This document shows, piece by piece, positions 1 to 64,000 of a DNA stretch of 64,000 nt. The translations under genes and the position numbers were made by a program. Positions within the stretch are counted from its first letter, which is position 1. The number at the start of each line of letters is the position of its first letter. Source of the DNA: a virus; IMG/VR virus record IMGVR_UViG_3300009593_000014, positions 1 through 64,000 of that record, one strand, 5' to 3'. The notes under the pieces are model-generated. The model was not told where the DNA came from. It did not search any database and saw only the letters and a program-made list of their open reading frames with translations.

Positions 1-206
1 GGTTCTACAGAAACACCTCTAAAAAGATAGACCCAGTATCTTGGACACTGGTTAGTGTAACTAGGGTGAAACCCATCGACTCTTTTAAAGTCTTTATCAT
101 TCTTTTTAGTTAAATAAACATCTATTGCATTAACTAATTTATCCTCAAGAGATGTCTCATCTTTTTCTTGCTGATCGTTGTTCAGCAATCTATTTAGTGA
201 TTTCAA
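1..206 (-). CDS. Cas4-like / PD-(D/E)XK exonuclease, N-terminal part (runs off the window)
   Basis: Not in ORF track. TTG at 206 overlaps the upstream TGA and reads LKSLNRLL...RVDGFHPSYTNQCPRYWVYLFRG; the FHPS..CPR.W motif is typical of phage Cas4-like nucleases. Confidence 0.65.
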   Translation of the reverse strand, partial: MKSLNRLLNNDQQEKDETSLEDKLVNAIDVYLTKKNDKDFKRVDGFHPSYTNQCPRYWVYLFRGVSVE

Positions 207-523
207 GACGCGCTCCTTGCTAGTAACTTAAGAGTATTAATATTCTCTTCAAGTGCCTCAAATAAAGTATACCAGATATCTTTAGATATCTTATCCTTAT
301 TTGACATAATTGTTGAATTTCTTTTATAAGCCTGAGCTTTAACAATAACCTTAGTTCTATACGCAGCAAGTATTGCAGCAGTTTTTGCTGCTTGCATACC
401 TAGATAATGGTTAGGGTTTTCAATAATATCATCAACTATGCGCATAACTTCAATAAACTCCTCAGCCTTATCGCCCATAGCATCTTTAATTTGTTCTACT
501 GAAACAACAAAATCTTGCGTCAT
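203..523 (-). CDS. hypothetical phage protein
   Basis: 106 aa ORF with 4-nt overlaps to both neighbours in the replication operon. Confidence 0.75.
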   Translation of the reverse strand: MTQDFVVSVEQIKDAMGDKAEEFIEVMRIVDDIIENPNHYLGMQAAKTAAILAAYRTKVIVKAQAYKRNSTIMSNKDKISKDIWYTLFEALEENINTLKLLARSAS

Positions 524-831
524 TTCAAATCACCTCCGTATTCAGTATCTTCTATTAGTTCACGAAATAGATCCCACTCTATAACAGCAAGTTTAACTTC
601 ACTGTCTTCTCCTAAAACCAAAGAATAGCAAGGATATTTATAAGAATCATTCCAAGCGTCTTTAGAGTGTTTGATCCATTTCTTTATTGAGACAGTAAAA
701 GATCTACCGCAATGCTTGTAATCTACAAGAAAGCTACTGATCGTGGCATCTCCTTTTTTAATACCACGACCAGAGTTCTTAACAGCCTTAGCGCCATCTC
801 TTTTTATCTCTTCTTTTTCATTACGTTTCAT
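520..831 (-). CDS. Holliday junction resolvase-like PD-(D/E)XK nuclease
   Basis: E...NSGRG..KGD.....VDYK pattern, small size, directly after recA. Confidence 0.65.
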   Translation of the reverse strand: MKRNEKEEIKRDGAKAVKNSGRGIKKGDATISSFLVDYKHCGRSFTVSIKKWIKHSKDAWNDSYKYPCYSLVLGEDSEVKLAVIEWDLFRELIEDTEYGGDLK

Positions 832-1745
832 CCAAGAATTACTCTCTCTGAAATATCCGACAGTTGTTTGTCTGATAGTACAATGTTACCAGCGCCGTTC
901 CATTTTTCCTCACCATAATAGAACCAAGCACCTCTTCTTTCAATTATTCCCATCTCAACTGCGATATCTATCAACTCACGAAGGCTATCAAGACCGCCTT
1001 CTTGTGGCAATACATAATAGTGACCAGTCGTGCCAATAGACGCACGCTGTTTTGTCTTTTCTATACTCCACATTACTTTCTGAGATGTGATCATCTTTGT
1101 TTCGTCCCGGTTCATATCTTGCTGAGACATTGACAGGAATAGTTTAATAATATTGTGCATATTATGATGCACTGTGTTTCCATACTTTCCTCTTAGTTGT
1201 GCATACATTCCGCTAAGGTCTATCATCTGATGAGATATGAACAGCATGATGTTGTTCTCCTTGTTCAGATAATTCACTAGCTTCTGTAAAAAGTAACCTT
1301 GAGACCTAGCCGCAAGCCCCATAGCCTTGCCGCCTTCTGGTTTTGCATAAAACTCATCTTTCATCAAGTTCGACAAAGAATCAATAAGGAAAATATGTTT
1401 TTCTTTATCGCTTTCTAAATAAGGCGTTATAGCCTTTAGTATATCTTCGACTACAGTACCCTGTATTACTACAGGATCACTTATGTCTACACCGCATTGT
1501 TTAGCGTAGGACTCTTTATAAGAAAACTCCGAGTCTACAATTATGGGTCGGTAACCCATCTTCTGTGCTTCAGCAAGTATGTGATAGCACATAGTTGTCT
1601 TACCAGCAGAAGGAGTGCCCCATAGTAAATGTGTCATACCACTATAGAGTCCACCACCAAGTGCTCTGTTTAATCCAACAGAGGGTGTTGGTATTATTTC
1701 AAATTCAGGCATAGTGTCTCCACTACGCTTATCAATTATTAGCAT
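828..1745 (-). CDS. recA: RecA/UvsX-like recombinase
   Basis: LNRALGGG, Walker A GTPSAGKTT, IVDSE, Walker B FLIDSL, C-terminal GIIERRGAWFYY. Confidence 0.93.
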   Translation of the reverse strand: MLIIDKRSGDTMPEFEIIPTPSVGLNRALGGGLYSGMTHLLWGTPSAGKTTMCYHILAEAQKMGYRPIIVDSEFSYKESYAKQCGVDISDPVVIQGTVVEDILKAITPYLESDKEKHIFLIDSLSNLMKDEFYAKPEGGKAMGLAARSQGYFLQKLVNYLNKENNIMLFISHQMIDLSGMYAQLRGKYGNTVHHNMHNIIKLFLSMSQQDMNRDETKMITSQKVMWSIEKTKQRASIGTTGHYYVLPQEGGLDSLRELIDIAVEMGIIERRGAWFYYGEEKWNGAGNIVLSDKQLSDISERVILG

Positions 1746-4700
1746 TAATCTTCAACCTCCTACAAAAATCATTAATATCTATAATATCGTCTGCGCCGCT
1801 AACTTTATATCCTTCTTCATTTTTAGAAATAGGACTGGGCTTAGCAGCCACCCAATTACCCTCAATAGAGCCTAATTTTTGACCATACCGAGAGTATACA
1901 TGTGGAAAGATAACAATCTTACAGAAACGAACACCGTCCCAAACGTACACAGTTGCCATAGTTGCACCTTTAGATGTTTTAAACGACCTAGCGCTGCAGA
2001 CATAAGCCACAGCTTTACCGCTATCCATATCACCCAATCCATGCTCGTATAGCCATGAATGATCATGACTGGTACCTTCTCTAACAATATCCATCAGTCT
2101 TGTAACATCACTGTCATCATTTCCAACATCACCATAACAGTGTAGAGAGCGATCACCAACCAAGGCGTAAATATAATCATTCTTTTTCAAATCATTCTCT
2201 ACATCTGTAAACACCGCAAAGGAGCCGGTAGGGTCTTCAAACTCGACTCTAACGTAGTTAGAGGATCTTTTAATCGACCTGACAACAACCTTTACAAATT
2301 TTAAATCCGTACTTCCCTCTTCAACGCTTGAAGCAGGGGATAGTAAATCACTATTCTTATCATCTATATCCTGATCTACAGGAAACCCAAGTAGAGGCAT
2401 ATAGTACTTAGAATGCTCATACTCCGACATGTGACCAATTGACTTAAATGCTCCAACCTTATCTAAAGATTCAATGTTGTTCTTTCTTACAATCTTGCGA
2501 ACACATCTTCCTTCAAATTCCTCCATAGAACCAAAAGGTCTCTTTGAAATTATCTCACCAATAGCTGATGATCCTACACCATCTATATTTGATAGTCCAA
2601 ACCTTATTGATCCACCATCATCGTAGTCTACCGAGAAGAACTCATCAGATTTGTTTATGTCTGGTGGATTAACCTGTATTCCAAGCCTCTTTGCTTCCAT
2701 AAGGTAGGTGGTAATTCTTTCACGGTTTGTTTCGTTAGCCAATAGTGACCAGCAATACTCTAGGGGATAATTCAGCTTGAGCCACATAGACTGGTATGAG
2801 AGCATTGAGTAAGCTACAGCGTGTGATTTATTGAACATATACAAAGATGATTTCTCGAAATCGTCCCACATCTTCTCAGCAGCCTCCTCTTCTATCAAGT
2901 TATTACTTACAAACTTTGTTCTAAACTTCTCAAACTCCATTATGTCACGTTTTTTACCAATAATCTTACGAAGAGTGTCTGCTTCTGCCCAAGAAAAACC
3001 AGCCAAGGAAACCACAGCCTGCATCAACTGCTCTTGGAATATAAATGTTCCATATGTTTCTTTCAATATATCCTCAAGTATTGGGTGAGCATACTTTACT
3101 TTCTTCTTTCCTGAGCGTCTTTTTATAAACTCATCGCCCTGTGTTAACATAGCACCCGGTCTAACTAACGCATTAGAAATAACTAGATCCTCAAAGGAGT
3201 CACACTCCATTCTCTCTAATAGATTTCTATATGCACCTGCGTCAGCCTGAAACACACCTGTGGTCTCGCAGGCTGCAAACTCTTCAAACACTTTAGGGTC
3301 CATCAATCCAATTGACTCTTTTGATACATCAATTCCATAGTGTTCTTTGATTTGATTTAGACAGTCGTTAATAACAGACACCATCTTCAATCCAAGAACA
3401 TCTATTTTAATCAAGCCAACAGCCTCTGCGCCTTCCATGTCAAGCGCTGTTACATCTGTTCTCTGATCAGATGTAGCTTCTTTTCTTGTCTCTACTGGGC
3501 ATACATTCCATAGTGGCTCTGAAGACACCACAACGCCAGCGGCATGCATACCTGCGGTACGAACACGCCCCTCTAGTCTTTCAGCAACAGGCTTTACATC
3601 AACATACTTCTCGCAAAACTCTCTCACTCTGGATATCTTATTCATCTCATCAAGATCATCAAATAGCTGAGTAATGTTATTAATCTCTCCAAACTCTACC
3701 CCGAAGACCCTAGCAACATCTTTAACAGCAGACTTAGCCTTGAACTCTCCAAAAGTAGAAATAGAAGCAACATTGTCGCTACCCCATCTCTTTTTCAAAT
3801 ACTCTTTAACTTCTGCTCTTCTTTTATCTTCAAAGTCAAGGTCAATGTCTGGATAGTCGTTACGTTCTGGATTGATAAACCTAGCGAACAGCAATCCATA
3901 CTTCAAAGGATCTACCATGGATATACCTAAAAGATATGCCAATAAAGAACCACCAACAGAACCGCGACCTGGACCTACTCCTATACCTTGTGTCTTTGCC
4001 CATCCAACAAGGTCCCATATAATTAAGAAGTAATCAGCAAACCCTGTCTTGTCTATGATAGACAACTCACTCAAAAGTCTCTCTTTGTATTCCTCGGCAT
4101 TATCAACAGTATCAAGACCTAGACTCTGCAGACCAGATTCAGCAATCTCTCTTAAGTACCATATGGATTCAAACTTGTCACTAAACTTTGGTAATAATGA
4201 TTTCCTAGTAGATACAGAAGCTGAGCATTTATCCGCAACTTCTAGTGTGTTTTCCAAGAAAGCATTTTCGTAGCCTTTCTTTAAAAAAAGTTCTTTAATA
4301 TCGTCCGCACCCATTATCCATGGCTCAATGTCATCAAACCGCAATCTTCTGTGTGGGTACATCTTGTTAATCTTATCTAGAACACTCATATCGCTCTTGT
4401 GGGCACAACTCTTATGCAATCCTGCATACTTCTTGTCACTAGAACTCATAGATCCATACTGCGATAGCGTTAAGAGAACCTCTTCCACTCCTGAGTCTTC
4501 TTTAAATGGGTAGTGGCAGTCCAGTGTTGGAACAACTAGTTTATTGTACGAATCAGCTAAGCTTATTAGACCACGATTTATTTCTTCTGGATTCCATGCT
4601 TGAATCTCGAAATAGAAATCGTCACCAAATATGCTTAAAAACCTCTCTGTTAGCCTTTCTGCACGAGAGTAGTCTCCGACCTCAAGAGCCTTAGCTATTG

Positions 4701-5124
4701 CGCTCCCTCTGCATCCAGATAGAGCAATAACATCATTGTCAACAATGCTATCAAGCATTTCAAAATCAATCCTAGGCTTATAGTAAAACCCTTCATTCCA
4801 AGCCTGTTTGTTTAACTTATATAGACTAGATAGTCCTTTGTTGTTTTTAGCTAAAAGTATTAGGTGAAATCTTTCTGCTTTTCCATCTAAGTTGTCAGAG
4901 TCTAGGCTTGGAGTAAAATAAGCCTCAACACCAAATATAGGCTTTACATCCTGCTTCTTGCATGAGTCCTGAAACTTAAGAACGCCAGCCATACTGCCAT
5001 GGTCTGTGATTGCAATAGAGTTCTGACCATGCGTAGATGCCGCCCTAGCCATCTCTTCTGGAGTGGATAGACCATCTAGTAGGGAATACTCGCTGTGAAC
5101 GTGGAGGTGTACAAAATCTGTCAT
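1732..5124 (-). CDS. dnaE: DNA polymerase III alpha subunit
   Basis: PHP domain FVHLHVHSEYSLLDG and AITDHG, GPGRGSVGGSL, PDIDLDF catalytic motif, KIDVLGL, FNKSHAVAY. Confidence 0.97.
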   Translation of the reverse strand: MTDFVHLHVHSEYSLLDGLSTPEEMARAASTHGQNSIAITDHGSMAGVLKFQDSCKKQDVKPIFGVEAYFTPSLDSDNLDGKAERFHLILLAKNNKGLSSLYKLNKQAWNEGFYYKPRIDFEMLDSIVDNDVIALSGCRGSAIAKALEVGDYSRAERLTERFLSIFGDDFYFEIQAWNPEEINRGLISLADSYNKLVVPTLDCHYPFKEDSGVEEVLLTLSQYGSMSSSDKKYAGLHKSCAHKSDMSVLDKINKMYPHRRLRFDDIEPWIMGADDIKELFLKKGYENAFLENTLEVADKCSASVSTRKSLLPKFSDKFESIWYLREIAESGLQSLGLDTVDNAEEYKERLLSELSIIDKTGFADYFLIIWDLVGWAKTQGIGVGPGRGSVGGSLLAYLLGISMVDPLKYGLLFARFINPERNDYPDIDLDFEDKRRAEVKEYLKKRWGSDNVASISTFGEFKAKSAVKDVARVFGVEFGEINNITQLFDDLDEMNKISRVREFCEKYVDVKPVAERLEGRVRTAGMHAAGVVVSSEPLWNVCPVETRKEATSDQRTDVTALDMEGAEAVGLIKIDVLGLKMVSVINDCLNQIKEHYGIDVSKESIGLMDPKVFEEFAACETTGVFQADAGAYRNLLERMECDSFEDLVISNALVRPGAMLTQGDEFIKRRSGKKKVKYAHPILEDILKETYGTFIFQEQLMQAVVSLAGFSWAEADTLRKIIGKKRDIMEFEKFRTKFVSNNLIEEEAAEKMWDDFEKSSLYMFNKSHAVAYSMLSYQSMWLKLNYPLEYCWSLLANETNRERITTYLMEAKRLGIQVNPPDINKSDEFFSVDYDDGGSIRFGLSNIDGVGSSAIGEIISKRPFGSMEEFEGRCVRKIVRKNNIESLDKVGAFKSIGHMSEYEHSKYYMPLLGFPVDQDIDDKNSDLLSPASSVEEGSTDLKFVKVVVRSIKRSSNYVRVEFEDPTGSFAVFTDVENDLKKNDYIYALVGDRSLHCYGDVGNDDSDVTRLMDIVREGTSHDHSWLYEHGLGDMDSGKAVAYVCSARSFKTSKGATMATVYVWDGVRFCKIVIFPHVYSRYGQKLGSIEGNWVAAKPSPISKNEEGYKVSGADDIIDINDFCRRLKINANN

Positions 5125-5633
5125 GAGAACCTTATCAAATCTGTTAGTTCTATAGGAGAGATAATCTTAACCTCTACGCCCCCCTCTTTAAGCAAGGAGA
5201 GTGCATCATCATGGCAATATTTAGTCATAGCGTATACCTCTTTTACACCTGCATTTATTAATGTTCTGGAGCAGAATACACAAGGAGTTGTTGTAAGGTA
5301 CATCCTGCACCCCTCAGTAGCCACACCATTTCTTGCTGCATGCAGTATAGCATTCAATTCAGCATGTACTGCGTTGCATCTTTCAAAACCTTTTCCTGAT
5401 TGCCTCGTTAGGCAAGACTCTCCACAATGGGAGGTCCCCCTTGGCGATCCGTTGTACCCAGTAGCTAAAACGTGATTTGAAACTGGGTCAACTATCACAC
5501 ACCCCACTGAACGAGATGGGCATGTTGCTCTCGTAGCCACAAGAGTGGCCATACGGAAGTAATATGTATCCCAATCTGGACGGCTATTTACCAGATCGAA
5601 ACTATTAGTATTTAAATCATCACTCATTTTCAC
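5121..5633 (-). CDS. dCMP (deoxycytidylate) deaminase
   Basis: RPDWDTY, ATGYNG, Zn motifs HAELNA and PCVFC. Confidence 0.92.
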   Translation of the reverse strand: MKMSDDLNTNSFDLVNSRPDWDTYYFRMATLVATRATCPSRSVGCVIVDPVSNHVLATGYNGSPRGTSHCGESCLTRQSGKGFERCNAVHAELNAILHAARNGVATEGCRMYLTTTPCVFCSRTLINAGVKEVYAMTKYCHDDALSLLKEGGVEVKIISPIELTDLIRFS

Positions 5634-6210
5634 ACCTTTCTTTTAAGATATTATCTAACTCATGAAAGCTATAAGACCTTCCAGCAGAACCATCAAGCCA
5701 CCAAGGAGGGTCTATTAAAAACCCCTCATTGTGAGGACGATTTATGCAGTAAGCATACATACCTTTGTTGTTTATTTTATTAACTTCTATAGGATTATCT
5801 TCGATCATAAATACAGGATTTCCGTTGTTTGATTCTTCCTGTATTTTTTCCATGATCTCACCCTTTTTACCAGACTTAGCGAAGAAAATTGAGTTATAAG
5901 GTATATCCCAATCATCAAGCCAAATTTCTGTTATTTCTTCCCACATAGCATTACGAGCAGTAATGAATGATATATCAATTCCACTCATAAACCATTTATT
6001 TATATGATACCAAGCATCTTCGTATGGCTTAATATTCCTCCAAAACACTTCGCTCTTTAGAGAGTTACTTACCCACTCAATGTCATGCACTTTGTCAGGA
6101 TCAAACGACTCTGAGAAGCTGTACTTTTCGTAGCCGCCACTACTTGCAACACAATCTAATTCAAGAACTGTATTGGCTATGACTCCATCTATATCGATAC
6201 AAAGATGCAT
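5620..6210 (-). CDS. HAD-family 5'(3')-deoxyribonucleotidase-like protein
   Basis: IDIDGVIA (DxDG), FITAR, IEDNP. Start moved to ATG 6210, which follows a GAAAGG SD. Confidence 0.85.
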   Translation of the reverse strand: MHLCIDIDGVIANTVLELDCVASSGGYEKYSFSESFDPDKVHDIEWVSNSLKSEVFWRNIKPYEDAWYHINKWFMSGIDISFITARNAMWEEITEIWLDDWDIPYNSIFFAKSGKKGEIMEKIQEESNNGNPVFMIEDNPIEVNKINNKGMYAYCINRPHNEGFLIDPPWWLDGSAGRSYSFHELDNILKERCENE

Positions 6211-6228
6211 AAAATGCCTTTCTGAATG

Positions 6229-6260
6229 TGGCAGGAGGGGTAGGGAACGCCCTCCTGCCA
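6229..6260 (-). promoter_or_regulatory. GC-rich stem-loop between the SSB and nucleotidase genes
   Basis: Perfect 11-bp inverted repeat TGGCAGGAGGG / CCCTCCTGCCA with a 10-nt loop; no U-tract. Confidence 0.6.
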
Positions 6261-6266
6261 ATCATT

Positions 6267-6920
6267 CTACCAAGTTGAACCTGAACTGGAAACCTCTCCA
6301 GTCGTATAATATGATTCTTGTTGTTCGTAAGGAATGACTTTATAAATGCCATCCAAATCAACCATTGGTATTTCTTTTTGCTCATCTGTTTCCTCAGAGT
6401 TTTCAAGAGGTATGAGGTTGTACTGCGTATCATGTGCGGCACTCCCCTGTCTGCTGTACTTGTAGCAACGATCAGTAATCGTTCCGTAAGTTTCTGCATA
6501 CTCAATAATGGTATTGCCAATATGACGAGAATTGAATGTTGTTTCAATTATCCTTGGCTCCCATTTACCCGGTTCAATCTCTGCCAAAACATTGATCAAT
6601 AGATGTGGTCTCGGAGTCCACTTTCTATCTTTAATGATTTGCTCAGAAGCCCAGCAACGGTACCCAGTTGATTCATTATCAGCAGTACTCATTGCTTTAT
6701 ATTTCCAATTGACTGGCGAAGTAACAACCTGAACAACTGAGGCTGCGCCTCGTGAGTCATCGTGTCCTGCACCATCTTCAGTTAGTTCCTGACGGAACCT
6801 GATCTTAAAAGAGTCCCCATCCCGAAGGAATAAGAATCTTTTTCCACCACCACCAGATGACTTCGTACTGGAGTCTCCTAGTGTTTTTTTCATATCTGCT
6901 ATTGTATTAAAGCTTTTCAT
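6267..6920 (-). CDS. single-stranded DNA-binding protein (gp32-like phage SSB)
   Basis: SGGGG..FLFLRDGDSFKIRF start and YKYSRQG....TQYNLIP motif; located between primase and DnaE. Confidence 0.7.
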   Translation of the reverse strand: MKSFNTIADMKKTLGDSSTKSSGGGGKRFLFLRDGDSFKIRFRQELTEDGAGHDDSRGAASVVQVVTSPVNWKYKAMSTADNESTGYRCWASEQIIKDRKWTPRPHLLINVLAEIEPGKWEPRIIETTFNSRHIGNTIIEYAETYGTITDRCYKYSRQGSAAHDTQYNLIPLENSEETDEQKEIPMVDLDGIYKVIPYEQQESYYTTGEVSSSGSTW

Positions 6921-7872
6921 ATAATTCTCCTATAATCTCGTATTCATTAAATACATTTATTTTATTATTTATGGTTTGTTTTATTTGATCTGAATTCAGA
7001 TCTCCCGCATCCTTGAAATCTGGATCGACTACGCCGACATGGATTTCCATTCCACGGTTAGATGATATTATATCATCTGCCATTGCATAACCTGCACTAT
7101 CATTGTCAGGAATTATAATAATACTATCAAAATTCTTAGATAGCAACATCATTTGATCTTCCGTCACAACAGCACCAAGTGTAGCAACAACGTTTGGAAA
7201 ACCTGCTTGATGTATTTTAATAGCATCAAGACTGCCCTCCACTACTATAACCTCACTATGCGACTTTGCATTATTGAGGTTGAACAATACACGACTCTTG
7301 GTGAATCCTGTACTGTATAAATATCTTGGGACCTGACTCTCGTCAGTAGCCCTACCAATTATACCACAGAAGCTATAAAACTGATCCCTGACAGGGATAG
7401 TTATTCTCTCTTTGTTTCTAGAGTATCCTACCTCAAAGTATCTTAAAGTATCTAGTTCAAACCCGCGATCAATTAAAGGCTTAAGGTAATTCACATCATC
7501 AGAATCATAATCAATCAAACAAGCATCTAAAACATCGTCTGAGATTTCTGTATCCTTTTTTTCACTATCTTCTAATATAGCTTTTAAGAACTCATCACTA
7601 ATCTCGGTTTTAGAAAATCTAGTTTCTTCATTTAGAAGCATCTTTCTAAGGCTGCGGATGCTGCCTTGCTTATCACAATCAGGATTAAAGCAATGCCATA
7701 ACCCATTTTCTTTATTTATAGAAAAAGATGGAGTGTTTTTATTGTCATGAAAAGGACAGTAAGCTGTGAACTCAGTCCCCACCTCGTTTATTATCGAAAC
7801 AGAGGCTCTATGTAATGTGTCTCTTATTACCGACTCAAGCGATTGCGTGTATGGTGAACTCAAATGTCTCAT
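6907..7872 (-). CDS. dnaG: DNA primase (CHC2 zinc finger + TOPRIM)
   Basis: CPFHDNKNTPSF...WHCF zinc finger; VVEGSLD and PDNDSAG TOPRIM motifs; KDAGD. Confidence 0.92.
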   Translation of the reverse strand: MRHLSSPYTQSLESVIRDTLHRASVSIINEVGTEFTAYCPFHDNKNTPSFSINKENGLWHCFNPDCDKQGSIRSLRKMLLNEETRFSKTEISDEFLKAILEDSEKKDTEISDDVLDACLIDYDSDDVNYLKPLIDRGFELDTLRYFEVGYSRNKERITIPVRDQFYSFCGIIGRATDESQVPRYLYSTGFTKSRVLFNLNNAKSHSEVIVVEGSLDAIKIHQAGFPNVVATLGAVVTEDQMMLLSKNFDSIIIIPDNDSAGYAMADDIISSNRGMEIHVGVVDPDFKDAGDLNSDQIKQTINNKINVFNEYEIIGELYEKL

Positions 7873-8029
7873 CCTCCTGTATATAATCCCAACTTAATTT
7901 ATGATCTTTTAGTATGATATCACACTCTAGCATTTCTTTCGCTATTTCATCAACCATCCAATCACGCAATCTTATTATTGTTTCAACATCTCGCGCTTGA
8001 CCTGTGTATGTTTTAACTATATTAGACAC
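7835..8029 (-). CDS. hypothetical protein
   Basis: 64 aa ORF overlapping both helicase and primase. Confidence 0.6.
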   Translation of the reverse strand: MSNIVKTYTGQARDVETIIRLRDWMVDEIAKEMLECDIILKDHKLSWDYIQEDETFEFTIHAIA

Positions 8030-9239
8030 CCCACTCCTCCTTCCATTCTCCTGTATCCAAATTCCAATTCAAAAAGAATCCAAAGTGAGTACATCTACGA
8101 ACCTTACGACTAACCACTTGAAAAATGCTGGAGTCCATCTCACGATGTAGAGCCAACACTAAGTCAGCATCATAAGCTAACTGCTTGCTCCAAGCGACTT
8201 CTTCTAACTCTGGTGGTCTCTCTGAATGTCCATCATTCATCGTTACAGCCGCAACATCAATAATAGGTACATTGTTCTTTACAGCCATTCTCTTAAACGC
8301 TTTGGAAAGGTTTTTAGCCTTCTCAGTCTCAGACTTTGCACCACTAGCATCATCAAATAAACCATGATAGTCAAGAATGACCATATCTGGTTTGTATTGA
8401 TCTATCTTGGCTTGAACAAGGTTCTGATCCGCAACATCTAATCCATCAGAAGTGATGAGATAAAATGGCTGCATATCATTAAACTGACTCTCGCCCCATT
8501 CCTGATAAGAGTCTACAATCTCTGAGTTAGGTCTAACCAGATCGGAGTGGGTAAAGTACCCCCTACCATTATTAAGTAGGGTATCAATCCTTTGAGCTTC
8601 TTGTTGTTTGCTCATCTCCAATGAGATAATCATAGGTCTATAACCAGCCAGCCATGCATTAACAGCAAACAGTCTAGCGATAAAGGACTTACCTACCCCT
8701 GTCCAACCAAGAAGAACAATAAAGTCTCCGGGTTGCCATCCACCAAACTCTGCATCTATAACAGATATCCCTGTAGGGATACCTATGGTTCCTCCATCAT
8801 CACTCTCTGCACGCTTCTTTAACTCGTCTAGGCGCTCTCTCCACTCTCCAGATATATCAGTATCCTTAAGGTTGGTTGCATCCTTTACTAGCTGATTAGC
8901 GTTAGAGACAAGATAGTTAAGTGCAGTCTTTGGACCGCTGTTCTTCATCATCTCATGAGTATTCAACATCAACTCCCTAGTTAGGGTTGACATAGACTCT
9001 TTTCTTGCTTCATCAATATAGTATGACAAAGGCTCTGTAGTAGACAAATACTCAAAGTCAGGAAAGTGTGATTTAATCTCTGCCTTGGCAGGTATCTTTC
9101 CATGATCATTATAGTGTTTGGTTATAAAAGCCCATATGTCTTTATAATTTATAAATACTGAACCTACGTTTTCACTTTGGCATTCAATATAGTCACCGGA
9201 TTCCAACACGGCATTTAAAAGCTTTACTTCGTAATTCAC
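8022..9239 (-). CDS. dnaB: DnaB-like replicative helicase
   Basis: GIPTG, Walker A GWTGVGKS, ISLEM, VILDY, LAYDADLVL. Confidence 0.93.
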   Translation of the reverse strand: MNYEVKLLNAVLESGDYIECQSENVGSVFINYKDIWAFITKHYNDHGKIPAKAEIKSHFPDFEYLSTTEPLSYYIDEARKESMSTLTRELMLNTHEMMKNSGPKTALNYLVSNANQLVKDATNLKDTDISGEWRERLDELKKRAESDDGGTIGIPTGISVIDAEFGGWQPGDFIVLLGWTGVGKSFIARLFAVNAWLAGYRPMIISLEMSKQQEAQRIDTLLNNGRGYFTHSDLVRPNSEIVDSYQEWGESQFNDMQPFYLITSDGLDVADQNLVQAKIDQYKPDMVILDYHGLFDDASGAKSETEKAKNLSKAFKRMAVKNNVPIIDVAAVTMNDGHSERPPELEEVAWSKQLAYDADLVLALHREMDSSIFQVVSRKVRRCTHFGFFLNWNLDTGEWKEEWGV

Positions 9240-9550
9240 TTTCTACGATCCATTCTCTCTTTAGTTTTCTCAACAATGCTTAAAAACTTTTCCTTCGATT
9301 CCCTTTCGGAAACCGTCTTACTAATCATAGTAGGCACTTCCATGGCAAAATTAAAAACCATAATAGGTCCAGTAGTTTTACTTACATACTGACCAGCCAT
9401 AACTATGAGATCTTCATATTCGTAGGTTTCAACCAGACTGTCAGCGACAGGCTCTTCTCTACCAATATCTGGTAAAAAGAACTTACTGTCCTTGCTCGAC
9501 AATTCTCTCAATAAGAGAATCAGGTCCGATCCAACCTTTTTCTGAGGCAT
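9236..9550 (-). CDS. hypothetical protein
   Basis: Operon-coupled ORF; GGAGGG SD before ATG 9550. Confidence 0.7.
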   Translation of the reverse strand: MPQKKVGSDLILLLRELSSKDSKFFLPDIGREEPVADSLVETYEYEDLIVMAGQYVSKTTGPIMVFNFAMEVPTMISKTVSERESKEKFLSIVEKTKERMDRRK

Positions 9551-9779
9551 TTTCAACCCTCCTATGCAATAAAATTAGTCTATCGAATTTAGACATGCCA
9601 GCAGTTACACCGGCAAAATAAGGATCTTCTAGCGCTGTAACGATACATGGTATCTTAACATCACACTTAGTACACTTTTCTTTAGCGTACTCAATCTGTT
9701 CCCAGTCTGAACTAGTCCAATAAAGACTATGTTCATCATTCCTGCAAACAGCATCCTTAATCCATCCGTCAATAGGCAT
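9483..9779 (-). CDS. whiB: WhiB-family Fe-S transcription regulator
   Basis: W...AVC...AKEKCTKCDVKIPC with four Cys, then GVTAG (variant of GVWGG) and S..DR. Confidence 0.8.
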   Translation of the reverse strand: MPIDGWIKDAVCRNDEHSLYWTSSDWEQIEYAKEKCTKCDVKIPCIVTALEDPYFAGVTAGMSKFDRLILLHRRVENASEKGWIGPDSLIERIVEQGQ

Positions 9780-9979
9780 TAATCTTCTTTTGGATCAACT
9801 TCGGCAAGTTTTGCCTCAAGCTGAGTATCAACAACATCCCATAAACGAGTCCATAACTTATCATCATCTGGATCGCCTACTAACTTCGCACCAGCATCTA
9901 GCCGCATTGATTCATAGTTACCAAGATTTTTGGTAATTCCAATTGCAACCCATATATGGTTTTCATCTGACGTTTTCAT
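9779..9979 (-). CDS. conserved hypothetical phage protein
   Basis: TKNLGNYESMRLD motif, commonly seen in phage replication regions. Confidence 0.7.
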   Translation of the reverse strand: MKTSDENHIWVAIGITKNLGNYESMRLDAGAKLVGDPDDDKLWTRLWDVVDTQLEAKLAEVDPKED

Positions 9980-9986
9980 ATTCTTA

Positions 9987-10436
9987 CTACTTTCTTATAG
10001 TTGATTTTACTTCCCTGATTTTCTTTTTCAGGCTTGTAGAAGAGTGTATCTGATCTTTAGATGGTCTTCCAACCTTTCTTGAAGAAAAAAAAGATTCTAA
10101 TTCCTGTACATCGCTGTAGGTATAGTATCGGTAATTTGTACCCTTATAACTAAAGCGACTGGCAGAGGGCAGCAAGCCCTTACGCTCGTATTCACGAACT
10201 GTTCCTGCTGCCCTTCCAACCAATTTGGCGACTTCGCCAATAGTAAATATCCTTTTACGAAACAACGCAGATCCTTTGTAGTCATCATAAAACTCTTCGC
10301 CAGTATCAATCCTTACAAAAAGAACTTTATTATCACGACGAAGATACTTGATAGCTTTTAGTATCACATCACCCTCAAGATAGAATCCTCTAACCTGAGC
10401 GTTTATTTTATTTGCTAGCTTTTCTAGATCTTTCAT
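9987..10436 (-). CDS. MerR-type HTH DNA-binding protein
   Basis: FTIGEVAKLVGRAAGTVREYERKGLL...YRYY; likely start ATG 10436. Confidence 0.85.
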   Translation of the reverse strand: MKDLEKLANKINAQVRGFYLEGDVILKAIKYLRRDNKVLFVRIDTGEEFYDDYKGSALFRKRIFTIGEVAKLVGRAAGTVREYERKGLLPSASRFSYKGTNYRYYTYSDVQELESFFSSRKVGRPSKDQIHSSTSLKKKIREVKSTIRK

Positions 10437-10629
10437 TGTTAAGACGGTTATATACTTTCCTTTTATTATCATTCCACTTTTGAAGCAAAGGCTCAATTCT
10501 ATACCCGCAAATCAAACAAGAAACTTCGATTGTCTCTCTATATCTTGGACCCTCCAGCATCTTGCCACGACACTTGGGACAGATGATTGATACTTTAATC
10601 TTTTTATTTTGTGGTTTGAATTTATCCAT
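10408..10629 (-). CDS. small zinc-ribbon protein
   Basis: CPKCRG...CLICG. Confidence 0.7.
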   Translation of the reverse strand: MDKFKPQNKKIKVSIICPKCRGKMLEGPRYRETIEVSCLICGYRIEPLLQKWNDNKRKVYNRLNNERSRKASK

Positions 10630-10823
10630 TATTTTACAGTTGCTGCTGTGTTTGGATCTCCAACTTTAGTTGCTGCAATGCTCTTGACGGCTGATATAAG
10701 CGCGCCCATTCCAGCAACGCTGGCTGCTTTTGTGCTTGACAGATCCGACACAGTAAATACAGCCAAAAAGCTCTGTACTGCAGTCCAAACTGCTCTTTCA
10801 ATAATATCTTTATATAGACTCAT
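10629..10823 (-). CDS. holin (actinophage r1t-like)
   Basis: 64 aa, ERAVWTAVQSFLA followed by two hydrophobic segments and SAVKS; strong AGGAGG SD. Confidence 0.8.
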   Translation of the reverse strand: MSLYKDIIERAVWTAVQSFLAVFTVSDLSSTKAASVAGMGALISAVKSIAATKVGDPNTAATVK

Positions 10824-10872
10824 ATAGGTCTACCTCCTATGTATGCCCCGAGGGGTCTTTCTCTACCAGAGA

Positions 10873-12045
10873 TCAGTCAGTGTCAAGCCAAACAGTATAT
10901 TCGGCTGTAACCATGCCTTTCTCTGGGTTTACGAACATTAACGGTTGCGAAGGTCTACCAATAGCGCCCAAAGTTTCAACTGCGTATTCATTAGTTGACT
11001 CTGTGCTACCAGAGACTCTGCAAGTAACCGTATTGAATGTCATGCGAGTTGGCTGATGCCAATGCCCGATGAACACATCGTCGAAGTGTTGATTTATAGC
11101 ACCAACTCTCCAACCAAAAATCTTTTTCTGAAACTGATAGAATGAGCCAAAAGATCTAAACTGATCTCCGTGGCAAAGCAAGCAGCTATAGTTACCTATT
11201 TCTGGTATAGCATACCAACGACCTTCTCCACGACCATCTGGGATGTCGAAGGTTATTCTATCCTCATCTGAAAATACTAAATCCATGATGCGATAAAGCA
11301 TACGGTCAGCATTGGTTTCAGGATCATGATCCTTCCTTCCGCGACCACCTATGGCACCATGGTTTCCAATCACCGCAGTTACTTTAACACTACGGAAATT
11401 TTCTAACATCTTTCTAAAGAATGCTGTCATAATTCTTGGACCATCAACAGTTACTTGACGATACAATCCTCCATCAACGAGAAAACTTTGTCCGGGGAAT
11501 ATAAGTTCTCCCTCAACAATGTCTCCAAGAATCCACACCTCTAAATCCTTAACAGGATGGTCTGCTCTCTGAATGTCAGTCAAAGCAATAACTTTGTCAG
11601 CATAAAGAGCAACCCTTTCTTCACAGGTTATGGAATTATAACTCGGAGTTACCTTAGCTAACTGCCAATCAGACAGTACAGCAACAGCAACCTCTTCACC
11701 CTTGGTTCTTTTGTCTGCCTTGGGCGCTTTCGTGGGAGGTACAACATAATTTTCTGCTTGATCTGTAACCGCTCGGTATACAGACGAAGCAAGGTCTTCT
11801 TTTTTCGTTTTTAACTTCTCGAACTCTTGTACTAGTTTCGTATAAGCTAATTTTAATTCAACCTCGTTATTAATTTCAACATTACTCATTGGATCGTTTG
11901 GAACTCCAAATTCGTTTTGCTCTCTTCTATAAGAACAAACGATATTGTATTCCTGCTCCTTTCTACATCTAGGGTCAGCATATTTTTGATTGTGAGTGTT
12001 CGGGGTGTACATCACTGAGCACCCTTCACCTTGACATTGTTTCAT
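10873..12045 (-). CDS. calcineurin-like metallophosphoesterase with N-terminal Cys motif and coiled coil
   Basis: LSDWQ, LGDIVEG, IGNHG, CHGD, GHWH motifs. Confidence 0.85.
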   Translation of the reverse strand: MKQCQGEGCSVMYTPNTHNQKYADPRCRKEQEYNIVCSYRREQNEFGVPNDPMSNVEINNEVELKLAYTKLVQEFEKLKTKKEDLASSVYRAVTDQAENYVVPPTKAPKADKRTKGEEVAVAVLSDWQLAKVTPSYNSITCEERVALYADKVIALTDIQRADHPVKDLEVWILGDIVEGELIFPGQSFLVDGGLYRQVTVDGPRIMTAFFRKMLENFRSVKVTAVIGNHGAIGGRGRKDHDPETNADRMLYRIMDLVFSDEDRITFDIPDGRGEGRWYAIPEIGNYSCLLCHGDQFRSFGSFYQFQKKIFGWRVGAINQHFDDVFIGHWHQPTRMTFNTVTCRVSGSTESTNEYAVETLGAIGRPSQPLMFVNPEKGMVTAEYTVWLDTD

Positions 12046-12090
12046 TAAATCTCCTTGATTTATTTAAAACTACCGTAGCAGCAATAATTA

Positions 12091-12534
12091 CTATTCGCAA
12101 CCATCGGTATTTTTATTTTTTAAATCTCTAATTGTTTTTTTCTTGTTTTTCGCTCTCATTGTCTTTCTCATATGGTCTTTATACTCCATGGGCTGCACCA
12201 GACCCTCACGATGTAAAGTGCTATGCTCTCCTGCTGTGCAGAGAAAAAGATTAGATACTCTATTGTCCTCTTTTATTTCATTAATATGATGAACTGACTC
12301 CCATGATTCAAGGTGTCTATCTAAAGCCTTCTCCATCACAAGTCTGTGCTCATAGACATATCCATGAACTTGATATGGATGCTCCGGTTGTCTAACTCGG
12401 ATGTATCCTTTATCGTCAACATACTTGCCTCCGTTCCAATTGGAATTTCCTTTGCCTTTGCGTGCTTCATTTCCCCATTTTAAATCGTCACGACGAGAAG
12501 CTAAGGAATTATGCTGACGATCCAATATCCTCAA
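12091..12534 (-). CDS. HNH endonuclease (probably homing-type)
   Basis: NWNGG, YVYEHRLVME, VHHINEIKEDNRVSNL, H..LH. Confidence 0.9.
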   Translation of the reverse strand: MRILDRQHNSLASRRDDLKWGNEARKGKGNSNWNGGKYVDDKGYIRVRQPEHPYQVHGYVYEHRLVMEKALDRHLESWESVHHINEIKEDNRVSNLFLCTAGEHSTLHREGLVQPMEYKDHMRKTMRAKNKKKTIRDLKNKNTDGCE

Positions 12535-13141
12535 CCCATATACGAATAGGTGCTGTGGCTGATGCTGTTACTTCATAAGTTTTTGCAGCATCATCAGTTA
12601 CTCTGTTGTTATGTATTAATGTAGCCTTGAATTCATGGGGCGTTGTTGAAGGGGAAGCCGTAGTGTCAATAATTGCCGAATAGTCTCCTGACGCAAAGTA
12701 TCTAGCATTAACAGTAGGATTAGTAGTGATAAAATTATATGTAGCTAAAACAGTATCTGTTGAAGAGACTGTTTGAACTATCTTTAAGGTCAGATCGCTA
12801 CCTGCGTGCCCTGACTGCATTTTTATATCAGGTATAGAAACACATACTTTATAGTACCTTTCCGATTCAAGAGAAACCCTTTGATCAGAGGAACCTGCCC
12901 CCGAAGTGTTATTGATATTAGCAATGACGTATGTGCTATCAGTTAGTCCTGTATGAAGTACACCATTAGTCTCAGTAGATACCTGTGTTGTGAAGCTATT
13001 CATAACAATCACGCCTTTTGCGTGTTTGTCAGTAGCGGACTTAACCTCTCCTATATTTGTAGTTATTTGCTGCATTCTGCCAGCGGTAATGGGCGTACCC
13101 AAAGACCAACTAACTGCATCATAATTGTCGTAATCAGCCAT
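12509..13141 (-). CDS. virion/tail-associated protein
   Basis: Beta-rich and Thr/Ser-rich; VSW..GTPITA..M start and WVEDIG end resemble minor tail proteins; follows the fibre gene. Confidence 0.6.
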   Translation of the reverse strand: MADYDNYDAVSWSLGTPITAGRMQQITTNIGEVKSATDKHAKGVIVMNSFTTQVSTETNGVLHTGLTDSTYVIANINNTSGAGSSDQRVSLESERYYKVCVSIPDIKMQSGHAGSDLTLKIVQTVSSTDTVLATYNFITTNPTVNARYFASGDYSAIIDTTASPSTTPHEFKATLIHNNRVTDDAAKTYEVTASATAPIRIWVEDIGSSA

Positions 13142-13197
13142 AATACTTAATTATACACCCTTCTCGGTTATGATTCCACACCAAAATCTAAAAAACA

Positions 13198-16065
13198 TTA
13201 TGACTCCAAAGCAGATAAACGAGCTTCCATTTCCTGAATAGCCTTAACTATTGGACCAATTAACTCTGTATATCTAATACCCTCTGTTGTAGCCCCATGA
13301 TTAGGATTATCCTCTGGGCTTAGATCATCACCCGAAGGTCTTGTTTCTTCTTCATCAGTATCAGAGATCCATAAAGCAGTATCAGAAGCGGCACCACCTA
13401 AAACATCTTTAACTTCTTGAGCAATAAGCCCATTATGTATCCTAACCCCCGCACGCCCTGCAGTCTCTTTCCATTTGAACTGAACTGGGCGCAAAGCCTT
13501 TATGAAATCTAAACCAAGTGTTGCATCTTGAATGTCTGTTTTGCGGTTTACGTCTGATGATTGAATAGTTCCGTTATCTGCGTAAATCGTGTCCCACGCT
13601 AAACTAGACGAACCAATGTTTTTCGTTCCATCGGAATACGGCATAAGTCCAACGCTATTAAAATACGCCTGCTCCAAGCCGTTAGCTCTAAAGTGAAGAG
13701 TTCCGTAAAGCTGAGAGCCGGATATACCAATGCGTGAATTATCACTGGACCTGCCAAACCTAAAGTAACCGCTAGACGAATCTCCAGTAGCGACTACAAT
13801 ACCAGCGGTGCCTGCTGTATTTGCAACCTGAAGATACTGCTCCGATGATCTTGTGAACCCCGAAGAAGTTGGACCAAAATCAACATTATCTTCTGCTCTT
13901 AAGACACCTTTTGCTCTCAACGTCCCATTAACTTCAAGTTTATGATCGACTTTCACATATTGAGATGCTTCAGTTGAACCAGAAGAAAGCGTAAGAATTT
14001 CATCAGAATGAATATAAACATTCTCACTTCCTGTTTCGCTAACAGTCACATAACCTGAACCCGAGCCGCTCTTCAAAGAAAGACCTGAATCAGAAACCCC
14101 ACCACCTCCACCAGTTATAGCACTGCCATATAAAAGGTAGCCATAAGCATCATCATCGCTGGTTGTTCCAAAACGTATTGCTGAGCCTCCAGACTCTGCT
14201 GTAGTATCAAACTTAATCCTGCTAGTGCTGTTGCCAGCAAATGTACCTGTGGCAGCGGTGAGACTGCCAGTAAATGTACCTGCAGCAGCACTAAGACTGC
14301 CAGCAAACGTACCTGTAGCGGCACTAAGACTGCCAGCAAACGTACCTGTAGCGGCACTCAAGGCTCCAGAATAAGTCCCTGTAGTAGCTGTTAGCGATCC
14401 TGATTTGCTTACCTTAAACGGAGCAGATGCATAAGTAGAATGACCAAGCCACATATTGCCCTCGGAATCAACATGGAAAGATTCAGTACCAATATCAATT
14501 GTTCCACCAGTTATGTCTCCAGAAACTGAAAAGGTTGATCCATCCCATTGAACTGACCCGGATGTTCCTCCTAAATAAAATGTACCATCAGGTTTTGCCC
14601 AAAATCCAGTTGTTCCTGACCCGAGAACTATTCCGTGTGTAGGATCTATCCATACACCAGCGTTAGCATCATCATAAGCACTCTTAGACCCCATCCTTAT
14701 ATAAGGAACGGTGCCTGCAGCACTAAGGATCAAAGAAGATGCCCCTGTATTTGCTTGCATGGTTCCTGCGCCTATAGTCCATGTGTCTGCGCCGCTACCT
14801 ATCTGACCACTGTTTGCATAAATACTGCCACGAGCAGTAATATCATTAAAAGTAACAGAGCCATTACTAGCAATCTGCCAGCCAGTCCTTGGGTCGGAGG
14901 TGTTGTCATAATTTGCACTAGATAATGTTTCTGCCACCTCAATCACACCCGCGCTAATCTCTGTTCCTGTTATTATCCCAGCCGCTATATTGGCAGCAGT
15001 AATTGTGTTGGCAGCTATTTCAGTGGCGGTTATTGATCCTGCTAAAATATCTACATTACCAGTAACTTCCAAAACATTAATTGCAGAAGCAAGAGTTATG
15101 TCAGTCGTTCCAGTACCACTAGATCCACTATCGTTAAGGTTTCTATAGTACGTCCACGGAGAAGTGTTTCCAGAGCTATCTCTAGCCCTAACTCTTAAAT
15201 AATAATCTGTTTTCGATGCCCCAGTACTTGCTCTTACGTCGAGATTGTTAACAAGAAAAAAGTTGCTCTTAGAAGAGCCAGAAGCCTTCATATTGCTGGA
15301 GTCATCAAACTGCTCAGCGCCATTGAGTGGGTTATTAGATATAGACACTTGGAACTCATACTGCCCCCTTCCGTCTTTAACATCAAACTCACTGTTATCA
15401 ACAAGCTGAACAAAGAAACCTTTAAATGTAGGATTCACGCCCTCGTCAAAACCAGACAATGTGTTGTTAAACACAGGGCGAGCAGGTGCTGTTGAATCAA
15501 CAGCAGGTGCTATAGCGGAGGATGTTGTAGCCGTACTAATAACCCCCAGAGGACTAATAGCATAGACGCTAACTTTGTAATAGATTGTTGATCCATCACC
15601 AGAAGCATTATCTATCCACTCAAACCTATGAGCCAGTTCTGATGTTTCCGCCGTTTGAGAAGCATAATAAGTACCAGCAGATCCGTTATCGCTTTTTTCT
15701 AGCTTAACTCGATATGTTGTATTAGACCCATCTTCATCTCCCGCCCAAGAAGCGTCAATATATATATTTCCATCAGAAATAGTAGAGGCAGAAGAAGAAA
15801 CAGAAAGGCTACTTGGAGTTGCAGGAGTAGATCCGTCAATAACGATTGAGCTTCCACCACCACCAACAGTAATGCTGTTTGTAGTTAATACACAGTTTTG
15901 AACGGTGTTTACAATAATGCTTTGCAACTGCCCCATATCTATAACATCTAATATGTCATAGGTGCTGAAGTCTATTCTAGATGAATCCTCTCCATTGTGG
16001 CTATGACCAGCCACTCTATAGAAAGTTATCTGATTTTCTGATATTCCTCTTTGATCGCTAGACAT
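13198..16065 (-). CDS. tail fibre/spike with Fn3-like domains and C-terminal intramolecular chaperone (peptidase S74)
   Basis: SSDVNRKTDI...GLDFIKALRPVQFKW...GLIAQEV...IVKAIQEM chaperone signature; Gly/Ser/Thr-rich repeats. Confidence 0.88.
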   Translation of the reverse strand: MSSDQRGISENQITFYRVAGHSHNGEDSSRIDFSTYDILDVIDMGQLQSIIVNTVQNCVLTTNSITVGGGGSSIVIDGSTPATPSSLSVSSSASTISDGNIYIDASWAGDEDGSNTTYRVKLEKSDNGSAGTYYASQTAETSELAHRFEWIDNASGDGSTIYYKVSVYAISPLGVISTATTSSAIAPAVDSTAPARPVFNNTLSGFDEGVNPTFKGFFVQLVDNSEFDVKDGRGQYEFQVSISNNPLNGAEQFDDSSNMKASGSSKSNFFLVNNLDVRASTGASKTDYYLRVRARDSSGNTSPWTYYRNLNDSGSSGTGTTDITLASAINVLEVTGNVDILAGSITATEIAANTITAANIAAGIITGTEISAGVIEVAETLSSANYDNTSDPRTGWQIASNGSVTFNDITARGSIYANSGQIGSGADTWTIGAGTMQANTGASSLILSAAGTVPYIRMGSKSAYDDANAGVWIDPTHGIVLGSGTTGFWAKPDGTFYLGGTSGSVQWDGSTFSVSGDITGGTIDIGTESFHVDSEGNMWLGHSTYASAPFKVSKSGSLTATTGTYSGALSAATGTFAGSLSAATGTFAGSLSAAAGTFTGSLTAATGTFAGNSTSRIKFDTTAESGGSAIRFGTTSDDDAYGYLLYGSAITGGGGGVSDSGLSLKSGSGSGYVTVSETGSENVYIHSDEILTLSSGSTEASQYVKVDHKLEVNGTLRAKGVLRAEDNVDFGPTSSGFTRSSEQYLQVANTAGTAGIVVATGDSSSGYFRFGRSSDNSRIGISGSQLYGTLHFRANGLEQAYFNSVGLMPYSDGTKNIGSSSLAWDTIYADNGTIQSSDVNRKTDIQDATLGLDFIKALRPVQFKWKETAGRAGVRIHNGLIAQEVKDVLGGAASDTALWISDTDEEETRPSGDDLSPEDNPNHGATTEGIRYTELIGPIVKAIQEMEARLSALES
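14229..14400 (-). repeat. 33-bp coding tandem repeat (TGTFAGSLSAA), about 5 imperfect copies
   Basis: gcactaagactgccagcaaacgtacctgtagcg repeats with a 33-nt period. Confidence 0.85.
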
Positions 16066-16066
16066 C

Positions 16067-19000
16067 TTATGGAACCTCCCTTAAAGTCACGGACTGTTCA
16101 ATACCTGCGCCCATGCTTGTATCTATTTGAATAACCCAATATTCTTTATTTGATATGCTTAAGTTATCAAAAGTACCTATCTTTATTCTATCACCTAATT
16201 GAAGTTGTGGCACACCTGCCATAGTTACAGACAGAACCATAACCACATTTTCAAATTTGTCTTTAATAAAAGAAGCGATTGTGCTCGCCCAAGTAGGATC
16301 AGTAATAAACTTATTAGAAATTTCTATTGATTTTAAGCCATATTTTTTAATACTTGGACTATTTTCAGCAGACTGCTCAATGATTTGAGAATTAGAGGAC
16401 TCTACGCCAACAGGCACTCCAGCAACTGATGCAAAGTAACTTAATTTTGTTATCTTATCTTGACCTTCAAGATAAATTAAATCCCCTACTGAATTGTCAT
16501 TCGTAGCGCTAAACACAGCTTCTGCTCCATAGAAGTTAGGCTCCCACACATCGACACCAATCAAGCTAGGCTCTTCAAAAACAGAGGCAGATACTAAGGG
16601 GTATTTAACATTTATGGCTGGAGCCTGGGAGTATTGTAAGGAGAACTTCTTAACCTCTCTGACCTTCGCCGCAGTGCTGTGGGAGGCGGCAGTTGTACCA
16701 AACATCCCCCTAGTTACGCCATCAAAGCTGCTGGAGGTTTTGCTATTGTATTGCATGATTTCATCATCAATTTTAAAGTATCCAGACTCATACCAAGGAA
16801 ACTCTCCTTCAGTCGTTCTAACAGGAACAGAAGTAACACTGTTGTTAATGCCCGAAGACAGTGCAGTCACAACCAACGTGGTGGGGGCAGGTGCTCTCCA
16901 TAGGTTTTGAAGACCAGCAGCCTCCACTTGTGGATCATTTATTTTAACTACAACTTTATTCGCCTGAAGATCGATAGGCACATCGCCGCTAATGACAAAA
17001 TTATCGTCAGATAGTGTTTTTTGAACCGTACTGTGTTCGCTTATAAAAGATTCATAAAATCTATTGTAATGATAATAATTAAATTTATTATATTCATCAA
17101 AGACAAACATCCCCAAATCGGCTGTAGCTATTTCTTGCATTATTGAAAAGACTGAATCGCTATTGCCGAATAAGTATTCATAATAAGGTGTTTCTTTAAT
17201 GTTTATAGAATAATAATTATTAAGCACCTCATCTGCAGTCAGTGCTTTATTATACATTACAAATTCATCAAACTTTCCATCAAAATAATAATCAGCGGAC
17301 GAACCGCTTGATGAATCTGTGGATTTCCCAATTAAAATATCACTACTAGCCCAAGAAGTATGACCACTTCCAGTCGCGGAGCCTTTCAAAACGCCATTAA
17401 CATAATAACTTAATGTAGTACCATCGTAAGTTGCAACTACATGTGTCCACACAGAGCTTCCAAAACCAACTGTTCCCGAAACATCAACCGTCAACAATGA
17501 CGAACCATCATACAGGTACACACCATTTGCCGAGGATGTGTGGAACAGCCCCCACCCTTTAGACGCGCTATGTGCATCATCAATATTCCCAGCATATACT
17601 CCCTTACCTGCTATTGGTGATTCAAACTTAGCAAAAACCTCCATAGAATAAGACCCGGTGTAATTGTCAGAAGTTGACAATGCAGTATTTAAAGAAGCAT
17701 CGTATGGTACTTTGACATGTTGATAGTGGCTTGTTGAAGCATTATTGAAATCAGTAGACCTACCAGAAGCATCAGATGTCATACCAGATGACTGACTTAA
17801 GCTTACTGGCGAGGAACTGTTCAAATAAACTCCATGATTGAAATGATCATAACTATTAGAATAGGCTGATGATACATAGGTGTCTCTAATCCCAATAGAA
17901 TCTTTGGCTATAGCAAGCCAAGTTGAAGAATAAGGCACATCAGCATAGCTTGATCCACTATTCGTTGAATACTCCCAAACAAGCTTTTGTGTTCCATACC
18001 AGTGATAGTACTCAATGTGCACTTTGTATGCAGCATTCGCTCTTAACGAACCAACATCAACTACATATGAGCAATCAGTATTATATGGTGTATCTACGTT
18101 GTTATATTTATCTAAAACCAAGTTATCATTAATCCAAACTTTTATACCTGCATTTTGCACTGTAAATTTAAACAAGGTGCTGCTTGAGCTTGCTGGGACA
18201 TAGTAGGTATAAAACTCAGCATTAATATATTGCGTATTACCTCCTGAAGTGTTTGCGCCAGCAAAAACATCAGAACTACCATTGTTTAGATTGTTTATAT
18301 TTAATGCGTCAGTAGAGGAACTAACAATTTCCCTAACAACCGGCGTTACTGACTTATCTATCTCCTTGACCGTATCTCTCAAAGCGCCTATTTCTATGTC
18401 TATTCCCTCAACTGGATTCCAACGCTCTTGCGATTTGTTCCACCAATGCCCCCAAACGCCTTTGTCCGCAATGTTAGTAGATAGACTTTGATTGTTAGGA
18501 TTTCCATCATCAAATTCAAGATGCACAATTCCTGATTTTTCTATTACTTCATCTTTAAAACGTTTAATCACATTCAAATTAGCCCGAGGAAAATTGGTTT
18601 TTAAAGCCAAATCGCCAACAGCAACGCCAGCCAAAGTGTCTCGAACAAAAAAACCATCATCGATCATGAATTCGCTTAAAAACTTTGTATAGTCTCTGAA
18701 CTGACCAGATACAGTCATATCTGAACCGACGGTCCATTGATCTATCCAAAAAGTACCAAACGGCACATATTCATATGTATTTGCAACATCATCAACTAGG
18801 ACTCCAAAATCAATTGTAAGCTTTATATCCTTCTTCATATAAGGCCCAACGCCAGAAGTTGAAAAGGGACTGAACCGACCATTGGTATTGTCCAACACCA
18901 AATCTCCAGCATTTGCACCAGTAGACCCTACTGGCAGAGAACTGTTGTGCAGGGTATGGACTTTGTTTACCTTGGTATTTACAATGTATTGAGATAAATC

Positions 19001-19690
19001 CTCTCTATATATTGGAATAATTTCATTTATCCTAGCGAAGTCGTCTTTGTTTCTAGTAGAGAGAGCGCTTATCCTGATCCCTATTAGTGACAGATAGTTT
19101 CCATTATTTATTTCACTCTCGTAATAATAAGAATCCGACGATATGTCTGCAGACGCGGCATGTGTTGTCCAAGATGCTGAGCCTTCTAATTTATACTCAA
19201 CCTTTATAGAACTAACCTGACCATAGAATTCAGAAGTGTTGACTCTGATGTGTGTACACCTAGCCGCGTCAAACGATAGTTCGACATACGGCGCTGTGCT
19301 AAAGTTCCCTGTGGATGCGTCCGATCTTGAAGCGCTCCACCAACCAAACTCATATCTAGAGTTGTCTTCATCAGGCATTACCGACCATTGACCGTTGCAT
19401 TTTATGGTATGACCGTTAGTATCGAGGGCACCACAAACAGCCCATAAATAAGCTTGCCTTTCCCATCCGTTAGCAGATTGTGCCGGTGAAAAGAAGTGAC
19501 CAGTAGCGCCCTTCGCCTCACTTGCGTGTGCATCGTTTGTCGTGGCTGCGACTACAGAACCAGAATTTTCCAAATGGCGTGAATCAAGCCAATCAATATT
19601 CACACGAATCTTAGTTGAAAGCATAGAGCCATCAACAGCCTCAGTAAATGCAGAAGATAGCGTAGAATTGTCACTATTTTTAACTATCAT
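16067..19690 (-). CDS. large minor tail/tip protein with PA14-like and LamG-like carbohydrate-binding domains
   Basis: GIKVWINDNLVLD...HIEYY (PA14-like); WTHVVATYDGTTLSYYVNG...FDGKFDEFVMYNKALTADEV (LamG); QLQLGDRIK tail-protein end. Confidence 0.85.
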   Translation of the reverse strand: MIVKNSDNSTLSSAFTEAVDGSMLSTKIRVNIDWLDSRHLENSGSVVAATTNDAHASEAKGATGHFFSPAQSANGWERQAYLWAVCGALDTNGHTIKCNGQWSVMPDEDNSRYEFGWWSASRSDASTGNFSTAPYVELSFDAARCTHIRVNTSEFYGQVSSIKVEYKLEGSASWTTHAASADISSDSYYYESEINNGNYLSLIGIRISALSTRNKDDFARINEIIPIYREDLSQYIVNTKVNKVHTLHNSSLPVGSTGANAGDLVLDNTNGRFSPFSTSGVGPYMKKDIKLTIDFGVLVDDVANTYEYVPFGTFWIDQWTVGSDMTVSGQFRDYTKFLSEFMIDDGFFVRDTLAGVAVGDLALKTNFPRANLNVIKRFKDEVIEKSGIVHLEFDDGNPNNQSLSTNIADKGVWGHWWNKSQERWNPVEGIDIEIGALRDTVKEIDKSVTPVVREIVSSSTDALNINNLNNGSSDVFAGANTSGGNTQYINAEFYTYYVPASSSSTLFKFTVQNAGIKVWINDNLVLDKYNNVDTPYNTDCSYVVDVGSLRANAAYKVHIEYYHWYGTQKLVWEYSTNSGSSYADVPYSSTWLAIAKDSIGIRDTYVSSAYSNSYDHFNHGVYLNSSSPVSLSQSSGMTSDASGRSTDFNNASTSHYQHVKVPYDASLNTALSTSDNYTGSYSMEVFAKFESPIAGKGVYAGNIDDAHSASKGWGLFHTSSANGVYLYDGSSLLTVDVSGTVGFGSSVWTHVVATYDGTTLSYYVNGVLKGSATGSGHTSWASSDILIGKSTDSSSGSSADYYFDGKFDEFVMYNKALTADEVLNNYYSINIKETPYYEYLFGNSDSVFSIMQEIATADLGMFVFDEYNKFNYYHYNRFYESFISEHSTVQKTLSDDNFVISGDVPIDLQANKVVVKINDPQVEAAGLQNLWRAPAPTTLVVTALSSGINNSVTSVPVRTTEGEFPWYESGYFKIDDEIMQYNSKTSSSFDGVTRGMFGTTAASHSTAAKVREVKKFSLQYSQAPAINVKYPLVSASVFEEPSLIGVDVWEPNFYGAEAVFSATNDNSVGDLIYLEGQDKITKLSYFASVAGVPVGVESSNSQIIEQSAENSPSIKKYGLKSIEISNKFITDPTWASTIASFIKDKFENVVMVLSVTMAGVPQLQLGDRIKIGTFDNLSISNKEYWVIQIDTSMGAGIEQSVTLREVP

Positions 19691-20160
19691 AACTCAGTAA
19701 ACTCCATTGCAATATCGTAAAGAACGCCACCTTCAAAGTCTCTTCTCAAGAAAAGATTTTCGCTGTAGGATGAAGCGAAAACATCGTAAGAAAGATAGCC
19801 AGTGCCATCATTTTTTTTAATATATAATTTTATTTTACTACTAGAACTACATAGGGTTTTTAAACTAATTCTGCCCGGTCTTCCATCATAAGTATGAGAA
19901 TAAGTGTCAGGCAACATAGCCCACTCGCATGAAATTTTTAATTTATTCATATGGGGAGGGTAATACGTTCCAGACCTTCCTGTATGTCTTCTTACAGTTT
20001 TTACCTGTGATCTCTGAAGACTAAATGAGGTTTTTCTTCCGTGGTCGGTCACATCTTCACCGTTTAGCATCATGTAGGGTCTATCCCCCCAGTTCGCATA
20101 GGTTCTCAAAGTAGTGGTTCCCACTCCAGATATAGAACAAGATCTAGTTACTGTAGCCAT
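19687..20160 (-). CDS. minor tail protein (distal-tail-like)
   Basis: Downstream of the tape measure; resembles its neighbour (YSE.L..R......YD....F.EL). Confidence 0.65.
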   Translation of the reverse strand: MATVTRSCSISGVGTTTLRTYANWGDRPYMMLNGEDVTDHGRKTSFSLQRSQVKTVRRHTGRSGTYYPPHMNKLKISCEWAMLPDTYSHTYDGRPGRISLKTLCSSSSKIKLYIKKNDGTGYLSYDVFASSYSENLFLRRDFEGGVLYDIAMEFTEL

Positions 20161-20660
20161 TACAACTCCTCAAAACTTATAGATACATCATAATAATAGC
20201 ATCCATTTAACTCGTCCCTGCGTAATAGTTGTTCAGAATAGCCGTTAACAGTGCACACTGCTGTTTGATAATCAAAATTAGAACTTTCAGATGTATAATC
20301 AGGTAAGTACTCTATTACAATATCGCTATCTGCACTTGCTAAGTTAAATAAATCATCTCTCCCAGTATAGCCATCTACAGTCATAGAGCTTCTGTCGGGA
20401 AGGTATTTGAAGGACAATGAAAATTTCTTCTTGGACCTAACATAGAATCTTTTTCTATTTCCAGAAGCAAGAGTTACAACTTTTTCAACAGCGTCAACTG
20501 TTGAAGTATATTCTCTGTTGTGCGCAGTAATGGTGTGACCATTAGCCTTCATTAGTGGTTTTATAGACTGAGGCACCGAGCCTCTGCTTTTGCCTACAGA
20601 GTCAGTTGCCAACACCCTACCTACACCGTAGATTGACGAAGACCCTTCATGAACAGCCAC
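20160..20660 (-). CDS. minor tail protein (distal-tail-like)
   Basis: Immediately after the tape measure; YYDVSISFEEL end is typical of Dit-like proteins. Confidence 0.7.
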   Translation of the reverse strand: MAVHEGSSSIYGVGRVLATDSVGKSRGSVPQSIKPLMKANGHTITAHNREYTSTVDAVEKVVTLASGNRKRFYVRSKKKFSLSFKYLPDRSSMTVDGYTGRDDLFNLASADSDIVIEYLPDYTSESSNFDYQTAVCTVNGYSEQLLRRDELNGCYYYDVSISFEEL

Positions 20661-23600
20661 TATACACGCCTCCTACTGCTAGTATCAGCCATAGAGCTTA
20701 TCTTTCTTACGTCAGTACCGGCATTTCTATCAGCTTTAGGTGTGACCTTAACGTCATACTCTTTCATCATCTCCTCAAACCATTCTGGCTGCCCTATAAA
20801 GTTATCTACATTGATAGTTACACCAGTAGCACCGCCACCGCCATAAGACTTGCCTGTTCTGTTCATTGCCTCTAAGTTAGATAAACCAATGCTTTGGACA
20901 GCCCTTGCATTCATTACATACTCACCGCCATGAGCGATTACCGGAACAGCGGCTGATCTAAATCCGCCCAGATATCGACCATATTGTGCTCTAATCGCTC
21001 CACCAAAGAACCTGTCAGGAATGTTTCTTCTACCATAATCGGGCATATCAGAATCTAGGACGAAAGGAGGGGTCCAAGTTGCTGAGTGTTCCTCGACTCC
21101 CGCAAATGGCGTGGCTATCGTATATGCCTCGATAAGAGATCCACCCGGGCCAGCAGAGGATTGATAATGCAACGCGCCACTGCCACCAGAAGCTGAGAAT
21201 TTAAGGTTCTTTACGTCAGACGCATCATTCACTCCATCAATTATATCAGCGAAGGCATCTATGATTGGGTCAACGATAGCATCTCCCATTCCACTTTCTA
21301 ATTCGCCTTTTATTTCCGCAAGTTTCGCTTGAAGTATAGGAATTGAGAGAGCCATATAGGAATCCATCCACTCTAATGCAATTATATCCCATTCAAGAGC
21401 GGACTTCCATGTCTCATTTACTTTGTCAAATATGTTTTGGAAGGCGGTGTTTGGATCAAAGTTTTCTAAGATATTAGTCCAAGTATCAACACTTGTCTGA
21501 ATAGATGCGCTCACCCCATCCAAGCTTGAGTCAAGAACACCATTCTCACCAAATGCGCTTTGGAAAGTAGTGTCTGTTATTTGACTTAATGTATCCATCC
21601 ATGTTTGCCACTCTTCAACAGTTGCAGGAAGTTGTTCTTTTAGTATTTCTACTTGCTCCTGCAATCCTTCACGGATTATTTTTAATCTCTCTGCTTCCAA
21701 ATCTTTTGCTACATTGATAGCAGCAATAGCCATATCTCTTTCTTTGTTTACTAGATAATTTTCTCTCTTGTCATCAAGTTTCGTGAGGTTTTCGGCACTT
21801 TTTTCTTCATTAATTATGTACTGTACGGATAGGTTCCTAGCGTCTTCAACTCTTCCTTCATATATGGCTAATTGCCTATTGCGTATGAAGTTCTCTTTAT
21901 CTAAAGCCATTTGGTTAACTATTTCTCTGCGCTTGGACTCATACTGCAGCGTCTTGGTTAGTTCTTCTTCTGCCTTTTTGACTTCTTCTATGGCTTCTAT
22001 TCGAGCATCGTAAGCGCTTAAGGCAACTTCCGTATACGCATCAAATGCAGCCATAGCAGCATCAGCTATCCTTGCCAATTCTTCTTTCAATGCGGCTTTC
22101 ACTTTGTCAACAAATTCATTAACCGCTTGTTGAAAGCCTTTGCCAACGGCATCTTTTATATCATCAGCAAGCTCTGATTTCTGAGTTTCATTCAAGTCGG
22201 TAAACTCGTCAACACCTTCCTCGCCACCTTCACCAACAGCATCAGCAACAGAATCAATAAGGTCTGTGCCTCCTATATTCCCCAACAAGCTCCCTACACC
22301 TTCGGAAACCGTTCTTGCTAAATCAAAATCCCTTATACCTGACAGAACGTCAGTTATACTCTTAACCCATCCTGCAGTGGAAACACTCATGTCATCAGCA
22401 CCTGCTCCGTAATTTTCAACCATCTCAACAAAACCATCAATAAATCCTGTTGCTGCATCTTTGGCACCGTTTAAAGTGCCTTTTACGTCATCCCCCCAAG
22501 ATGTCCAATCGAAATCAGGTTTTTCATCTATAAGCCCCACTGCTTCCAAAAGCCCACCTACGGTTTCAGCAACAACCTCTGCGCCCTTGGCTATCCCTTG
22601 ACCCATAGTTATAAATGCATCAATTACTTTGAAAGCAAGATCAATGACAAACTTATACCATTCACCCAAGACCCTAACCATCAGAACTACGGCCTGCATA
22701 ATAAGCCTGCCTAGCCAGACAAACGCGTTAGGAATATAATGCCCAACTATCATCACTATTTGTTCCGCAATCCAAAGGTGAACATCTACAAATCCCTCAA
22801 AGATTGCAGTAATCCAGTAAACTACTGACTGAATCACTCCGGCAAAAGTTTGAAAATGTTCCTGAACAAAGCCAACAACTTTGCCTATAATCCCGAACAC
22901 AAACTTCCACATTTTCATAAAGCCCTTCAATATAGGAGGGAGGACTTTGAGTACAACATTCATAACTACATCCAAAAAGCCTTCAACAGCGGAAGCTACT
23001 TTCTCAAAAATCTCCCCTACAGCATTAATACCAGAGTCTTTGCTTCCATCTCCACCTTCCTTCCCAAAGACGGAACCGAATATTTCCATAACCATAGTGC
23101 CAATTCTTTTAAAGAAAGCCATAATTTTAGAAAATACTCTCTTAATTATCTCCACACCCGGCTTAACAGCCTCACCAAATTGTCCAAGATTGTCTTTAAT
23201 AACCAGAACAAGGCCAATGATAATAAACAAAATTGAGGTTATACCACCAAACATAAAGGCTTTCTTTGCGATTTTACCGGCTACTTTAAAAGCCGTGCCT
23301 ATAATAAAAGCAGTAGCAACATATGATTTTCTTATTGCATTGTTGGCAAATGACATGCTTCTTAACCAAAACCTACCGGACATGCTTGCTGAGAATCTCT
23401 CTACGAGCATTCTCTTAAGAGAACTAATGGTGAACCATTTTTTTATAAACTTACTAGCGGCACCAACTTTAGTTAACCATGCCGCACCTGATTTAGTTGC
23501 TGCTATTTGCTCTACTACAAATCTCTTCATTGCACTTATGTGGAATACCTTGTTAATCTTAGCGGCGGCTGCTCTAAATGGACCAATCTTTGGTTTGGGA

Positions 23601-25888
23601 GGTGCAGGAGGACCATGCATGACTGGTTTAGCAGGACCATGCATTCCCGGTGCCATCTCTTCAACCATAACTCCTTGAGCGTTGGTGACGACGTTTGCAG
23701 CCGCCCCACCTCTAAATACGGATGTTGATTTTTTTGGAGACTTTGATGCCTCCAACAAGCCCGAAGCTTGTTTTTGACCAACTTCACTAAATGCTTTCAT
23801 TTTCTTAAAAATATTTCCTTGTGTGCCGCTAAGGATCTTGTATTTTGTTGCTAGATTGCTAACAAGCCCCCCTTCTTTTATGAGCATCCCCCCAACTTTT
23901 CTCATGGGTCCAAGCATCTTGCCTCGGAGAACTGTAGAAACCATCATTGCAGAAGACATCATTTTCATTTGCGGAACAAAGAAAGCCATAGCACGAGCGA
24001 CAGTTGCAACAACGATACCCATTTGTGCCAGCATAAATAGCAGTGGGCCCAGTGCAGCAACAGCGCCAACAATGACTATTATCATTCTCTTAGTTCCTGT
24101 ATCCATGTTTTGCAACGATGCAACAAAGCGTTGAATTGAAGGTATCAGCCCTTGTATTGCTTCATAAAACTGTGCGCCAAATTCTTCCATTAAGTTTCTA
24201 AACTGCGACTTAACCTTATCCATCATAGCCGCAGGGCCTGCCAGAACGATCTCAAGCTCTTGAGCAAAAATCTTTCCAGCCTCAGTAGCGCCCATAGCGT
24301 CTATTGCAAGCGCTTTCATTTCTGGAGACAACTTACTGAAAGCCGTGGTCCACACTGCGGCATCTGAAGAATTCTCATGCAGCCCTTGACCAAACTTACC
24401 CATCGCCTGATCTGCTTTGATAATGTCGGCTCTAAAAGCGTCAATTGAATCTTGATCTTTGAAAGCATTCTTAATATCGTTTTGAAAACCATATATATAC
24501 TCGTTATCTGCTAGTTCTTTACCAAAATCAGCAAATGCACCTTTTCCTCCAAACGACATTGCCTGAAAAGCCGTCCCGACACCTTTAATAGAGTCTTCTA
24601 AGCTCTCCATCCCCATGACCAATGCAAACAATCTTGAAGCCTGACGTTTACCAACTAATTCACCCAAATAAACTAATGCGTCTTTATCGCTAGCGTGCTC
24701 AGCAATAAGCTTCATGTTCTCAGCCAATCTGAACATCATCATATTACCTATACCTAGGTTGGAATGAAATTCCGGCCCTATCATATTTGAAAACTTCTCG
24801 GCTGCTTTTGCAGATTTAGTCGTAGGATTGACTAGCCTCTGAATAGAGAATTTTAATGCGTGAGCAGATTCTGTTGCGTTAAGACCCATCTCTTTCATTC
24901 TCGCCAAAAGACCAGTCAAAAAGACTAGCTCTATACCAGCAGCAACAGCGGCAGGAGATACTTGAGGGAAAGCTTCAGCCAAGTCAGCCATTGACAAGGC
25001 TGTCGTGTTTTCCATCATGTTTAACTTAGCAAGCAAACCTCTAACCTTATCTATGCGATCACCGGCAGGGTCCATGGCTTTTGTAAGACCAGCAATGTTG
25101 GCAATAAAGTCACGACCAACGGATGCTTGAACCTGACCGACTTTTTCGAGTTGGAGCGTCAATTCAGCATACTCACCAGCCATCTGTTCGATGTTGTTTA
25201 TACCGTCATTAGAGCCCATCAAGGCAGCGCCCATTTGGGCAAAGTCGGCAGTTAAACCGGCAACAATAGTTCTACTTACACCAAGCTCTTCCGAAACACG
25301 CCGTGTGTTTTCTCTAACCCTATCCATCTCGTCACCGGTTTTACCGAGGATTTTACTAGTTCTAACAAGAGCCTTTTCAAAAGAATAAAATGTCTGGATC
25401 GCTCTACGCATCCCCATAATAACAGGAAGGCCAAAGCCGACCATCATCTGTCTACCTACCCACTGTAGGTTTTTAGCAGTATCCTGTGCTCGCAGAGATA
25501 CGGAACGAAGGTCTGTGCCCAGTTTTCTCAAAGGCAGAGAAGCCATTTTCACTCTAGCTACAGCAATCTCTTTGTTAAGGACGCGCCATTCTTTGCTGTT
25601 TTTCTTTAGCGCATCACGAGATGCTCTAAGGTCATTGATTTCTACCTTACGAAGCCCCTTCATGGCTTTCTGATTATTCATCAGATGCTTCATAGTCTTG
25701 GCGCTACCCTGCATTATTGCATTTAGACCGCTCTGGATTTCTTTTGAAGACCCCAAGACCTGATTCAGGGACAGGTTTTGTCTTTTTAAGGTGGCAGTTC
25801 CGTTCGAGACCGACAGGAGCAGTTTCTGATACACACCCAACTGGTTCATACCAGTAATTCTTATATTATGCTCAAAATCTTCTGCCAT
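20660..25888 (-). CDS. tape measure protein
   Basis: 1742 aa, helical, hydrophobic central repeats, AHGGEYVMNA C-terminal motif; follows the tail chaperones. Confidence 0.95.
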   Translation of the reverse strand: MAEDFEHNIRITGMNQLGVYQKLLLSVSNGTATLKRQNLSLNQVLGSSKEIQSGLNAIMQGSAKTMKHLMNNQKAMKGLRKVEINDLRASRDALKKNSKEWRVLNKEIAVARVKMASLPLRKLGTDLRSVSLRAQDTAKNLQWVGRQMMVGFGLPVIMGMRRAIQTFYSFEKALVRTSKILGKTGDEMDRVRENTRRVSEELGVSRTIVAGLTADFAQMGAALMGSNDGINNIEQMAGEYAELTLQLEKVGQVQASVGRDFIANIAGLTKAMDPAGDRIDKVRGLLAKLNMMENTTALSMADLAEAFPQVSPAAVAAGIELVFLTGLLARMKEMGLNATESAHALKFSIQRLVNPTTKSAKAAEKFSNMIGPEFHSNLGIGNMMMFRLAENMKLIAEHASDKDALVYLGELVGKRQASRLFALVMGMESLEDSIKGVGTAFQAMSFGGKGAFADFGKELADNEYIYGFQNDIKNAFKDQDSIDAFRADIIKADQAMGKFGQGLHENSSDAAVWTTAFSKLSPEMKALAIDAMGATEAGKIFAQELEIVLAGPAAMMDKVKSQFRNLMEEFGAQFYEAIQGLIPSIQRFVASLQNMDTGTKRMIIVIVGAVAALGPLLFMLAQMGIVVATVARAMAFFVPQMKMMSSAMMVSTVLRGKMLGPMRKVGGMLIKEGGLVSNLATKYKILSGTQGNIFKKMKAFSEVGQKQASGLLEASKSPKKSTSVFRGGAAANVVTNAQGVMVEEMAPGMHGPAKPVMHGPPAPPKPKIGPFRAAAAKINKVFHISAMKRFVVEQIAATKSGAAWLTKVGAASKFIKKWFTISSLKRMLVERFSASMSGRFWLRSMSFANNAIRKSYVATAFIIGTAFKVAGKIAKKAFMFGGITSILFIIIGLVLVIKDNLGQFGEAVKPGVEIIKRVFSKIMAFFKRIGTMVMEIFGSVFGKEGGDGSKDSGINAVGEIFEKVASAVEGFLDVVMNVVLKVLPPILKGFMKMWKFVFGIIGKVVGFVQEHFQTFAGVIQSVVYWITAIFEGFVDVHLWIAEQIVMIVGHYIPNAFVWLGRLIMQAVVLMVRVLGEWYKFVIDLAFKVIDAFITMGQGIAKGAEVVAETVGGLLEAVGLIDEKPDFDWTSWGDDVKGTLNGAKDAATGFIDGFVEMVENYGAGADDMSVSTAGWVKSITDVLSGIRDFDLARTVSEGVGSLLGNIGGTDLIDSVADAVGEGGEEGVDEFTDLNETQKSELADDIKDAVGKGFQQAVNEFVDKVKAALKEELARIADAAMAAFDAYTEVALSAYDARIEAIEEVKKAEEELTKTLQYESKRREIVNQMALDKENFIRNRQLAIYEGRVEDARNLSVQYIINEEKSAENLTKLDDKRENYLVNKERDMAIAAINVAKDLEAERLKIIREGLQEQVEILKEQLPATVEEWQTWMDTLSQITDTTFQSAFGENGVLDSSLDGVSASIQTSVDTWTNILENFDPNTAFQNIFDKVNETWKSALEWDIIALEWMDSYMALSIPILQAKLAEIKGELESGMGDAIVDPIIDAFADIIDGVNDASDVKNLKFSASGGSGALHYQSSAGPGGSLIEAYTIATPFAGVEEHSATWTPPFVLDSDMPDYGRRNIPDRFFGGAIRAQYGRYLGGFRSAAVPVIAHGGEYVMNARAVQSIGLSNLEAMNRTGKSYGGGGATGVTINVDNFIGQPEWFEEMMKEYDVKVTPKADRNAGTDVRKISSMADTSSRRRV

Positions 25889-25915
25889 TTTCCCACCTAT
25901 TATATATTATCTCAC

Positions 25916-26589
25916 CTATTCGCTTTCATAACCAAGTCCAATAGGTAGGTGTGAAATAGTAAATTCACTATCTAGAGCCATGTCAGCACTGCTTGCTGTA
26001 CGCTCAGGCGGTACTCTATCTGTTAGGGAATCGTACTCCCCAATAGACTCACCACCAATAAGCTGAGCTAGAATATCATAGTCGTTATGACGATTAAACC
26101 TAACCGTGTCAACTATGTTAATTAACTCAGGCAGCGATATGTTTCTTTCTATATCTTCGATGCTCTTCCATGAGCCAACAGAGACAAAAGCCTCCAAAAC
26201 TAAGTGATGGAGAGGGAAGGTGTGCCAACTGTCTGACTGTCTGGCAACACCTGTCCCCTCTCCACCTACTCGTTTGGGGCTTCTTCAACCTCGTTACCCA
26301 TACTTGCGGCCATTAGGCCAGCAAAGCATCGTAGATCCAATGCATCCTCTAGAGCTTCTTCATCGTTAGCTAAGTCTGGATCAACTTTCTGAAGAGCAAT
26401 TGCTGCTGCTTTGACCATATTGTCAATATCCTCATCGTTTAATCCTTTAGTTTCATCGACGTTAAGTTGGTCTGCAATTTTCATAAAATTACGAAGTTGA
26501 CGAATGGTAAGAGGATAAACCTTTCTTTCCACTCCATCAGCAAACACTATAACTTGACCCTCTCGAAGATCTTTGTTTTTTGTAGACAT
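25916..26589 (-). CDS. tail assembly chaperone, -1 frameshift (G-T type) product
   Basis: Slippery C CCA AAC at 26278-26272; the -1 frame reads RVGGEGTGVARQSDSWHTFPLHHLVLEAFVSVGSW straight into ORF 25916..26197. Confidence 0.85.
26208..26278 (-). promoter_or_regulatory. -1 ribosomal frameshift signal (slippery heptamer plus stimulatory hairpin)
   Basis: CCCAAAC, 7-nt spacer, then a long stem closed by TGGAGAGGG / CCCTCTCCA (26264-26208). Confidence 0.85.
26266..26589 (-). CDS. tail assembly chaperone (G)
   Basis: Between major tail and tape measure genes; VYPLTIRQLR motif. Confidence 0.85.
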   Translation of the reverse strand: MSTKNKDLREGQVIVFADGVERKVYPLTIRQLRNFMKIADQLNVDETKGLNDEDIDNMVKAAAIALQKVDPDLANDEEALEDALDLRCFAGLMAASMGNEVEEAPNE

Positions 26590-26675
26590 TTAATTTTCAC
26601 ACCTTTCGTATATTTTCATGTGATATAAATACTATACCATGAATCTACGTTGATACCAACTAATAAACAGTAATT

Positions 26676-27275
26676 TTAACTGTTTGCAGTTACATCAATA
26701 ATTTTACCATACTCATAATTTGTATCAGAGCTGTTAGGCAAGATCCTGAATTCAACAGGGAATGCCACAGCCTCAGCACGCTTCATTGAGTGAGAGCTTG
26801 CTGCGTAAGATACGGCTCTTTTAGTTTGGAATATTCTTTTGAGAGTAGTGCTTGCGGTTGTACCCGGAGCGTTACCAGTAATTTGAAGAACCTTCTCATA
26901 CGGATATACATTCTCAATACCAAACTTAAATGTTTTTGTTGCGGATGCACCAGAAACTGTGTCTAAATCAGTCACAATATCTTGTGTAGCCGAGTCTGTT
27001 CCCGAAGAAGTAGACTTGTAGTTCCATGCGTGGGCTAGGTTTGTAAGAGTCGCCTCAGCAAGAGTCGTCTTAACCATAACCTTCACACGAGATTGGATAA
27101 CTTTAGCAGCGTCACCAAACTGATCAACTTCAATGTCAACCATATCAGGTTCCCATGTTAGTTCTACACCTTCCATGGTAGCCCCAACATCAGTTAAAGA
27201 ACCAAAAGCGGTTCCTGATTCGCCAATCTCTACTGTTGCTTCACCAACAACTATATTTGCAGTAGTAATAGCCAT
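26676..27275 (-). CDS. major tail tube protein
   Basis: NIVVGEA...DVGATMEGVELTWEP...EVDQ...TTLAEATLTNL; strong AGGAGG SD; syntenic position. Confidence 0.88.
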   Translation of the reverse strand: MAITTANIVVGEATVEIGESGTAFGSLTDVGATMEGVELTWEPDMVDIEVDQFGDAAKVIQSRVKVMVKTTLAEATLTNLAHAWNYKSTSSGTDSATQDIVTDLDTVSGASATKTFKFGIENVYPYEKVLQITGNAPGTTASTTLKRIFQTKRAVSYAASSHSMKRAEAVAFPVEFRILPNSSDTNYEYGKIIDVTANS

Positions 27276-27292
27276 TATTTTTTCCTCCTATG

Positions 27293-27493
27293 TTATTCTA
27301 GAGTGAACATACGTTTTCCACGTTTGTCCCTCCACCTAGATAATTTTTTAGCGTGCTCTAGAGGCACCTCGCCTTTTCTTCCCCCTACTCCTCTGGCATT
27401 TTGCCACTCAAAGTCATATTGAGCTTTACCAATACGAGCAGAAAAACTAGGCGTTTTTCCCACATATGTAATAGCAGTATATCCTATATTCAT
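27293..27493 (-). CDS. hypothetical protein
   Basis: Small ORF between tail terminator and tail tube; ATG 27493 preferred. Confidence 0.6.
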   Translation of the reverse strand: MNIGYTAITYVGKTPSFSARIGKAQYDFEWQNARGVGGRKGEVPLEHAKKLSRWRDKRGKRMFTLE

Positions 27494-27507
27494 TTTTATT
27501 GCGAACT

Positions 27508-27966
27508 CTAATCTGCAACATACATGACTGTAAAGTCTAATTGGATAGAGTACCATCCCTCCTTTTCAGAAGGCTGAACTGATCTCGATCCAATCAGGCT
27601 AGAACTTAGTATACGATTAGTAACATTATTAACATTAACACCTGATTGAACTGTTGTATCAACGCCCGGACCCCTCGGTCCCCCTCCAACGTCGAACATA
27701 CTAATAATCTTGTTACTAATCTTAAACAAACGGTCAGCATTAGAATCGTAAATAACATACCTTAAACTATCTTGACGTAGTATGTAAGCACTGCTTTCTA
27801 TATGCCCGGGAATCCAAAAATAAACTAAAAAGGGAGGTTTTGCACTATTTGGTGCAACCATTGGATATATTTGTAGCTTTTTGCCAGCAACATCTTTTAA
27901 ACTATAGTTTTCTTTTAATTCATTATTGAAATCATAAACAATAATTTGATCGCTATACTCAGGCAC
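27508..27966 (-). CDS. tail terminator-like neck protein
   Basis: IYPMVAP...PPFLVY and C-terminal LDFTVMY; position; likely GTG start at 27966. Confidence 0.65.
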   Translation of the reverse strand: MPEYSDQIIVYDFNNELKENYSLKDVAGKKLQIYPMVAPNSAKPPFLVYFWIPGHIESSAYILRQDSLRYVIYDSNADRLFKISNKIISMFDVGGGPRGPGVDTTVQSGVNVNNVTNRILSSSLIGSRSVQPSEKEGWYSIQLDFTVMYVAD

Positions 27967-28309
27967 TAAAACCACCCCCCTTGCCTTCACTTGTTCTCTT
28001 CAAGGCGTTAGACATTTCTTGAAAGCATTCAGAAAAAATGCCGTCAATCTCTGAGGAGAACTGTTCTTTGGCAAACCTGCCATAATCATCGTTCTCAACT
28101 AATTTAGCAGAGAAGTTAAGATTACTAGCGCTGTGCACAACTGTCCAGTGAATAGACTCTTCTGGAAACCTTGATGCTAACTTAGTTTCTATTCTTTCAG
28201 CCGTTGCCTGAGCATTCTGCTGAAATTCAGACATATAGTCCATTTGTTTCCTAATCGCCCTCTCTTGGGCTCTTTTGGCAGAAAGAAGTGCTGGATTGCT
28301 GTTTAGCAT
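27959..28309 (-). CDS. neck-region hypothetical protein
   Basis: Synteny between stopper and terminator genes. Confidence 0.55.
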   Translation of the reverse strand: MLNSNPALLSAKRAQERAIRKQMDYMSEFQQNAQATAERIETKLASRFPEESIHWTVVHSASNLNFSAKLVENDDYGRFAKEQFSSEIDGIFSECFQEMSNALKRTSEGKGGGFSA

Positions 28310-28311
28310 GT

Positions 28312-28689
28312 TTACCCTTTCTCCTCGACTACAACACGAGCAATAATGTATATGTGATGTGTTCTTCCTGAGTATCCGGGCCTTTTAAGCAAAGACAGAA
28401 CCTCTAACGGTCCCTCTTCAATAACCTCTCCATGACTATCTCTAACATTATATAGTCTAGAATTATAACTCACTTTAGACTCAAAATGCCTAGGCACAAC
28501 TATGCTGTACTGGTTGCTTTCGTTTATATACGGACCCGACTTTCTATCTGTACTTTTAGGTGAAAGCATACCTTTTATAGTTTCGTGAAAATAAAAGTCA
28601 GTAGTTACCTGCCCTGATGGGCTATCTGATTCGTTGTAACTATGAACATCTATTTGATGTGGGAATCTTAAGAAGGTTTCATTTGCCAT
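28312..28689 (-). CDS. head-tail stopper/closure protein
   Basis: Size, beta-rich pattern and position after the adaptor. Confidence 0.65.
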   Translation of the reverse strand: MANETFLRFPHQIDVHSYNESDSPSGQVTTDFYFHETIKGMLSPKSTDRKSGPYINESNQYSIVVPRHFESKVSYNSRLYNVRDSHGEVIEEGPLEVLSLLKRPGYSGRTHHIYIIARVVVEEKG

Positions 28690-28694
28690 TTAAT

Positions 28695-29642
28695 CTACCC
28701 CACATAATCCATTACATATAGTGTGTAATCCATAAGTAATGTATCTGCATCAACATTACCTGTCGATCCATAAAAATCTGAATCAAAGCGATATCTTGTA
28801 GTATCCATGTCTACAGAGTGAATTCTGTGGCGGCGATACTCATTATCGTCATTCATTAAATCCAATATAAGAAGCTCTGCAGCGTTCTGAACATTGCCGG
28901 GAACGAATCTCCACCCGAAAGAACCTGTAACCTTATAGTCGGACTTACTATTAAACTTGTTGCTATATGTTCTAGCAACATATGTTTTTCTTGTGTCAGA
29001 AACTTTATTCTTAAACCTAACTGAATAAGTCGAACCGAAGTTTCCAACTGAATTATATTTTTCTAGATTATTCAATGTTGAATCACTAGAATCGTGTACT
29101 GTTTCTGCGTCGCTATCGCCAGAATCAGCAACAACAGTAGTCAAAGTGTCAATAGGATAAGGCATCCGTAAGTAGCGATTATCAGTGCCGTCCACAATAA
29201 AACTTTTTGTACCGTAAAAATCAAAAGACTGTCCACAGTATGTGTCAATAATTCTCCGAGCTTTTTTCTCAAGTTCATCGAATTTTGCCCCATAAAGTGC
29301 TTGTAAATCTGCGTTGTTAGCGAAAAAAGACGCAGAAGTAATATACGGTGTATATACATTTAAATAAACCTCACTAGTAAAAGCGGTTCCGCTTTTCTCG
29401 TAGGAGAATACAACCTTATGCACTCCGGCTTGAGCCAGAACATAATTATTAGTATTAGCTGTAGATTCTCCAAAAGTAACTGAATACTCTCCGGCACTAG
29501 CACGAGTACAGGCTGTTGAGGCTTGCACAACACTACTATCGGCAAACTCATGATACAGAGTAGCATTCACTGTATTACTATCAGGATCAGCACCTAAAGA
29601 TAAAGAAACTGTTTTGCTGGTGTTGATCTTTACATCATCCAT
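28695..29642 (-). CDS. head-tail adaptor with N-terminal Ig-like domain
   Basis: ARRIIDTYCGQSF...VTGSFGWRFVPGNVQNAAELL...TGNVDADTLL. Confidence 0.8.
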   Translation of the reverse strand: MDDVKINTSKTVSLSLGADPDSNTVNATLYHEFADSSVVQASTACTRASAGEYSVTFGESTANTNNYVLAQAGVHKVVFSYEKSGTAFTSEVYLNVYTPYITSASFFANNADLQALYGAKFDELEKKARRIIDTYCGQSFDFYGTKSFIVDGTDNRYLRMPYPIDTLTTVVADSGDSDAETVHDSSDSTLNNLEKYNSVGNFGSTYSVRFKNKVSDTRKTYVARTYSNKFNSKSDYKVTGSFGWRFVPGNVQNAAELLILDLMNDDNEYRRHRIHSVDMDTTRYRFDSDFYGSTGNVDADTLLMDYTLYVMDYVG

Positions 29643-29729
29643 TTATATTCCTCTTTTTAAAAACTATACCATTGTGATAATTTTTATTCACAAAGTATGA
29701 TATAAGAATATAATATCACTAATCAGGTG

Positions 29730-30275
29730 TTAAAACAAACAGTTTTCTTTGGTTAAAACAGTCCATGCCCTTATAGCATAGCCCATACCAAAAGTAACCC
29801 CATATACGTTGACCATTTTTGCTGGCTTTCTTATTACAGGAACCTGAGTGTGGAGCATGCCAAAAAGACCTCCCGGCTTGAGTAGTCTCATTCCTTCCTT
29901 GACTATCTGAGCAGGCCTTGGGTAAAAACCCTCTGTTCCATACAGGTTTTTTGCATATTCAGCTGAATATGGTGGATCGACCATTATAAACTCAAAAGAT
30001 TCATCTTTAAATGGGGTATTTCTGCAGTCAGCTACAACATCAGGACCAGTCTCAATTCTGATATCTAGGGTTGTTCCAGAATGCATAGAACCAGCGCAAA
30101 GATGCAACACCTTGTCGGGATCATCGCAACCCCAAGCATCAAGAACCCACTCTACAAACCTAAGAGGATAGCCTCCACCTTCAGGAAACTCATTAAAATG
30201 ATCTGTTAATTTTGGGTTGCCGAACATAATGGGATGCCCTTTTCGAGGAGAGGAAGGATTATGTCTCTTATCCAT
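29730..30275 (-). CDS. small amino (N6A/N4C)-type methyltransferase-like protein
   Basis: VLHLCAGS (SAM-binding), DCRNTPFKDESFEFIMVDPPY catalytic motif, RLLKPGG. Confidence 0.75.
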   Translation of the reverse strand: MDKRHNPSSPRKGHPIMFGNPKLTDHFNEFPEGGGYPLRFVEWVLDAWGCDDPDKVLHLCAGSMHSGTTLDIRIETGPDVVADCRNTPFKDESFEFIMVDPPYSAEYAKNLYGTEGFYPRPAQIVKEGMRLLKPGGLFGMLHTQVPVIRKPAKMVNVYGVTFGMGYAIRAWTVLTKENCLF

Positions 30276-30289
30276 GATTTAAAAACTTT

Positions 30290-30787
30290 CTAAACATTAA
30301 ACAATCTTTCATGGTCTATAGTTTTTAACTCCGGTTTTGAATCATTTAGTTGTCGTGACCATCTTTGTTTTCGACCATTCGGCTGATCGTTCCTTCTAGG
30401 TCCACTTGTGTGCTTCCATTCTCTACCAAAAGTTAAGGTTTCAAACTTCCATCCTGAAGCTTTCAGGCTTGAGCCCATTTCTTCTTCTAAAATGTATGTT
30501 TGAATACTCTCAAAACCCATTTCTTTAGCAGCCCTAGCTGCTGCTGAGTAGAGTTGAGAGCAAGCATTTTTACTACCATCAGTAACGAGCCTAGTAACCT
30601 CAACTATTTTGTTAGGATCACAACCACGCGCAACCGGTCTGCCAACAATAACAGCACCAACCAGAACACCTTCGTCATCGACTAAACCCAAACTAAAGCG
30701 ATGACCGCGAACAGGTTTGTGGTGTCTATGAGCCTTAGTGACCAAATCATTGGCAACCTTAAGAGTCACAGGTATTATGCTGTGCAT
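30290..30787 (-). CDS. XF1762-family / Mom-like GNAT-fold protein
   Basis: AN..V...HRHHKP..GHRFSLG...VGRPVAR...EVTRLVTDGSKNACSQLY...TYIL..E.G.SLKASGW. Confidence 0.75.
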   Translation of the reverse strand: MHSIIPVTLKVANDLVTKAHRHHKPVRGHRFSLGLVDDEGVLVGAVIVGRPVARGCDPNKIVEVTRLVTDGSKNACSQLYSAAARAAKEMGFESIQTYILEEEMGSSLKASGWKFETLTFGREWKHTSGPRRNDQPNGRKQRWSRQLNDSKPELKTIDHERLFNV

Positions 30788-30796
30788 TTTTCTATA

Positions 30797-31507
30797 TTAT
30801 TCCCAAAGTGCATTCCAAGTAGCAGGACCCACAATGCCATCTCGTGATAGTCTTGCAGATTTCTGTAGTCTTTTAACTGACCTTAATGTGTTGCGACCAA
30901 AAACTCCGTCTGGCACTCCACAATCAAAGCCAACTTCTCCTAAGCGTCTTTGGAGTACTTTTACTCTTTCTGATCTTTCACGATATCGCATAGGTGTAGA
31001 ACTTAACTGTTGCTTTATAGCTTCAAGATAAGCGGCTATAGCTTTAAGGTCAACCTTAGACTCTTTCTTATCTTCTTTACTCTCAGATAAAGAAGGAGCA
31101 TCAAACCACCCATCACCATTACGAGGCTGGTGATGCCACCACTCAGAGGCAACCGTAGGGTGTATTCCATATTCTTTAGCAATATTGTTAACCTCCCAAG
31201 TAGATATGCCTGATCCTGTAATCCTAAAGTCTACTGCATAGCAGTACCCATCTTCTTGTTGCATATGCCATGAGCCACGCCAAAAGTTATTCTTACCGAA
31301 GCGTCGATCTGGGTTGGCAGCGAGGTTCCCCCGGCCACTCTTGTATTTTTTATATAGGCGCGCCTGAGTCGCATAACTGCGACATCCAGACACAACTTTC
31401 ACTCTATTTACAATCCTAGCGTCTGCAAAGAAGGCCTCTAGTCTTTTACTAAAGGTAGGGTGCAGTAAAGACAAGTCAACACTACTACTAGTTACTGGTA
31501 TAGTCAT
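30797..31507 (-). CDS. endolysin: M15-type Zn peptidase plus peptidoglycan-binding domain
   Basis: SGCRS...Q, SWH, AVD, EWWH; C-terminal DGVFGRNT...DGIVGPATW. Confidence 0.9.
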   Translation of the reverse strand: MTIPVTSSSVDLSLLHPTFSKRLEAFFADARIVNRVKVVSGCRSYATQARLYKKYKSGRGNLAANPDRRFGKNNFWRGSWHMQQEDGYCYAVDFRITGSGISTWEVNNIAKEYGIHPTVASEWWHHQPRNGDGWFDAPSLSESKEDKKESKVDLKAIAAYLEAIKQQLSSTPMRYRERSERVKVLQRRLGEVGFDCGVPDGVFGRNTLRSVKRLQKSARLSRDGIVGPATWNALWE

Positions 31508-31509
31508 TA

Positions 31510-31734
31510 TTAATTATCTCCTTTTTTTGAAACTTTATCCTCATCATTATCAGAAACCTCAAGTTCATCCTCATCATTATCAGAAACTTCTTCGTCTGAT
31601 TGTTGTATAAAGCTCTGTTGTTTAGCCACTATGACGCGAAGAGCAGCAAGCTCAAGTTGATTCTTGCCTTCTGGAGAATTTTGCAACTCTGCAATTACCT
31701 CTTCTGCTGTAGGGTTAAAATTATTTGTATCCAT
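31510..31734 (-). CDS. hypothetical protein with duplicated EVSDNDED
   Basis: 74 aa with GAAAGGA SD; 21-bp direct repeat at 31537-31557 and 31567-31587. Confidence 0.7.
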   Translation of the reverse strand: MDTNNFNPTAEEVIAELQNSPEGKNQLELAALRVIVAKQQSFIQQSDEEVSDNDEDELEVSDNDEDKVSKKGDN

Positions 31735-31796
31735 TAAAAATCCTTTCGATTACTATATAATAGTATCATTATAACAGAAAGAATGCAACTTGCGTA

Positions 31797-34700
31797 CTAA
31801 TCTGCGGTATCTATAGTTAATTTATACCAACCAGTTGTGTTATTGTTGTATACTTTTGCCTTAACTGTGTACGTTCCTGCAGTTAATTCTCTTGAGATCC
31901 AAGCATCCCAACAATTTCCGTCACTTCCGCAGTCATTACCGCAAGAACAACCGTCATCATCATCTTTTTCTATTAAATTATTGTTGCTATCGTACAGGTA
32001 AATGTAAGGATCTCCGTAATCTGCTTCTCCATTGTTAGCATTCCCTGGCCAGCCATCACAAGTAAGCTCAGTTTCAGCCAATATGGTTACAGTTGTTGTT
32101 TCTGTAATTGTGAAAGTTACTGAGTCCTCGTTGCTGTTGAAGGTCTCAATGTCTGCAATACAGAAGTCTCCGAACCCTGTCCAGACGGTGTTATTGCCAC
32201 CTGTTAGTGCGCAATCATTAGACCACGACGAAGTAGAAGATGATGTAGATGTAACACTGTATGGATCAGACTCAGTTACTTGAACGTACCCATCACTCCA
32301 CACAACCGTAGTTATATCTGTATAAGTTGTTACCGTTGTGTCTGTGGTGGTTATATAATCGTGCCAGTATCCATCGGTATCTTCGCTAGTAACCGTATCC
32401 GTAGTAGTAGTCGTATTCGTCCCATCCTGTCTCTGTGTCACTGTCGCAGTCCCCGGAGTCGCACATCCACTCGGTTTGTCCGGTGCTGTCATCGGAATCA
32501 TCATATTCATACTCTTCGTAGAGTTCATAGTCCTCCTCTGGGTCATCGTATTCGGATTCGTCATCGAAGTCCCCATCATCATCGGACTCATCGCTCCACT
32601 CCCCCTGTTCGTAATCATCGTCCCAATCTGATTCTCCCTCCAGATGCAATCCCGATCCGTCGCTATCAGTTCCGTAAACTCCTCCATGTTCACCCCAGTC
32701 GTAGTCACTGTCGTGATCTCCGTCGTGGGTTCCCCCCATGTCGTTTCCGTCGTAATCTCCCCATTCGTATTCCATGTCTGGATCAGACCAATCGTATTCT
32801 CCTTCTCCGTAAAAGTCGTGTATTCCGTCAGTGTCGTAAATATGGTCGTCATCCATATCTCCGTCATTGTCCCCCCATTGTCCGTGAAAGTCAGGGTATT
32901 CGTCGTAGAGGTACTCGTCGTATTCGGAGTAGTCGTAGTCCATGATCTCATCATCAAACTCCTCTCCGTATTCTCCGTACTCACCAGAATCGGGGTCGTA
33001 ATAGACCCTCCAGCTAAAGGGTCGTCATCACCCCAGTCGTCCCATTCCTCTTCCTCTAGGTACCACTCTTCATCGTAATCCACTTCATCCCAATACTCAT
33101 CTTCCCAATACTCATCATCTATCTCCATAAGGATCTCAGTCAAGGACTCTTCAGGCTCCCAATATTCTTCTTCTTCATATTCTTCAACCCAAGAATCACC
33201 AAGCACTTCTTCTAACCTCCCTTCACTTACGGCAATGAAATACTCGGCATCAGTAGCAACCCAAGCTTCAATTTCATCTTCCTCCTGTACTATTTCCCCA
33301 ATTTCTTCATCATAATAAACTTCGATAACGAGAGGAGGTGGTTCAAAATCGTCCTCACTACCTTCCTCTACAATGTAGTCTGTTAAATCAATTTCTATTT
33401 CTGCTAACTCCGTACCGTCTTCATCAATGATTCCAATTTCCATTGTTTCAAGCTCTTCCTCGTTTGTTTCTACATCATCCTCGGAAAATACAACCTCAAT
33501 CTCTTGCCCCTCGTCTAGTTCAATTTCAGCCTCCAAAGCATCAATAGCAATAGAAACAGTGGCTTCTGAAACATCTCCAATCTCAAGTGACTCCTCTGAG
33601 AAGTTGATCAGGGAGTCTTCTTCGATTAGGAACGGATCATCTGACTTCTCTTCTTCAAGAGTAGCTTCTACCTGCAGGGATCGTTCTTCATCAAGTATTA
33701 GCAGAGAGAATCGATCATTAGATTCTTCTTCAACAATGTCGCTACCTGAAGTGTTCAATACACCAACATCAGCCGTAAATGTATCTACTGTTGCAGGCAA
33801 AGAAACCAATACAGGATCAGATGTGGATGGACCACTAATGAGGTATCTAAATGTAGCCCCCGGTATTTCATTTAGAAATTCTCCATCATAATAGCCAAGT
33901 CTTTGTCCTGTACTGGTCTGAACTTGTAATGTGGCTTGTTTAGAACCCGAAGAAGCAACTGTAAGTAGTGTTCCTGACTTTGTATCGCCCTCAGTGGGGC
34001 AGAAAGGGCAATTAAACGGCGGCTTGCGTGCAGTCATTGGGGTGAGTTCCATTGACCCAGCGCCTCCTGACCACGCTGAGGAGGCTTCTGAGGGGTTTGT
34101 AGCGGCAAGGGCGTATGTCCACCCAGAATCCGTAACATCTATCCAGCGTTCGCTTGTAGGCCAGTTAGAGTCATAAATATATATCCTGTAACCAGAGACC
34201 GTCTGTTCCACTCTATATGGAGTTACAGCATGCCCTCCTTCGTCAGAATATATACCAATAGTAAAACCTGTTGCAGACCCTCCAATAGCAGACTCTTCAA
34301 AATCCTCCAAAAGTATCCTAGCTAAATCCATAGGCTCCATTTGTCTGTATACAGAGGCTCTTTCTTGAACCTCAGGAGCAAACTGTGTAACATACCAAAA
34401 AGCAAGTTCAGACATCAAAGCAGGATCATCTTTTACTAGCTGAGACACCTCTTGCACTTGTTGAAAAGTCTGAATGCTTGACACATCCCCCGAGAGTCTC
34501 AGACTCAAAACTGCTAACCCTTCACACAAACCACCCTTCATAGATCTGTTTGCCTGAGCGATCAACTGCAATATTACAGGGAACGGAGTACATTGGTTAT
34601 CAACCACGGTCTGACAGACCTGATCGTCACCATACATTCTACGAGCCATATTTACTGTTAAGTCAGCGGGAGGCTCTCCACCGCCAAAGTTTTCAAACGA

Positions 34701-34865
34701 GAATGAATCATCATCTGGAACAAAGGGGATAGCCCAATCCTCTAAGACAACAGATGGATCAGATGTATCTATAGTTGTTGTTGTAGCTTCAGTAGTGCTA
34801 CTCTTACCTGAGCACCCTGAAAGAATTACACATGTCGCTAGTAACGCAGATAGGAGTCTTTTCAC
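31797..34865 (-). CDS. large acidic lipoprotein with Thr-rich linker and C-terminal PPC-like beta domain
   Basis: Signal peptide with lipobox ILSG-C; GLCEG / GGHAVTPY / IYDSNWP papain-like C-H-D pattern; DPYIYLYD...LTAGTYTV...YKLTI at the C-terminus. Confidence 0.8.
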   Translation of the reverse strand: MKRLLSALLATCVILSGCSGKSSTTEATTTTIDTSDPSVVLEDWAIPFVPDDDSFSFENFGGGEPPADLTVNMARRMYGDDQVCQTVVDNQCTPFPVILQLIAQANRSMKGGLCEGLAVLSLRLSGDVSSIQTFQQVQEVSQLVKDDPALMSELAFWYVTQFAPEVQERASVYRQMEPMDLARILLEDFEESAIGGSATGFTIGIYSDEGGHAVTPYRVEQTVSGYRIYIYDSNWPTSERWIDVTDSGWTYALAATNPSEASSAWSGGAGSMELTPMTARKPPFNCPFCPTEGDTKSGTLLTVASSGSKQATLQVQTSTGQRLGYYDGEFLNEIPGATFRYLISGPSTSDPVLVSLPATVDTFTADVGVLNTSGSDIVEEESNDRFSLLILDEERSLQVEATLEEEKSDDPFLIEEDSLINFSEESLEIGDVSEATVSIAIDALEAEIELDEGQEIEVVFSEDDVETNEEELETMEIGIIDEDGTELAEIEIDLTDYIVEEGSEDDFEPPPLVIEVYYDEEIGEIVQEEDEIEAWVATDAEYFIAVSEGRLEEVLGDSWVEEYEEEEYWEPEESLTEILMEIDDEYWEDEYWDEVDYDEEWYLEEEEWDDWGDDDPLAGGSITTPILVSTENTERSLMMRSWTTTTPNTTSTSTTNTLTFTDNGGTMTEIWMTTIFTTLTEYTTFTEKENTIGLIQTWNTNGEITTETTWGEPTTEITTVTTTGVNMEEFTELIATDRDCIWRENQIGTMITNRGSGAMSPMMMGTSMTNPNTMTQRRTMNSTKSMNMMIPMTAPDKPSGCATPGTATVTQRQDGTNTTTTTDTVTSEDTDGYWHDYITTTDTTVTTYTDITTVVWSDGYVQVTESDPYSVTSTSSSTSSWSNDCALTGGNNTVWTGFGDFCIADIETFNSNEDSVTFTITETTTVTILAETELTCDGWPGNANNGEADYGDPYIYLYDSNNNLIEKDDDDGCSCGNDCGSDGNCWDAWISRELTAGTYTVKAKVYNNNTTGWYKLTIDTAD
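32386..33021 (-). CDS. putative -1 frameshift extension of the lipoprotein (D/E/Y/G/W-rich)
   Basis: The -1 frame is open from 33024 to 32386 and begins at slippery C CCT TTA (33021-33015); its composition continues the upstream acidic region. Confidence 0.55.
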   Translation of the reverse strand, partial: PFSWRVYYDPDSGEYGEYGEEFDDEIMDYDYSEYDEYLYDEYPDFHGQWGDNDGDMDDDHIYDTDGIHDFYGEGEYDWSDPDMEYEWGDYDGNDMGGTHDGDHDSDYDWGEHGGVYGTDSDGSGLHLEGESDWDDDYEQGEWSDESDDDGDFDDESEYDDPEEDYELYEEYEYDDSDDSTGQTEWMCDSGDCDSDTETGWDEYDYYYGYGY

Positions 34866-35299
34866 TACTCATTCCCATAGCGTCCTTTCCGCTTGCGTTG
34901 ATACAAGAATAGTAGTCCTATAAAAATTACTGCTACTCCTGCTATTATCATCAACGTAATTGAACCCGAGGCTGTTGATGGATCAAGACTAAAGTTTTTA
35001 GTCCCACCACCCAGTAGGTCACTTCCAACCTGCAGGTCTGCTACGGCAGCTTCTAACTGGGCTACCTGATCTTTAAGGGCAGCTTCTTCTGCACTGGACT
35101 CCCATAGGAACCCAAACGCACCCGAAATAGCTGCTGGCAATCCCAGCACATATGCGATATTATCTTTAATTTTATCAATAATACCCATGGCTGAACTTGC
35201 ATCCTTTGTTACTTTTTTTGAGGGCTTATCTCGCCCCTTCTCTAGCATTGCTTCTTGTAAATGATGCAATGCTTTACCTAAATGTTCTGATTCACTCAT
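34865..35299 (-). CDS. membrane protein with coiled coil and C-terminal TM plus basic tail
   Basis: Two hydrophobic segments, LKDQVAQLEAAVADL coil, QRKRK tail; stop overlaps the lipoprotein start. Confidence 0.7.
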   Translation of the reverse strand: MSESEHLGKALHHLQEAMLEKGRDKPSKKVTKDASSAMGIIDKIKDNIAYVLGLPAAISGAFGFLWESSAEEAALKDQVAQLEAAVADLQVGSDLLGGGTKNFSLDPSTASGSITLMIIAGVAVIFIGLLFLYQRKRKGRYGNE

Positions 35300-35937
35300 G
35301 ATCCCTCCATCATTGTTAGTTCTTGCTCTATAAAAGTTGTAATAATTGTTTTATGGCCACTCAAAGGAATTTCTCCTCTGTGCGGATACAGCCAATGGAC
35401 AGGGAAAATCAAAACTCTCCCAGCCTTCGGTTCAACACTTAACCCATGCTTAGTGAACGTTGTTTCGCCACCAACTTCTACATCATTCAAATACAAAAGA
35501 ACTGCTAAAAAACGATCCTTTGTTGAATTGAAAGGTCCGCCATCTACATGCTCTGCATAAAAACCGTGACCTTCTTGATAGCGTTGAAGTTGAAATCCTG
35601 TATCACGCAGAGGCCATGCCAGATGAGCCAAACCGTCATATTTACTGACATAGCAGTTAAGCGCTTTGCTAATACTTTTGTGAAGTTCATCCTCGAACCA
35701 TCCCAGACTGTATAAACCTTCGCCCAGATTTGCCATAGATAATCCCATATCTGAAGAATTTTTTATTCTGGTATCTACTCCCATCATAGATTTGCCTTCT
35801 GACAAAACATTGGAATCCCACAAGACATCCCAATGCTCAGTCAATGTAGCATCAACTTTGCCGCAGATATCAGGATCAACAAACCCATCGCAAACACCTA
35901 CGCCTGCCCACTTACCTAAAGGAAAATCTATGTTCAT
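35296..35937 (-). CDS. 2OG-Fe(II) oxygenase (prolyl-4-hydroxylase-like)
   Basis: HVD, LLYLNDVEVGGETTF, PKAGRVLIFP, HRG, K; ATGA-coupled start at 35937. Confidence 0.92.
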   Translation of the reverse strand: MNIDFPLGKWAGVGVCDGFVDPDICGKVDATLTEHWDVLWDSNVLSEGKSMMGVDTRIKNSSDMGLSMANLGEGLYSLGWFEDELHKSISKALNCYVSKYDGLAHLAWPLRDTGFQLQRYQEGHGFYAEHVDGGPFNSTKDRFLAVLLYLNDVEVGGETTFTKHGLSVEPKAGRVLIFPVHWLYPHRGEIPLSGHKTIITTFIEQELTMMEGS

Positions 35938-36698
35938 GAGCCTGTCGGCATAAACCCAATCAATGCCGTTTTTTGTATTAAAGGAAGCAACCATTCCTCT
36001 ACTATAGTGCCTGAAATGTCAGGAGGGTCTTCTGCTACCTGAGCATCAGTCTTACCTTCCAAATACTTCTGGACCTTATTAGGAGGAACGTTTGTCCAAA
36101 TCCAATCTCTAACATCATCTGGCATCTCTAACCCTGCAAGCATGTTTCTACAAACATCAACCATAGGTTCAGTGGAGCCAAAGTCAGAACCTGCAACTTC
36201 CCATTCCATCATTAAGCGTAAAAGTTCCTGTATCGTTCTTGTTCCAGCAGAATGACGACCAGCAACCACCCTATTCTCTGCTTCTGAATCAGCCGACTCA
36301 ATATAAATAACCATTCCACCACATTCTGGGTTACCGAAAACAGCGCCTAGGTAAGTCAATTCATTAAAAGGTAAATCGTGGTTACCTGTTAAAGAGTATG
36401 GTGGAGTATTTGCTCCACAGTTGCATGTTTGAGATGCCTCGTCCCAAAGGTGAAATGCCTTAGGGCCGTATTGATTTTGCCCTGAATCGCAACGTCTGTG
36501 CATTTCACCATCTGAACCAAGTTCTTCTTGCTCATATATATCAGGTATTAACTGTACAAAAGCAAAAAAACCTTTAGTGTTATCCACAGTCCAAGTAGAA
36601 CCGTCTTCAGTAATAGTCCTAGCAGGCAACTTATTGAAGTAACCCACACCACCAAGATGCTGAGGCTGATCAGCGAACGGAACCATGATCTCTTCCAT
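35934..36698 (-). CDS. hypothetical protein
   Basis: 254 aa, coupled to the fibre and oxygenase genes. Confidence 0.7.
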   Translation of the reverse strand: MEEIMVPFADQPQHLGGVGYFNKLPARTITEDGSTWTVDNTKGFFAFVQLIPDIYEQEELGSDGEMHRRCDSGQNQYGPKAFHLWDEASQTCNCGANTPPYSLTGNHDLPFNELTYLGAVFGNPECGGMVIYIESADSEAENRVVAGRHSAGTRTIQELLRLMMEWEVAGSDFGSTEPMVDVCRNMLAGLEMPDDVRDWIWTNVPPNKVQKYLEGKTDAQVAEDPPDISGTIVEEWLLPLIQKTALIGFMPTGS

Positions 36699-39600
36699 TA
36701 GGTTTTAATAATGAAACCAAATGGTTCCACATCCATAGTTGTATTGACTGTCGCGGACGACAAAGAGTGGTTATGGTTCGCAGAATTGTTTCCAGTAGTC
36801 ACATTGTGTGTATGGTTGTGAGTTGGGTCACCAAGAGAAACTGTATGCGAATGATTCCCATAACTATTTGTGGTGTGCGTGTGCCAAGAAGAAACATTCC
36901 CAGTGGCATTGCTTGTTTGACTACCAGAGTTACTCTTACTGTAATTATGCGAGTGGTTAGAAGAAGGGTTGCCAGTGTTATGACTATGCGCCCCAGTGTT
37001 AGAAGTATTTCCATTATGTGTGTGGTTAGCCGACTGATTACCTGACGTACCATTATGAGTATGGTCAGCGGACTGATTACCCAAAGCTAAAGCATCTAAA
37101 GAAGAAGAACCAGCCAAAGTAGTAGCAGACGGAGTAGTGCTCAAAGCAATACCCATCGCCAACCTATCAACAGGGTTAGGCAAATTAAACGTAGAAGAAC
37201 CATCACCAGCACCATAACGAGTACCTATAACCGCAAACAAACCAGAATAAGTTGATCTTGAAACTGCTGAGCCATCACACTCAAGCCATCCAGTAGGGGC
37301 AGAAGACCCAGACCACATGACGACTGCACCTGTAGGGGACCCAGCAGCACCGATTCTGTCATCAATAGCAGCGCTAGTCATCAAAGAAGTGTCATTATCA
37401 GCAAACGACTCACCAGAAGTCTGAACCGCTGTGATCCCAACCGAATCCATCGTAACCGTACCAGACACAGTAAGAGCGCTAAGAGTACCCACACTCGTGA
37501 GTGAAGAAGTCACAACATTAGACTTCAACTCCGTACCAGTCAACGTTCCAGCAGCAGCCGTAACCGTGATATCGCCTGTTCCATCAAAATCAACACCATT
37601 AATTGCTCTAGCTGTAGCCAACGCAGTCGCTGTTGCTGCATTCCCTGTTGTGTCTTGATTAAGCGTTCCAATCACAAAATCTAAAGTATTATCTGCATCC
37701 TCATAAGTAACAGCAATGCCTGTCTCAGTATTGCTTGTTACCATTCCGCCTACTGTGTCAGCAATATATTCGCTTAACGCTGTGCCATTTACAGTTATTG
37801 CATCAGCCTCTAGAGTTCCATCAACATCTACATTTCCAGTAACATCTGCATCACCCGCAACGCTTAAGCTTGTACCATTAATCAATTGAAGAGTTGTGCT
37901 ATTCCATCTTCCTGAAATATTTTGAGAACCTGCTTTAACGTGAGCAAATTCTATGATGCCATCTTCAGAGCCATCTGATGCGTCTGAAATTTTACCTGTT
38001 ATTTTCGCATAATTAACTTTTTGATCATTGTCATTTTCACCTTGAAATTTAATTTGACCAAGATAATCAGCATCGGCTGGTGAAGAACTATTCCTATACA
38101 ACTCAATTATTGGACCGGCATCACTTCCTGTTTCATAGCTATTTAATGATAAAATATCGCCAGCACTGATGTTTCCACCGACACTTAAATTACCAGATGA
38201 TGGATTGTATGTAAATCCAGCGTCTGACTCTACTCCTTGCGTACCTGAAAATCCATCCGCAAATAAAGGATATACAGTCTCATCTGCTGAACTTGACGTA
38301 ACAGTGATTGATGTCGCCAAAGCCGCTGTACCTGAAGTATCCTGATTAAGGGTGCCAACAACAAAATCTAAAGTGTTATCGCTATCGTCATAAGTAACAG
38401 CAATTCCAGTTTCGGTATTACTTGTGACCATAGCGCCAACAGTATCAGCGATAGTTTCAGCCAAAGAAGTTCCATCAATAGTTAAAGCATCAGCTTCTAG
38501 CGTTCCATCAACATCTACGTTTCCAGATATATCTAACGATGCAGCAACTAATTCTCCCCCTATAGTAAGATTTCCAGAAGAAGGGTTGTATGTTAATCCA
38601 GTGTCAGTCTCTATGTCTTGCGTTCCTGTTGCCGCATCAACAAAGACAGGATATACAGTCTCATCAGTTGAATTATTTGCTGTAACAGTAACTGTAGTAG
38701 CCAGAGCCGCTGTACCTGAAGTATCCTGATTACCGGCTGTACTGACTCCCGGAAGGTCAATATCTGCTGTTCCACTGAAAGAAACTCCACCAATAGTTCT
38801 TGGAGTTTCCAGCGCTGTAGCAGTAGCAGCATTTCCAGTAGTATTCTGATTACCGGCTGAATTAACACCCGGGAGATCAATATTGGAAGTACCATCAAAA
38901 GAAACCCCACCAATGCTTCTTGAAGTTTCTAACGCTGTAGCAGTTGCTGCATTACCTGTCGCATTGCCTGTCACATTGCCTGTCACATTGCCTGTCACAT
39001 TGCCTGTAATATTTCCAGCAAAAGAGGTAGATGTTAAAACGTTCGTACTTGGATTATAGGTGAGAGTAGAGTCCAACTCTATTCCTTTAGACGACCCAGA
39101 TCCGTCAACAAAAGCAATGAACACCATTTCGTCTGTAGTTAAATTATTAGTCACTGTAACATTAGTAGCAGTTGTAGCAGTTGTAGCCGTAGCAGCGTTG
39201 CCCGAAGTGTCTTGGTTACCGGCAGTATTTACACCCGGAAGGTCAATATTTGCTGTCCCATTGAAAGAAACACCACCAATAGTTCTAGCAGTCTCAAGGG
39301 CTGTAGCAGTAGCGGCATTGCCGGTAGTGTCTTGATTGAGAGTGCTCACTACAAAGTCTAACGTATTGTCAGAATCTTCATAAGTAACTGAAATTCCAGT
39401 TTCAGTATTGCTTCCAACCATAGCGCCGATAGTGTCTGCTATATATTCGTTCAATGCGGTACCATCTACAGTTATTGCATCTGCTTCTAAAGTACCATCA
39501 ATATCGGCATTACCAGAAATATTTAAATCAACTATATAGGCTTCTGCCCATTCTTTTAATGAAGATCCAAGCTTATATCCTTCATCAGCATAAGGCTCAA

Positions 39601-40576
39601 TACCGCTTGAAGTAAATGATACTTCATAGTTACTATTTGCCCTAATATAAATATCACTCTCACATTCAATGAACATATTGCCACCAACAACATGATTTTT
39701 GAGATACCAGTTGGAATTATTGTTGTACCCAAAATAACCTAATTCAGTTCCATCATCATCTGTAAAAAGAACCTTAGCGCCCTTATTCGTCCCACCTTGA
39801 TGACCAATCTCAAGCGCCGTGGGATCAGTGTTAGTGGTGCCCCCTCTAACAACCACTCTTTTCATTGGGGAAGTTTGGTCAGCAGTAGTGACCCAAAACT
39901 CTATATCAGACGGAGTATAGTTATCAGAATAAAAGTTTTCTCCTACTATAGCTTTAATTGCAGCAGAATGAAAGTACCCACCGCTGGCTGTCTGTCCATA
40001 GAAGTCTATTTGCCCATAGACGGAATCGATGTCAAGCCTTGCAGCGCCAGCAGCCTCAGACTTATAAAAAGCGATGTTACCAGAATGCGCTTCAGTATCA
40101 CTGGCTACATCTAGTTTAATGCCTGTATTGGCACCACTTTTTGTCATGGTGATTAAAGAAGAACCATCATAAACAAGATTAGCGTTCCCTCCAAAGCTTC
40201 CACTGTTATTAAACTGAATTTGTGTATTTGAACCACCGGGAGAACCACCGCCACCAGACTGATTTGCCCACGAAATAGAACCAGAACCATCTGTAACCAT
40301 TACTTGATCTGCTGAGCCATCAGCAGTTGGCAATGTAAACTCGCCAGTAACTGCCAAAGAAGCAGCCGTAAAAGCATCGTCAGTTTTAAGAGTGTTTGCG
40401 GAGGCTCTGTATAAAGTAGTATCACCTGTAGCAGCACCAGAACTCCAAGTTAATTTACCACCAACATCAATAGAAAGTCTAGATTGGCTATCACCAGTAA
40501 CTTTGGTTCTAATTGCTTCAGAAGCAGCAGATGCTGCATCGTCTATAGAAATTACTGTTTTAAATGATTTAGCCAC
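36698..40576 (-). CDS. long fibre protein with tail-collar domain and His-rich tip
   Basis: PTGAVVMW...APTGWLECDGSAVSRSTYSGLFAVIGTRYGAGDGSSTFNLP collar domain; GNAATATAL repeats; multiple HxH motifs. Confidence 0.9.
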   Translation of the reverse strand: MAKSFKTVISIDDAASAASEAIRTKVTGDSQSRLSIDVGGKLTWSSGAATGDTTLYRASANTLKTDDAFTAASLAVTGEFTLPTADGSADQVMVTDGSGSISWANQSGGGGSPGGSNTQIQFNNSGSFGGNANLVYDGSSLITMTKSGANTGIKLDVASDTEAHSGNIAFYKSEAAGAARLDIDSVYGQIDFYGQTASGGYFHSAAIKAIVGENFYSDNYTPSDIEFWVTTADQTSPMKRVVVRGGTTNTDPTALEIGHQGGTNKGAKVLFTDDDGTELGYFGYNNNSNWYLKNHVVGGNMFIECESDIYIRANSNYEVSFTSSGIEPYADEGYKLGSSLKEWAEAYIVDLNISGNADIDGTLEADAITVDGTALNEYIADTIGAMVGSNTETGISVTYEDSDNTLDFVVSTLNQDTTGNAATATALETARTIGGVSFNGTANIDLPGVNTAGNQDTSGNAATATTATTATNVTVTNNLTTDEMVFIAFVDGSGSSKGIELDSTLTYNPSTNVLTSTSFAGNITGNVTGNVTGNVTGNATGNAATATALETSRSIGGVSFDGTSNIDLPGVNSAGNQNTTGNAATATALETPRTIGGVSFSGTADIDLPGVSTAGNQDTSGTAALATTVTVTANNSTDETVYPVFVDAATGTQDIETDTGLTYNPSSGNLTIGGELVAASLDISGNVDVDGTLEADALTIDGTSLAETIADTVGAMVTSNTETGIAVTYDDSDNTLDFVVGTLNQDTSGTAALATSITVTSSSADETVYPLFADGFSGTQGVESDAGFTYNPSSGNLSVGGNISAGDILSLNSYETGSDAGPIIELYRNSSSPADADYLGQIKFQGENDNDQKVNYAKITGKISDASDGSEDGIIEFAHVKAGSQNISGRWNSTTLQLINGTSLSVAGDADVTGNVDVDGTLEADAITVNGTALSEYIADTVGGMVTSNTETGIAVTYEDADNTLDFVIGTLNQDTTGNAATATALATARAINGVDFDGTGDITVTAAAGTLTGTELKSNVVTSSLTSVGTLSALTVSGTVTMDSVGITAVQTSGESFADNDTSLMTSAAIDDRIGAAGSPTGAVVMWSGSSAPTGWLECDGSAVSRSTYSGLFAVIGTRYGAGDGSSTFNLPNPVDRLAMGIALSTTPSATTLAGSSSLDALALGNQSADHTHNGTSGNQSANHTHNGNTSNTGAHSHNTGNPSSNHSHNYSKSNSGSQTSNATGNVSSWHTHTTNSYGNHSHTVSLGDPTHNHTHNVTTGNNSANHNHSLSSATVNTTMDVEPFGFIIKT
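38950..39010 (-). repeat. 12-bp coding tandem repeat (GNVT)
   Basis: cattgcctgtca repeated about 4 times. Confidence 0.8.
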
Positions 40577-40630
40577 GACCTCAACCGTCCTTTATAAATT
40601 ATATCATCTTTTCCTCAGAAAAAATGTTTA

Positions 40631-42193
40631 TTATCCAATTACCACTACTTCGTAATCAGTTCCAGTAGCAGGTGCAGAACCAAAATCTATGGTCAATGCA
40701 CTAGTACTAGTGTGTTTAATGTCTACCTCAACCTCAGCATATGGGCTAGCAGAAGCATATACAGAAACTATAACGCTTCTAGTGCCCAAGCTGTGAGTGA
40801 CGGTGTGACTGGTAGTAGTGTCATCACCGGACAGGGTTGCGGTATATCTTGTCATAAAGCCAAGACTTGTTTTTGCCGCAGCAGTTGTGGTAGCGTTTGT
40901 ACCACCATTAGCTACAGGCAGTGTGCCAGTAATATCAGATGTTACATCAATCGTATCACGATTAAGAACACCGCTAGACAAAGTAAGGCCTGTGCCTGCA
41001 ATGGAAGAAGCAACCTTTAGTCCAGACCCACCCACGGACAAGCCGGGATTGGAATCAAGATCTATAGCTAATTCATTTCCACTCTTTGAAAGGCCATTTC
41101 CTGCAGAAATAGTTGTTGCAGAAGTAAACTTAGTCCAAGTAAGCGAAGTGGTTCCTAGAGTTATAGGACCATTAGTTGTTAAAACATATTGTGTATCTCC
41201 GTTTGCTGTTCCTTCGTTAATCCAACAGAAAGAACCCGGCACAGAGTCTGCACTGGCGTTAAAGTCAGCTGATCTTGTACCTGCTCCTGAAGCTACGACA
41301 TCGTAGATGCCGTTTTCGGAAGCGGTTGACTGATCTTTAAGCAATACACGATCACCAGTTGCAAGAGTAACACCATCTATGGTGTCTCCGTTCTGGAGAT
41401 CGGTTGAAATAGTTATTGCAGCAGTGGTTGCAACACGAACAGGCTCTTTAACAGTTAGCCCCTCTTTTGTTGAATCTACATAAGATTTTGTTGCTGCGTC
41501 AGAATCAGAGGTTGGAGTTCCAACACTTGTGACTCTTTGAGAGTTAAACGATACCGCAGAAGTTGGAGCAGCCATCTCATCAAGCCTGCTAGTTACCACC
41601 TGAGTATCGAAATCAGATATGGTACTTGCTGTTTGCGTTCCGGTATGGTTTGCTCTAGCAAGATAGTGCGTTCCTTCCTCTCCGTCTAATTTGTCAGCAT
41701 CAAGAGCAGAGCTTGCGCCATCAACTCCTGTTAGGAGAGATAGAATCTCCGCTCCTGTCTGATCTGCTGTGGCTCCGTCTTCAACATTAAGCAATGTTCG
41801 GACCTCAGCAAGAGTTTTAGTTACAGGGGTGTCATCCGAGGCTGCATATAAAAATGTGCCAGCATCAAAGTCTGACTCCATTACTGCCCCCGCAGCGTTT
41901 ACGTTTGTTGAGTTAGTCGCATCAGCACTTGATGCAACCCCATCTAGTTTTGTTTTGTCGCTTGATGACATCAACCCATCTACCGAAGTAGTGGCTGCAT
42001 CGCGGTTTACATACACCCAAGCGCCATTCGCTCTTAAGTATAGTTTGTTATCTCCCGAATCGTAGTATATTTGACCATTAGATGGAGACCCGGGCGCTGT
42101 GCCTAAGCTTTGCACAACTGCATTTCTAAGTTCATTTTTGTTTAGATCCAAATAGGACTCTAAATCTATTGGTACTAAAAATTTCTTTGCCAT
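40631..42193 (-). CDS. fibre-like virion structural protein
   Basis: GLMSSSDKTKLDG, RANHTGTQ, DAATKSYVD, IDGVTLATGDRVLLKDQ...ENGIY motifs common in phage fibres. Confidence 0.8.
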   Translation of the reverse strand: MAKKFLVPIDLESYLDLNKNELRNAVVQSLGTAPGSPSNGQIYYDSGDNKLYLRANGAWVYVNRDAATTSVDGLMSSSDKTKLDGVASSADATNSTNVNAAGAVMESDFDAGTFLYAASDDTPVTKTLAEVRTLLNVEDGATADQTGAEILSLLTGVDGASSALDADKLDGEEGTHYLARANHTGTQTASTISDFDTQVVTSRLDEMAAPTSAVSFNSQRVTSVGTPTSDSDAATKSYVDSTKEGLTVKEPVRVATTAAITISTDLQNGDTIDGVTLATGDRVLLKDQSTASENGIYDVVASGAGTRSADFNASADSVPGSFCWINEGTANGDTQYVLTTNGPITLGTTSLTWTKFTSATTISAGNGLSKSGNELAIDLDSNPGLSVGGSGLKVASSIAGTGLTLSSGVLNRDTIDVTSDITGTLPVANGGTNATTTAAAKTSLGFMTRYTATLSGDDTTTSHTVTHSLGTRSVIVSVYASASPYAEVEVDIKHTSTSALTIDFGSAPATGTDYEVVVIG

Positions 42194-42201
42194 TGTTCCT
42201 C

Positions 42202-42765
42202 CTAAATAATAATAGCCTTACCAGCGAATGCGTTTTCAAAAGTAACCACAACTTGATCAAGTGAGGTGTATGATATATCACCGATAACGTGCGTTCCTGC
42301 AGAATCTAAAACATCTACAGATGGATATCGCCCCTGATTATGATTAATCGTCCATGTTGATGCAGAAGATGACTGATCAAATACTGTTGTAGAATTAGTA
42401 GAAGGGCCAGCCTCAAGTTGAAAATTGAGGATAGCTGCTTCAGTCGTACCAGTATTTGTGACAGAACTTCCTACACCACTTGCAACGGTAGATGTTGTTC
42501 CTATAGTAATAGTCGCAACTTCACCGCGCGGTCCCTGTGGTCCTGTATCAACTGCTGTTAATACTTCTCTAGGGGCGGTTGACTCTAGATTTTTAGCGCC
42601 ATCCTCCACAACGAGAGTTTCGCGGACCTCAGTTATTGAGAGAGTGTTATTGTCTTCAACTATGTTAAGAGTTTTTGCAGGTTCTTCTACAACGACTGTT
42701 TTATCATCTGCGATAACGGTCATTGTTTCTGCTATTTCATTAACTACGATACTTGTATCAGACAT
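42202..42765 (-). CDS. virion structural protein with short collagen-like motif
   Basis: GPQGPRGE; C-terminal WTINHNQGRYPSVDV domain similar to the end of the neighbouring gene. Confidence 0.7.
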   Translation of the reverse strand: MSDTSIVVNEIAETMTVIADDKTVVVEEPAKTLNIVEDNNTLSITEVRETLVVEDGAKNLESTAPREVLTAVDTGPQGPRGEVATITIGTTSTVASGVGSSVTNTGTTEAAILNFQLEAGPSTNSTTVFDQSSSASTWTINHNQGRYPSVDVLDSAGTHVIGDISYTSLDQVVVTFENAFAGKAIII

Positions 42766-43109
42766 TACTTAGTAACCTCCGGCGTGATACTTACATTACC
42801 CTGAAGCAGTCTTGTGACAGTCCCATCAGAAGCAACTATCTCTAAGTCATAAACACCAGAGTTTGGAGCGGCAAGTGCCGCTGTTGCTGTTGCGCTTATC
42901 GTAACAACGATAACACCATTGGAAGCTAAAGTAATATCTCCACCAGCACTTGTTAAACTAACTAAAGTGCTTGAAGCATCATAGCTTGATCGAACCATCA
43001 TACGCGCAGTATGTGTACTTAAGTCAACAGCATTACCACCGGACTTATAAGTAAAAGTTTTAGAAAACGTTGCACCCTGATCGATTGTTAGATTATAGTT
43101 AAAAGACAT
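42765..43109 (-). CDS. BppU/LtfC-like Ig-fold structural protein
   Basis: IDQGATF...VDLS..TARMMVR...GVYDLEI...RLLQG.V...PEVT. Confidence 0.75.
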   Translation of the reverse strand: MSFNYNLTIDQGATFSKTFTYKSGGNAVDLSTHTARMMVRSSYDASSTLVSLTSAGGDITLASNGVIVVTISATATAALAAPNSGVYDLEIVASDGTVTRLLQGNVSITPEVTK

Positions 43110-43152
43110 AATACTGTTATTATACCATTTTGTGGTTTTTTTACCAAAAGAA

Positions 43153-43530
43153 TTAGTCCAAACTAATTTGCAAATCGTTAGCTTGAATTGTAAACGTATC
43201 GCCAGACGTTACTGAAGCGGAGGATGTTAGCGCTCCATGAAACAAAAGATTACCAGTTGTTGCGTGGTCAAATACCCCCACATGTGAAACAGTAACAGTA
43301 GGCATACTGGTAAAAGAAATTGAACCACTATTTGATATAGTTCCTCCTGAAGCAGCCGAGAATGTTATACTTTGTCTGTCCACATTAATTTCTGTACCGC
43401 CACCAGCGTCAGTAGGTGCGGCACTATAAAGCGCTAAGTACACAGTCGTAGGACCGGTGTATGCGCCAGATGAACCCCTCAAAACGTGATCGAGAAGTTC
43501 ATTTTCCAAATAATTCGTGATGCCAGCCAC
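43153..43530 (-). CDS. conserved phage structural (fibre-associated) protein
   Basis: NYLENELLDH...TVYLAL...PTDAGGG.E...GNLLFHGAL. Confidence 0.75.
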   Translation of the reverse strand: MAGITNYLENELLDHVLRGSSGAYTGPTTVYLALYSAAPTDAGGGTEINVDRQSITFSAASGGTISNSGSISFTSMPTVTVSHVGVFDHATTGNLLFHGALTSSASVTSGDTFTIQANDLQISLD

Positions 43531-43535
43531 GATAC

Positions 43536-43805
43536 TTACTCTCCGTAAAATTCTGTAACAGATTTTTTAGAGGCTTTCTCAAATTGCTCAGTAGCAAGTA
43601 GCCTTTCTGCGGCTTCAGCGGGTACAAGTTGATAAGGATGATCTCTTGTGAATTTAACATCCCCAACGCTATACCCTGCACCATGTCTCATAAACAACAT
43701 GATCTCTTTAGGAGCGGCAGGCTTTGCAGCAGCTTTGGCAGGTGCCTTGGCAGCAGGTTTAGCAGCAGGCTTTTTGGTCTCTTCTTTTTTACTTTCTTCA
43801 GCCAT
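43536..43805 (-). CDS. small protein with Ala/Lys/Pro-rich N-terminus
   Basis: KPAAKPAAKAPAK repeats; ATG 43805 lies 7 nt after TGcTATCAT. Confidence 0.7.
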   Translation of the reverse strand: MAEESKKEETKKPAAKPAAKAPAKAAAKPAAPKEIMLFMRHGAGYSVGDVKFTRDHPYQLVPAEAAERLLATEQFEKASKKSVTEFYGE

Positions 43806-43851
43806 AATTAAAATGATAGCACAGTAGAACATTAATAGCAACGCAGAAATT

Positions 43852-43880
43852 GAAAAACCCCCACCTTTCGATGGGGGCCT
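43852..43880 (-). terminator. intrinsic terminator after the major capsid gene
   Basis: GCCCCCATC-GAAA-GGTGGGGGT hairpin followed by a T run. Confidence 0.85.
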
Positions 43881-43905
43881 TTCGTAAATTATAAACTAGT
43901 TACAA

Positions 43906-44931
43906 TTAAGCTGCTCTAATTCCTACGTTCTTAGCGATTACATAAGAATCTGCATTTTCAATGTTTGCAGCCATGCGAGTAAACTGTGTAAACTCAATGG
44001 TATCTTTCTTTGGCTTGAATTCACGATAAAGTGTGATTTCACGCTGTATACCCACAACATGATTGTTGGGGAATGTTAATGAAATATAACCATGGTTACC
44101 AGATGCACCTGAGTGATCACCTGTAACAGTTTCAGGCATAAGTGGAATTTCTACTAGAGGAATTCCGAATGGAGCGAGACCAGTTGAACCCGGTCCTCCA
44201 TTTGCGCCTGCTCCGCCTTGCATTAAACGGTCACCATAGGTTGATCCGGGTGACGGTGCACCTTCGGCTCCTGCGGTTGTTGCGTTTGGTGCTTGCATTG
44301 ACCAGATTGTGTCCTGAACAATACCCGGACCAGCAAAGAACCGAAGTTCATTGCGGCGTTGGAGGTATTTGTTAGGAAGATTCCGAAGAATCCTATCAAA
44401 TACTGATCTGCTAGAGTTGTCTCCAGCCTCATCTACGGTTGTTCCGCTAGCTTTTCCAAGTTTCACGAAACCATCAAGTGCTTTAAGCAAAGCATTTGCT
44501 GATGTGGTGTCACCATTGATGAGCAAGTCATCTAAGTCGTTTGACGTTTGACGCGCCATAACTTGAGCGAGATGATCCTCAAGGGAATCACCTTCGATGT
44601 TATCCTCAAGGGATTCGGTGCTTACTTCCCAGTCAAGACGTAGCTTAACTGTGGAAAGAGCAACCTTTGAAAAGGTTACTGCTGCGTTTGCACCAGTGTC
44701 GCTTGCTTCAGTTGCCTTTGCAAGTAGACGAGTCCCTACTGATACTTTGTCAATCTCCATTGAATCGCTGCGCATACGCACGACTCTAGACTGTTGCATA
44801 AGAACAGACTGATCAACAACGAAATCAATAAAGCGGTTAGCTTGTGCTGGTTTTAATATACCACCTGAAGCATTTCCTACCACGGAGGTAGTTACTTCGT
44901 TTGCTTTTTGAAGTAGTTCTTCATTTGCCAT
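43906..44931 (-). CDS. major capsid protein (HK97 fold)
   Basis: GGILKPAQANRFID...ESLEDNIEG...DLLINGD; AGGAGG SD; after the protease, followed by a terminator. Confidence 0.93.
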   Translation of the reverse strand: MANEELLQKANEVTTSVVGNASGGILKPAQANRFIDFVVDQSVLMQQSRVVRMRSDSMEIDKVSVGTRLLAKATEASDTGANAAVTFSKVALSTVKLRLDWEVSTESLEDNIEGDSLEDHLAQVMARQTSNDLDDLLINGDTTSANALLKALDGFVKLGKASGTTVDEAGDNSSRSVFDRILRNLPNKYLQRRNELRFFAGPGIVQDTIWSMQAPNATTAGAEGAPSPGSTYGDRLMQGGAGANGGPGSTGLAPFGIPLVEIPLMPETVTGDHSGASGNHGYISLTFPNNHVVGIQREITLYREFKPKKDTIEFTQFTRMAANIENADSYVIAKNVGIRAA

Positions 44932-44943
44932 TATTATTTCCTC

Positions 44944-46320
44944 CTATGACCTGTATCCAAGAGACTTAATTAGATCTTGAGGGAGGAAGAGGTTACCCCA
45001 AAAGGCACTCTCTTCTTCAGCAGCTTTTTCAATAACTGCTTCATCATCATCTATTTCACTCTCGTCAACACTTTTTTTAATTGCACCGGCATTTTCGACT
45101 GTTTCGACTCGTGAGTCAACGTCCTCGACACGCTCGGTGACTTCTTTTGTTACTTCTTCGATTTTTTCTTCAATCTCAGTTTGATTCTTGCTTACTGTTT
45201 CAGTGACTTCAGCTAGCTTTTCTTCGATCAAAGCCTCTACTTTTTCGTTTGAGGCTTCTGCGAAACTAGCTAGTTTCTCATCAATGACAGTACCAAGAGC
45301 CATAGTAATTTCTTCGATATTCATACTATCTCCTTCATCAATATCGTCTGCTTTAAGCTCAATTTCATCTTGTACCTCAACAGACTTTTCTACTTCCAAT
45401 AGAGATTCATCACTTGCGCTGATTAGATCTTCCTCTGGAATATCATTTAGCCAAGTCATAAACCTCCTCAAAAGTGAGATCTTTTCGTTAGATTGTTCAT
45501 CTAAACTGTTTTCAGACACAACATCTTCAACTGGGGTATCTTTTGATAGCTCAGCCTCAGTAGTAGTGTCAGTTTCTACGTTGTCCATGTCTTGAACTGT
45601 AGCAGAATTATCATTTAATTGCAACTTTTCTGCAACATTTGACTCATCTTCTTCTGAACTTTCTGATTTACAGTCGCAACCGCCTTCGCTGTCACACTGA
45701 CAATCGGACCCACATGAGCAATCTCCACTCACAGGCTCTCCTTCATCAGATTTAATATCAGTTACGCATACAGTCGTATCGCCAATCTTATAGCATTCTC
45801 CATCCACAACGTCAAGAGCATACTGTAGACCTGTCTCGTCAGATTTAACTAACGTAATGTTGGCGGCAGGGTTTGCTGGATTGTCAACTAAACTTAGTTC
45901 ACCTAGTTCATAATCAGTAATAACACTGATGGGTTGTCCACGGAATTCTTTGGTTTCATCAAACTCCCTTTCTAGAACACGACCACCAATAGAAAAAGAA
46001 CTTAACGTTCCATCCAATACTTTCTCCCAAGTGCTTTGAGCACCTTTGGAGATATAAGCTGAAACTTCAATCCCTTTAAAATTAGCACCATTATGATTTA
46101 TATCCACAGGGCGATGCCCTACTGCTTTACCAACGGCGAGCGGCTGATGCATTTCGCGGATATTGCCTTGCCAATTGTCAAAAGCCTTAACGGACGCGTC
46201 GAAACCAACAACATCTCCAGACTTATCTATATTGTCAGACGTAGCAATACCCACAACTATTCTTTCCTCTTTCTTAATCATAGAAATTGGAAACATTAGT
46301 TGTAATTTATTATCATGCAT
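44944..46320 (-). CDS. prohead protease fused to acidic coiled-coil scaffold
   Basis: IREMHQ, SFSIGG, ELSLVDNPANP (HK97-type protease); long acidic C-terminus. Confidence 0.9.
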   Translation of the reverse strand: MHDNKLQLMFPISMIKKEERIVVGIATSDNIDKSGDVVGFDASVKAFDNWQGNIREMHQPLAVGKAVGHRPVDINHNGANFKGIEVSAYISKGAQSTWEKVLDGTLSSFSIGGRVLEREFDETKEFRGQPISVITDYELGELSLVDNPANPAANITLVKSDETGLQYALDVVDGECYKIGDTTVCVTDIKSDEGEPVSGDCSCGSDCQCDSEGGCDCKSESSEEDESNVAEKLQLNDNSATVQDMDNVETDTTTEAELSKDTPVEDVVSENSLDEQSNEKISLLRRFMTWLNDIPEEDLISASDESLLEVEKSVEVQDEIELKADDIDEGDSMNIEEITMALGTVIDEKLASFAEASNEKVEALIEEKLAEVTETVSKNQTEIEEKIEEVTKEVTERVEDVDSRVETVENAGAIKKSVDESEIDDDEAVIEKAAEEESAFWGNLFLPQDLIKSLGYRS

Positions 46321-46379
46321 AATTGCCTCCTTATAAAGCTACAATTTTTAGCATACCATAAAAATGGCTTTAATTACAA

Positions 46380-46637
46380 TTATCCCACAGCGTACATGGC
46401 TATGGTAACTGATGCTGTTGTAACCTCAAATTTAGTATAATCACCGGGGACGCACACATAGGTTGTCCCACCTGCAGGAATCAACACTGATCTGTTACCA
46501 TTCAGCTTCACGGAAGCTGCGGTAGAAGCATGTGTATTATGGAAATATATTGCGCTAGTGTGATGAGATAAGCTTACCTCACCATCAGTACTAGCGACTG
46601 CTGTGTCTGAATATACTATTGTACTATTTGTGTACAT
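46380..46637 (-). CDS. small beta-rich protein (possible head decoration)
   Basis: AGGAGGAG SD; between portal and protease. Confidence 0.65.
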   Translation of the reverse strand: MYTNSTIVYSDTAVASTDGEVSLSHHTSAIYFHNTHASTAASVKLNGNRSVLIPAGGTTYVCVPGDYTKFEVTTASVTIAMYAVG

Positions 46638-46651
46638 ATTCTCCTCCTATA

Positions 46652-48307
46652 TTAATCTCTTTCTCGTGGTTGGCTAGATTCTTGACCGGAACCTCGGTCT
46701 TCTCTTTCGCCATCACTTGCTGAGTCATCTCCTCTTGGTGGTTCAGAAGCATTACTGTTCCCCTCTGGAGCGCCCTCTGGCTTTTTTGGTTCTTTTTCTT
46801 CGATGTCTTCTCCTGTAAATGGATCAACGCCAGTTTGCATTAGCAAGTCCATTTCTTTAAGAACACTTGGGTATGGTAGAACATCATCACCATCTTCCCT
46901 GTCTGGTAGTCCGAGAGACTCACGCACCTCGTTGGGTGATATGACAGCAGTGCGAAGATATCTTTCACGAATCTTTGACTGCACATCTTCGTCTACCAAG
47001 TCGATCTGTTCAAATTCAAACTCAACAAGGTCAGTAAATTCCTTAATTATTTGATTGATCTTTTTTTCAATAATCTTCTGATCGGGACCCACGACCTGTA
47101 CCTTGAATGTTTTGTCTGCATCTCTAGATACAGCGAGGTTTGCGTTGTCGTAAACCCCCACTTTAGGAGCAGGTACCCTATTAGCTACCAGAATCTCATC
47201 ACGATTTGATTTTCTAAACTTGTCGAACGAAGCGTCTTGTACGGTATTTTCTAGCTTTTCAAACCTTAAATCAACGTCACCGCCTAAAGACGCAGGGAGA
47301 GGAACAATAAGGGTTCCATGGTTCCTTCCTTTTACTTCTGTTCTAAAATAATTAACAAGTTCTTGTTTAGACTTGTTACTTAATTTGGCCCCTTTAAGAA
47401 TGATAGCATATCTTGGGATAGCTTTATTTTCAAAGTAGTCAATATTGTAATTCTTGGCGTACTTGTCTCCAAGGATTGCCCCAATAGCAGTGACTGCAGA
47501 TGGGACTCCGTAGTAGTTGTTTCTTGGAGAGTAGGCTTTGAAATGGATAATTTCATTTGGTCTTGCGTCCCCATTTATTGGATCGGCAGTTTCTAGATCC
47601 TGAAAGTTCCTAAAGAACACGGACTGTAGCTTTGCATGCTTTGCCATTTGGACGTAACCATCACGAGTTCTTCTAACTCTGATGTTCAGAGCAGGAACGT
47701 GACCTATGTAGCCGATACTTCCAGAGTTAGTTCTGCCAATCTCTAGATACGCATTGCCCACTGTTAAGTAGTCAGTCCATAGTTTTATCATCATCTCTAC
47801 AAAAGTGTCGTCAGAGTTTGACTCATCAAATAAATGATTTAATTTCTTTCTCTCACGAGCAATATCTTGACGAACTCTTTCAGATTTTGCGTCAGTGTCT
47901 GCTTTTTCAATTCTACGCTTGGTTTTTTCGGAGTTACCAAACCTAAACCCTAATGCAACAGTATTTGCTACTCTTGCATTTATAGCCGCATAATGAGATG
48001 TATTAGTCTCATACAAGTCAGCTAGTATATTTAAATCATGAGGTGGTTCAACAACATCATACAAAGCGTATCCATCAAGAGATTGTGGATCTACATACTT
48101 AGAAGAAGAGTCAATACCTGTATTGGCTTTCTTCTCTAGTCTTTGTATTTTTCTTTTCATCTTTACTGATTGCCTCTTCGGGTCAATCTTTTTAAAAGAG
48201 TCTGTTGTTACAACCTCAGACCGAACCTGATGATACGTTACATCATCGATTTCAACCTCGGAATCTTCATCATCTTCAATAAAAGAAGTTTTAATCATAT
48301 CACTCAT
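46652..48307 (-). CDS. portal protein
   Basis: GNAYLEI, NEIIHFK, YYGVP, YFENKAIP, ISPNEVRESLGLP. Confidence 0.93.
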   Translation of the reverse strand: MSDMIKTSFIEDDEDSEVEIDDVTYHQVRSEVVTTDSFKKIDPKRQSVKMKRKIQRLEKKANTGIDSSSKYVDPQSLDGYALYDVVEPPHDLNILADLYETNTSHYAAINARVANTVALGFRFGNSEKTKRRIEKADTDAKSERVRQDIARERKKLNHLFDESNSDDTFVEMMIKLWTDYLTVGNAYLEIGRTNSGSIGYIGHVPALNIRVRRTRDGYVQMAKHAKLQSVFFRNFQDLETADPINGDARPNEIIHFKAYSPRNNYYGVPSAVTAIGAILGDKYAKNYNIDYFENKAIPRYAIILKGAKLSNKSKQELVNYFRTEVKGRNHGTLIVPLPASLGGDVDLRFEKLENTVQDASFDKFRKSNRDEILVANRVPAPKVGVYDNANLAVSRDADKTFKVQVVGPDQKIIEKKINQIIKEFTDLVEFEFEQIDLVDEDVQSKIRERYLRTAVISPNEVRESLGLPDREDGDDVLPYPSVLKEMDLLMQTGVDPFTGEDIEEKEPKKPEGAPEGNSNASEPPRGDDSASDGEREDRGSGQESSQPRERD

Positions 48308-48651
48308 CCTGTACCTTTTTTCTTATTAGAAAGTGCTATTATAGTATCCTCAAGTGGGTCAGGAGTTAGACCTTGATTTAGTCTTTCAACCTGATCGTCA
48401 CGTTCGGATGCCGAAACTTTTCGAGCGCCATCAATCCACATGACTTGACCGTCTGTTGATCCAGTCCAGTACCTTGCAGCCTCAGCCACATGTTTTTCTA
48501 CTTTAGGGTCGTTCATCATGCCTTCAGCACACAAATAATTGCCATCTGCATCTGCAACAATGCCACCATCGGGCATCTTCCACACACATACGCCAAAAGC
48601 TGACTGAGGAACATACAATCTTTTGCCATTTTTTATATATTGGTCACTCAT
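48304..48651 (-). CDS. conserved hypothetical protein upstream of portal
   Basis: 115 aa, ATGA-coupled to the portal gene. Confidence 0.7.
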   Translation of the reverse strand: MSDQYIKNGKRLYVPQSAFGVCVWKMPDGGIVADADGNYLCAEGMMNDPKVEKHVAEAARYWTGSTDGQVMWIDGARKVSASERDDQVERLNQGLTPDPLEDTIIALSNKKKGTG

Positions 48652-48703
48652 ATCAAGATAATCTTACCACAATCAATGCAAAAAACCCAACATAAAAGAA
48701 CAA

Positions 48704-48880
48704 TTAATCATCAATATCTTCATATTCTTCATAAATCAACACAAAAGTTTCAAAATGACCAGAATCGGTGGGCATCATGATACTAGGAGGAGGCTCACAA
48801 TCAAATGTGAACTCAATTTCCTCTTCAATTCCGCATGAATTTTCGTATATATATGTTACTAACTCTTCTTTTTCTTTCAT
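48704..48880 (-). CDS. small acidic hypothetical protein (58 aa, below ORF-track cutoff)
   Basis: MKEKEELVTYIYENSCGIEEEIEF...EDIDD begins 3 nt after the RNR stop. Confidence 0.5.
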   Translation of the reverse strand: MKEKEELVTYIYENSCGIEEEIEFTFDCEPPPSIMMPTDSGHFETFVLIYEEYEDIDD

Positions 48881-48883
48881 ACC

Positions 48884-50941
48884 CTACAGGGCGCAAGTCA
48901 CACAGTCAGGATCATCAATCCTACAAGCTTCAACTTCTTCTACACCATCTTCAGTAGAATCCATGTTGTTTAGCACTTGTTCTGATCTGGAGTTATCTCT
49001 ATATATAGTAACCCCTTTGCACCCAAGATCATAAGCAAGACGATACAAACGATCAGTCTGTTCGACTGTAAAGTCTGAAGGACAGTTTGTTGTCTTGCTG
49101 ATAGCAGAATCAACCCATCGCTGAACTGCTGCTTGAACAGCGACATGTTCCTCTGGCTTGAGGTCCATCGCTGTGACGCAGTAGTCTGGAAGATCATTGA
49201 TGTCCAGACCCATATCGTCAATGACTGGTACGGTTTCAATTTCTGTACCTAGTCTAGAAGTTCTGGTGTACTGCCAGTTAAAGTAAGGCTCAACACCAGT
49301 TGAAGTTCCTTTCATTGTCCCAGTAGTTCCTGTGGGAGCAACGGTTAGTAAGCATACGTTTCTTATTCCATGTTCTAGCACTGCATCTCGTACATGCTCG
49401 GGCATTCCCTTCATGTATCCTGATTTTAGATATTGTTTTCTATCAAGAGCGGGGAATGATCCTTTTACTTTTGCAAGTTCTACAGATGCCATGTATGAGG
49501 ACTCCGATATTGTTTTGAAAAGCTCATCTACAAAGACAAGACCATCAGCAGACCCATACCGTAATTTCATTCTGACCAATAGTTCTCCAAGCCCCATGAC
49601 TCCGAGCCCAATTCGACGGTTGCCTTCATGGTTTTCCTTGATTGATTCAAAGTGGTATTCATTAATGCTAACCACGTTGTCAAGCATACGCACTGCTGAC
49701 TCAATTACTGTATTGAGCTTTTTCCATTCAAACTCAGGAACACCAGACGAGTCATCTACGAATGTAGACAAGTCAAGAGCACCCAGCGTGCAAACACCAT
49801 AAGCCTCAAGAGGCTGTTCTCCACAAGGATTTGTTGCCACCAAAGGAGCGAAGTACCAAGAGTTACTCATCTTGTTTGATCTTTCTAAAAAGTGAAGACC
49901 CGGTTCGGCAGAAGCCCATGCGGAAGACACTATTGAATCCCATATTTCTTTGGCTTGCACTGTTTTATAAACAATCACATTTTTTCCAAGAATATCTCTC
50001 CAGTAGGAAATGTTCCCATCCCAAAGGTCATTGAATTCAGGATCTTTTGTATCTGGAAAGACGAGATCCCATGATTCATTGTTTTTGAGAGCTTCCATGA
50101 ATCCGTCTGAGATACAAACGGACATATTAGCATTCTCAAACTCTCCTGCGGAGTGTTTTGCTGATATGAACTCTTCGACATCAGGATGCCAATCGTCAAT
50201 CATCAGCATTGTTGCGCCGCGCCGTGAACCCCCTTGTTCAATAAGCCCTGTAGAAAGGTTGAACATCTTTCCCCAAGACACAGCGCCACTAGAGATACCG
50301 TTAACCCCGATAACAGGAGCGTAGCGAGGGCGTAAAGAAGAAAGGTTAACACCAACCCCTCCACCTCTTGAATGCGTTTCCGCCATTTCTTTGACACGAT
50401 CAAAAATCCCTCCTCTAGAATCCTCTGGACATGGTAGCACAAAACAGTTTTGAAGTGTTAGTCCTTTTACACCAGCGCCAGCAAGAATACGTCCACCGGG
50501 AATAAAGTGATCAAAAAGAATATCTTTGAAGCCCTGCTCAACCGCCGGTGCGATATCTTCTGACTCACATTGAGATAGAGCCTTGGCAACTCTTGCTTTA
50601 ACTTGATCAACAGTTGTCTCTAATGGTTTAGATATCAAATCAAAATCAACTTGGTGAGTATCTCCTTGATAGGTCTTTACAGTCGCAGTGCGATTGGTTT
50701 GAGAAACCTCTTGCACTATGGATAGTTCCTTAACAGGCCATTTGGGATCTAAAACTACGATAGCTAAAACAAGATCGCCTACAGACAAGTCTCCTTTTTC
50801 TGCCTTCAGCGTGTATCTATCTAAAAATATTTTATATCCTTGATACCCGCTCTTTCTAAAAAACGATGGGATTTTTATCTCCGCATCGTCTTGTAATTCG
50901 GTCTCATTAGAGACAGTTGTTGTATAGCCTGTTATAGTCAT
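48884..50941 (-). CDS. nrdJ: class II (adenosylcobalamin-dependent) ribonucleotide reductase
   Basis: PGGRIL, NCFV, GGGVG, TNPCGEQPL, VAPTGT, ISKTTN, C-terminal CxxC; no beta-subunit gene nearby. Confidence 0.9.
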   Translation of the reverse strand: MTITGYTTTVSNETELQDDAEIKIPSFFRKSGYQGYKIFLDRYTLKAEKGDLSVGDLVLAIVVLDPKWPVKELSIVQEVSQTNRTATVKTYQGDTHQVDFDLISKPLETTVDQVKARVAKALSQCESEDIAPAVEQGFKDILFDHFIPGGRILAGAGVKGLTLQNCFVLPCPEDSRGGIFDRVKEMAETHSRGGGVGVNLSSLRPRYAPVIGVNGISSGAVSWGKMFNLSTGLIEQGGSRRGATMLMIDDWHPDVEEFISAKHSAGEFENANMSVCISDGFMEALKNNESWDLVFPDTKDPEFNDLWDGNISYWRDILGKNVIVYKTVQAKEIWDSIVSSAWASAEPGLHFLERSNKMSNSWYFAPLVATNPCGEQPLEAYGVCTLGALDLSTFVDDSSGVPEFEWKKLNTVIESAVRMLDNVVSINEYHFESIKENHEGNRRIGLGVMGLGELLVRMKLRYGSADGLVFVDELFKTISESSYMASVELAKVKGSFPALDRKQYLKSGYMKGMPEHVRDAVLEHGIRNVCLLTVAPTGTTGTMKGTSTGVEPYFNWQYTRTSRLGTEIETVPVIDDMGLDINDLPDYCVTAMDLKPEEHVAVQAAVQRWVDSAISKTTNCPSDFTVEQTDRLYRLAYDLGCKGVTIYRDNSRSEQVLNNMDSTEDGVEEVEACRIDDPDCVTCAL

Positions 50942-51051
50942 TATTCCTCCTTAACGCATCAGAATGATGCTTTTTCAAAACTCTTGTCGAGTGCAGAACT
51001 AATATCATATCACCTATGAATTTTTAATCCAATAGTTTTTGAAAAGATTTA

Positions 51052-52047
51052 TTACAAATCTAGATTCTCAACTATGCGTTCCGCAATTGAGTCCCACGAA
51101 TGCTCATTCTGGATTATTCTAGCACCTCTTAGGGCTTTTGTTTTATGATCTAAATAATCATCGGTAACTTCTTCCATCAAGGAAACCAGCATTTCATAGT
51201 CTGGCTTTATAGCTTTAGGAGCACCGCTACCGTAAGAGTCGAAATCAAGATCAACCTCCGGCATGTAGTCTTCAACACTAACCCACTCTCCACTAAGTGG
51301 CATTGACAAATCTGCATACTCTGAGCATCCTGTCTCATTAGTGCAGATTGTTGGCATGCCTGTGGCTATTGCCTGAAAGGGGATCATTCCGAAGCCCTCT
51401 CCGGTTGTGGGGTAGACCATACAATGACAATTGTTATAAAGATTCACCAGAGACTCTCTCTCTAGGTAAGTGTCTATAACTGTTATCTGAGGGTGTGGCA
51501 TAGGCAACTTATTTGCATTACTTACTTTCAATATTAAGTGATAATCATCATTGCCTTCAAATAGTTCCAAGAATGCCTTAACAACAAGATCAGCATTCTT
51601 TCTAGGTAGCTCTCCACCTACATGTAAGAAATAGAACTTTTCACCTATCTCCCTATTAACAACCTTCCAGTCTGAATGTATGCCATGAGGAACTACTTTT
51701 ATAGGGACTTCTATTCCCATACTTTCATACACATCTTTACACCAAGATGATGTAGCCCATATCTGATCGCACTTCTCCATGTTGTACTTCCAAGTATCAG
51801 GTATGCTTGTATATTCCCAAGGAGTATAACCTACATTCTTTTTACCTATCGTCTGGTAGTAAAATGGAAGGCAGTAGTTAACATGCCAAGCAGTTCCTTC
51901 TGCATTCCATATAACTTTCTGACCTAGTTTTTCTAATGCTTCAAATAAGCTTAGAGACACCTCTGTATAGCCAGAGCTTCTCCATACTGCACCTGACAGG
52001 TCTGTATCCTGCGGTGTAAACCATGATATATCTTTTCTTAAACCCAT
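51052..52047 (-). CDS. GT-B (GT4-like) glycosyltransferase
   Basis: SGY, RKN, VYPTTGEGFGMIPFQAIATGMPTI. Confidence 0.9.
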   Translation of the reverse strand: MGLRKDISWFTPQDTDLSGAVWRSSGYTEVSLSLFEALEKLGQKVIWNAEGTAWHVNYCLPFYYQTIGKKNVGYTPWEYTSIPDTWKYNMEKCDQIWATSSWCKDVYESMGIEVPIKVVPHGIHSDWKVVNREIGEKFYFLHVGGELPRKNADLVVKAFLELFEGNDDYHLILKVSNANKLPMPHPQITVIDTYLERESLVNLYNNCHCMVYPTTGEGFGMIPFQAIATGMPTICTNETGCSEYADLSMPLSGEWVSVEDYMPEVDLDFDSYGSGAPKAIKPDYEMLVSLMEEVTDDYLDHKTKALRGARIIQNEHSWDSIAERIVENLDL

Positions 52048-52244
52048 GTAATAATATCTACTCCTAGTTCTTCTAGTATTAAAGCATCCTCTTCAAGCAT
52101 CCAGTACTGAATAGGTCTTCTGCACCACTGGCATCTAGTAACGCCTAAGTACTCATCGTTGATCTCAATTACAGAAATGTAAGTTTCATCAATTACCGGA
52201 GTTGGTGGACAATCTACGCATTCAGCTAAGGCTATGTATTTCAT
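52038..52244 (-). CDS. small Zn-finger-like hypothetical protein
   Basis: CVDC...CQWC; GAGGA SD. Confidence 0.7.
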   Translation of the reverse strand: MKYIALAECVDCPPTPVIDETYISVIEINDEYLGVTRCQWCRRPIQYWMLEEDALILEELGVDIITWV

Positions 52245-52478
52245 TCTTCCTCTTTACTAGTATACTAGTATACTTAGTATATTTAGTAATGAAACAATAT
52301 TGATTATTATTTTTAATGTTTAATATTGTTGTTTGAGGCAAGCCAGCATGCTAAGCAATTGATCCTACTAGTGATATTTTGATTTCGTGCAATAAAATTA
52401 ATATTGTAACATAATTGTAATATTCTATTTTTTATCATGAACGGTTTGAAAACTAAAATCACATGGTATACTTTTCTC
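52245..52478. promoter_or_regulatory. AT-rich divergent control region (strand switch)
   Basis: Genes diverge on both sides; TACTAGTA-type repeats at 52255-52288; TTGAAA...TGgTATACT at 52446-52472. Confidence 0.7.
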
Positions 52479-52667
52479 ATGGATACAAAAAGAATCGCAA
52501 TGCTTGTTAGCTTTTGTTGGATGGCAGGACTGTCTTTAGTAGCATGGATAGCTTTAAAAATAAACGGTACTGTGGTAAACTACTTAAGTATACTGCTTCT
52601 AATCAATGTAGCATATATGTTTTGGGCACCTATAGGATTGATGACAGCGAAGCCTGACAAAAAATAA
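52479..52667 (+). CDS. small two-TM membrane protein
   Basis: Two hydrophobic helices; ATG 52479 lies 6 nt after TATACT. Confidence 0.7.
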   Translation: MDTKRIAMLVSFCWMAGLSLVAWIALKINGTVVNYLSILLLINVAYMFWAPIGLMTAKPDKK

Positions 52668-52675
52668 GGAGTAAC

Positions 52676-53020
52676 ATGAAAATCACACCAGCAACAGGAG
52701 AGGATGTCTCGGAAGTTGAAGGTATGTCCCTTACAGTTAAGCTTTTGCCCGATCTAAATGGAGGCATTGTTCCTGTTTACTATATAGCATCTCCATGTGA
52801 AGATTTTGGAATATCTATCGACTCCCTCAGAGCGTTAGTTGCTGGTTTAGAACTTGCAGCAGACGGTGTGGACTCTATGATAACCAATCTGCTGTCCTCT
52901 TTCAGAGAAGCAGCAATGCAAGAATTTCATAACCTAGGACTTCCAGAAGGACCAGTAGAGATTGATAAAATAATTCAATTCATAGCTCAACTAGAGCATG
53001 ATGATGAAGATAAAGAATAG
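52676..53020 (+). CDS. hypothetical protein
   Basis: AAGGAG SD, 114 aa. Confidence 0.75.
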   Translation: MKITPATGEDVSEVEGMSLTVKLLPDLNGGIVPVYYIASPCEDFGISIDSLRALVAGLELAADGVDSMITNLLSSFREAAMQEFHNLGLPEGPVEIDKIIQFIAQLEHDDEDKE

Positions 53021-53032
53021 TCGGTTCAAGAA

Positions 53033-53344
53033 ATGAAAGACCAAGTAGAGTATGGATCAGGAAGGGTTTTTGGAAGGGTAATAAAAGACTTCCCATATAA
53101 AGAAAGAGACTGCGGGCTATGCGACAGAAGAATGCAGTTAGTAAACGCAATCCACTCCGATCAAGACATCCACCACTACAAAGCAATCTATGTATGCGGA
53201 TATGAAAACTGCCCTGCATTCGATTATGAAGGCAGAAAGGCGTTTGTAAAGTTATACTATGCCTCAGAAGAGGCTTACAGCGTATTTGAAGATGTCCTGC
53301 TTCCGGTCTATGGACGCAGAGAAAAGACGGACGATGAAGACTAG
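53033..53344 (+). CDS. hypothetical Cys-motif protein
   Basis: CGLC...CGYENC. Confidence 0.7.
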   Translation: MKDQVEYGSGRVFGRVIKDFPYKERDCGLCDRRMQLVNAIHSDQDIHHYKAIYVCGYENCPAFDYEGRKAFVKLYYASEEAYSVFEDVLLPVYGRREKTDDED

Positions 53345-53346
53345 AG

Positions 53347-53472
53347 ATGCGAATGAAGATACCTTCAGGGCTTGAGCAGTTGTTTTGGACTTTCGTCCTG
53401 ATGTTGCCAATCATGGCGTTCACTACCCTATATATGTTATGGGTAAAGTTTGGGTGTGACGCTTGTTCTTGA
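53347..53472 (+). CDS. possible 41-aa single-TM protein
   Basis: MRMKIPSGLEQLFWTFVLMLPIMAFTTLYMLWVKFGCDACS, starting 2 nt after the previous stop. Confidence 0.4.
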   Translation: MRMKIPSGLEQLFWTFVLMLPIMAFTTLYMLWVKFGCDACS

Positions 53473-53557
53473 AATTACTTTTGGGATAATAAACCAATCA
53501 GAGCTATGATGTAATCACACCCTTAATAAAAGATATACAAGATGTCGCACAAGGGTC

Positions 53558-53809
53558 TTGGGAGTCAAATTGGATATTTTAAATATTTATGGTCTTATAG
53601 GGGTTGTAATTGCAAATACTAGTGCTATAATAATAGTGTACTTAAAAAACAAAAGAGCCAATTCCGAAAACTACGGTATAAAAAACGGTAGAGGAAATCT
53701 CTTTCAACAAGTCGGAAAGTTACAGGATGACATGGTAGAAATCAGGGAAGACGTAGCTGAAGTTAAAGGGGCCATGCGTGTACTGCTCTCCGACAAAGAA
53801 GCTAAGTAG
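53558..53809 (+). CDS. small membrane protein (N-terminal TM plus coiled coil)
   Basis: Hydrophobic N-terminus; IREDVAEVKG coil. Confidence 0.7.
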   Translation: MGVKLDILNIYGLIGVVIANTSAIIIVYLKNKRANSENYGIKNGRGNLFQQVGKLQDDMVEIREDVAEVKGAMRVLLSDKEAK

Positions 53810-53918
53810 AAATAAAAAAAGTTTATTTTATTGCAGCTGTATCGAGAACTAGCCGGAACCAGGCAAAAAATACACAATCCAGGTAGCTTTTTAAGATACT
53901 TCATGCTATACTTTCTAA

Positions 53919-53979
53919 TAGAAAGTCCTGTGGGATATAGTTCAGCTTCGGCTCTACTGCTTACTCATGGGGCTTTTTG
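53919..53979 (+). ncRNA. candidate small hairpin RNA with C(UUCG)G tetraloop
   Basis: TGcTATACT at 53904-53912; 13-bp stem with 4 G-U pairs (53922-34 / 53964-76); AGC-TTCG-GCT apex; T run. Confidence 0.45.
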
Positions 53980-53980
53980 C

Positions 53981-54010
53981 TTGACAAGATGTGCCATTTA
54001 AAGATATTAT
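53981..54010 (+). promoter_or_regulatory. sigma70/SigA-type promoter
   Basis: TTGACA-18-TATTAT. Confidence 0.7.
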
Positions 54011-54019
54011 CTATATATA

Positions 54020-54122
54020 GGGAAGTACTGTGTGTATGGGCCTCTTGTCGGTGCAAACAAGTAAGCAAGGATAGTTGATTCCATCTTAGCCTAGAGAAGT
54101 TCGATTCTTCTCCTTCCCACAA
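54020..54122 (+). tRNA. atypical or degenerate tRNA-like RNA (possible CCA/Trp anticodon)
   Basis: Acceptor GGGAAG/CTTCCC; T-arm AGAAG-TTCGATT-CTTCT; weak anticodon arm GTTGA-TTCCATC-TTAGC; D region ~28 nt too long; ends CAA rather than CCA. Confidence 0.45.
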
Positions 54123-54123
54123 A

Positions 54124-54417
54124 ATGAAAAAAGAAGATCTAGAAATCAAAGTTTGGATAGATCAAGACTTGTGCACCGGAGATGGGTTGTGTGCTGAAAT
54201 AGCACCGGCAGTTTTTCAAATGCATGATGACGGACTAGCTTATGTAAAAGAAAAAGACTGGCCTACCATCTACGGACCAGACGGAGCGCCCAAAGGCGAA
54301 CCTGCTCTAAAGATGGCTGAAGGGTTGGCTGTAGTAGAGTCTGAAGATGTAGAGGCAACCATTGAGTCGGCAGAAGAGTGCCCCGGTGAATGTATCTTTA
54401 TTGAATTGATGAACTAA
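54124..54417 (+). CDS. monocluster ferredoxin
   Basis: WIDQDLCTGDGLCAEIAP...AEECPGECI (CxxDxxC...CP). Confidence 0.92.
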   Translation: MKKEDLEIKVWIDQDLCTGDGLCAEIAPAVFQMHDDGLAYVKEKDWPTIYGPDGAPKGEPALKMAEGLAVVESEDVEATIESAEECPGECIFIELMN

Positions 54418-54447
54418 GCGCATCAATATTTTGATATACTTAATATT

Positions 54448-55578
54448 ATGTCTATCAATGTTTACCCGATGAGGGATGATCTGCTCAAAGCCTTGACCGA
54501 AGGTCAGGCAATATATTGGAACTCATCAACCTACTCTCCAAAAGAGGGCTATGGTTACGCATACTATAAATACACTCAGGCATTAAACAAGTTAGGAATT
54601 CACTGCATAACTCAATCAGACTTTGCACCAGAGCTAATAGATCTCTCTCATATTGTCAAATACGAAATGCTGTACGATGAAGGTCTTGAGCCTCCTTTGA
54701 TTAACCACTGCCTACCTGAAATGTACTTACACACTAATTCTTACAATATAGGAATGACATACTGGGAGACAGACGCTGTTCCAAATCACTGGATAGATTT
54801 TATGTACCGAATGGATGAAATATGGACTTCATCAAAGTATGTAAAGGATGTTTACCTAAAACAAAATGTAAACGAAAAGATATTTGACTTCAATCAAGGA
54901 ATTGATCCAGAGATATATAAAGTAAATTTCAATGAACCAGAAAGAGAACAGTTTACTTTTTTATCGTTCGGATCTCCCTCGTCTAGAAAGAATGCTCAAT
55001 ACACATACGATGCATTTATGGAACTCTTCGGGGGTGATGAAAGATATCATCTCATAATTAAATCATCTGGACCTTCGGATGTCAGGAATATACAAGAAGG
55101 AGTAAACCTAGGTGCTGTAAAGAATAGCTCTCAAGTAACAGTAATTGAAGAAATGCTGTCGGAAGAAGAAGTTGCTCAGCTATTAAGAAGCGTGCATTGT
55201 TTGGTGTACCCAACATCAGGAGAAGGGTGGGGATTGGTTCCCTATTCCGCAATAGCCAGCGGGACCCCTACAATATGTACCAACGCTACGGCGTGCGAAG
55301 AGTATGCCGAGCTATCAATACCAATAGACTACACATGGAAAGAGCCATGGCAGGCTGCCGGTGTCTATTCTCATGGTGGGAAGTGGGCAATGCCTGACTT
55401 AAATCAACTTAGGGAAAAAATGCAAAGCGTTACTGAAAACTACGATGCATACAAAAGCATGACTATTAGATCAGCACAGACTTTGCAAAATACACATACT
55501 TGGGATAGGGTTGCTTTGAAAATGGGAAAACATTTGGTAGACTCTGGAATTATAAGCCAAATAAAAGTAGGAAAGTAG
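54448..55578 (+). CDS. GT-B (GT4-like) glycosyltransferase
   Basis: EGYG, RKN, VYPTSGEGWGLVPYSAIASGTPTI. Confidence 0.9.
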   Translation: MSINVYPMRDDLLKALTEGQAIYWNSSTYSPKEGYGYAYYKYTQALNKLGIHCITQSDFAPELIDLSHIVKYEMLYDEGLEPPLINHCLPEMYLHTNSYNIGMTYWETDAVPNHWIDFMYRMDEIWTSSKYVKDVYLKQNVNEKIFDFNQGIDPEIYKVNFNEPEREQFTFLSFGSPSSRKNAQYTYDAFMELFGGDERYHLIIKSSGPSDVRNIQEGVNLGAVKNSSQVTVIEEMLSEEEVAQLLRSVHCLVYPTSGEGWGLVPYSAIASGTPTICTNATACEEYAELSIPIDYTWKEPWQAAGVYSHGGKWAMPDLNQLREKMQSVTENYDAYKSMTIRSAQTLQNTHTWDRVALKMGKHLVDSGIISQIKVGK

Positions 55579-55585
55579 AAAAATT

Positions 55586-56767
55586 ATGAGCAACATTAAA
55601 TGGCCCCTCATAAACAACACAATAGAAGACAATCAAAAGTCTATAATGGCTGACTTCATTATGAACTCAGATCGCTTCACTCAGGGCGAAAAGGTTAAAG
55701 AGTTTGAAAAAAAATGGTCTAAGTGGCAAGGTGCAAAACATTCTGTATTTGTTAATTCTGGAAGCTCAGCAAACTTAATATTACTAGACGCTATAAAAGA
55801 ACTCTACTTTCCAGAGAGAACTCCAAACATACTAGTACCTGCATGCACATGGTCAACAACACTTTCGCCTTTAATTACTTTGGGCTACAATCCTGTATTT
55901 TGTGATGTAAGCCTTAGTGACTATGGTTTTGACGTTACTGGTCGAAGCAGCCAGCCGGGACATCGGGTTGTGAGTGAAGACATAGACATTATATTTTTTA
56001 CCCATCTACTGGGGCTTCCATCAAACGTTTCTTTGATGAAAAGTCTTTTCCCTAACGCAATGGTGCTTGAAGATTGTTGCGAGGCTCATGGTGCATTAGT
56101 GAATGGCAATAAAGTTGGAAACCATGGTCAAGGCTCTACTTTTAGTTTTTACTACGGACACCACATGACAACAATAGAGGGCGGCATGGTGTCAACAAAT
56201 AACGACATACTATATGATAAGCTACTAGCAAAAAGATCTCATGGACTCGCTCGGGAAACTGAGCAACTGAAGTCCGTTAGTAAAAATTATTCAGACATTG
56301 ACCCGAGATTTCTTTTTTTAACAACAGGATACAATGTCAGGAGTACTGAATTAAATGCGGTACTTGGAATACACCAGTTAGACGACCTAGATGAATCCAT
56401 ATCAAAAAGACGTTCAAATTTTATAACATTCCGAACCATACTTCAAGATATTGGTGACATGTTCTTGTTTCCCAAAACAATTGGGAATAGTTCTTTTGCA
56501 CTACCTTTCATGTGCAAGGACGTAGATAAAAACAAGCTAGAGTCGTATTTGCAATCTCAAGGAATTGAGACCAGACCATTCTTGGCTGGCAATATGCTTC
56601 GTCAACCTTTTCTACATTATTTAGATAATGATCCAAAAGACTATCCAAATGCGGAGTTTTTACATAATAATTGTTTCTACATAGGAAACAATCAACACAT
56701 CGGACTAAAAGAACTAAACTGGCTGAATGGAGTGCTGCGTGAATTTTTTAATATGCACAATAGTTAG
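55586..56767 (+). CDS. DegT/DnrJ-family PLP enzyme, ColD-type (NDP-keto-sugar 3-dehydratase-like)
   Basis: VNSGSSANL, EDCCEAHG, SFYYGHHMTTIEGG (His at the usual Schiff-base Lys), RSHG, GIETRP. Confidence 0.85.
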   Translation: MSNIKWPLINNTIEDNQKSIMADFIMNSDRFTQGEKVKEFEKKWSKWQGAKHSVFVNSGSSANLILLDAIKELYFPERTPNILVPACTWSTTLSPLITLGYNPVFCDVSLSDYGFDVTGRSSQPGHRVVSEDIDIIFFTHLLGLPSNVSLMKSLFPNAMVLEDCCEAHGALVNGNKVGNHGQGSTFSFYYGHHMTTIEGGMVSTNNDILYDKLLAKRSHGLARETEQLKSVSKNYSDIDPRFLFLTTGYNVRSTELNAVLGIHQLDDLDESISKRRSNFITFRTILQDIGDMFLFPKTIGNSSFALPFMCKDVDKNKLESYLQSQGIETRPFLAGNMLRQPFLHYLDNDPKDYPNAEFLHNNCFYIGNNQHIGLKELNWLNGVLREFFNMHNS

Positions 56768-57446
56768 AAATCGTGCCCAACGACTACCTATGTGGGAAAG
56801 TCAACTATCAGAACTAACAAAAATGCGACCCGATGACTCTTTTGAGCTATCTGTTTACGAAAACGACTCAGATGATGATTCCTTGGCTACTTTGATGTCT
56901 TTTGGTTATGAAGGATTTGACGCTGTTCGTATAAAAACCGAAACACTTAACACACCATATTTTGGAAGCGTTCAGGACTCAGAAAGAGTGCGACTGCTTG
57001 CCAATGCAAGAAACCAATGCTTAGACTATCACAATCTAAAGAAATTTGATAAAATAATTTTTGTTGAACCCGATGTTGAATATAAGATACCAGAAGTGTT
57101 GGAAATAATTAACCTAGATGCTGACATAGCTTCAGGCAAGACAGTGACCTTCGGTTCAGATATAGTTTACGACACTTGGGCAACCAGACTAAACTGGCTA
57201 GATAAGGAATGGGACAACACATACACCGGATCAGGCTGGATAAAAGTATGGTCAACATTTAATGGGTTCTGCGTATACAACGCCGAGCCGTTTTATTTAC
57301 ACAATGCAAGATTTTCAGGCGGGGATTGTGATACAGTACAGATATGTAAAGAATTTCAAAACTTAGGGTATAGTGATGTTTACTTCAATATGGACATTGA
57401 AATACTTCACCATACTGACAGTACTGAATATCAAATAGGAATATAG
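56739..57446 (+). CDS. GT-A fold glycosyltransferase-like protein
   Basis: YENDSDD, LANARN, FVEPDV (DxD-like), YDTWA, STFNGFCVY; GGAG SD before GTG 56739. Confidence 0.75.
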   Translation: MNFLICTIVRNRAQRLPMWESQLSELTKMRPDDSFELSVYENDSDDDSLATLMSFGYEGFDAVRIKTETLNTPYFGSVQDSERVRLLANARNQCLDYHNLKKFDKIIFVEPDVEYKIPEVLEIINLDADIASGKTVTFGSDIVYDTWATRLNWLDKEWDNTYTGSGWIKVWSTFNGFCVYNAEPFYLHNARFSGGDCDTVQICKEFQNLGYSDVYFNMDIEILHHTDSTEYQIGI

Positions 57447-57459
57447 AAATGAGGAGGAA

Positions 57460-58452
57460 ATGATAGATGGGTTGGCTTTACACCCCCGACACTTATCAGT
57501 CTGCTCTGGTATCGGGGGAATCGACCTTGGACTTGAAGCAGCACTCGGAATTCGCACCGTGGGTCACATCGAAAGGGACGCTTTCGCAGCGAGCATTCTC
57601 GTGGAGAGGATGGTTGAACAGACCTTGGATTTCGCGCCTATTTGGGACGATATCAAGACCTTCGATGGCTCAGGATGGAGTGGATGTGTGGACATCCTAT
57701 CTGCGGGAATCCCATGTCAGTCTTTTTCGCATGCCGGTAACAGGAAGGGAACAGATGACCCAAGATGGCTTTGGCCTGACGTTTATAGAATTAGTAAGGA
57801 CTGCAGGCCGGGCCAGATCTTTATTGAAAACACACCGGGACTTGTCAAAAAAGGACTTTATGAAGTTCTCTTCGATCTTGCCGAAATGGGGTACAATGCG
57901 GAATGGGGAGTGTTCAACGCAAGTGACGCATCCGCGCCCCATAGAAGACAACGCTTATTCCTTTTGGCCCACCACAGCGAACTCGACCTACAGCCATGGA
58001 TTGAACAGGCCAGCGCTTGCACAGAGCTTAGATACAGTGCCATGGGCGACTCCTACTGCGAATATCTGGAAAGAGACTGGTCCAAACATAGACTGGGATA
58101 TGCGAGACCAGAACAGGATAACGAATTTAGCGGTTCAGGCAAAGCTATGGCCTACTCCAATCACAGTGGACAGTTTAGGAGGCCATCGTCTGACCGGGAA
58201 AAACAAAGACGCAAAAAACATTGGTCTTTCTCTTACGGACGCTTCCCACCTGCACGAAACGACGCAGAAGGATGGTCAAGATGGGTCGAACGAGGACTAC
58301 CTAAACCCATCATTCGTGGAGGCAATGATGGGTCTGCCCATAGGGTGGACAGACTTCGGACCCTTGGAAATTCAGTAGTACCACAATGCGTAACATTGGC
58401 ATATACTGTATTATTAGATAGAATGTCTAGTGAACCACAACCAGTGAGGTAA
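57460..58452 (+). CDS. dcm: DNA (cytosine-5) methyltransferase, main frame
   Basis: Motif I CSGIGG, IV AGIPCQSFS, VI IENTPG, VIII PHRRQRLF, X RLRTLGNSVVP. Confidence 0.92.
   Translation: MIDGLALHPRHLSVCSGIGGIDLGLEAALGIRTVGHIERDAFAASILVERMVEQTLDFAPIWDDIKTFDGSGWSGCVDILSAGIPCQSFSHAGNRKGTDDPRWLWPDVYRISKDCRPGQIFIENTPGLVKKGLYEVLFDLAEMGYNAEWGVFNASDASAPHRRQRLFLLAHHSELDLQPWIEQASACTELRYSAMGDSYCEYLERDWSKHRLGYARPEQDNEFSGSGKAMAYSNHSGQFRRPSSDREKQRRKKHWSFSYGRFPPARNDAEGWSRWVERGLPKPIIRGGNDGSAHRVDRLRTLGNSVVPQCVTLAYTVLLDRMSSEPQPVR
57467..58378 (+). CDS. nested +1-frame ORF, probable second (TRD/motif IX) polypeptide of the C5 methyltransferase
   Basis: 303 open codons inside dcm; repeated W(P/A)T(P/T) motifs and LNPSFVEAMMGLPIGWT. 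Confidence 0.7.
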   Translation: MGWLYTPDTYQSALVSGESTLDLKQHSEFAPWVTSKGTLSQRAFSWRGWLNRPWISRLFGTISRPSMAQDGVDVWTSYLRESHVSLFRMPVTGREQMTQDGFGLTFIELVRTAGRARSLLKTHRDLSKKDFMKFSSILPKWGTMRNGECSTQVTHPRPIEDNAYSFWPTTANSTYSHGLNRPALAQSLDTVPWATPTANIWKETGPNIDWDMRDQNRITNLAVQAKLWPTPITVDSLGGHRLTGKNKDAKNIGLSLTDASHLHETTQKDGQDGSNEDYLNPSFVEAMMGLPIGWTDFGPLEIQ

Positions 58453-58454
58453 AA

Positions 58455-58610
58455 ATGCCAAAAGTAAATACAAAGAAAAAAAAGCCAATCCTTGCACATT
58501 GCTTAAGGTGTGGATGGTATATTGGTAGAAAGATACTATCAAGGGACAACAACGAATGCCCGATATGCGAAGAAGAGATCGAGGAGAATTTTAAATGGAT
58601 GGAAGAATAG
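58455..58610 (+). CDS. small zinc-ribbon protein (51 aa, below cutoff)
   Basis: GAGG SD; CLRCG...CPICE. Confidence 0.6.
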   Translation: MPKVNTKKKKPILAHCLRCGWYIGRKILSRDNNECPICEEEIEENFKWMEE

Positions 58611-59239
58611 GGGCATACTTTAATTCAAAATTTGTAGAACTTATTGACCCTAGCCTTGTAAATACCATATTTGAATTAGGAGCAGGAGATGGGCTAGACG
58701 CTATTAAGCTGAGTGAGTTTTATGACGCTGATGTTTGTGGCTTTGAATGCAACGCCAACCTATTAAAAATATGTACAGATAGGATTCTTGATTTCGATAG
58801 GGTTCGTCTAGAGCCTCAAGCAGTCTGGAGCGAAACAAAGATAATACCTTACTATCCAGTCATTAACGGAAACGACTCTGCTTCGTCTTGCTTCATGGCG
58901 GCTGATGCCTATCCATACGAACACTATATACAAGAAGAAACAACAGTTGAGGCAATAGCCCTAATGGACTTCATAGATAGTACAGATATCAAACCAGACA
59001 TGCTGTGCATCGATCTTCAGGGGGCAGAAGAGCATGCGCTCATAGGTATGGGACAGTACTTGGAAGATGTAAAGTATATAATAACAGAAGGACAGACCTC
59101 CTGCATGTATCACGGAGCATCAACAATCTTTGATATAGGACACCTACTGACTCAGTGCGGTTTTGTAATGAAACACTCCGAGTCAGTAAACGAATGGTAC
59201 GGAGATTATTTATTTGTAAACGAAGAGAAAGTGAATTAA
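58595..59239 (+). CDS. FkbM-family SAM methyltransferase
   Basis: IFELGAGDG, GFECN, IDLQGAE..AL.G, YIITE. Confidence 0.88.
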   Translation: MDGRIGAYFNSKFVELIDPSLVNTIFELGAGDGLDAIKLSEFYDADVCGFECNANLLKICTDRILDFDRVRLEPQAVWSETKIIPYYPVINGNDSASSCFMAADAYPYEHYIQEETTVEAIALMDFIDSTDIKPDMLCIDLQGAEEHALIGMGQYLEDVKYIITEGQTSCMYHGASTIFDIGHLLTQCGFVMKHSESVNEWYGDYLFVNEEKVN

Positions 59240-59240
59240 C

Positions 59241-59573
59241 ATGGAAGATATAACACACCCAGAAAATAATAACATTTCAAGAAAAGACGGAAGTCAATTC
59301 TGGTATGAACTTAGCGAAGCCAATCCTGATGCCATTCTTTTTGATGGACCGGGCGATGATGATTTTTTTGATTCATGCATCGTAGGTTACGCTTGGAGAA
59401 TAAATATGGAACCTGTTGTTGTTTATGATGAAGAAAAAATGATAGAAGTAATGATGTTTGAAGGAGAGCTATCCTATGAAGAAGCAGTCGAATATTTATC
59501 TTTTAATACTTTTGGCAGTTGGTTTGGAGATGGAACTCCTCTTATATTGAGATCATCAAAGAATGTACTGTAA
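59241..59573 (+). CDS. conserved hypothetical phage protein
   Basis: FDSCIVG...VVYDEEK...EEAVEYLSFNT.G.W.G..TP motif. Confidence 0.75.
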   Translation: MEDITHPENNNISRKDGSQFWYELSEANPDAILFDGPGDDDFFDSCIVGYAWRINMEPVVVYDEEKMIEVMMFEGELSYEEAVEYLSFNTFGSWFGDGTPLILRSSKNVL

Positions 59574-60319
59574 TGAAGGAAGCGGAGTTTTTCTTAGGCT
59601 GCCCCGAGCCTTATTGGTTGCGTAGAGATGATGTCACTGGTCCCTTCTTTGTGTCCAGACCGAGATTAGCAAGGCTTAAGAATCTTCATAAATCCAAACA
59701 CAAATGGGCACTAGATTCAGGCGGGTTTACGCAGTTACATCAGCATGGGGCTTGGACAATCTCCTCGCAAGAATATGCCAACTTTGTAAAAAGATGTGAC
59801 GACGAGATTGGCAATCTAGAATGGGTAGCGCCACAAGACTGGATGTGTGAAGAAACAGCACTTCGTAAGAGTGGGTTAACCGTTAAGGAGCATCAAGATC
59901 GAACGGTTGATAACTTCTTAGATCTTAGACAAAAACTAGGCTCACTTGTTATTCCAGTCCTTCAGGGGTGGGATCGTGATGATTATCTAAAGTGCTGTGA
60001 TTTATACGAGAAAGCCGGTGTGGATCTATCTTTAGAAAATGTTATAGGCTTAGGAAGCGTCTGCAGAAGGAATGCAGACAAAGAAATATCTGAGATAATC
60101 GACACTCTGCAGCCACTTAATCTTCACGGTTTTGGAATTAAAGGAAAATCCTATGTAGACAACTACAATAAATTAGTATCTGCAGACTCAATGGCTTGGT
60201 CATTTACCGCTAGGCATTCAGATCCATTGCCCAACTGTAGCCATAGGAAATGCAGTTGGTGCTATGAATATGCAGACCTTTGGAGGGGTCGGATACTGAG
60301 TAGACTTGCGCCTGTTTGA
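59573..60319 (+). CDS. queuine tRNA-ribosyltransferase/DpdA-like base-exchange protein
   Basis: LDSGGF, PQDWMCE, PVLQG, GLGS, LHGFG, SADSMAW are TGT-fold motifs; C-terminal Cys cluster; TAATG-coupled start. Confidence 0.8.
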   Translation: MKEAEFFLGCPEPYWLRRDDVTGPFFVSRPRLARLKNLHKSKHKWALDSGGFTQLHQHGAWTISSQEYANFVKRCDDEIGNLEWVAPQDWMCEETALRKSGLTVKEHQDRTVDNFLDLRQKLGSLVIPVLQGWDRDDYLKCCDLYEKAGVDLSLENVIGLGSVCRRNADKEISEIIDTLQPLNLHGFGIKGKSYVDNYNKLVSADSMAWSFTARHSDPLPNCSHRKCSWCYEYADLWRGRILSRLAPV

Positions 60320-60365
60320 TATTCGGTGTATCATTGCATAGCAAGAAAAAGGAAGGAAGTCTATT

Positions 60366-60668
60366 ATGAGTGATATTTGCCCAGAAAGTATGGAAAAACT
60401 AGTATTTGCTGGTGAATCAATTACTATCAAGCTTGACTTTTGGTTCGATTCCGATCATTTTGATGACCAAGAAGAGGTTGATGAAGCTATAAGCTTCTGT
60501 CAGACAGGAGAGTTCGCATTCTGGGTTCAAGAAGCCGCAGATGCTCTGGTAGCCTCCGCTATGCACGAGTTTACGAGCACATACTCCGACTCTCCAGTTG
60601 CGAACTTGGAAAAACCATTAGGCATTACGATGTCTGCAGATATAACTTATGGCGGACCTCGTGATTAA
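60366..60668 (+). CDS. acidic hypothetical protein
   Basis: 100 aa with AAGGA SD; coupled to the next gene. Confidence 0.7.
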   Translation: MSDICPESMEKLVFAGESITIKLDFWFDSDHFDDQEEVDEAISFCQTGEFAFWVQEAADALVASAMHEFTSTYSDSPVANLEKPLGITMSADITYGGPRD

Positions 60669-61468
60669 TGAGAACATTTAGCTTCGGTGGCGGTGTCCAA
60701 TCAACTGCTGTATTGGCATTACAAGCTTTAGGCGAACTACCTAAACCATACGATGTGTATTTGTTCTCCAACGTAGGCAACGATAGTGAAGATCCTGAAA
60801 CTATATCTTACTTTCACAACCACCACCTGCCTTTTGCTGAGAAGCATGGGATACGCATAATTGAATTAATCAAGGAAAGCCGGGGCAGAGAGAATGAGAC
60901 ACTATGGGAGCAACTTCACCGAATGGAAGTTAGGTCTATCCAGATACCTGCATACAGGGTAGGAAAAGGACCCGGGGGTAGAAAATGCACCAGAGATTAC
61001 AAGATTCGTGTAGTTAGGAAATGGCAAAGACAAAACGGATCATCTAAAGATAACCCTGTAGTGATGGGGTTAGGAATTAGTGTAGATGAGATCCAAAGAG
61101 CACGAACCAGTTCCCGACATGAGGACCAGATACTAGAATATCCCTTAATTGACCTAGGAATGGACCGTGACGACTGCTTTGAAGTCATAAAAAGAGCAGG
61201 ATTACCCACTCCTCCACGTTCAGCGTGCTTCTTTTGCCCCTTTCACAGTAAAAAAGCGTGGATAGATCAAAAAGAAAACCGTCCAGAGCTATTCGCTAAG
61301 TCAGTAGCGCTGGAGAAAGTCCTATTGGAACGGTGTGAAATACATGGAAAAGAACCAGAATACCTTAGCAGATACGGTGTTCCTTTAGATGAAGCCTTCT
61401 CCGAATATGGAAACATCCCCGATGATGACGGTCCCGAAGGATGCGAAGAAGCAAGCTGCTTTACCTAA
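60668..61468 (+). CDS. PAPS-reductase-like / adenine-nucleotide alpha-hydrolase (PP-loop) protein
   Basis: SFGGGVQST PP-loop, CTRDYKI, GISVDE..R, YPLI, SACFFCPF, C-terminal C....C. Confidence 0.82.
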   Translation: MRTFSFGGGVQSTAVLALQALGELPKPYDVYLFSNVGNDSEDPETISYFHNHHLPFAEKHGIRIIELIKESRGRENETLWEQLHRMEVRSIQIPAYRVGKGPGGRKCTRDYKIRVVRKWQRQNGSSKDNPVVMGLGISVDEIQRARTSSRHEDQILEYPLIDLGMDRDDCFEVIKRAGLPTPPRSACFFCPFHSKKAWIDQKENRPELFAKSVALEKVLLERCEIHGKEPEYLSRYGVPLDEAFSEYGNIPDDDGPEGCEEASCFT

Positions 61469-62124
61469 TCGGCGGCGCGGCGGCCCCCCTTTTCTTTTTT
61501 TGAAAAAATTTTTATTTCTAAGTAACAAAACTTATTGCCAATTTTGGGCCGTGACTTAGCATTCCCCCCATTCCCCCATCCCCATTGCCTTAAAAAAGCA
61601 TTAACAACATCTTTTAAACCTTCCAGAAAATCAATAAAAATAATGTAGCGCAGACATTATATAGCACCAAAATATTTCCCCACGACCCCTATCCCACAAT
61701 GCTCTCACAGCCACACACAGCCCCTCTAAGGACATCCTACACACAACAGAGGTAGACACCCTTGAAGCAAGCCAAGCTAAGCAAAATACTCTGAAAAAAT
61801 AAAAAAAATAACACCCCGAAAAAGGAGGCCCCGCCCCCGCCCCATAGAAGCATAATTCCAAAAAAACAAACAAAGTTTTTCCAAAATTTAGTACATATTT
61901 AAGAAGACCTGCATATATAAAAATAAAAAATAGAATTACTGTACAACCAGTACCCATAACCCCACTACACGTCTACCCCCCTCCTCATAAGCTGTGGTTC
62001 GTGGCTCGCTCGCTCGCTTCCTTTAACATCAGGAAGATATAAGTTTGGGCTGGTAAAAAAATTAGTGTGTATTTATAACAGTTATTATGTTTAAAAATAA
62101 ATAAAAGAAATTTGTGTTAAAAGG

Positions 62125-62152
62125 TTGACATAGTTGTTTGATGCTATATAAT
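62125..62152 (+). promoter_or_regulatory. cassette 1 promoter
   Basis: TTGACA-16-TATAAT with AT-rich upstream tract. Confidence 0.75.
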
Positions 62153-62185
62153 GAACTTATCAAACAAAAGGCAGAGGAGCCAACA

Positions 62186-62515
62186 ATGCAAAAAGCAATG
62201 CGAAATATGACATCAGGAAACAACATAGAATGGTTGTCATTAGGCCGTGAATTCAACACGGCACAGTTCACAGGAACTCTTACCCATACTAACTTAATGA
62301 ATGGTCACAGAGACGGAAACATACTAGGTGTAACAACTATAGAAGATAACGTAGCAATCACTAACTACATACAGTTTCCACATACTGAATCAATCAATGA
62401 GTGGATGAACAAAGAGGTTACACTAACTGCCTCAGTCAAGACCAGAAGACTACAACACGCAGAAGAAGAAACCTATCTTCACACTGCTAACGCTTGGTCA
62501 ATACGCTTAGCATAG
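62186..62515 (+). CDS. cassette 1 hypothetical protein (109 aa, possibly OB-fold-like)
   Basis: GAGGAG SD before ATG 62186; beta-rich. Confidence 0.75.
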   Translation: MQKAMRNMTSGNNIEWLSLGREFNTAQFTGTLTHTNLMNGHRDGNILGVTTIEDNVAITNYIQFPHTESINEWMNKEVTLTASVKTRRLQHAEEETYLHTANAWSIRLA

Positions 62516-62530
62516 TTAACCAAAGAATAG

Positions 62531-62559
62531 AGACCGGCCCTTATGGGTCGGTCTTTTTT
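62531..62559 (+). terminator. intrinsic terminator, cassette 1
   Basis: GACCGGCCC-TTAT-GGGTCGGTC followed by T6. Confidence 0.9.
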
Positions 62560-62805
62560 CTTTTGTATAGGGTATTCGATAAGCACTAGATCCAGGAGCT
62601 CCGCCTATCTGCCTGTGGTTCGTGGCTCGCTCGCTCGCTTCCTTTAACGTCAGGAAGATATGAATGGGGCAGTAGCTAGACTTAAGTATGTATTTGTAAC
62701 TAGATATATGGTTAAAAGAAATAGTTAAAGTTTTTAGTTGCAAGGTTGGTATTGACTGTCAAATTTGTAAACTAGATATATCGGCAAGAGTAAAGGATAA
62801 AACAA

Positions 62806-63102
62806 ATGCCACTAATAATAATAAACAAGACAGAAGAAATACCGGAAGAATGGAAGCAGCAAGACGGAAGATACCAAACACCAATGGTAATGGTTGACTT
62901 TGGCAACGTGCACAGTAATGGTGGTTTCGGTACTCACTTAACATTGGCCCCAACAGTAGAGACCAGCGAATGGCGCAACGCTTATGGAATAGAGTTCCAT
63001 CATGATGCAGGCGCTTATCGTCAAGTAACATCTGCACCGTGTAAGTTTATCGGCATAGCACAAAACGACGGTTCCATCTTCTGGACTTATATTCCACAAT
63101 AG
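62806..63102 (+). CDS. cassette 2 hypothetical protein (98 aa)
   Basis: AAAGGA SD; candidate promoter TTGGTA-16-TAAACT at 62746-62773. Confidence 0.75.
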   Translation: MPLIIINKTEEIPEEWKQQDGRYQTPMVMVDFGNVHSNGGFGTHLTLAPTVETSEWRNAYGIEFHHDAGAYRQVTSAPCKFIGIAQNDGSIFWTYIPQ

Positions 63103-63115
63103 GACAAAAGAGAGA

Positions 63116-63144
63116 AGCCGGCCCTTAATAGGGCCGGTTTTTTT
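63116..63144 (+). terminator. intrinsic terminator, cassette 2
   Basis: CCGGCCCT-TAAT-AGGGCCGG followed by T7. Confidence 0.9.
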
Positions 63145-63340
63145 CGTTATATAGGGTGTTCGAGAAGCGTCTATTATTGAAGCTTCCCTGTCTTGCTGTG
63201 GTTCTTGGCTCGCTCGCTCGCTTCCTTTAACGTCAGGGGAATAGTAGTTTGGGCTGGACTAAGATTTAATACATAAATGATTGCAAAACTAGACTTAAGA
63301 CTATAAGATAAAAATATCAACAAAAATAAAGGATAAAGAT

Positions 63341-63517
63341 ATGACAATAACCAATAAACAAGTACAGATATTCAACACGGTGGCTAATCAACCCCGCTGT
63401 TGGCACTGCGAGGAGGATCTCTATTCTGACCATGAGACCGCTCATAGAGAGTTCGTAATAACAATGCATCATGCCTTCCATATCGCGTGCTACTTCGACC
63501 ACACAAACGATCAATAA
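63341..63517 (+). CDS. cassette 3 small Zn-finger-like protein (58 aa, below cutoff)
   Basis: TTGCAA-17-TAAGAT promoter, AAAGGA SD, CWHC...HIAC. Confidence 0.7.
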   Translation: MTITNKQVQIFNTVANQPRCWHCEEDLYSDHETAHREFVITMHHAFHIACYFDHTNDQ

Positions 63518-63672
63518 GGCTGTGTTTCGTGGCTCGCTCGCTCTCTCCCTTTAACGTCAGGGGAATTTAGGCATATAGATACGGTGTTTTTAATAGGTAT
63601 TTATTAAATGCTTGACAAGACTATAACTATTAAATTAATCTGTAATTTATAAGCAACAGATGAGGAGACATC

Positions 63673-63837
63673 ATGGCTAAATATAAAGAAACCAAATGGG
63701 ATATAAAGCCTAGTTACGACTATGAGGGTAAATGGGAAGTGTTCCATATTGGACATAGTAACTACGTTCGTAGCGTACACGACACACACGCTGAAGCATT
63801 AGCAGAAGCGCGGAGACTAGACAGGGAGAATAGATAA
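63673..63837 (+). CDS. cassette 4 small protein (54 aa, DUF2188-like, below cutoff)
   Basis: TTGACA-18-TAATCT promoter, GAGGAG SD, GKWEV...SVHDTHAEALAEARRL. Confidence 0.7.
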   Translation: MAKYKETKWDIKPSYDYEGKWEVFHIGHSNYVRSVHDTHAEALAEARRLDRENR

Positions 63838-64000
63838 TGTTAGATCCGATTTATAGACGGCGTAGGATCGCTGTCAGCGCTTTATTGGCAGTGTTCGTAT
63901 TCTGGTTCTCATATCTAGGCGGGGAACTGCTTAGTAGCCTTTAACCAGCAGGCTGTGTTTCGTGGCCCGCTCACTCTCTCCCTTTAACGTCAGAGAAACT

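Follow-up and report, generated by a model that had tools for sequence, protein, structure and literature searches.

A one-directional array of repeated headers at small-gene units of a virus genome, read as PeSL-like cassettes with a putative protein-docking box

The window analysed here is a stretch of 64,000 nt and corresponds to bases 1-64000 of a virus record of 85,154 bp, which is ~82% complete (18% of the genome is missing) and shares its coordinates with the window. When we searched the window for repeats, a 49-nt unit was found in five same-strand copies at 61989, 62610, 63193, 63517, and 63950, with spacings of 621, 583, 324, and 433 nt and an identity to the reference copy of 84-100%. 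A 30-nt degenerate consensus gave 5 matches on the + strand, with 0 expected and none in 100 dinucleotide shuffles. The five oriented repeats with these spacings reported in a first-pass annotation are thus real, and its description of a (GCTC)n tract and of a drift from copies 1-2 to copies 4-5 (TTT and CTCTCC variants) is accurate as well. The scan of the whole 85,154-bp record with the core CTGTNGTTCGT(T)GGCTCGCT, which is 19-20 nt long, revealed 15 copies with starts from 61992 to 70472. All of them are located between ORFs and on the + strand (15/15, with 0 on the - strand), and the core sites are limited to 61992-70490 within the 85 kb record. The array therefore does not end with the five copies first annotated, but spans 8.5 kb and extends past the window end at 64000 (Table 1).

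The core forms the 5' end of a header of ~90 nt per expression unit, and the sequence 3' of the core splits into sub-families, or extension classes. The class-A extension, as in header copy 1, consists of GCTC repeats and a small hairpin (CTTCCT/AGGAAG), and the extensions of the ten later cores belong to class B (AAACCGC/GACCGC...), class C (TCCTTATAAC...), and others. The 42-bp repeat had been taken as the key unit, but its 42-47-nt form represents one sub-family, and the lineage-conserved part is the 19-20-nt 5' core. Header copy 1 opens the first unit of the array, with no gene upstream. The annotation of one unrelated small gene per interval holds as far as unrelatedness is concerned, since no blastp pair with E <1 was found among the cargo genes of cassettes 1-4; the interval with 63673..63944 holds two genes. 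Cargo gene 4 gave a DUF2188 match (E 1.2e-4), the sole family match among the cargo genes. The cargo of the later units is mostly paralogues of a ~109-aa protein, termed WHPE here, plus one 169-aa gene. Two headers, copy 5 and copy 15, are geneless, and copy 5 is the first of a core pair exactly 94 nt apart around a geneless interval. The (A/T)T(N)YCCCCA word of the lead-in recurs in the non-coding stretch 3' of the array.

Table 1. Features of the header array and its lead-in (window coordinates, which equal record coordinates).
Feature	Position	Strand	Remarks
Non-coding lead-in to the array, C-run rich	61480..61991		Three + strand (A/T)T(N)YCCCCA words
Header copy 1, class A: core CTGTGGTTCGTGGCTCGCT (19 nt) and extension	61992..62038	+	
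Sigma70-type promoter of cassette 1, TTGACA-16-TATAAT	62125..62152	+	12/12 consensus
Cargo gene 1, 109 aa	62186..62515	+	No Pfam or PHROG match
Intrinsic-terminator-like hairpin and T-run after gene 1	62529..62556	+	
Header copy 2, class A	62613..62659	+	
Cargo gene 2, 98 aa	62806..63102	+	No family match
GC-rich hairpin CCGGCCC..GGGCCGG after gene 2	63118..63137		T-run on + strand; terminator scan listed - strand only, + strand reading by eye
Header copy 3, class A	63196..63242	+	Core position 10 T instead of G
Cargo gene 3, 58 aa	63341..63517	+	Cassette missing from close relative L014
Header copy 4, class A variant	63520..63566	+	With CTCTCC
Cargo genes 4 (54 aa) and 5 (35 aa)	63673..63944	+	Overlapping ATGA start of gene 5
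Header copy 5, class A variant	63953..63999	+	
Ten further cores, first five	starts 64047, 64747, 65569, 66163, 66836	+	
Ten further cores, last five	starts 67564, 68283, 68937, 69548, 70472	+	

In 73 unique instances, the base preceding CTGT is the exact point where the information content climbs from ~0 to >1 bit, and the core-associated conservation persists to about +12 nt beyond the core end. The mean pairwise identity of the 15 copies is 87% in the core vs 44-52% in the 40-nt flanks. When we compared cassettes carrying paralogues, identity was 90-100% in the cores vs 55-61% at the third positions of codons for the same residue. These values bear on the explanation that the copies are a functionless relic of passive tandem duplication. 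Many cargo genes are paralogous, indicating that units were indeed duplicated. However, the core is 87-100% identical while flanks and synonymous sites are near saturation, it precedes unrelated genes, it is kept in distant relatives, and the diverged flanks contradict a very recent origin of all copies. We thus disfavour a passive relic and find it scarcely credible. On the other hand, all 20-nt copies in two relatives (L009 and L014) carry C where the copies of the record carry T, indicating that gene conversion adds to the uniformity of the copies, which weakens the argument from selection. Copies of a sub-family also share lineage-specific substitutions, indicating concerted evolution, and ordered addition, which had been proposed as the cause of the drift, is not needed. 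A motif sampler was also applied for a second conserved block, and its output, dominated by one sub-family, was not used. The idea that the core encodes a conserved peptide was excluded by the 1-nt length difference (19 vs 20 nt) inside it.

The core is asymmetric, and the header direction is identical in every copy. When two cores are paired, their start-to-start distance is exactly 94 nt in 12/12 loci with a pair, which represent three lineages and in which the 74-nt spacers are only 52-68% identical. This constant spacing suggests that a nucleoprotein unit is constrained in its length.

The imperfect inverted ends described in the annotation amount to only 3+3 base pairs and are unpaired in the minimum-energy DNA fold of three of the four copies 1-4, the exception being copy 2, in which part of them is paired. 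The z values of copies 1-4 range from +0.55 to +1.98. In a set of ten headers, the DNA folds of nine gave z values of -0.86 to +2.23, with only copy 13 at -4.24. The DNA folds of the headers thus show no supported hairpin, in agreement with the absence of attC geometry noted earlier. The RNA consensus folds were weak (-3.9 and -2.75 kcal/mol, with covariation terms of 0 and -0.06), and the Rfam search gave four sub-threshold matches, all to terminators and none to the core. The lack of a folding signal on either strand points to duplex DNA as the acting form. A nut-like arrangement of a conserved core plus a variable hairpin was considered and rejected, as the hairpins are weak and inconsistent. 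The sequencing runs listed as containing the stretch include no RNA run.

The header is placed 3' of the terminator of the previous gene, with the best sigma70-like promoter following at a distance of 56-115 nt, and it is neither promoter nor terminator, as had been annotated. Terminator-like hairpins are enriched in the array (28 vs 9.3 +/- 3.1), and most copies are positioned 30-65 nt 3' of strong intrinsic terminators; the hairpin of gene 1, for example, ends 57 nt upstream of core 2. Copies 4 and 5 have no such hairpin, and header copy 4 begins 3 nt past the stop codon that closes the 58-aa gene, where no terminator intervenes. These two copies bear on a further explanation, in which the core and the class-A extension act as a linear RNA signal, namely a processing, anti-termination, or factor-loading site, and in which long + strand transcripts would also run through the array, fixing the header direction whatever the cargo orientation. 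Copies 4 and 5 directly follow stop codons and, as no terminator separates them from the preceding gene, would be transcribed. The strict + strand polarity also fits, and canonical terminators are lacking in relatives such as L026 (4 found vs 5.4 expected). However, no Rfam family matches the core, the consensus folds are as weak as given above, and most copies lie past strong terminators and upstream of the promoter. We regard an RNA-level signal as improbable.

Under the criteria of the promoter scan, only the first of the window's four cassettes has a consensus promoter, which begins 114 nt past the end of core 1. Promoter-like sites show no enrichment across the array (21 vs 31.8 +/- 5.9 in shuffles). 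Cassettes 2-4 carry weaker promoter candidates under a laxer scoring, whose promoter weights are rough and set by us. Of 73 instances scored with these rough weights, 49 reach at least 8, and in 26 of these the best sigma70-like -35 box begins 60-89 nt past the end of the core. Clear TTGACA-17-NNTAAT promoters are found directly 3' of the header in relatives. The earlier claim of an own candidate promoter and Shine-Dalgarno (SD) sequence for each interval is sustained for an array of self-contained units with SD present, but among the four cassettes of the window a consensus promoter is confined to cassette 1. The core-to-promoter distances (56, 63, 66, 72, 77, 81, 89, 100, and 114 nt, and others) are not in helical phase, indicating that direct contact with RNA polymerase is unlikely.

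We searched for relatives at several levels. The DNA of 61400-64000 had no match among 50,697 deposited phage records, and no IMG/VR relative was found via the WHPE protein, its PAPS-reductase-like neighbour, or the WHPE alignment. The exact core scan of IMG/VR gave 2 single matches (L007 and L008) with no further copies there, which we take as chance, and a paired-core match in IMG/VR (L045) was a false positive caused by an unrelated tandem repeat of 18 nt within an ORF of 919 aa. The GTDB representative genomes contained no WHPE relative and no paired-core pattern; host or prophage core sites were thus not found in these representatives, which is not proof of their absence. In marine metagenomes, 36 sources were scanned for the core, of which 12 had none, 3 had one copy, and 21 were multi-copy, and co-oriented repeated core variants were observed in 21/21 sources with at least 2 copies. 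Shuffled sequences reached at most 5.9 bits vs at least 18.5 bits for real sites, with a matrix trained on the same instances. Many of these loci are overlapping assemblies of few lineages, and the locus counts are therefore not independent. The core is kept in marine phages with lineage-specific spellings, while the rest of the header diverges.

The annotation had proposed a comparison with relatives, and detailed comparison revealed that relatives retain the repeat and differ in the content and order of their cassettes; neither a fixed gene order lacking the repeat nor a random scatter of the repeat, the two outcomes it had named as contrary, was encountered. First, the order and the header-cargo combinations vary between relatives that are ~85-90% identical. 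Second, in the close relative L014, genes 1 and 2 occupy swapped slots, the 169-aa gene lies behind a different header, and cassette 3 is missing with endpoints within a shared 47-52 nt. Third, one contig in run X3 has 61980 fused directly to 62613 and so lacks one repeat period; this is a variant at the strain level and does not demonstrate that excision is ongoing. Finally, the distant relative L015 carries 14 core-like copies in one direction, with four WHPE genes between them on the opposite strand, indicating that the header direction is not set by cargo transcription. Two swaps could be resolved. Their junctions map to the interval from the -10 box to the Shine-Dalgarno sequence and to the vicinity of the stop codon, that is, outside the repeat, so that the repeat is not established as a crossover site by these two events. 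Logan contigs break at headers, and part of the stretch had no cover in runs X3 and X4.

Here, we need to consider that the headers may be recombination seams, providing co-oriented homology for the phage's own recombination, or the site of an unrecognised site-specific enzyme, so that cassettes are deleted, duplicated, and swapped between co-infecting relatives regardless of cargo orientation. The one-period loss in an independent sample, the absence of cassette 3 with its endpoints in shared sequence, the varying order and header-cargo pairing, the co-oriented L015 headers despite four inverted cargo genes, and the concerted evolution of the copies are all consistent with this. In addition, the window encodes a UvsX-like recombinase, SSB, Holliday-junction resolvase, and exonuclease; a primase, a DnaB-like helicase, and a PHP-domain ORF of 1130 aa were also seen. 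The statement that no recombinase is visible is thus correct for tyrosine and serine recombinases and incorrect for the UvsX type. In the 85,154-bp record (~82% complete), the tyrosine recombinase profile PF00589 gave 0 matches, while the control matched 14/14 genomes, and no serine recombinase was found. Precedent exists in the mini-circle deletion between tandem PeSLs reported in PMC4122927. On the contrary, both resolved swap junctions are outside the core, homology exchange needs no set sequence while the 20-nt word is kept across phages whose WHPE proteins are only ~40% identical to each other, no tyrosine or serine recombinase is found in this record, and hairpin geometry is absent. An 8-nt recombination-hotspot word gave no signal, as it occurs just twice in each orientation in the 85 kb. 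We judge it unlikely, though with appreciable weight, that serving as such seams is what the headers are for. As the headers recur with a single polarity and UvsX-type recombination is encoded by the phage itself, they can nevertheless serve as portable homology, and headers, promoter-SD joints, and terminators together would provide it for unit loss, duplication, and exchange, as partly shown by the comparisons and in line with what has been proposed for PeSL cassettes.

The repeats are best read as parts of a PeSL-like cassette array to which an oriented, putative protein-docking box has been added. Judged from sequence, the core at the head of the early-gene units may be a double-stranded DNA docking site for a sequence-specific protein, a proposal that we hold tentatively and at somewhat less than an even chance. 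The docking protein would be phage- or host-encoded, and the 20-bp asymmetric site would fit a monomer with two reading heads. Its binding would make all units of the array one regulon, whose early promoters may be shut off, insulated, or boosted. Several observations speak against docking. The core centre precedes the putative start site by ~110-150 nt, a long distance for a simple activator or repressor; copies 5 and 15 are geneless; and a polar genome-level role, such as a recombination scaffold, replication, entry, or nicking, fits L015 at least as well. Some phages are known for localised single-strand interruptions, and the core could likewise be a polar signal for a DNA transaction, that is, a strand-specific nick or a replication, entry, or packaging-related site. 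Its restriction to one strand, its ~20-nt asymmetric consensus, and its direction independent of cargo orientation agree with such a signal, and so does the location of the array between two non-coding stretches with a common C-run word, but the sites occur only in 8.5 kb and regularly at unit boundaries upstream of promoters, which a polar signal does not require. We consider this very unlikely.

Sigma70_r2 (PF04542) had no match in the record, and neither had the T7-type RNA polymerase PF00940, for which the control also matched nowhere, so that this blank is uninformative. By inspection, layouts resembling host transcription-factor and alternative-sigma sites (two-half-site and -24/-12-type) do not account for every copy. 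The AlphaFold model of WHPE has a pLDDT of 90.6. Foldseek vs the PDB gave no match at E <=0.001 (best 0.13, among several winged-helix-type proteins), the best VIA-align match was Stn1 (Z 6.0, rmsd 5.1 A over 70 residues), which is within the stated noise, and the ESM Atlas contained no usable match. One WHPE paralogue matched Pfam HTH_62 with E 0.003, below the cut-off. Since these structure and profile matches are sub-threshold, we make no claim of DNA binding by WHPE.

The annotation had compared the array with the promoter-early stem-loop (PeSL) cassettes of T4-type phages (Arbiol et al. 2010; Comeau et al. 2014, PMC4122927), and the comparison is apt for a plastic early region of small genes in units with their own promoter and SD. 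According to the latter report, PeSL modules consist of a stem-loop, a sigma70-like promoter, an SD, and an ATG, and flank small unknown genes. The two systems share small unknown genes in a plastic early region between composite intergenic modules, insertions, deletions, and replacements beside the modules in close relatives, which are found here as well, and a phage with its own homologous recombination system. They differ in that an oriented 20-nt core and a header of ~70 nt lie here between stem-loop and promoter, whereas the conserved parts of PeSLs are the promoter and the stem-loop themselves. Moreover, some units here have no stem-loop (copies 4 and 5), and the phage has a DnaE-type polymerase ORF.

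Stoperators of Cluster A mycobacteriophages, which are bound by the L5 repressor (PMC9283540), are similar in being many asymmetric, co-directed intergenic or promoter sites; they are bound by a monomer with two DNA-reading domains, and such sites can be operators. However, stoperators are 13 bp long, occur genome-wide in temperate phages, and follow transcription in direction, whereas the sites here are 19-20 nt, in one array only, and in L015 ignore the cargo direction. The SPBRE (SPbeta repeated element) of the master repressor MrpR (PMC10516654) is likewise a repeated intergenic element in early-gene promoter regions, which concerns ~ten early genes and was spotted in silico long before its binder was found. 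It differs as a 15-bp motif of a temperate Bacillus phage whose binder has a tyrosine-recombinase fold. For such an MrpR-like binder, the PF00589 profile gave no match in this ~82% complete record, and a diverged fold could escape the profile. Integron attC sites are co-oriented boundary sites between single-gene cassettes. The array resembles them in its co-oriented boundary sites and in cargo that may sit either way, but it has no hairpin-forming imperfect inverted repeat and no integrase, and its cassettes have their own promoters and terminators.

This resemblance suggests a bolder version, which we regard as a long shot. The core may be the address label of a cassette platform, in which a fixed one-directional header scaffold accepts cargo inserted either way and is read by an array-encoded protein, with WHPE as the obvious candidate. 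If true, the array of this marine phage lineage would function analogously to an integron, but with promoters of its own and no integrase, and would both regulate and exchange early or anti-host genes. Early 'host-takeover' regions contain the fastest-changing and least understood genes of phages, many of them candidate anti-defence genes. As a conserved oriented word at every unit that survives gene replacement, the core offers a handle on these regions. It may be used for locating early regions in metagenomes, for fishing out their regulator, and for asking whether regulation and gene exchange share one DNA signal.

A repeat search of the window returned a five-member family of 49 nt, with members 84-100% identical to the reference copy, and a 30-nt degenerate consensus gave exactly five + strand matches and none in 100 shuffles. 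The five copies reported by a first-pass annotation are therefore present at their positions; the extent given for the array was too short. The 85,154-bp virus record (linear by classification; CheckV completeness about 82%) holds 15 copies of the 19-20-nt 5' part of the repeat, hereafter the core, CTGTNGTTCGT(T)GGCTCGCT. They start at positions from 61992 to 70472, every copy on the + strand, with start-to-start spacings of 94 to 924 nt. No core was found on the - strand or in the other 76 kb of the record. Copies 1-5 are of the 47-nt form noticed in that annotation. In copies 6-10 and 12 the core runs on into AAACCGC or GACCGC, after which similarity extends for about another 100 nt; a third type of continuation is common to copies 11 and 14, and those of copies 13 and 15 are different again.

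In most units a stop codon and a strong intrinsic-terminator-like hairpin come first, then a spacer of 30-65 nt, then a header about 90 nt long that opens with the core, and finally an A+T-rich region, in which a host-type promoter and SD lie, and one small gene. Since the core lies 3-175 nt past the previous stop codon and about 145-225 nt before the next start codon, it is part of the unit downstream. No hairpin separates copies 4 and 5 from the stop codons directly before them, copies 5 and 6 are spaced 94 nt and enclose no gene, and copy 15 has only non-coding DNA behind it. Terminator-like sites were enriched in 61001-73000 (28 versus 9.3 +/- 3.1 in shuffles), and promoter-like sites by the tool's criteria were not (21 versus 31.8 +/- 5.9); two of these promoter-like sites are nevertheless excellent. 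The array (61990-70500) has a G+C content of 43%, versus 28-30% in the block of - strand genes next to it (70500-85154); by eye, the relatives' array sequences look richer in G+C than this one. Other short words were also observed. The word (A/T)T(N)YCCCCA clusters on the + strand in two non-coding stretches flanking the array, which account for 8 of the 20 forward copies that the record contains, and a similar C-run closes the header in relatives. Words of the CCAGGACTAGAA type, eight on the + strand and none on the - strand, are placed immediately ahead of the core and some 80 nt past it in headers of class B, a sub-family of core extension.

Coordinates of features in the virus record and, in the last row, in the distant relative L015
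Feature	Position	Strand	Detail
Holliday-junction resolvase	520-831		PHROG match
UvsX-like recombinase	831-1745		PHROG match
Homologous recombination set	520-1745, 6270-6920, 10876-12045		PHROG E from 2e-15 to 6e-44
49-nt repeat family	61989, 62610, 63193, 63517, 63950
Excellent promoter-like site	62125-62152		TTGACA-16-TATAAT
Excellent promoter-like site	64144-64173		TTGACT-18-CATAAT, TG before it
(A/T)T(N)YCCCCA copies near array	61562, 61571, 61674; 70633, 70757, 70866, 71055, 71338	+
TTTATGGGG(T) after terminator T-run	65505, 66134, 68860, 69509		Four units
WHPE paralogues	64180-70297		Eight, one per unit
WHPE genes of L015	5414-5854, 6198-6521, 6930-7256, 9159-9554	-	Between cores

That the small genes of the intervals are unrelated is borne out for cargo genes 1-4, which show no mutual relationship and gave no match in family searches except DUF2188 for the 54-aa gene. 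Beyond 64 kb, alignment identified eight cargo genes as paralogues of a protein of about 109 aa, here called WHPE; another cargo gene codes for 169 aa. The invariant columns of the paralogues are G-Q-A, N..Q..A..R.H and W.PE..PQ. A WHPE profile search of metagenome proteins gave 127 homologues at E <= 0.001. The AlphaFold model was confident (pLDDT 90.6), and fold searches returned no clear match (Foldseek best E 0.13; VIA-align best Z 6.0, rmsd 5.1 Å over 70 residues). It is tempting, though speculative, to regard this multi-copy protein as a candidate partner of the core. The paralogue of unit 11 (67564-68283) has a good SD, AAGGAGG, but where translation should begin there is no ATG, GTG or TTG. 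Its reading frame begins GTT ATT GAC; it either has a rare start codon or is a decaying gene.

No DNA-level match to 61400-64000 was found among deposited phages, and IMG/VR searches for relatives gave chance matches only; an unrelated IMG/VR contig (L045, 279-480) matched the paired-core pattern solely because of an 18-nt tandem repeat within a 919-aa ORF and was rejected. We retrieved 35 marine metagenome loci as relatives, which hold repeated core variants such as CTGTGGTGCGCTTTCTGGCT, CTGTGGTGCGATGGCTGGCT, CCGTCGTGCGCTGGCTGGCT and CTGTCGGGCGCTGCTGGCT. When 36 sources were scanned with a two-part weight matrix and a shuffled null, core matches scored at least 18.5 bits versus 5.9 bits for the best shuffled match, a detection that is partly circular because the matrix was trained on the same instances. 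At least two copies were present in 21 sources, one copy in three and none in 12. The copies lie on a single strand within each of the 21, which are not independent cases, since a few lineages account for many of the loci through assemblies that overlap.

When 73 unique instances from this phage and its relatives were anchored at the core, information content was about 0-0.3 bit per column upstream, leapt to at least 1.2 bits at the base preceding CTGT, remained high to about 12 nt past the core, and dropped thereafter; a weaker second conserved block lies about 50-66 nt past the core end. Identity among the 15 cores averages 87% (minimum 73%), whereas the 40-nt flanks are 44-52% identical, the level of unrelated sequence with the same aligner. 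The three paralogue cassettes most alike are 90-95% identical in the core, 61-83% in the remaining header and 55-61% at third positions of same-residue codons. These differences argue for constraint on the core beyond a duplication scar, and a mere relic of duplication is very improbable. One core position is C in all 20-nt copies of the close relatives L009 and L014 and T in all those of this phage; gene conversion also acts on the copies.

We then considered in what form the core would be read. An Rfam search gave nothing on the core. For 17 class-I headers, RNAalifold gave -3.87 kcal/mol and a covariation term of 0; the corresponding values for their complementary strand were -2.75 kcal/mol and -0.06. 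Among ten headers folded as single-stranded DNA (z +0.55, +0.68, +1.64, +1.98, +0.99, +2.23, -0.86, +1.56, -4.24 and 0.00), copy 13 alone folds better than shuffles. A conserved peptide is ruled out by the 19/20-nt length difference. Weak folding together with this length difference suggests, as the simplest reading, that the core acts as a sequence word, recognised either in duplex DNA or linearly in RNA; the RNA signal, which the same evidence would accommodate, appears improbable as the role of the core.

Cassette exchange is real. L014 and L009 are about 82-90% identical to this phage in long shared cassette alignments, and were compared with it in 40-nt windows. In L014, the slot 1 gene is 95-98% identical to gene 2 of this phage and is followed by the 3' flank of cassette 1, while slot 2 has a header nearer header 2, a gene 78-95% identical to gene 1, and then the 3' flank of cassette 2; thus, the coding parts traded places and the non-coding frame around them stayed as it was. 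L014 lacks cassette 3, with endpoints inside the shared 47-52 nt. Its 169-aa gene stands behind a header whose stretch from core to -10 box resembles header 6, and similarity changes to the gene's own sequence between the -10 and the SD. Logan contigs of four sequencing runs were also compared; one run, X1, is possibly the source sample, and the others are independent studies. One X3 contig connects 61980 to 62613, and since its ten bridging letters equal 61982-61991, one 621-nt repeat period was lost. The first-pass interpretation of a shuffling or protein-binding site is supported in part. Both resolvable exchange junctions fall outside the core, and we consider a recombination seam unlikely as its primary role. 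No Phage_integrase or Resolvase match exists in the record; the first-pass annotation had seen no recombinase in the window. The window nevertheless encodes a UvsX-like recombinase, a Holliday-junction resolvase, SSB and an exonuclease. A 685-aa ORF (48887-50941, - strand) was rejected as a terminase, being about 40% identical to phage ribonucleotide reductases (E 9e-129).

The position of the core relative to promoters and cargo was also compared. Higher-G+C relatives have clear TTGACA-17-NNTAAT promoters after the header. By our own rough weights, a sigma70 candidate scoring at least 8 follows 49 of the 73 instances, and its -35 box begins 60-89 nt past the core end in 26 of these 49; core-to-promoter distances show no 10-11-nt periodicity. 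The core pair before the first WHPE gene is spaced exactly 94 nt start to start in all 12 loci with the pair, which represent three lineages and whose 74-nt spacers are merely 52-68% identical. L015 has two pairs, both spaced 100 nt. In this more distant relative, 14 core-like copies were found, spelled in three ways and without exception on the + strand, with no inverted copy, together with four WHPE genes on the - strand, each (within 5100-9600) with its own - strand terminator-like hairpin. Its headers keep their between-unit place and direction while the cargo is flipped, which argues against a signal oriented by the gene it precedes and leaves genome-polar explanations viable. A nick, replication or entry signal is, by our estimate, even less probable than the RNA signal.

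PeSLs of T4-type phages are described (PMC4122927) as composite stem-loop/promoter/SD motifs between small genes in plastic regions, implicated in indels and replacements via homologous or site-specific recombination. The array behaves similarly and shares their contextual features as given there, but adds a conserved oriented box distinct from both promoter and stem-loop. Stoperators are asymmetric sites of 13 bp whose orientation is tied to transcription and to which a two-domain repressor binds as a monomer (PMC9283540); the array lacks their genome-wide spread and a direction following transcription. SPBRE recurs in promoter regions and was subsequently identified as the operator to which the master repressor MrpR binds (PMC10516654). 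The array also lacks attC features, as the single-stranded folds and the missing Phage_integrase match indicate; for the geometry this had been annotated. Judged from sequence, it may be a PeSL-like system with the additional box as its new element. The sharp boundary, strong constraint, place upstream of promoters, fixed pair spacing and lack of folding favour an operator-like docking site for a putative protein; the absence of phasing, the site's distance upstream and the inverted cargo of L015 weaken this reading, which we prefer tentatively, at somewhat below even confidence. Docking at the cores would turn the array into one regulon, and exchange at the repeated regulatory shell would be a by-product of that role.
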